From the IMG/VR virus record IMGVR_UViG_3300037242_000028: a stretch of 20,000 nt of DNA; one strand, 5' to 3'. The stretch comes from an uncultured virus (IMG/VR IMGVR_UViG_3300037242_000028) (lineage: Duplodnaviria; Heunggongvirae; Uroviricota; Caudoviricetes). The notes below the pieces were generated by a model. The model made no database searches. It was not told where the DNA came from and was given only the letters and a program-made list of their open reading frames with translations. Shown piece by piece: positions 1 through 20,000 of this stretch. Position 1 is the stretch's first letter. Each line of letters begins with the position of its first letter. Made by a program: the position numbers and the translations under genes.

Positions 1-168
1 ATTGTTGCCGGTCACCGTGAAGTAGGAAATCGTGTCCGGCTCGGCGTCTTGAAGGGCTTGGATCAGGCTGTAGAGTATCCAAAAGTTCGTATCGACCTGA
101 GCGCCCGTCAGGTCAGCCCCGAGGCCCGGGCCCCACGGGCCCGCAGTGCGGTAAATGATGTCGCTCAT
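1..168 (-). CDS. Tail fibre / receptor-binding protein, N-terminus only (runs off window)
   Basis: Not in the ORF track. Manual translation from ATG at 168: MSDIIYRTAGPWGPGLGADLTGAQVDTNFWILYSLIQALQDAEPDTISYFTVTGNN. The YRT-x-G-x-WG...LT...VD-x-NF N-terminus is typical of phage fibre anchors. GGAG RBS upstream; follows the tail-tip genes. Confidence 0.75.
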   Translation of the reverse strand, partial: MSDIIYRTAGPWGPGLGADLTGAQVDTNFWILYSLIQALQDAEPDTISYFTVTGNN

Positions 169-203
169 GGCAATTCTCCGGGAGAGTTGATCCTGTAGCT
201 TAT

Positions 204-212
204 ATTAACCAT
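204..212 (-). promoter_or_regulatory. ATGGTTAAT motif copy 1 (within near-palindrome TTAACCATATGGTCAA, 205-220)
   Basis: Identical 9-mer also at 11611-11619 and 18306-18314, all intergenic and in the same orientation. Confidence 0.55.
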
Positions 213-216
213 ATGG

Positions 217-2094
217 TCAAGCCGGGGGTGGTGGCGTCTCGCTTGCCCATGTGACCGGCTGAGTGCCGTTATTTACGACTGGCGAGACATCCCACACCGA
301 GGGGTCAAGCTGCCCCACGGCAATCGTCGGGACCGTCTCGCATAGCTCCATGACGGCGGGGACGATCCACCCGTTTGAGAATTGTTGCGCGGTCGCCACC
401 GTGCTGCCCCCATAGGGCTTCGCCCAATTCCACCCGGGCGGCGGGATGAGTGTACCGACGAGGCCTGTCTCCGAATTGACATTCCCAAATAGATTTTGGA
501 TCGCGTTCGCCACTGCATTCCAGTTATCGGCAAACTTCTGACAGACTTGTTTCGCCAACGCGAGACCCGGCTGTTGATGTGGGTTCGTGGTCGGGTCCCA
601 ATCGGGAGGGGGCGTCCCCGGCGGCGATCCCGGCGGCGGCGTTGTGTTTGTCAATCCCGGTTGTTGGATACCCGTTAGCTCCCACACATTCGGCATCGGT
701 CCGCCGTAGTTGGTGTAAGCCTTTTCAAGTCCAAATTTTGTCGCGTACTTGAGGAGTTCGGCCGCAGTCGGCGCAGTCAAATCAAACGCTCCGTATGGCG
801 TGTAGTAGGGATCGAGCGTGACAATAAAAGACGGTAACCCGGCAACCGCCACCCCCGTTACTGCGGTGTTCGCGACGCCCCACCCTCCATCCGGGGTGCC
901 AACACCCATCCAAGAGAGTCCGTCTTGATCTAACGCGGCGGTAGCAAGATTGTCCGCGCCGTAAGTTCCAAGTGGGATAAAAGAATAGTTCACCGCCAAA
1001 ATATACGTCACCGAGAAATAAGGAAGGGCGGTGAAGCCGCTATAGCCCCACCCTCCTAAGTACGCGAAGGCTTCGGAAGGTCCGCCGGGTCTAAAGTAGG
1101 AAAGATCGAGCGGCTGTTGCACCGGGCTGAGATACCAAAACCAAACATTGTCTACTGCCCCGAGCGCGCGTATCCACCAAATCGGCCCCATGTCGATTGC
1201 TGGAATTGACATTGATGCTTGATTGCCGGGTAAGCCGCTCGCCGTGTATGGCGTCGCGCCGAGGAACGGCCCCCCGGTGTTGTCAGGGAAGTAGACATAG
1301 ACGTTCGGGTCAGTGTTCGGCGGCGGCACTTGCTGACCCGTGCCGGGATCGGTCACGTACTGAGTTAGGTCGAGTGTGTTCGCGCCCGGCGACAGCGCGC
1401 CGTTAAGCACGGTGTCATAGTTGTAGAATTGCAAAACGTGCATGTCGTACCACGGTCCCGAATTCCAGTCAGTGTATCCGGGGGGATCGCCGGGGCCGCC
1501 GAAGTCTGCGGTGGGTATCAGCCACGGCATTCCTAGAGTTTGTAACGGACCTTGTTCAACAAACGCGTCCGTCAGAAGCGTCAACGTATAGTCAGTCGCT
1601 ATTTGCTGATTAGCCAGCCCGGGTGTTCCGCTGCCGACTTGGCGCAATAGCTTGACCGCGTGCTGTGCCTTGGTCGATCCATTGGTGGCCCCGACCGCCA
1701 AGCCGCTGCCGGTTGTGTCCGTGATCGCCACGACCGACTTCGGATTGGGAGTCTGACACGCAATGCAAAAATCCGCATTGTTCGGGCCGGTGATCGTGAA
1801 CGCGTCACACACTTCCACATCGAAAAACATCGCCGGGTTTGCCGTGCTTGTCACCCGCATCATATGCGAAGCCCGAGTCGATGACTCCTTGCCGGGCTCA
1901 CCGTTACCGTCCCCCGTGTTGTCGGTGATGTTGGGCGCGTTGACGTTCGGTTTGGAGATTTTATAGGCAATCTGAAAGTTGTTCGGGAGGGTAAGCGAAA
2001 TCGCGTCGAGAACTTCGACATCGGCGTAAAACCGTTCGTCCGCACTCTTGACACGAACGGTGTGCGTTGCGCGGGAATACTGAGACACTGACAT
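217..2094 (-). CDS. Tail tip / virion structural protein (625 aa) with three N-terminal repeats
   Basis: Long ORF starting 3 nt after the upstream stop. Repeats SRATHTVRV..DVEVLDA, TRASHMMRV..DVEVCDA and TKAQHAVKL..LTLLTDA. Located between hub and fibre genes. Confidence 0.75.
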   Translation of the reverse strand: MSVSQYSRATHTVRVKSADERFYADVEVLDAISLTLPNNFQIAYKISKPNVNAPNITDNTGDGNGEPGKESSTRASHMMRVTSTANPAMFFDVEVCDAFTITGPNNADFCIACQTPNPKSVVAITDTTGSGLAVGATNGSTKAQHAVKLLRQVGSGTPGLANQQIATDYTLTLLTDAFVEQGPLQTLGMPWLIPTADFGGPGDPPGYTDWNSGPWYDMHVLQFYNYDTVLNGALSPGANTLDLTQYVTDPGTGQQVPPPNTDPNVYVYFPDNTGGPFLGATPYTASGLPGNQASMSIPAIDMGPIWWIRALGAVDNVWFWYLSPVQQPLDLSYFRPGGPSEAFAYLGGWGYSGFTALPYFSVTYILAVNYSFIPLGTYGADNLATAALDQDGLSWMGVGTPDGGWGVANTAVTGVAVAGLPSFIVTLDPYYTPYGAFDLTAPTAAELLKYATKFGLEKAYTNYGGPMPNVWELTGIQQPGLTNTTPPPGSPPGTPPPDWDPTTNPHQQPGLALAKQVCQKFADNWNAVANAIQNLFGNVNSETGLVGTLIPPPGWNWAKPYGGSTVATAQQFSNGWIVPAVMELCETVPTIAVGQLDPSVWDVSPVVNNGTQPVTWASETPPPPA

Positions 2095-2097
2095 TGA

Positions 2098-2352
2098 TTA
2101 CGCCTTGGGCTTGGACTGCGGATTTTCGATGACGTGCTGAATGACGCCGCTGCTTGAGGGGGCTTCCGTATGAACCGCACCGAGTTTATTTGTCTGCGTA
2201 TAACTAAAGTTCCCCGTGAACGTCTGAGTGCCGCCGGTCAAGCCTATCTTCACAAGCGCAGGCACGTTCGGCTGGCCGGTCAAAGGACCATAGGGTTCCG
2301 GGCCAACATCTCGACCTTGAAACGGCTGGACAATCTGTTCCATCGTGGGCAT
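2098..2352 (-). CDS. Small tail tip protein (84 aa)
   Basis: TAATG stop/start overlap with the hub gene; N-terminal EQIVQPFQ motif recalled from similar phage tail modules. Confidence 0.7.
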   Translation of the reverse strand: MPTMEQIVQPFQGRDVGPEPYGPLTGQPNVPALVKIGLTGGTQTFTGNFSYTQTNKLGAVHTEAPSSSGVIQHVIENPQSKPKA

Positions 2353-5294
2353 TAGTCATTGTCTCCCGGTGCTGAGAGGTTGACGCCTTGCGGCAGTTCA
2401 AGGGGGCTCACAGTGATGGTGTACGCGCCGAGGAATGGCCCGTTTACGACCGAGTCAATTTCGCAAATCCACCCAATCGGATTGCTTTTCATAAGGTTCG
2501 GTAGGATCGCCGCGTCCACCGCCGCTGTCCACACCGTTGCCGGGCCAACCCCTGTGGTAACGATGGTCTCGCCACCGACGCCGCTTTGCACCGGCGTGAT
2601 TGGCTGCGGCGGGTTCAAAATCTTCATGGAAATCAATTCAGCCAAGATACCCGGCTCAAGAGCCGCGTATTGAGTGGGGAGCGTCTCGGTGAAGAAGCCA
2701 CCATCGGACGGTAAATCACCGAGCGGGAATTGCAGCCCGTCATCGAACGGCTCGAACACGGCCCCGGTGTACGAAATGTCAGCGTTCGGCGATCCGAAAG
2801 CATTGTAGCCTACCGAACATCCGATTGTAACACTCCCCCGAATTTTGCCTTTACTCGCGGTCATCCCGTACTTGATGACCTTGCCGGTGGCGACGCCGCC
2901 GGGCAGGCGCGGCTCATACAGTGTCGCATTCATTCGGCAGGACATGCCGAGCACCATTTCAATCGGGCACGCCCATGACACTTCTAGAGCGCGCGAGCGC
3001 ATCCGAATTTTGGCCCGAGCACGGTTGATCGCGTACTCGATTGACTCTTTCCCGCGTGCGGTTGGGAAGTAGCACCGCGCCGTGACGTTATCCGCCGTGC
3101 CGCCGACCGGGATGCCGGGTACACTGCCGAGAACCGCCATTCCAGCGACCCCCGCCGCTCCCCCTGAAATAATCGTGAAATCGGTGCAATTGATCGAAGT
3201 TAAGACGGCATCGGAGTTAGGATCAAAATAAGGAACGCCGGTGATGGTGAGGGCTGGCGGGAATAGAAGTTGATCGCTCTCGGTGGGCAGAGGACGGTAT
3301 TGAACTACGGTGAATTCACCTTCGCCGCCCTCGCCTACATTGGGGACCGCCCCCGCAGAGTCCGATAACGCCGCTCCTGTTGTACCCGCCTCGGCGGTGC
3401 AAATCCAATAGGATGTGCTCGGGGGGACGACATCTTCGAGCGAGCCCGGGCCGCCATTAAAAACTGTATCTGCATAGAGCAAGATCGTACCAACGTCATA
3501 GTTCGTAGCGAACGCCATTTTCTGAATTTTGGCTTGCGGGTTCTCGCCGAGTGAAACCCACGACCCGGTGCCCGGAGAAATTTCTGCCGTTACCGCCCCG
3601 GGTACATCACTGAAATCGGGCTCAACATTGCCGCCTGTTCCGGGACCAAGGCTAATTTGGTATGCCAGCCCGCCCGGCGTGAGCGGGTTGTTCGGGTAAA
3701 TAAGTTGGCCCTTACCGAAATGTTTTCCCCCGGCAAAATCTGACCAAGCGTCATAGATAAGCAACGGCTCGCCGACTTCACCATTCATTTTGATTAGCGC
3801 GGTGTCCTGCTCGACGGTCGGCGATGTGAGGATGGCTTGCGTGTTGGCGGTTACATCGACAAAGATGACTTCGGTGAACTCGCGCTTCGCTTCATACTTT
3901 AGCTCCCACGAACAGTTCAAGCCCCACAGCGGCACGTAAAGAAGCTTCTCTACTAGCTTTGCTGGTATGTTGGTCGGCGGGATGGAATACGGATCACAGA
4001 AGCTGCTTTGACCTGTTGTGATGACGGTAGGGATGCCACCACCCGCCGTCCAAACAGGGCCGAGCAACGCGGGCTGGCTTGATGACTCGTTGATCGACAC
4101 GGTGGCGCAATCATAATCGGTAAGAGTGCCGTAGAATTGTGTGTCGGTCGTGATGTTCCACATCGGGGTTTCTTTGATCGTGTAGGGGTCATCAACATAG
4201 CTCGTCTCGACTGTCCATCCAGCGCCAAGACCCTTGCCCGGCTTCGGCCAGTCGTCAGCGAAGGACCCGCCGGTATAGCTGGCGACGCTCACATCCGGGC
4301 CGTCCACGTAGCCCGTAGTCCGCTGCATCCAATGAACCGTCGTCTGCACTTGCACGTTGGTGAGCGGGGCCTGCCCGATCTTGACTTTCACACTGTCGTA
4401 GATCGCGCTTGGCGGCGACTCGGCGAATACCACAGTGCCATCCTCGCCGACCAGCACGTCGCTTGCTGTCACTTCGAGAGAGCAACGGTCCACATGATAT
4501 AGCGACGACCATCCTTCGAGGATGCTGTCAGGGTTATCCTGTTCCTTTTCCTTTAGGAAAACCGGATCGTAATTCCCGGGGATTTTCAACGTCTCGGCAC
4601 ACGCCTGTTTCCACTGGATGTAGTTCTCCGAGCGTGCAAGGAATTTGAGTGTGATCTTTTCCGCGAACAGATCATCGGGCACGCCTATAAGTTCGCCGAA
4701 GAATATCGGAACGACGGTGTTGCCATTCGTGTATGGCGGGGGGCCCGACGCTCCGCCGGAAGGGGACGGCGAAGTGCCAAGGTTCGACGACGAGGGGATC
4801 GGCGGAACGAGAATGATTGTTGCGTCATCGTAGACCTGATAGCCCGGCTGCACATAGCCATCCACGACGTACTCGGGGGTGCCTTCGACAGTTTCAGGCG
4901 CAAGATCGGTTGCGCCGCTCGATCCATAGCCGTTCGGGATATTGGTGAAGTCCCCCGGGCCGCTGAAAGTCCCTTCCGCGTATGGATCAAGGTTCGGCGG
5001 CTGATATGCGAGCCACGCCCATTGATGACGGGTCGCATTAAGGAGACCCGTGTACGGATTTTTGATCGTGACCGATAGTGTCGGAACTTGACCTTCTTCA
5101 TGTTGCAAGTTGATTTCGAGAATTTCCTCGTCATTACGAAGCATCGTTTCGTCGAACGTGGTTTGATCCGAGTTCACCCAAGCGAACAGAAATGGCAAAG
5201 CATAGCCGGGCGATGTGGTGCCCATGCCGGTGCCTTCGCCGTCGCCGGGGCTGGCTACTCCGGTGATTTCGGGAGTGGTAAGTTCGTCGGTCAT
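2352..5294 (-). CDS. Baseplate hub / central tail protein (980 aa)
   Basis: Large beta-rich ORF two genes downstream of the tape measure gene; starts 1 nt after the preceding stop; carries carbohydrate-binding-like inserts. Confidence 0.75.
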   Translation of the reverse strand: MTDELTTPEITGVASPGDGEGTGMGTTSPGYALPFLFAWVNSDQTTFDETMLRNDEEILEINLQHEEGQVPTLSVTIKNPYTGLLNATRHQWAWLAYQPPNLDPYAEGTFSGPGDFTNIPNGYGSSGATDLAPETVEGTPEYVVDGYVQPGYQVYDDATIILVPPIPSSSNLGTSPSPSGGASGPPPYTNGNTVVPIFFGELIGVPDDLFAEKITLKFLARSENYIQWKQACAETLKIPGNYDPVFLKEKEQDNPDSILEGWSSLYHVDRCSLEVTASDVLVGEDGTVVFAESPPSAIYDSVKVKIGQAPLTNVQVQTTVHWMQRTTGYVDGPDVSVASYTGGSFADDWPKPGKGLGAGWTVETSYVDDPYTIKETPMWNITTDTQFYGTLTDYDCATVSINESSSQPALLGPVWTAGGGIPTVITTGQSSFCDPYSIPPTNIPAKLVEKLLYVPLWGLNCSWELKYEAKREFTEVIFVDVTANTQAILTSPTVEQDTALIKMNGEVGEPLLIYDAWSDFAGGKHFGKGQLIYPNNPLTPGGLAYQISLGPGTGGNVEPDFSDVPGAVTAEISPGTGSWVSLGENPQAKIQKMAFATNYDVGTILLYADTVFNGGPGSLEDVVPPSTSYWICTAEAGTTGAALSDSAGAVPNVGEGGEGEFTVVQYRPLPTESDQLLFPPALTITGVPYFDPNSDAVLTSINCTDFTIISGGAAGVAGMAVLGSVPGIPVGGTADNVTARCYFPTARGKESIEYAINRARAKIRMRSRALEVSWACPIEMVLGMSCRMNATLYEPRLPGGVATGKVIKYGMTASKGKIRGSVTIGCSVGYNAFGSPNADISYTGAVFEPFDDGLQFPLGDLPSDGGFFTETLPTQYAALEPGILAELISMKILNPPQPITPVQSGVGGETIVTTGVGPATVWTAAVDAAILPNLMKSNPIGWICEIDSVVNGPFLGAYTITVSPLELPQGVNLSAPGDND

Positions 5295-5295
5295 G

Positions 5296-5754
5296 TTAGA
5301 TTTCTTCCAACTCTAAAGACCATGTGTTCTCGTTCTTCCATTCCGCGAAGTCCTCGCTCCACGGCTGGACTAACATTACGAGGATGGGCCGGTAGAAAGT
5401 GAAAAGTCCTTGCGTCCAACTTGATCCACTGACTACGGGCCGCGACGGCGAGCCCGAGTTGCCGGTCAGGTAGGCGAGGCTCGCGGCGCATTCGACTGTG
5501 ACTTCCATCCCCGGCCAGATGCCGTCGAGAGGGGGCGCGTCAATGTCGGTGCATGTAATCTTGCTCTTGTATTTCCGAAACACCGGGTTGCTTAGATCAA
5601 TGAGCACGCCGTTCACCGACCGCTCTTGGCTGTTGGCCTCGGGGATGACGCTAAGCGTTTGAGTGAGGCCGCGCGCCTGATATTGAAAGCCGCCCATTCC
5701 AGAAATGGTCAGCAACGTATCGGCATTCGCTGGAAGTACGTTTTCCTGTGTCAT
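5296..5754 (-). CDS. Putative distal tail protein (152 aa)
   Basis: Immediately after the tape measure gene; ARGLTQTL..RSVNGVLIDLS..FRKYKSKITCTD..YRP motifs; size and synteny fit Dit. Confidence 0.7.
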   Translation of the reverse strand: MTQENVLPANADTLLTISGMGGFQYQARGLTQTLSVIPEANSQERSVNGVLIDLSNPVFRKYKSKITCTDIDAPPLDGIWPGMEVTVECAASLAYLTGNSGSPSRPVVSGSSWTQGLFTFYRPILVMLVQPWSEDFAEWKNENTWSLELEEI

Positions 5755-5760
5755 GGCTTG

Positions 5761-8700
5761 TTATCCTGCGGCCCAACTAGGTTTGCGGCCAGTCGAAGAT
5801 GTTTGCTGGCCGATAGCGAACTGCTTAAGCTTTGCCGCGACATTGTCTGGCACTTTCAGGCCGTCGAACGTCTGATCGCCGATGGTCAGGTTCAATATCG
5901 AGTCTGCCTTCTCAATCGCACCGCCCGCCGCGAAGTAAGGTAGCGAGGAAGTGGGAACCATGCCGCCCATCGCGTACCTCTGCGACGGCATTTGAATGTT
6001 GTTCATCGCGTGCATGGTGTCCTCGCCGTAGGCGCGCACCGCCGCCGCCCTCATGACGAACTCACCTTTCGAGAGCCGCGCAAGAACGCTGTCGCTTACG
6101 TCGGTGCCGGGACCGCGAACTACACCATCACAGATACCCCCCTCACAGAAATGAGGTTGTCTCCCCTGCGGTATATTTTTAGAGTCGGCGGGGCACGGCG
6201 GGAAAATTCCAAGAGCGGTAATCATGGCTGCATTCAAATACTGAACGTCCGGTCGAAGCGGATGGGTCTTGATATAATCTTGCAATTTCGCAGGATAATA
6301 CTTCGCGACCATCGCGTTGGTTGCCTGTTGGTCTGGTACGCCGTTCGTCGAGGCCATGTGAATTCCGAAACGTGCGGTAGGCTCGACACACCCCTCGTTA
6401 TAGGGAAGTCCCGTTGACATGACGCAGGCCGAAACACAATCTCCTCTGAAATGCACCTTGTCCTTTTTGTCGTGGATACGCTGCCAGTAGCTGTCGGCTA
6501 CATCAATGGAGCCTCCCGGATTATTTCCTATGACGATGTCCTTCGCACCCACAGTAGCCCCATACGGCAACGGTCGCGGACTCGGGGGTCCGGGCATTGC
6601 GCCGGGAGTGCCGGGATAGCCGGGAGTGCCGGGAGTACCGGGAACGGCGTTGGGGTTCGGAACTAATGATGACAATTTACTCGCTAAGGACATAAGCGCC
6701 GATGCAACTGACGTGCCGCCGCCGCCTATAGCTGATGCCACGGAGGTAAACGCCGAACTAATGCCCGAAGCGCCGCCGCCTATACTGTCCGCGCCAGCTT
6801 GTTTTAGCGCGGTGGCTACTTCCCGGCCCGAAATCTCTTTAGATGTAGATGTAGGCATATTAGCGGCATCGGCTTCCGGGTGCGGAGGCGGCTCTCCCGA
6901 GGGCCCCGAGCCGACGCGAGCATCGCCCGCGCCTTCCGTTCCTACCGGGGGAAGCATATTTGTTGCTCCGCCCGTGCGCCATGGTGCATTCATTGGATCG
7001 GTTACAGATATGGTTTCATGTGTGACCGGGCCGCCGCCGCCGCCGCCGGGCCACGTTCTCGCATCGCGTCTACTTTGGTCGCCAGTCGGTGTGTTAGGGG
7101 CACCGGACGTTGTATGCACCACGAGGCCGCCAAGCGCAGCCTTAATAGCAGCAGCGCCCTCAGTGATGACGCCAGCAAGGGAGTTCAACGCGCCGCTGAC
7201 TGTAGCGCCGCTGGCGTTGATGTCAACGGCCGCGCCTCCGCCGTAGCCACGGCCTTCTGGCGGGAGCGGCTGTCCGCCGCCAGCCATCGGCGCAGCACCA
7301 TCGTCCGGCAGATGATAGATGCGAGTTGTGCCGGATGTTTGCTCCGTCTTTACGCCGGGCCCCGGCTGGTTAGAGTGACCGAACCGAAGTACCTTTATAG
7401 GTGAGTTAGGGTCATCTTTATCGCCCGGCCGAACAATGCCGGGAGTGCCGGGAGTACCGGACGACGGACCCCCCGTTAACGGGCCGCCCCCGTGCAAAAT
7501 ATCCAATCCGTGAAAGGGGGTGGCCCCCGTTGGCTTGGTAAAAAAATCAATAAGTCCTTGCGGCAGGAGAGACTTCATCCAGTCCGCCGCCCCCTTCGTT
7601 GCGGAACTTATAGCGTCTACAATACCCGGGAGTTGTTCTAAATTATGTGCTGCATTGGTTTCGGCGACTGCTTTAATTGGGGCGATAGCGGCGGCGCTTT
7701 TTTCTTTCATCGCGTCTATAACTTGCAGAAGTTTCGCACCCGCCGCCGCCGCCTTCTCTGCGTTATCGACATCCTGCTTCGTAATACCTAAACCATGTGC
7801 AGCGATTTCGGCGGTAGCCGCCTGCATTTTCGCCAGCCCGCCGTCTTGCGCGAATTTGAGGAGCTTCTCGGCGTCCATGCCGCCAGCGCCGCCTGCCCGC
7901 ATAGACCCCATCTCTGCTTTGATTAGGGCGAGCCCCTTCTCTGCGCCAATAGCGCCAGTTTGAATGCCCTCAAATAGTTTTTGGATAACATCTAGCCCCG
8001 ACGCGGGACCAGTTCCGGTTCGTGCGAGGTTCTCAAGAGACTTGGTTAGGGTTTGAATGTCGGTATCGGCAACATCCGCCGACTCCTTGTGTGTTTTGAT
8101 GCCCTCTTTGAGTTTCTCAGTGATGTTCGGGATACTCTTGAGTGCTTGTTCGCGCTGCGCCTCTATCGCCTCGTTCTTTGCGATCTGAGCCTCTTGCTGT
8201 GCGATCCACTTATCCTGCTCCGCGAATGCTTCCTTCGGAACGCCGTAGGACTCTTGCAACTTTTCGTTAGCTTTGGTGACACGGAGCGCCGAGGACGCGG
8301 CGGTATCATGGTCAGTGCGAATGTTTTTCATCATGCTCGCATAGTCGGTCGCGACCCGCGTGGACATGCGGTTGACTAGGCGTTCAAATCCTGACGCGCT
8401 AACCCCGGCTTCCCCAAGCGCCGCGCCCATGCCTTGAATAACCTCGGGCGTCGTCCCCATCGCCCTCGCCATCGAGGCGGTCTTGAGGATGGCGGCGTCT
8501 TGCTGGTCAATGAATTGGCTTAGTTGCTCGGCGGCTTGAGTGAAAGACCCGGCGACCGGGCCGCCCATCAAAGTCGCGAGGCCGGTCAAGTTGCCGCTGG
8601 TCGCACTGCTAAGAATTTGAGAGAAGGACTGCGCGGCTGTCGTTCCGATATTTTTGAACGCGGTATTCAGGCCCTCAATGCCGCCGCCGCCACCGCTCGC

Positions 8701-8826
8701 TTTGCTACCGGCGGCGGCAAGGTTCTCAACGGCCTTCGTCACGCCATCAATTTTATTGACGGCGTCATCGACGCCGTCAGTCTTGACGCTGACCTGTACG
8801 CCTTGAACTACATCTTCTAGGGCCAT
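5761..8826 (-). CDS. Tape measure protein (1021 aa) with embedded ClpP/crotonase-like domain
   Basis: Ala/Gly-rich helical N-terminal half; C-terminal TMP motif GPGTDVSDSVLARLSKGEFVMRAAAVRAYG followed by YAMGG/FAAGG; downstream of the tail chaperone. Confidence 0.9.
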   Translation of the reverse strand: MALEDVVQGVQVSVKTDGVDDAVNKIDGVTKAVENLAAAGSKASGGGGGIEGLNTAFKNIGTTAAQSFSQILSSATSGNLTGLATLMGGPVAGSFTQAAEQLSQFIDQQDAAILKTASMARAMGTTPEVIQGMGAALGEAGVSASGFERLVNRMSTRVATDYASMMKNIRTDHDTAASSALRVTKANEKLQESYGVPKEAFAEQDKWIAQQEAQIAKNEAIEAQREQALKSIPNITEKLKEGIKTHKESADVADTDIQTLTKSLENLARTGTGPASGLDVIQKLFEGIQTGAIGAEKGLALIKAEMGSMRAGGAGGMDAEKLLKFAQDGGLAKMQAATAEIAAHGLGITKQDVDNAEKAAAAGAKLLQVIDAMKEKSAAAIAPIKAVAETNAAHNLEQLPGIVDAISSATKGAADWMKSLLPQGLIDFFTKPTGATPFHGLDILHGGGPLTGGPSSGTPGTPGIVRPGDKDDPNSPIKVLRFGHSNQPGPGVKTEQTSGTTRIYHLPDDGAAPMAGGGQPLPPEGRGYGGGAAVDINASGATVSGALNSLAGVITEGAAAIKAALGGLVVHTTSGAPNTPTGDQSRRDARTWPGGGGGGPVTHETISVTDPMNAPWRTGGATNMLPPVGTEGAGDARVGSGPSGEPPPHPEADAANMPTSTSKEISGREVATALKQAGADSIGGGASGISSAFTSVASAIGGGGTSVASALMSLASKLSSLVPNPNAVPGTPGTPGYPGTPGAMPGPPSPRPLPYGATVGAKDIVIGNNPGGSIDVADSYWQRIHDKKDKVHFRGDCVSACVMSTGLPYNEGCVEPTARFGIHMASTNGVPDQQATNAMVAKYYPAKLQDYIKTHPLRPDVQYLNAAMITALGIFPPCPADSKNIPQGRQPHFCEGGICDGVVRGPGTDVSDSVLARLSKGEFVMRAAAVRAYGEDTMHAMNNIQMPSQRYAMGGMVPTSSLPYFAAGGAIEKADSILNLTIGDQTFDGLKVPDNVAAKLKQFAIGQQTSSTGRKPSWAAG
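6601..6645. repeat. 9-bp tandem repeat, 5 imperfect copies (GCCGGGAGT-like), encoding PGT repeats
   Basis: gccgggagt gccgggata gccgggagt gccgggagt accgggaac. The 23 bp at 6619-6641 recur exactly at 7438-7460. Confidence 0.85.
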
Positions 8827-8827
8827 T

Positions 8828-9337
8828 TTATTCCCCCGCCATCTCCGCCGAGAAATAATCAGCGAAGTTCTGCATGACGTTTTGCACCACGCCGTTCAAA
8901 TCCCACTTCTTCGGGATCGTGACAGACGCCGTGCCGAACAGTTTGGGGGACTTGTCGGTGATCGAAAGCATCATAGGTTTCTTAGCGTTTCTGGCCGAAA
9001 CTAACGTGTCGCCCTCCGCCGGGCCATCGCCGATGGGGAGCCACAGCAACGGACTGCCGGTGATCGTGCCGCCGGTCTCGAAGATGTCGGCGTAGGGAAT
9101 ATCGTGGCTCATGCTAATACGCATGTTGTCGAGCGTGACGTGCAAGCCATCGGTCCATCTGCCGCCGAACTTGCCCGAGCTAGAAATCACACTACGAGCT
9201 TGTTCTTCTATCATCGACCGGCACATATTCAGGGCGGCGGTGACGGCCGTATTGACCTGCGCGATAGTCGCGTTGATATTTTTCGTGACCTTCTCGGCGA
9301 TGTCGCCCCCGGTGACGGTGATTGTTACCTCAACCAT
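8828..9337 (-). CDS. HK97 gp10-like / DUF6441-like tail completion (neck) protein (169 aa)
   Basis: Start re-assigned to ATG 9337 (TAATG overlap with the stop of the frameshifted chaperone); motif SHDIPYADIFETGGTITGSPLLWLPI. Confidence 0.65.
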   Translation of the reverse strand: MVEVTITVTGGDIAEKVTKNINATIAQVNTAVTAALNMCRSMIEEQARSVISSSGKFGGRWTDGLHVTLDNMRISMSHDIPYADIFETGGTITGSPLLWLPIGDGPAEGDTLVSARNAKKPMMLSITDKSPKLFGTASVTIPKKWDLNGVVQNVMQNFADYFSAEMAGE

Positions 9338-9630
9338 TAGTTCATTTCCCCTTCCCAAGTCTGCAATTGCTTGTTGAGAGCTTCCTCTTTCCCGCGTGAT
9401 GCCATCGCGCCTAGCGACAGAAAATCGTAGTTGTCACGATCCCGTCGCCGATCAGCCAAAAAGAGGAAGGCTGTTATTTGGCGAGGGGTGTAGTTCCAGA
9501 CGACGCTTGTGGGGTGTCCATTGGCAATGAGGGCTTCGACTCCGGCAGCGATTTCATATCCGGGCCCTTGCCATCGCTTCCTGATTTGACTGCGACGGCG
9601 GCCTCGTGCATACGGAGCACCCTCGATACG
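9337..9630 (-). CDS. -1 frame extension of the tail assembly chaperone (gpGT-like; about 216 aa fusion)
   Basis: The -1 frame is open from just after a TAG upstream of the slippery heptamer to TAA at 9339-9337. It encodes RIEGAPYARG...IAAGVEALIANGHPTSVVWNYTPRQITAFLFLADRRR...WEGEMN. Confidence 0.8.
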   Translation of the reverse strand, partial: RIEGAPYARGRRRSQIRKRWQGPGYEIAAGVEALIANGHPTSVVWNYTPRQITAFLFLADRRRDRDNYDFLSLGAMASRGKEEALNKQLQTWEGEMN

Positions 9631-9986
9631 AAAGGGCCGAAGCCACTCCTAAAGGTTTGCCTAAAGACCGCCTCGACTATGTTTATTTGCGTCTCGATTG
9701 GCAGGCCGCTCGCGATTTCTTCACTATCTGGATCGCCCGGATTTCCCGTTCCGGCTGCGATGATTGCACCGACCGCTTCTGGCGCTTGTAAGACAACATC
9801 GTTGATAGAAATGATGTCACCACTAAGCCACCGCTGCATGTCGGGGAAACGAACTATAAGAATGAGACAGCCTTTTGCCGAGATACCTTTCACCTTGAGT
9901 TTTTTGCCGTCGCCGACTTCGACATCTTCCCCGATGTCGGCGATGTCTGCCAAGCTCAAGCCTTGTTCTTTGGGGGGACTCGTCAT
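9474..9986 (-). CDS. Tail assembly chaperone (gpG-like, 170 aa)
   Basis: Between tail tube and tape measure genes; GGAG RBS; GFGPFV motif at the slippery site. Confidence 0.85.
   Translation of the reverse strand: MTSPPKEQGLSLADIADIGEDVEVGDGKKLKVKGISAKGCLILIVRFPDMQRWLSGDIISINDVVLQAPEAVGAIIAAGTGNPGDPDSEEIASGLPIETQINIVEAVFRQTFRSGFGPFVSRVLRMHEAAVAVKSGSDGKGPDMKSLPESKPSLPMDTPQASSGTTPLAK
9630..9636 (-). other. Programmed -1 frameshift slippery heptamer C CCT TTC
   Basis: X XXY YYZ pattern in the correct phase within gpG (GGC CCT TTC). Confidence 0.8.
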
Positions 9987-10126
9987 GATGAGGGGACTCC
10001 GTTATCGGTAAAGTGGGGAATTACAGATAGCCGCGTCAGCCCCGACGAGCGCGCCCGCCGGGGCCTCCGCAACCCGCGCCACTCCTAGAAGGTGGCGAAG
10101 CTAGTTTATGCGGGGATTAAGTGCCT

Positions 10127-10153
10127 TAATCGCCGCAAATTCTGCGGCGATTA
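10127..10153. other. 11-bp inverted repeat TAATCGCCGCA-AATTC-TGCGGCGATTA at the 3' end of the 153-aa ORF
   Basis: Perfect stem with no U-tract; overlaps palindrome GATTAAG-tgc-CTTAATC (10115-10131). Confidence 0.55.
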
Positions 10154-10612
10154 CGCGCCTGACCGCGATGAACCCGCGACCGGAGCCGGACGGGGTGCCG
10201 CCGGGCTCGGCCGGGTATTCTGCCGCATGCCCGCCGGTACGGTCGGCGGCATCGGCTTGATCGAGGAGCGCGACATCGGCTGCGCGCCTGCTGTCATTGT
10301 GGGGGCCGCGACGGGGGCTTTGACCACTGTTGCTGCGGCCGGTGTGGCTGCGGTCGTCGGAGCGGCCGGGATGATCTTGGGCCGCGTCGTAGCAGGAGTC
10401 AGTGCAGGAGTCAGTGGCATGAGGGACGCCTTGGCCGACGTAGTGGATGCGGATGTCACGGTGCCCTGCATAGTCAAATCGGCAAGCTCGGCTTGGGCCG
10501 CCGCGAGAAGCGGGGGAAGATCGGTGTTGAACGGATCGGCCGCGACGCGAGCAGTAAGCTCGTTCACGATGCTTTGCAACTGAGTGGTGCGCTGCGCGAT
10601 GGTCTCTGCCAT
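10151..10612 (-). CDS. Hypothetical protein (153 aa): helical N-terminus and Pro/Ala/Thr-rich disordered tail
   Basis: GGGAG RBS; co-oriented; tight spacing to the upstream gene. Confidence 0.7.
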   Translation of the reverse strand: MAETIAQRTTQLQSIVNELTARVAADPFNTDLPPLLAAAQAELADLTMQGTVTSASTTSAKASLMPLTPALTPATTRPKIIPAAPTTAATPAAATVVKAPVAAPTMTAGAQPMSRSSIKPMPPTVPAGMRQNTRPSPAAPRPAPVAGSSRSGA

Positions 10613-10627
10613 GGTCGTCTCCCTTTA

Positions 10628-10855
10628 TTACACTGCCGAGGGCGGGTAGCCCGGAACTACTGCCGCGTTCACGGCCGTCTGATCGAGAGCGGCAAGCGCC
10701 GCCTTTGAAGCCTGTAGCTGCGCCTTCACCAGTGCAGCGTGTGAAGTCATTGACACCACATGCTGCTTCAACGCTATGATCTGTGCCGAAGTGACCTTTC
10801 CAAAAACCGGGCCCATCCGGTAAGCGGGCGATATGACGCGCGTCTCTTGAGTCAT
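10628..10855 (-). CDS. Hypothetical protein (75 aa), possible coiled coil
   Basis: Purine-rich upstream sequence (AAGGA..AGGG); co-oriented; fills the gap between neighbours. Confidence 0.6.
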   Translation of the reverse strand: MTQETRVISPAYRMGPVFGKVTSAQIIALKQHVVSMTSHAALVKAQLQASKAALAALDQTAVNAAVVPGYPPSAV

Positions 10856-10876
10856 GCGAGGGGGACCCTAGTTCCT

Positions 10877-10960
10877 TGTCCCGGTCGCCCGAACGGCCCC
10901 CTTGCGGAAGCCGTCCGGGTTCGCGAGACGAGCCGCGCCGCCGAAGCGGCGCAGCAAGCT
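10877..10960 (-). other. Twin RNA hairpins (cUUCGg loop 10932-10955; GCAA loop 10888-10919) downstream of the tail tube gene
   Basis: GCUGCGCCGC-UUCG-GCGGCGCGGC and CCCGGACGGCUUCC-GCAA-GGGGGCCGUUCGGG; the G-U pairs form only on the minus strand. Confidence 0.7.
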
Positions 10961-10964
10961 CAAA

Positions 10965-11546
10965 TTACAGTTCCGTTGCGGACGGGCTTGCAGGCAGGGT
11001 GGTCGTCGCCGTGCCGAAGCCGCCGGTGAGCCGGTCGTACAGCACGTCGCCTTTGAGTTCGATGGTGCCGTAGGCATTTCCGATGAACGCGATGGCCTTC
11101 GAGGGCTTGAGCGAGACCAGCGGGAATAGCGTCGTCCAGATTGGCCCCACGTCGTTCGCGCCAATGAATTGCACTGCCCCGTAAATAACCGGGTCGGCGA
11201 AGATGTCGATGGTGTCGGGACTCGGCGACGGGCCGCCAGTCGGCAGACCGAGCAGCGCGAGGCCCATGTTGCGCGCGGTGAATTCTTCGAGGACCATCGT
11301 CAGTTCGCCCGAGATTTCGGTGACCGCCGTGAAGTCCTTGACCTTGACGCCGGTCATGGACGAATAGTGGTCAAGCTGAGTGACCTTGGCGAAAAACTCG
11401 AATTGGGGACTGTTGCCGCATGGCGTGTAGGTGTTCTCGCCGAGCAACTGAATGCTGACCAGTCCGCGACCAATGTAGTAGTTGCCGATGTTCGGGCTGG
11501 AAAGCGAGCCTTCGATGTCGAAGGCCGGATTTTGCGTGTCACCCAT
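10965..11546 (-). CDS. Major tail (tube) protein (193 aa)
   Basis: SPN..NYYIGRG..GNSPQFEF..LDHYSS..GVKVKD motifs typical of proteobacterial siphovirus tail tube proteins; GGGAG RBS; synteny. Confidence 0.85.
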   Translation of the reverse strand: MGDTQNPAFDIEGSLSSPNIGNYYIGRGLVSIQLLGENTYTPCGNSPQFEFFAKVTQLDHYSSMTGVKVKDFTAVTEISGELTMVLEEFTARNMGLALLGLPTGGPSPSPDTIDIFADPVIYGAVQFIGANDVGPIWTTLFPLVSLKPSKAIAFIGNAYGTIELKGDVLYDRLTGGFGTATTTLPASPSATEL

Positions 11547-11572
11547 GGCACCGTCTCCCTAAAAGGATCAAA

Positions 11573-11595
11573 GCGCAAACCCCCATGGGCGGCGC
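11573..11595 (-). promoter_or_regulatory. AUGG-loop leader hairpin upstream of the tail tube gene
   Basis: GCGC-C-GCCC-AUGG-GGGU-UU-GCGC; loop about 37 nt upstream of the ATG. Confidence 0.55.
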
Positions 11596-11610
11596 GGAAT
11601 TAGATGGACC

Positions 11611-11619
11611 ATTAACCAT
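11611..11619 (-). promoter_or_regulatory. ATGGTTAAT motif copy 2
   Basis: Intergenic, 65 nt upstream of the tail tube start. Confidence 0.55.
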
Positions 11620-11633
11620 ATTCTGAGGGGGAT

Positions 11634-11661
11634 AGCAACCGGGGACTTGACCCCGGTTGCT
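11634..11661. other. 11-bp inverted repeat AGCAACCGGGG-ACTTGA-CCCCGGTTGCT
   Basis: Perfect stem after the tail terminator gene; no U-tract. Confidence 0.55.
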
Positions 11662-11692
11662 GCCCGGGTAAAACCCTGAATTGGAGGGGCTT

Positions 11693-12238
11693 TTAGCCCC
11701 CGCTCGGCAGGTTGATCCCGACGTACTCATTCTGAATGAGGGGGTACGTGAACGTGATCGAAATTCCCAACTGGCCCTTCATTGTTCGGTTACGGGCCAA
11801 GTCCGTCACGCAACCGTCGTACACGATGTTGCCGTTCGGCCCGACGATACCCTGCAACGCCTTATCCGGTAGCACCGCGCCCAAGATCGCGAGTCTCGCC
11901 GTGTTCAAGTCCTGCCCCACGTTTCGGTTCGTGATACCTCGAACTTCGAGGACCACGTAAATCTCTGGCGTCATCTTCATGATGCTCGGCGGGACGGCCC
12001 GCTCTATCAAGCCTCGCGCGGGTAACTGAGCACGCGGGTCCTTGATTTCGTCGGCGTCGAGAATGATAATTCCCGGCACCAACAGCGCGGGAAGTTCGTT
12101 CCGGTTTGAAACGATATTCCCCGGTACAATCGGCTTTGGTCCATCGGGGCCGCCTAGCAGCGGGATATTCAAGCCACCGAGCAACACATAGAGGCGGCTC
12201 AAAACAAGTTGCCGCCGGTCGTTTACGGAAAAAGCCAT
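11693..12238 (-). CDS. Tail terminator / completion protein (181 aa)
   Basis: Directly before the tail tube gene; GGAG RBS; architecture (DRRQLVLSRL..PGIIILDADE..ISITFTY) fits the terminator fold. Confidence 0.7.
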   Translation of the reverse strand: MAFSVNDRRQLVLSRLYVLLGGLNIPLLGGPDGPKPIVPGNIVSNRNELPALLVPGIIILDADEIKDPRAQLPARGLIERAVPPSIMKMTPEIYVVLEVRGITNRNVGQDLNTARLAILGAVLPDKALQGIVGPNGNIVYDGCVTDLARNRTMKGQLGISITFTYPLIQNEYVGINLPSGG

Positions 12239-12250
12239 GGGGGACTCTCC

Positions 12251-12664
12251 TTACAATTTCACGTTTGTTTGGTACAGCACGACGATGCCGCCGGGGGAGT
12301 AAAGCTTCAAAGGTTGAGTGAAGGACAAGACTTCGTTGACGACTGTGCCGCCGGGCTGGACGTAGGTAATCAGTTGCTCGTACTCCCAATCCGGGGCCAA
12401 GTTCGGGATGTCGCCGAGCCCGGCCGCGAACAGGATCGTCCGCTCGGTGGGGTTCGCGAGTTGAGTCTGAGCGTCCCGGGGCATGTAGTCGGAGACCACT
12501 ATAACGCACGGCCGTAGCACGAGCGTCTCGTTATTTCTGAGGTTCGCTGGCATCCCGTAGTCCGCGATTAGCTCGTCCGCGACTGCGAGCATTTCGGCAT
12601 AGAACAACTCGCCGACCCCGATGTTGCCCGCGCTCGATCCGCCGCCGCTGAATTTTGCGAGCAT
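12251..12664 (-). CDS. Head closure / head-tail joining protein (137 aa)
   Basis: FYAEMLAVADELIADYG N-terminus and SPGGIVVLYQTNV C-terminus typical of head-closure proteins following DnaT-like adaptors. Confidence 0.7.
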   Translation of the reverse strand: MLAKFSGGGSSAGNIGVGELFYAEMLAVADELIADYGMPANLRNNETLVLRPCVIVVSDYMPRDAQTQLANPTERTILFAAGLGDIPNLAPDWEYEQLITYVQPGGTVVNEVLSFTQPLKLYSPGGIVVLYQTNVKL

Positions 12665-12676
12665 GACTAACCCCCC

Positions 12677-13657
12677 TTACAGGATGATGCTTCGGCCGCC
12701 GCCAGCGCGCAGAATTCCGGCGCTACCCATGATCCGATCAACTTGCGGGAAGGTCGCGAAGAAGCCGAGGCCAATCGCGACGTTGTAGGCTTTGGTCACT
12801 TTGATAGGCCCGACTTCCTGAGAGTAGCTGGACAACACGCCGCCAGCCGTGACGATTGTTGGATCGTAATCCGGTTGCAGCACGACGCCGTTGAGCGCGC
12901 GAGCCGCAAGCTCGGCGCACGCGTACTTGATCGCCTGCGGAATTCCGAACACCGTGTCGCCGTTCATATCAATGACACCGACGCGCGGCCATTCGAGAGC
13001 TTGCTGTGTGGCGCTCGGCGTAAACCACGCCGAGTAGTTCGTGCCCGGGCCGCCGCCGAGGAAGCCCATCTCACCAAGCCACGGGTCAATGAAGCCGATG
13101 CTCGGGTCAAATGCGCCGTTACTCATGAATTGCAAAAGCTTGACGCCTTTGTACCGATACCGCTGGTCGATGTAGTCGGATGCTTGCACGATGGCGTTTT
13201 GGATCGCTTCGGACGGGCTGTCCGGGTAGGTGAAGTTGCCGCGCGCTCCGGTGTACTGCGCGAGGAAGTCGGGATAGATGTAGGCGTTCGCCATTGTTGC
13301 GGCGGCGATGTCGAGCGTCAGGCCCTCGTTCGCGCCAGTCGTCCATGTCACAGTGCCACTCTCGGGCCACGCTGAATTCAAGAGTGAGCCGGGGCCGGAG
13401 CCTTCGCCGTCGAGTCGGATCGGCCCGACTGCGGTCGTGATACCGAAGTCACCGTTCCCGCTGTTCTCGACATTTTGATTGACGGTGAACGGGAGCGAGA
13501 CGGTTTTGCCACTCCACGATTGAAGGCCCGCGTAAACGCCGGTGTCGCCGACTTCGACAGGGTTCTCGGGACCCGGCGAGCTAACAGGCGAAAGCTGCGC
13601 CACGGTGCCCGTGCGGTCCTGCACGGCGAAGATTAAAAGGGTCCCAAAGTCACTCAT
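12677..13657 (-). CDS. Head-tail adaptor, 'DnaT-like ssDNA-binding' family, with insertions (326 aa)
   Basis: Motifs ANAY, AIVQASDYID, YKG, QALEWPR, IPQAIKYACAELA and EVGPI; ATGA overlap with the upstream gene. Confidence 0.8.
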   Translation of the reverse strand: MSDFGTLLIFAVQDRTGTVAQLSPVSSPGPENPVEVGDTGVYAGLQSWSGKTVSLPFTVNQNVENSGNGDFGITTAVGPIRLDGEGSGPGSLLNSAWPESGTVTWTTGANEGLTLDIAAATMANAYIYPDFLAQYTGARGNFTYPDSPSEAIQNAIVQASDYIDQRYRYKGVKLLQFMSNGAFDPSIGFIDPWLGEMGFLGGGPGTNYSAWFTPSATQQALEWPRVGVIDMNGDTVFGIPQAIKYACAELAARALNGVVLQPDYDPTIVTAGGVLSSYSQEVGPIKVTKAYNVAIGLGFFATFPQVDRIMGSAGILRAGGGRSIIL

Positions 13658-13944
13658 GGCGTTGGCGCTCCCATATAGAGGAATTGCAAGAGAGACTGAT
13701 TATCAGCGCGGACCCAAGTCACGCCACCACTTTCCGCATCGGTGAACGACTGACCATAGGGAGCGTTGGGACCAGTCGTGCCACTGTGTGATGCGATGTA
13801 AGCCGCCCCGCCGCTCGACACGTACTGGCCCTCGCTCACGTCAAGGTTCTCTGACCATGGCGTGAGCGATTGCAGCACTTGGTTCGCGAGTCTACGCCGA
13901 CGCGCGTAATACATGGCCGCCTGTTGAGCACGGGTGATCGTCAT
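13654..13944 (-). CDS. Small virion-associated protein (96 aa) with CBM5/12-like module
   Basis: Start re-assigned to ATG 13944 (MTITRAQQ...); PW..GQYVSSGGAAYIA..GTTG..P..GGVTW motif. Confidence 0.65.
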   Translation of the reverse strand: MTITRAQQAAMYYARRRRLANQVLQSLTPWSENLDVSEGQYVSSGGAAYIASHSGTTGPNAPYGQSFTDAESGGVTWVRADNQSLLQFLYMGAPTP

Positions 13945-13949
13945 TTTAT

Positions 13950-14093
13950 TTACAGGACCCCGAGAAGAAACAAGATCAGGAGAATGATGAGGATTGTTCC
14001 GAGTCCGATGCCCCCTCCGCCGATGCCGCCGATGTAGTGGCCGCCGCCGCCGAACAGGAGAATGAGAACGATAATCAAAAGGATCAAGCCCAT
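13950..14093 (-). CDS. Small two-TM membrane protein, DUF3309-like (47 aa)
   Basis: MGLILLIIVLILLFGGGGHYIGGIGGGGIGLGTILIILLILFLLGVL; strong GAGGAGG RBS before ATG 14093. Confidence 0.8.
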   Translation of the reverse strand: MGLILLIIVLILLFGGGGHYIGGIGGGGIGLGTILIILLILFLLGVL

Positions 14094-14116
14094 GGTCGCC
14101 TCCTCTGTTGTAGAAC

Positions 14117-14166
14117 AAAAAAGCCCCCGCCCCACGCGGCCATTAGGCCGCTGCGGGGCGAGGGCT
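14117..14166 (-). terminator. Intrinsic terminator
   Basis: AGCCCUCGCCCCGCAGCGGCC-UAAU-GGCCGCGUGGGGCGGGGGCU followed by a U-run. Confidence 0.8.
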
Positions 14167-14213
14167 GTATATGATTGGGTTGACAGTCCCGCGTATTCTG
14201 TCAACGGATGTGT

Positions 14214-14969
14214 TTACGCTTTGGTTCCCGGAGTCATCGCCCGAGCTTCCCGCGCTGCGGTTTGCGCCGCCTCCGCCGCACTACCCGGGACAACCATTCC
14301 GAGCTTCGCCGCTTCTTTCAGGCTGAAAGTGCCCTTGGAGCGGCCGGGTCCGTAACCTTTATTCGCCGAAAAACCACCGGGACGCCGAATTTGATCCAAA
14401 TGAGACGCCGCCGCCGCCCCCTGTTGAACCCGAGCTTGGCGAATTTCCGCTTCCGCCCGTAAGTGCGCCTTGATGTTCTCCGCCGCCGTCATTGGCGGAA
14501 ACCATTTGTGCAGGTCACGCTGAGCGGCGGTTAACTCGTGAGCCGCATCGTTCTGCATCACAATGCCGTCGCGCTGCATCGCTTTACCCGCTTCGCGCTT
14601 CTGTTCGGCGTCCTTGACGCGCTTCGTGAGATGCGCCCGAAGCTGAGCATCCGAAACTACTACTTCCTCAGTCCCCGCGATTGCAGCAGCCTTGGCGGCT
14701 TTGTCGTCGAGAACAGGCTTCGTCACTGAGACCTTGGCTTCGACCGGAGCGATTGGCTCGATTGGAGTCGCCGCCTTCGGCGCTTTCGCTTCTACAGCCG
14801 CAGCCCGGTCAAAGCCCGGACGCGCGGCCTGAATGTCACTGCGCTTGATTGTCTGGTCGTTGGCGAGCTTCTGGACTGTGCCGGTATTCGGGAGTCCATC
14901 GGTATTCCAATGACTGTCGTCGGACGGGTCGAGTTGCGCGAGCGCAGCTAGAACTTTGGGGGTTTCCAT
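14214..14969 (-). CDS. Conserved phage head-region protein (251 aa)
   Basis: Start re-assigned to METPK (GAGG RBS). N-terminal ALAQLDP..D.HW..DGLP..R.DI.AA.PGF.R motif is recalled from proteins downstream of capsid genes; the middle looks coiled-coil. Confidence 0.75.
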   Translation of the reverse strand: METPKVLAALAQLDPSDDSHWNTDGLPNTGTVQKLANDQTIKRSDIQAARPGFDRAAAVEAKAPKAATPIEPIAPVEAKVSVTKPVLDDKAAKAAAIAGTEEVVVSDAQLRAHLTKRVKDAEQKREAGKAMQRDGIVMQNDAAHELTAAQRDLHKWFPPMTAAENIKAHLRAEAEIRQARVQQGAAAASHLDQIRRPGGFSANKGYGPGRSKGTFSLKEAAKLGMVVPGSAAEAAQTAAREARAMTPGTKA

Positions 14970-14995
14970 TTGATAGCCTCTTGCTTGGGGACACG

Positions 14996-15017
14996 CCCCG
15001 ATGCCCATGCAGCGGGG
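14996..15017 (-). promoter_or_regulatory. AUGG-loop leader hairpin upstream of the 251-aa gene
   Basis: CCCCG-C-UGC-AUGG-GCA-U-CGGGG; loop about 36 nt upstream of the ATG. Confidence 0.55.
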
Positions 15018-15033
15018 AAAGCTCTTAAAGGTT

Positions 15034-15111
15034 GGCGGCGGAGAGGGTTTTCCACCCCCGTCCGCCGCCGATCAGTATCCGCCGGAAGTCCCCCCTCTGG
15101 ACGGACACCGA
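15034..15111 (-). other. Twin RNA hairpins downstream of the 70-aa gene
   Basis: UCGGUGUCCGUC..GGCGGAUACUGA (15072-15111) and GGCGGCGGA-C-GGGGGU-GGAAA-ACCCUC-UCCGCCGCC (15034-15069). Confidence 0.6.
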
Positions 15112-15115
15112 AGGC

Positions 15116-15328
15116 TTAAAGCTGACCGAGGCTTGTCGCCGCCGCGATTTGCTCAGCGGTGTAGCTGTCGAGCAAGCCGAAGATCGCGGCCGAAGTCGTG
15201 CCGAGGCGCGTCGCCTGTAAGGACAGGAACGAAAGCTCTTGCTTGCTATGATTGAGTCTCGTGAAGTTCGCATAGCGTTGGTGACGCTTGTGCAAACGAG
15301 GCGAAGCGAGGGAGTCAAAATCAGCCAT
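15116..15328 (-). CDS. Hypothetical protein (70 aa), basic N-terminus
   Basis: AAGGA RBS; co-oriented; bounded by hairpins on both sides. Confidence 0.6.
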   Translation of the reverse strand: MADFDSLASPRLHKRHQRYANFTRLNHSKQELSFLSLQATRLGTTSAAIFGLLDSYTAEQIAAATSLGQL

Positions 15329-15342
15329 TGGCGTGCATCCTT

Positions 15343-15401
15343 GGTTTGAAGAAGCGGCCGGAAGCCAAGTCTTAGTTGGCTTCCGGCGTATCTCTTAAAC
15401 C
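15343..15401 (-). other. Long imperfect hairpin immediately after the capsid stop
   Basis: 12-bp core GCCGGAAGCCAA-CUAAGAC-UUGGCUUCCGGC (15357-15387), extended by GGUUU-AAGA / UCUU-C-AAACC. Confidence 0.65.
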
Positions 15402-15407
15402 CGCTGG

Positions 15408-16589
15408 TTATGGACCAGTGTTCGCGGTTGCCGCCGTGGTTCCAAAGACCGCCAAGTTCTGACCGTCGCTCGGGTCCGCCGTCCATGCGTAGCCGCTGGT
15501 GGACTCGCGCGTAATCAGGCGGGAGAGCTTGATCTGCTTGCGTTCCGGGAACACGCGGACAAAGGAGCCGCTGGCCGAAAGCTGACCGTTCGTCGGGCCG
15601 CCTTCATAGTGAGGCGAAGAACCGACCCACGCGTGGCCGACCGGGTGGATGACCCACTCGACGCGGTTGAACAGGGTGTCCGAGCCCGCGCCGTTGCCGC
15701 GCGACGGGTAACGGAACACTTCGGTCGGGACGACCGGGGTGCCGACGCCGAGTCGGAACGAGGCCGGTCCAACGAGCCAAGTGTGGTAGAGGCCGGAGCC
15801 GCCGCCAGTGTTGGCGTTGTTGGACGTGTCGCCCGCCGGGTTGGGCATTCCGTCGTCCACGATGACACGGCGACCCAAAAACACCGGGATGTTGATGTGT
15901 CCTTCCGCGTCCGGGATGAAGTCGATCAGGTTATTCTTCTGAGCCTTCGAGTAGACGATGGAGTGCATGAACACCGCCGTCACATCTTCGGCCGCGTCGC
16001 CGAGCAACGTGCAGGCGTCAATGAACGCCTCCGCGTTGAAGTCGGTGACGCCCGAGCTATAGCCCGAGGCAGAAATGTCATGAGTCAGGTCGTCCTGATT
16101 GCCGTACTGAGCGGCAAGGCCCAAGCCGCCCGGGGTAGCACCCGCGTTGGCCGAGGCGTTGGTGAAGAACACGCCGTTGGCTACGGCGACGAAAGCACGC
16201 TGTAGACGACGGACCCAATAGTCGGAGACGCGCGATGCGATGGACTGCATCGGGTCGGCACCGGCCAAGGCCGTCGCAAGGCGCATCGTGCTCCACGAAC
16301 TATTACGGGAAAGTCGAACCGCGACTTCGGCTGACGTTCCAGTGATGTTCGGGGTCGAGTCGTAATTGGGGTCGTCGGAGCCGACGTTTTCCGCCGGGTC
16401 ACCGATGTCCTGCCAAGACGGGACCGTGAAAGTCAAGCCGCCGCCAGCGAGGAGGTTGTCCAAGAAGTCGTCGCGAGCCGCGATGCCCGACTGGACGATG
16501 GCGGTTTTCTCCATCGTCAACTGTTGGGTGTACGGCGTAAAGATCGCGGGGACGATAACGTCTGAGATTGTGGTGGATACGTTAGCCAT
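15408..16589 (-). CDS. Major capsid protein, SPP1 gp13-like (393 aa)
   Basis: Start re-assigned to ATG 16589 (GGAGG RBS). The N-terminus TTISDVIVPAIFTPY..QSGIAA..GGG..P.W.D closely recalls SPP1 gp13-type capsid proteins. Confidence 0.92.
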   Translation of the reverse strand: MANVSTTISDVIVPAIFTPYTQQLTMEKTAIVQSGIAARDDFLDNLLAGGGLTFTVPSWQDIGDPAENVGSDDPNYDSTPNITGTSAEVAVRLSRNSSWSTMRLATALAGADPMQSIASRVSDYWVRRLQRAFVAVANGVFFTNASANAGATPGGLGLAAQYGNQDDLTHDISASGYSSGVTDFNAEAFIDACTLLGDAAEDVTAVFMHSIVYSKAQKNNLIDFIPDAEGHINIPVFLGRRVIVDDGMPNPAGDTSNNANTGGGSGLYHTWLVGPASFRLGVGTPVVPTEVFRYPSRGNGAGSDTLFNRVEWVIHPVGHAWVGSSPHYEGGPTNGQLSASGSFVRVFPERKQIKLSRLITRESTSGYAWTADPSDGQNLAVFGTTAATANTGP

Positions 16590-16626
16590 GGCACTGCCTC
16601 CAAGGGGTGAAACTGGATAGCTCCGG

Positions 16627-16688
16627 CCTCCCCATGGAGGTATCGGGTATTTTGGTCCGGGCGCATCGAGCACTGCCATGAGGCTCAA
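16627..16688 (-). promoter_or_regulatory. Two AUGG-loop leader hairpins upstream of the capsid gene
   Basis: CCUCC-AUGG-GGAGG (16627-16640) and UUGAGC-CU-cAUGGc-AG-U-GCUCGA (16666-16688). Confidence 0.55.
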
Positions 16689-16732
16689 GAAACGATGGGA
16701 CCTGATTTCGATGCTGGTATGATTAACGCGTT

Positions 16733-16748
16733 TTGCTTCGCGAAGCAA
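16733..16748. promoter_or_regulatory. Perfect 16-bp palindrome TTGCTTCGCGAAGCAA (operator candidate)
   Basis: Adjacent to the GTTAAT variant motif (16722-16727) in the AT-rich spacer upstream of the capsid gene. Confidence 0.45.
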
Positions 16749-16870
16749 CCCGGTAAACGCGAAAAAGAATTTTGGGGGATGAAATTCGAGGAAATGCTTT
16801 GTTATTCGGCGTTTGCGCTATATTCGCTGCACAGCAAATTTGAAATGCAAAGCCCTAACGCTTTGTAATC

Positions 16871-16945
16871 ATGGGGCGGGGACCGGCTTGAGTGCCATGG
16901 TTTCGACACGACACGCCGCCTCAACCGCGAACGTCCCCGCCCCAT
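16871..16945 (-). other. 75-nt long imperfect RNA hairpin
   Basis: 13-bp closing stem AUGGGGCGGGGAC/GUCCCCGCCCCAU, then CGG-UUGAG/CUCAA-CCG and GUGUCGUG/CAUGGCAC with G-U pairs. Confidence 0.7.
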
Positions 16946-16946
16946 C

Positions 16947-16979
16947 AAAACAACAATGCCGCCCCGGGGGCGGCATTGT
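16947..16979 (-). terminator. Probable intrinsic terminator of the scaffold gene
   Basis: ACAAUGCCGCCC-(CCG)-GGGCGGCAUUGU followed by UGUUUU, 31 nt after the stop. Confidence 0.7.
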
Positions 16980-17010
16980 CAAGTTGCCTTAAGTCAGGTT
17001 ACGGACTGGT

Positions 17011-17874
17011 TTATGCGACCTTCCGAGTTGGCCGCACCGCACCGATCTTCGAGTTGGCGCGAGCCGCCAACGCCGCGCCTTTTTCCTCGCCGTTATCGCG
17101 GATGTACTTGCCTTGAGCGGTGAGGTTCCAAGCTTCGGCGCTCCAAGGATTGTCCTTGTTGCTGACGCCGCCGCCCTTGCCGCCCTGCGCGCCGCCACCT
17201 TGGCTAAGCGGCCACCAATGCGGGCGTTTTTCCTTCATGTCCTTAGCCCATTCCTTCGGGTCGAGACCCGGAGTCATGCCGTTGTCGGACTTGGTGACGA
17301 GTTTGCCATCGACGAACTCAAACATGCGTTCACCGACCAGCACCGCGTCGTCGATAGCCGTGGGGAGAACCTGCGCCGCGATGACCGCATCGCGGATCGA
17401 AAGCCGAACATGCTCCTGACGGATATTCTCGTTGAGCTTGCCGATTTCGGCTTCCTTCTCGACGACGGACTTCTTCGCCACTTCGAGTTGTTTGGCTAAC
17501 GAGTCCTTCTCACGGCCGACCGGGCCGACTGCGCGGTTCACCGCCGCGCTGATTTGCGCCTCCACCTTGCCCTCGTCAAGCTTGCCTTCCGCCGTCAGCG
17601 TGTCGAGACGCGCCTTGGCTTCGGCCAGTTCTTCATTCAGGGCCGGGAGAGTTGTGGGATCGACATCGCCGAACAATTGCAGCTTATCACGAACTGCCTT
17701 GTGATCGGTGCGCTCTTTCAAAAGCGCCACATTCATGCGGTCGATGTCGGCTTGAGTCTTGACCCCTTCGATATTGGTCAACTCAAACTTCCCGTTTTTC
17801 TCGGTGTAAAGTTCACCGTAGCCTTCGGGGACATCTTCCTGTTTTTCGTAAACCGTCTTGAGCTTTACAGCCAT
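17011..17874 (-). CDS. Capsid scaffolding protein (287 aa)
   Basis: LYTEKNGKFEL N-terminal motif, long coiled coil, PHWW..SQGGGAQG..NPW..WNLTAQ C-terminus; GAGGAG RBS; precedes the capsid gene. Confidence 0.85.
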   Translation of the reverse strand: MAVKLKTVYEKQEDVPEGYGELYTEKNGKFELTNIEGVKTQADIDRMNVALLKERTDHKAVRDKLQLFGDVDPTTLPALNEELAEAKARLDTLTAEGKLDEGKVEAQISAAVNRAVGPVGREKDSLAKQLEVAKKSVVEKEAEIGKLNENIRQEHVRLSIRDAVIAAQVLPTAIDDAVLVGERMFEFVDGKLVTKSDNGMTPGLDPKEWAKDMKEKRPHWWPLSQGGGAQGGKGGGVSNKDNPWSAEAWNLTAQGKYIRDNGEEKGAALAARANSKIGAVRPTRKVA

Positions 17875-17894
17875 TGTCGTTACTCCTCACTGTT

Positions 17895-17931
17895 CCCGTT
17901 CGACCATTCGCCCGGGCGGACCCCATGTTCC
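17895..17931 (-). promoter_or_regulatory. Two AUGG-loop leader hairpins upstream of the scaffold gene
   Basis: GGA-A-C-AUGG-G-G-UCC (17918-17931) and CCCG-GG-CGA-AUGG-UCG-AA-CGGG (17895-17916). Confidence 0.5.
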
Positions 17932-17935
17932 CTTT

Positions 17936-18277
17936 TCAGTTCAAACAAACGCGCAATGCCGAAACCTGTGCGGGGGACAAACCGTACTGTTTAGCTGCGG
18001 CGAGAACTTGAGCCTTCGTGTATTCTGCTGCGGCCGACCGGACTTGCTTGCAAGCCATCGCGTCGCCGAGTTTGCCACCCTTGAGCACCTTGCGGTACAC
18101 GACGGACTTTTTCGTAACCGGCGGTTTCAACACTGGCGCGTCCAAAACGGGCGCAACTGTTGAAACGGTCGGCGGGACCCCGGCGCAGGGAGACGCCTGC
18201 ACACCGAAAAAGATCACCGCCCCGAGGGCGGCGACTGCGAGTGCTCCACCTATAAGATTGATTGAGGGGACTTGCAT
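17936..18277 (-). CDS. Small secreted or membrane-anchored protein (113 aa)
   Basis: Start re-assigned to MQVPS (GGAG RBS); hydrophobic N-terminal segment, Pro-rich linker and C-terminal C..VR...A..YG.S..Q...R.CL domain. Confidence 0.7.
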   Translation of the reverse strand: MQVPSINLIGGALAVAALGAVIFFGVQASPCAGVPPTVSTVAPVLDAPVLKPPVTKKSVVYRKVLKGGKLGDAMACKQVRSAAAEYTKAQVLAAAKQYGLSPAQVSALRVCLN

Positions 18278-18305
18278 TGCCGCTCCGGGGAGGTTAAGCC
18301 CGGGC

Positions 18306-18314
18306 ATTAACCAT
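18306..18314 (-). promoter_or_regulatory. ATGGTTAAT motif copy 3
   Basis: Intergenic; preceded on the minus strand by TTGACA (18333-18328); overlaps near-palindrome GGTTAAGCCCGGGCATTAACC (18292-18312). Confidence 0.55.
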
Positions 18315-18329
18315 GTTTAGGGGCTGCTG

Positions 18330-20000
18330 TCAAGTCTTTGGTGGCGGCTTCCGCGCCCAAGTATGGGCGGGAGTGGTGAGGTTTCTATCGGCGATTGAGC
18401 GCGGGGGGACCATGCTGCGGACGCCTCTATCGAAGCTCTTTCCACGGAACAATTCCAAAGTATCGGCATAGACCGCCTTCGGGGCCGATCCACCCCCGCG
18501 CCCCATCTGCTCTTGCTCCGGCGGAGTCGGCGGCGGCGCGTTGGGGTTGAATACGATCAGGTTCGCATCGCTCCCGTTCATTGAGAACGATCCGGTCTCG
18601 CACGATAGAATGTGCGTCATAAGTAAGCCTGCGGGCGCGCCGGTCATTTCGTAGGACCCGGCCGCAATCCCGAACTCCACGACTTCCTCGAACTCGGCGG
18701 TTGCGCCGGTCATCGAGTAGGACCCGGCCTGCGCATCGAGCACTCGGTTGTAGAGAAGCGCCGCGTCGCTGCCGGTCATCGAGTAGGACCCGACCGCTTC
18801 GTCGAGGTACGCGCCGCTCAAAACTTGAAGGAGCGCATCGCTGCCGGTGATCGAGTAGGACCCGACCGCTTCGTCGAGCACGCGATTGTAAAGGAGGGCC
18901 GCGTCGTCGCCCGTAATCGAGTAGGACCCGACCGCGAAGTCGAGTAGGTGCGCGGTGAGCAACGCGGCCGCATCGCCCGTGATCGTGTACGCGCCCGGAG
19001 TCAGCCCAAGCATATCGGCGAAGGCCAACGACGATCCGGTGATCGCGTAGGTGCCGACCGCGAAATCCAACACTCGATTGTAGAGAAGCGCGGCGGCGTC
19101 GCCCGTGATCGCATAGGTGCCCTCCGCGAACCCGAGCGTATCGGCGAAGGCCAACGGCGAGCCGGTGATTGCATAAGTGCCGACCGCGAAATCCAACACG
19201 CGATTGTAGAGAAGCGCCGCCGCATCGCCCATGATCGCGTAGGTGCCGACCGCTTCGTCTAGCACACGCGCAATGAACAGCGCCGCCGCGTCGCCCGTGA
19301 TCGTGTACGCGCCCGGCGCGAACCCGAGCGTATAGCCGAAGGCCAGCGGGGAACCTGTGATTGCGTAGGTGCCGACTGCGAAATCCAACACACGCTTGCG
19401 GAGAAGCGCCGCCGCGTCACCCGTGATCGTGTACGCGCCCGGCGCGAGCCCGAGCATATCGGCGAAGGCCAACGGCGATCCGGTGATCGCGTAGGTGCCG
19501 ACCGCGAAGTCGAGAACGTGATGATAAAGAAGCGCAGCGGCGTCACCCGTGATCGCGTAGGTGCCGACCGCCATGTCGAGGACGCCTTCGAGCAATGCCG
19601 CGCTGCCAGTGATCGTGTAGATGCCGACTGCGAAGTCCAACACGCGGTTGCGGAGAAGCGCCGCCGCGTCACCCGTGATCGTGTACGCGCCCGGAGTCAG
19701 CCCGAGCATATCGGCGAAGGCCAACGGCGATCCGGTGATCGCGTAAGTGCCGACCGCGAAGTCAAGGACGTGGTGATAGAGAAGGGCGGCGGCGTCACCC
19801 GTGATCGCGTAGGTGCCGACCGCCATGTCGAGAACGCCTTCGAGCAATGCCGCGCTGCCGGTGATCGCGTAGGTGCCGACTGCGAAGTCCAACACGCGGT
19901 TGCGGAGAAGCGCCGCCGCGTCACCCGTGATCGTGTACGCGCCCGGAGTCAGCCCGAGCATATCGGCGAAGGCCAACGGCGATCCGGTGATCGCGTAAGT
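18330..20000 (-). CDS. Tandem-repeat protein, 5'-truncated by the window edge; probable virion filament/decoration protein
   Basis: The frame is open to position 20000 (the track's start is an internal TTG). At least 22 full units of 20-24 aa, consensus LDFAVGTYAITGDAAALLYNRV. Confidence 0.85.
   Translation of the reverse strand, partial: TYAITGSPLAFADMLGLTPGAYTITGDAAALLRNRVLDFAVGTYAITGSAALLEGVLDMAVGTYAITGDAAALLYHHVLDFAVGTYAITGSPLAFADMLGLTPGAYTITGDAAALLRNRVLDFAVGIYTITGSAALLEGVLDMAVGTYAITGDAAALLYHHVLDFAVGTYAITGSPLAFADMLGLAPGAYTITGDAAALLRKRVLDFAVGTYAITGSPLAFGYTLGFAPGAYTITGDAAALFIARVLDEAVGTYAIMGDAAALLYNRVLDFAVGTYAITGSPLAFADTLGFAEGTYAITGDAAALLYNRVLDFAVGTYAITGSSLAFADMLGLTPGAYTITGDAAALLTAHLLDFAVGSYSITGDDAALLYNRVLDEAVGSYSITGSDALLQVLSGAYLDEAVGSYSMTGSDAALLYNRVLDAQAGSYSMTGATAEFEEVVEFGIAAGSYEMTGAPAGLLMTHILSCETGSFSMNGSDANLIVFNPNAPPPTPPEQEQMGRGGGSAPKAVYADTLELFRGKSFDRGVRSMVPPRSIADRNLTTPAHTWARKPPPKT
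18540..20000. repeat. Coding tandem repeat array of mostly 60/66-bp units with a 252-bp higher-order period
   Basis: cccgagcatatcggcgaaggccaacggcgatccggtgatcgcgta recurs at 19449, 19701 and 19953 (spacing 252). Confidence 0.9.

Follow-up and report, generated by a model that had tools for sequence, protein, structure and literature searches.

The window analyzed here is the whole 20,000-nucleotide stretch, from an uncultured tailed phage of peat soil. Its minus strand, which is the transcribed strand, carries head and tail genes whose leaders hold six sites with the loop letters AUGG. A preliminary description had proposed a hairpin at each of these sites, and all six are present at the positions given below, listed in the direction of transcription.

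17918..17931, minus strand: scaffold leader, distal AUGG hairpin; A.G mismatch, degraded in the window
17895..17916, minus strand: scaffold leader, proximal AUGG hairpin; -11.7 kcal/mol, in the MFE fold
17011..17874, minus strand: head scaffolding protein gene, 287 aa; phrog_206, E 1.3e-38
16951..16981, minus strand: intrinsic terminator 3' of the scaffold gene; terminator scan
16720..16748, minus strand: promoter-like block TTGCTT-17 nt-TAATCA, 5' of the capsid leader; conserved in relatives, by eye
16695..16696, minus strand: 5' end of the abundant capsid RNA; contigs of 4/4 metatranscriptome runs stop there
16666..16688, minus strand: capsid leader, distal hairpin with a CAUGGC hexaloop; stem of 2+4 bp
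16627..16640, minus strand: capsid leader, proximal hairpin CCUCC-AUGG-GGAGG; -11.8 kcal/mol
16597..16609, minus strand: C-tract and true Shine-Dalgarno (SD) site CACCCCUUGGAGG; pairs with 16631-16640 in the alternative fold
15408..16589, minus strand: major head protein (capsid) gene, 393 aa; phrog_247, E 9e-96
14996..15017, minus strand: leader hairpin of the 251-aa gene, CCCCG-C-UGC-AUGG-GCA-U-CGGGG; -12.9 kcal/mol, in the MFE fold
14214..14969, minus strand: 251-aa gene; phrog_6213/17843/10966 on residues 3-78
11573..11595, minus strand: tail-tube leader hairpin GCGC-C-GCCC-AUGG-GGGU-UU-GCGC; -12.5 kcal/mol
10965..11546, minus strand: major tail protein gene, 193 aa; phrog_807, E 6e-20

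AUGG hairpins of the window

At four of the sites the hairpin is strong (-11.7 to -12.9 kcal/mol) and its tetraloop is exactly AUGG. This loop had been described as common to all six; the other two are weak copies, one with a hexaloop (16666-16688) and one mismatched (17918-17931), whose MFE fold holds just the three outer pairs, and both have well-formed counterparts in relatives. At a cut-off of -10 kcal/mol or lower, the four are the only AUGG-tetraloop hairpins on the transcribed strand of the entire 26.6-kb contig, against none on the opposite strand, and every one is intergenic, in a gene leader. The excess over shuffled sequence that the preliminary description had anticipated was found: dinucleotide shuffles gave a mean of 0.39 such hairpins over the whole contig (0 of 200 reach the observed 4) and of 0.032 when restricted to intergenic segments (0 of 500 reach 4). 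The folding z-scores of the four whole leaders are unremarkable (-2.0, 0.1, 0.6 and -0.5). Counted from the A of the loop, the start codons lie 33 nt (scaffold), 46 nt (capsid), 39 nt (251-aa gene) and 40 nt (tail tube) downstream, figures that replace the earlier 30, 43, 36 and 37 nt. As for the reading frame of the loop AUGs, said to be inconsistent, the tail-tube AUG is indeed out of frame with its gene (manual count), and that of the 251-aa gene is in frame (ORF 14214-15008). The tail-tube hairpin is not in the MFE fold of its 58-nt leader, and RNA contigs of two runs end at 11592, within its outer stem and 2 nt before the inner one.

Conservation of the leader hairpins in relatives

Among unique leaders, a hairpin with an ATGN loop precedes the capsid gene in 50 of 63, the scaffold gene in 31 of 39 and the 251-aa gene in 15 of 51. 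These counts, like those given below, overstate the number of independent events, since the 43 to 63 leaders compared are kin. The hairpin is rare in adaptor leaders (1/36) and in tail-tube leaders (1/34 unique relatives), and was found in none of the unique leaders of p70 (0/44), p181 (0/31) and p170 (0/31). Of the four-gene system first proposed, the capsid, scaffold and 251-aa copies are thus conserved, and the tail-tube copy is lineage-specific.

The motif stands in front of head genes in hundreds of relatives, including cultured phages of E. coli, Salmonella and Pseudomonas, among them NP1, RDJL3 and Siara with AUGN loops, and Seurat and SE1 with ACGG loops. It matches no Rfam family (cmscan, no hit at E up to 10), and the proposal of an undescribed RNA motif ahead of abundant head genes is supported, with a conservation that extends far beyond this phage. 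Classified by genome, 64 have AUG loops only, 2 have ACG loops only and none is mixed; a single loop class common to all copies of a genome is what would be expected of a single trans-acting reader. Loops in relatives also include AUGA, AUGU and AUGC, and in a few relatives GNGAY loops replace or accompany AYGN, with GUGAY/GCGAU loops at equivalent positions in L064 and L082, and beside AUGN loops in L080, L096 and L026.

The stems, which include G.U pairs, covary around a loop that stays fixed. This supports the earlier view of unrelated stems, except that the stem of the proximal capsid hairpin is not arbitrary, being an anti-SD/SD-like pair (CCUCC/GGAGG). The covariation predicted for related leaders is seen ahead of the scaffold gene, where unbiased RNAalifold of 24 leaders recovered both hairpins with compensatory changes at 9/9 pairs; the distal hairpin, degraded in the window, is intact and covarying in these 24 unique leaders. 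Of 8 scaffold leaders, 7 have the tandem loops 19 nt apart and one has them 20 nt apart; the loop-to-start distance is 31-34 nt in 18 of 31 leaders, and the base of the proximal hairpin in the window lies 6 nt before the SD GAGGAG (17883-17888). No competing fold accompanies the scaffold hairpins, 18 of 19 being in the MFE fold, and the same is true of those of the 251-aa gene (12 of 15). The conservation of the 251-aa protein itself is confined to its N-terminal ~65 aa, including in NP1, RDJL3, Seurat, SE1 and Siara (tblastn).

Capsid RNA and its two predicted folds

Four peat metatranscriptomes were used to examine transcription, RNA ends being read from assembled contigs rather than raw reads. 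The capsid RNA has the highest depth of the region, and in two runs adapter sequence directly follows its end at 16695/16696. Both capsid hairpins, lying downstream of this end, therefore belong to the 5' untranslated RNA, the distal one beginning 8-10 nt from the 5' end. This end may result from processing, given that the promoter-like hexamer lies 24 nt upstream of it. The promoter-like block was not called by a scan against the E. coli consensus; TTGACA-17-TAnnTT occupies the equivalent position in Seurat, SE1 and Siara and, by eye, the first capsid hairpin of NP1, SE1 and Seurat lies a few nt past the -10 element. Depth is zero at 16896-17149 in 4/4 metatranscriptomes. Terminators flank the transcription units in the terminator scan, and that of the capsid gene is partially read through. 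Among relatives, CATGGC and CATGGT hexaloops recur, and the capsid loop-to-start distance is 42-53 nt in 38 of 50 leaders.

The proximal capsid hairpin consists of an anti-SD 5' arm, the loop and a 3' arm that mimics the SD, and it is predicted to be one of two mutually exclusive folds, the other of which sequesters the SD site. This competing fold had been missed in the earlier reading. Being the more stable, it displaces the hairpin from the MFE fold of 42 of 43 leaders; in 36 of 43, the SD is paired with the hairpin's 5' arm. The preference for the alternative amounts to 5.8 kcal/mol, as opposed to 1.1 once the tails are shuffled, and in 30 of 43 leaders it exceeds that of 95% of the leader's own shuffles. 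Own arm-SD pairs have a duplex energy of -8.6 and permuted ones of -7.7, and the level of the own pairs is reached by 1 of 300 permutations. When the hairpin is enforced, 40 of 43 leaders still have the SD partly paired, so that the 'ON' state is not clearly SD-free. Moreover, the loop bases themselves pair in the alternative fold (UGGGG with CCCC), and part of the loop conservation could therefore arise without any reader. Since the scaffold and 251-aa hairpins have no competing fold, a switch model is limited to the capsid copy.

A candidate reader and its alternatives

The reading that we favor, with moderate confidence, is that the hairpins are a conserved, uncatalogued cis-acting RNA element that acts on the capsid message as a translation switch through a candidate reader. 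The element is a short stem capped by a loop starting with A-Y-G, mostly AUGG, and it recurs across a large clade of siphophages in the 5' untranslated leaders of messages for head morphogenesis: as a tandem pair before the scaffold gene, a pair before the capsid gene and a single copy before the 251-aa gene. A single sequence-specific, trans-acting reader would dock on the loops and set the translation, perhaps also the stability, of the messages that bear them. On the capsid message, the anti-SD arm would pair in one state with the SD-like 3' arm, forming the hairpin and leaving the ribosome site free, and in the other with the true SD, the loop UGGGG joining the downstream CCCC tract and the ribosome site being covered. 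As the covered state is the more stable, a reader clamping the hairpin would turn capsid translation on.

It is possible, if less probable, that the element works without a reader, as a 5'-proximal stabilizer or processing boundary of late messages or, on the capsid message, as a cis folding switch in which the hairpin forms first during transcription and then refolds to cover the SD. The RNA ends adjoining hairpins (16695/16696 for the capsid, 11592 for the tail tube) and the first capsid hairpin close behind the -10 element in NP1, SE1 and Seurat are consistent with this. The loop would then be kept for its alternative pairing, UGGGG with CCCC, as in the alternative capsid fold, or the CCAUGG palindrome with a CC-AUG-G start site; YC precedes the capsid AUG in 48 of 63 leaders versus 7 of 39 scaffold leaders, and the start codon is paired with an upstream CAUG in 14 of 63 MFE folds. 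However, the scaffold and 251-aa hairpins retain the loop without a competing fold, the loop is not complementary to scaffold start contexts, and all copies in Seurat and SE1 are ACGG, which is not complementary to their own start sites. Stabilizer hairpins, furthermore, are not known to require a specific loop, and ompA-type protection involves a hairpin nearer to the 5' end than the 8-10 nt seen on the capsid RNA. We regard as improbable an action of the nascent hairpins on RNA polymerase past late promoters, by put-like antitermination or pausing: the hairpin pair at the start of the capsid transcript, the terminators flanking units and the read-through of the capsid terminator fit such a role, whereas the scaffold pair is 6 nt from the SD with no recognizable promoter in the 61-nt gap, the 251-aa hairpin is downstream, not upstream, of a terminator-like hairpin, and placement follows the start codon in both scaffold and capsid leaders. 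There is very little to commend a DNA-level site (operator, cruciform or methylation site) or alternative start codons. The repeats are inverted in DNA, CCATGG is palindromic and the loop AUG of the 251-aa gene is in frame; yet orientation strictly follows the transcribed strand (4 hairpins versus 0), stems contain G.U pairs, and variable arms with a fixed spacer are the reverse of a protein-DNA operator, while the loop AUGs have neither an SD nor a consistent frame and are ACGG in Seurat and SE1.

As to the identity of the reader, the scaffold protein, autoregulating its own message and that of the capsid as in P22, is an unlikely but arguable choice. A homologue is present in 5/5 motif-bearing cultured phages and was undetected by tblastn in SPP1, AXL3 and skrot, three of three capsid relatives without the motif, a pattern confounded by relatedness, as capsid identity is at least 43% with the motif and at most 35% without. 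The scaffold leader is also the most regular, with its tandem pair, 19-nt spacing and adjoining SD, but the L064 and L065 scaffolds are 37-39% identical and yet go with GUGAY loops, and an RNA-binding domain was not detected in the scaffold protein. The two small proteins suggested earlier, the basic 70-aa protein (15116-15328) and the Arg-rich 96-aa protein (13654-13944), are most improbable readers. The former has a conserved basic N-terminal arm and is present in 53 of 80 related loci, and the latter begins with an ARRRR run; however, neither was detected in NP1, Seurat, SE1, Siara and RDJL3, all motif-bearing, or in 21 distant loci (L062-L082, among which L064, L065, L079 and L082 lack an AUG-type loop). 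Moreover, the 96-aa protein is found in only 13 of 80 loci, and the 70-aa protein matched neither a Pfam family nor a PDB fold.

Several known systems resemble parts of this arrangement. At mom of phage Mu, binding of the Com protein at a leader hairpin turns translation on, and that hairpin adjoins a helix burying the ribosome site, as do the competing folds of the capsid leader; there, a single gene is concerned, whereas here several genes bear the motif, the scaffold and 251-aa copies have no inhibitory helix, and the window yielded no Com-like zinc-finger protein. In MS2/PP7-type coat-protein operators, a recognized hairpin, short, with fixed loop bases and a free stem, controls translation of the neighboring gene. 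Those are RNA phages, while the present signal is common to several genes of dsDNA phages and its hairpins contain neither the start codon nor a conserved bulged purine. The boxB-N system of lambda and P22 also uses fixed-loop hairpins with free stems, but neither AUGG nor ACGG is GNRA-like, the hairpins lie near head-gene ribosome sites rather than in early nut sites, and no N-like protein is known in the present phage. In the tailed phage P22, synthesis of the scaffolding protein is controlled post-transcriptionally; no RNA target is known to have been defined, and that protein belongs to a different scaffold family from the present one, which is only a candidate RNA binder. CsrA/RsmA hairpins and the Rfam TwoAYGGAY motif have A-Y-G-G in hairpin loops, often as pairs of hairpins. 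The preliminary description had drawn the CsrA parallel, which is not supported: the motif lacks the GGA core, GG being followed by G, C or U in each of the six window copies, and CsrA is not supported as the reader on this ground and on that of the AUGA, AUGU and AUGC loops of relatives. Finally, Putzeys et al. (2024; PMC10914365) describe a short RNA derived from the 5'UTR upstream of the major head gene gp56 of YuA. For this Pseudomonas siphophage, of another phage family and with another loop type, there is experimental evidence of the capsid leader as an RNA species in its own right, discrete and conserved.

What is new here is that the capsid hairpins are transcribed, downstream of an RNA end at 16695/16696, and that the proximal one faces a competing, more stable and SD-covering fold in 42 of 43 leaders. 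The hairpins are an uncatalogued signal, which probably controls the amount of head protein made.

Recurrence of the hairpins in the contig

The IMG/VR virus record to which the window belongs is 26.6 kb long, has a completeness rating of 25% and is represented here by its reverse strand; all the genes considered lie on the window's minus strand. Four of them were assigned by PHROG profiles; the 251-aa gene matched only PHROG families of unknown function, through its first ~70 residues.

Genes and hairpin sites in the window
17011-17874, minus strand: head scaffolding protein (PHROG profile)
15408-16589, minus strand: major head protein, the capsid gene (PHROG profile)
14214-14969, minus strand: 251-aa gene (PHROG families of unknown function)
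12677-13657, minus strand: Ad1 head-tail adaptor (PHROG profile)
10965-11546, minus strand: major tail protein, the tail-tube gene (PHROG profile)
17918-17931, minus strand: hairpin, scaffold leader, distal weak copy
17895-17916, minus strand: hairpin, scaffold leader, main copy
16666-16688, minus strand: hairpin, capsid leader, distal weak copy
16627-16640, minus strand: hairpin, capsid leader, proximal main copy
14996-15017, minus strand: hairpin, leader of the 251-aa gene, main copy
11573-11595, minus strand: hairpin, tail-tube leader, main copy

Each position of the contig was forced as a tetraloop, and the best local hairpin was computed with 12-nt flanks. On the transcribed strand, AUGG-loop hairpins at -10 kcal/mol or below were found only four times; these are the four main copies of the preliminary description and all four are intergenic, in a contig of which 2415 of 26632 nt are intergenic. 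The opposite strand held none at this threshold, and no other tetraloop recurred in independent intergenic hairpins of the contig in the same scan. Dinucleotide shuffles of the whole contig yielded a mean of 0.39 such hairpins and those of the intergenic segments alone 0.032, four being reached in 0/200 and 0/500 shuffles, respectively. The recurrence noted in the preliminary description thus stands out clearly against shuffled sequence. The two additional copies are weak in the window: one (17918-17931) has an A.G mismatch and the other (16666-16688) a CAUGGC hexaloop. Both have well-formed counterparts in relatives.

Several other features of the locus were recorded. A 548-aa ORF (18330-19976, minus strand), upstream of the scaffold module, occupies the expected position of the portal gene; it had no portal profile match and gave weak MBG_2 and Cthe_2159 matches only. 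The five single-base differences between the window and the contig record (19621, 19887, 19896, 19899 and 19998) all fall in the region of this ORF, distant from the hairpins. Between the 251-aa and 96-aa genes, a gene with its own strong Shine-Dalgarno (SD) sequence (13950-14093, minus strand) encodes a 47-aa hydrophobic peptide rich in Gly, Leu and Ile, which has weak similarity to DUF3309 (E 0.017) and is present in only 4 of 80 related loci. The 251-aa gene is followed by a very strong terminator (14110-14160, minus strand; core of -22.7 kcal/mol, UAAU loop, U tract), in which an AUGG at the loop-stem junction occurs by chance and is not a member of the motif.

Conservation of the stem and identity of the loop

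An IMG/VR search with the capsid protein retrieved 80 loci, from 100% to 53% identity. Capsid relatives in culture, at 43-53% identity, are Queuovirinae (Pseudomonas phages NP1, PaMx25 and JG054, Escherichia phage Seurat and Salmonella phage SE1), Stenotrophomonas phage Siara and Roseobacter phage RDJL3, while SPP1, AXL3 and Jersey-like phages are at 30-35%. A genome-contig search for host assignment matched only relatives at 53% identity or less, in MAG contigs from many phyla. Within the 110 nt before the capsid starts, most of the 80 loci carry ATGG with complementary arms ~45 nt upstream, and many a second copy ~50 nt further upstream. For a systematic count, starts were anchored by tblastn, identical leaders were merged, and ATGN-tetraloop hairpins at -6.5 kcal/mol or below were sought within 130 nt upstream.

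Unique leaders with an ATGN-loop hairpin; because gaps are short, the windows of control genes fall largely within the coding sequence of the preceding gene
capsid: 50/63
scaffold: 31/39
251-aa gene: 15/51
p70: 0/44
p181: 0/31
p170: 0/31
p176: 0/18
p137: 0/12
adaptor: 1/36
tail tube: 1/34
tape measure: 1/6

The motif had been proposed to precede four virion genes. This holds in relatives for the capsid and scaffold genes and for part of the 251-aa gene leaders, but not for the tail-tube gene, whose hairpin, found in a single unique leader, is therefore a lineage-specific, local addition. In a tally over the 80 loci, made with a crude ORF caller that swallowed many leaders as coding, ATGG was the commonest tetraloop of intergenic hairpins, with 45 of the 874 that reached -7 kcal/mol or below, and it outnumbered TTCG and GCAA, which are loops of terminators. 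The cultured phages bearing the motif infect E. coli (Seurat), Salmonella (SE1), Pseudomonas (NP1), Stenotrophomonas (Siara) and Roseobacter (RDJL3). Further AUGG- or AUGU-loop hairpins are present in the NP1 record (L087) at 707, 13019 and 50013, in the gaps that precede the holin gene gp02, the structural gene gp17 and gp61. The SD of gp17, like that of the 251-aa genes of many relatives, is directly covered by CACC-AUGA-GGUG.

The stem covaries around its loop, as the preliminary description had anticipated: when 24 unique scaffold leaders were aligned with plain MAFFT, RNAalifold recovered both hairpins, with changes on both sides in 9 of 9 predicted pairs. A loop-anchored alignment of 104 unique hairpins showed four to six pair types at each of the six inner pairs, and 83% of its cells were paired, against 47% in shuffled sequence and 40-54% in slid registers; since the set was chosen by folding energy and loop, which is circular, it informs only on the diversity of pair types. 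Of the eight scaffold leaders with two called hairpins, seven have a loop-loop spacing of 19 nt, as in the window, and one of 20 nt. Two other alignment-based attempts were set aside. In a gappy MAFFT alignment of 20 capsid leaders, the sole helix called by RNAalifold joined two CCAUGG palindromes with no compensatory change and was treated as an artefact. Covariance model R1 (24 scaffold leaders; 34 sources) returned the window at 59 bits and four non-significant matches (E 0.12-0.84), of which scaffold leaders account for two (L071 and L086), the SE1 capsid leader for one and another site for the last; it is too information-poor to find distant members.

The loop is mostly AUGG, with AUGA, AUGU and AUGC common in scaffold leaders, and the fourth base can be G, A, U or C among the 104 hairpins. 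Every copy in Seurat and SE1 has an ACGG loop, and CACGG loops were seen by eye in two MAG contigs. Counted per genome, 64 unique leader sets contain AUG-type loops only, two ACG-type only, and none mixes both. All copies of a genome thus switch loop class together, as a single trans-acting reader predicts. The same concerted switch excludes a start-codon function of the loop triplet; the idea of a start-codon mimic or alternative start is also at odds with the loop AUGs, which lack an SD and lie in differing frames. GNGAY loops occur alone in one related locus (L082) and beside AUG-type loops in six sets, including L064, L080, L096 and L026. At AUGG positions of capsid and scaffold leaders, GUGAU, GUGAC or GCGAU pentaloops were observed in L064, L065, L082, L080, L096 and L026, the last with CCC-GUGAU-GGG overlapping an AUGG. 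The common denominator of all these loops is an R-Y-G start.

Transcripts and the competing fold of the capsid leader

Six peat metatranscriptome runs contain 36-59% of the sequence words of 14900-17950, and many DNA runs 99-100%. Four RNA runs were mapped onto 10800-18400 as assembled contigs, not raw reads. Contigs over the capsid gene ended at 16695 or 16696 in all four, with sequencing adapter directly after the end in two of them (X15 and X18), and RNA depth was zero at 16896-17149 in all four, in agreement with a terminator called at 16951-16981. The capsid 5' UTR is therefore ~106 nt long and contains both hairpins. Summed RNA depth was highest over the capsid gene (108-195 in runs X16 and X17); it was ~36 over the tail-tube gene, 9-16 where the 251-aa gene begins and 0-20 over the scaffold gene. 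Contigs spanned the hairpin of the 251-aa gene, reaching 15081 and 15094, and in the four runs no consistent contig ends were found at its leader or at that of the scaffold gene. In two runs the tail-tube contigs ended at 11592, within the outer stem, which hints weakly at a 5' end located 2 nt ahead of the inner stem; a TCTAAT was seen by eye 7 nt upstream.

By eye, relatives keep a block TTGCTT-17-TAATCA (16748-16720); its counterpart in Seurat, SE1 and Siara, immediately ahead of the first capsid hairpin, reads TTGACA-17-TAAGTT, TAGTTT or TACCTT. An E. coli-consensus promoter scan did not call this block in the window. The 5' end of the capsid RNA is 24 nt downstream of the block and may therefore result from processing.

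The capsid leader contains a second, competing fold. When unique capsid leaders (n = 43; sequences related by descent, as in all our leader counts) were folded over a segment starting 12 nt ahead of the proximal loop and ending at coding base six, only one had the AUGN hairpin in its minimum-energy structure; at least four bases of the SD region were paired in 42, and at least three were paired with the 5' arm of the hairpin in 36. In the window, the alternative fold joins CCUCCA (16640-16635) to UGGAGG (16602-16597), followed by GGG with CCC of a conserved C-tract. Enforcing the hairpin carried a mean cost of 5.8 kcal/mol, compared to 1.1 kcal/mol with a dinucleotide-shuffled downstream part, and the cost was above 95% of the leader's own 40 shuffles in 30 of 43 cases. 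The 5' arm is mostly anti-SD-like (ACCUCC in 14 leaders, CUCUCC in 12, CCUCAC in 4), and its duplex with the SD of its own leader is more stable than with those of other leaders (-8.6 versus -7.7 kcal/mol; own value reached in 1 of 300 permutations). In the NP1-like group, the competing helix is formed instead by GCCAUGG and a start-site CCAUGGC. Scaffold hairpins were within the minimum-energy fold in 18 of 19 cases and those of the 251-aa gene in 12 of 15, with no excess competition; the mutually exclusive folds expected of an SD-burying leader switch were found in the capsid leaders only. With the hairpin enforced, the SD was still partly paired in 40 of 43 capsid leaders, and whole-leader folding z-scores were modest. 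Pairing of the loop with the start codon was rejected as a general mechanism, as it appeared in only 14 of 63 capsid folds and the scaffold contexts do not fit it. A small conserved hairpin, GGA-GCUA-UCC (16611-16626, minus strand; in relatives GGAGCAAUCC), located between the proximal capsid hairpin and the C-tract, is the tip of the alternative fold.

Candidate readers, known analogues and significance

We conclude that the hairpin is genuine: it is a cis-regulatory RNA element of head-gene messages, conserved widely and so far uncatalogued. Several known classes were weighed against it. Intrinsic terminators and attenuators consist of a GC-rich hairpin with a U tract after it; a terminator scan of 11400-18100 called eight sites, none among the six hairpins, which are thus not of this class. 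Stabilisers of the ompA type place a hairpin ~0-4 nt from the RNA 5' end, and its sequence is unimportant; judged from contigs only, the end lies 2 nt from the inner stem in the tail-tube leader (two runs) but 8-10 nt before the distal hairpin in the capsid leader (four runs), and a conserved loop is unexpected for that class. Targets of CsrA/RsmA carry a loop with a GGA core (A-N-GGA) that usually overlaps the SD. This parallel, drawn in the preliminary description, fails, because in all six window loops AUGG is followed by G, C or U and GGA is absent. Nor do the loops in the window, an AUGG tetraloop or a CAUGGC hexaloop, have the GNRA-like pentaloop of boxB; GUGAY loops occur in only a few relatives. 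The element had been described as a candidate new system, and no Rfam family fits it: cmscan, run across the window with an E limit of 10, yielded six chance matches, none on the hairpins and none to TwoAYGGAY, a family of two hairpins with AYGGAY loops, and the five cultured relatives gave no match at gathering score. Literature searches, in the portions of text accessible to them, found no description of an AYGG-loop motif. Phage YuA, of a different family, has a discrete 5' UTR-derived RNA before its major head gene, detected by ONT-cappable-seq (PMC10914365).

The most likely mechanism is loop-specific reading by one factor, combined with an SD-sequestering switch on the capsid message. 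In form, the fixed single-stranded bases, covarying stem and position at the edge of the ribosome site match operators of the MS2 or ThrRS type, and coat-protein or ThrRS-type operators are the best analogues for this architecture. For the proposed capsid switch, the best mechanistic analogue is Mu Com at mom, a leader switch with a dedicated RNA-binding activator protein.

As for the factor, the basic 70-aa (p70) or Arg-rich 96-aa (p96) protein had been proposed, besides the scaffold itself, to bind the hairpins. Neither these nor a 123-aa protein was detected in 21 distant loci (L062-L082), of which four (L064, L065, L079 and L082) are without an AUG-type loop, nor in the five motif-bearing cultured phages, which makes p70 and p96 very unlikely in this role. 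The p70 gene (15116-15328, minus strand) encodes a conserved small protein and, in 53 of 80 related loci, comes immediately after the capsid gene. In its product, R11, H16 and R18 belong to a near-invariant basic arm at the N terminus, and a QATRL helix is present; a by-eye guess of a ribbon-helix-helix fold was dropped, since the AlphaFold model (pLDDT 77.7) shows helices and a basic arm that is disordered, and there was no Pfam match. The model had no PDB match at E 0.001 or below. Apart from head proteins, no candidate protein is conserved along with the motif. A scaffold homologue is present in all five motif-bearing cultured phages and undetected in three of three motif-less capsid relatives, a co-occurrence confounded with overall distance; L064 and L065 keep the scaffold yet use GUGAY loops. 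The scaffold is the only candidate of the preliminary description left standing as a possible reader of the loops.

To our knowledge, it is understood in only a few models how scaffold, capsid and tail-tube proteins come to be made by tailed phages in their large and very unequal amounts, and we know of no case in which the RNA target of scaffold autoregulation was defined. The present study contributes transcript evidence, the range of cultured phages with their ACGG variants, the concordance of loop class per genome, the exclusion of p70 and p96, and the competing fold of the capsid leader. The RNA signal it describes on head-protein messages is concrete and widely conserved and, the motif being present in cultured phages, loop and stem mutants, reporters and RNA pull-downs are directly feasible. 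Identifying the reader could bring to light a new RNA-binding protein, or a host machine put to a new use, and the capsid-leader switch could serve as a compact translational control part. Only tentatively do we propose that the AYGG, ACGG and GNGAY hairpins of head genes may form one R-Y-G-loop operator superfamily, served by a single RNA-binding reader, either phage-encoded or a conserved host machine, across many tailed-phage lineages, and that on the capsid message this reader would flip the switch between anti-SD and SD-mimic arms. If true, they would constitute a pan-phage post-transcriptional regulon timing and balancing scaffold and capsid synthesis.
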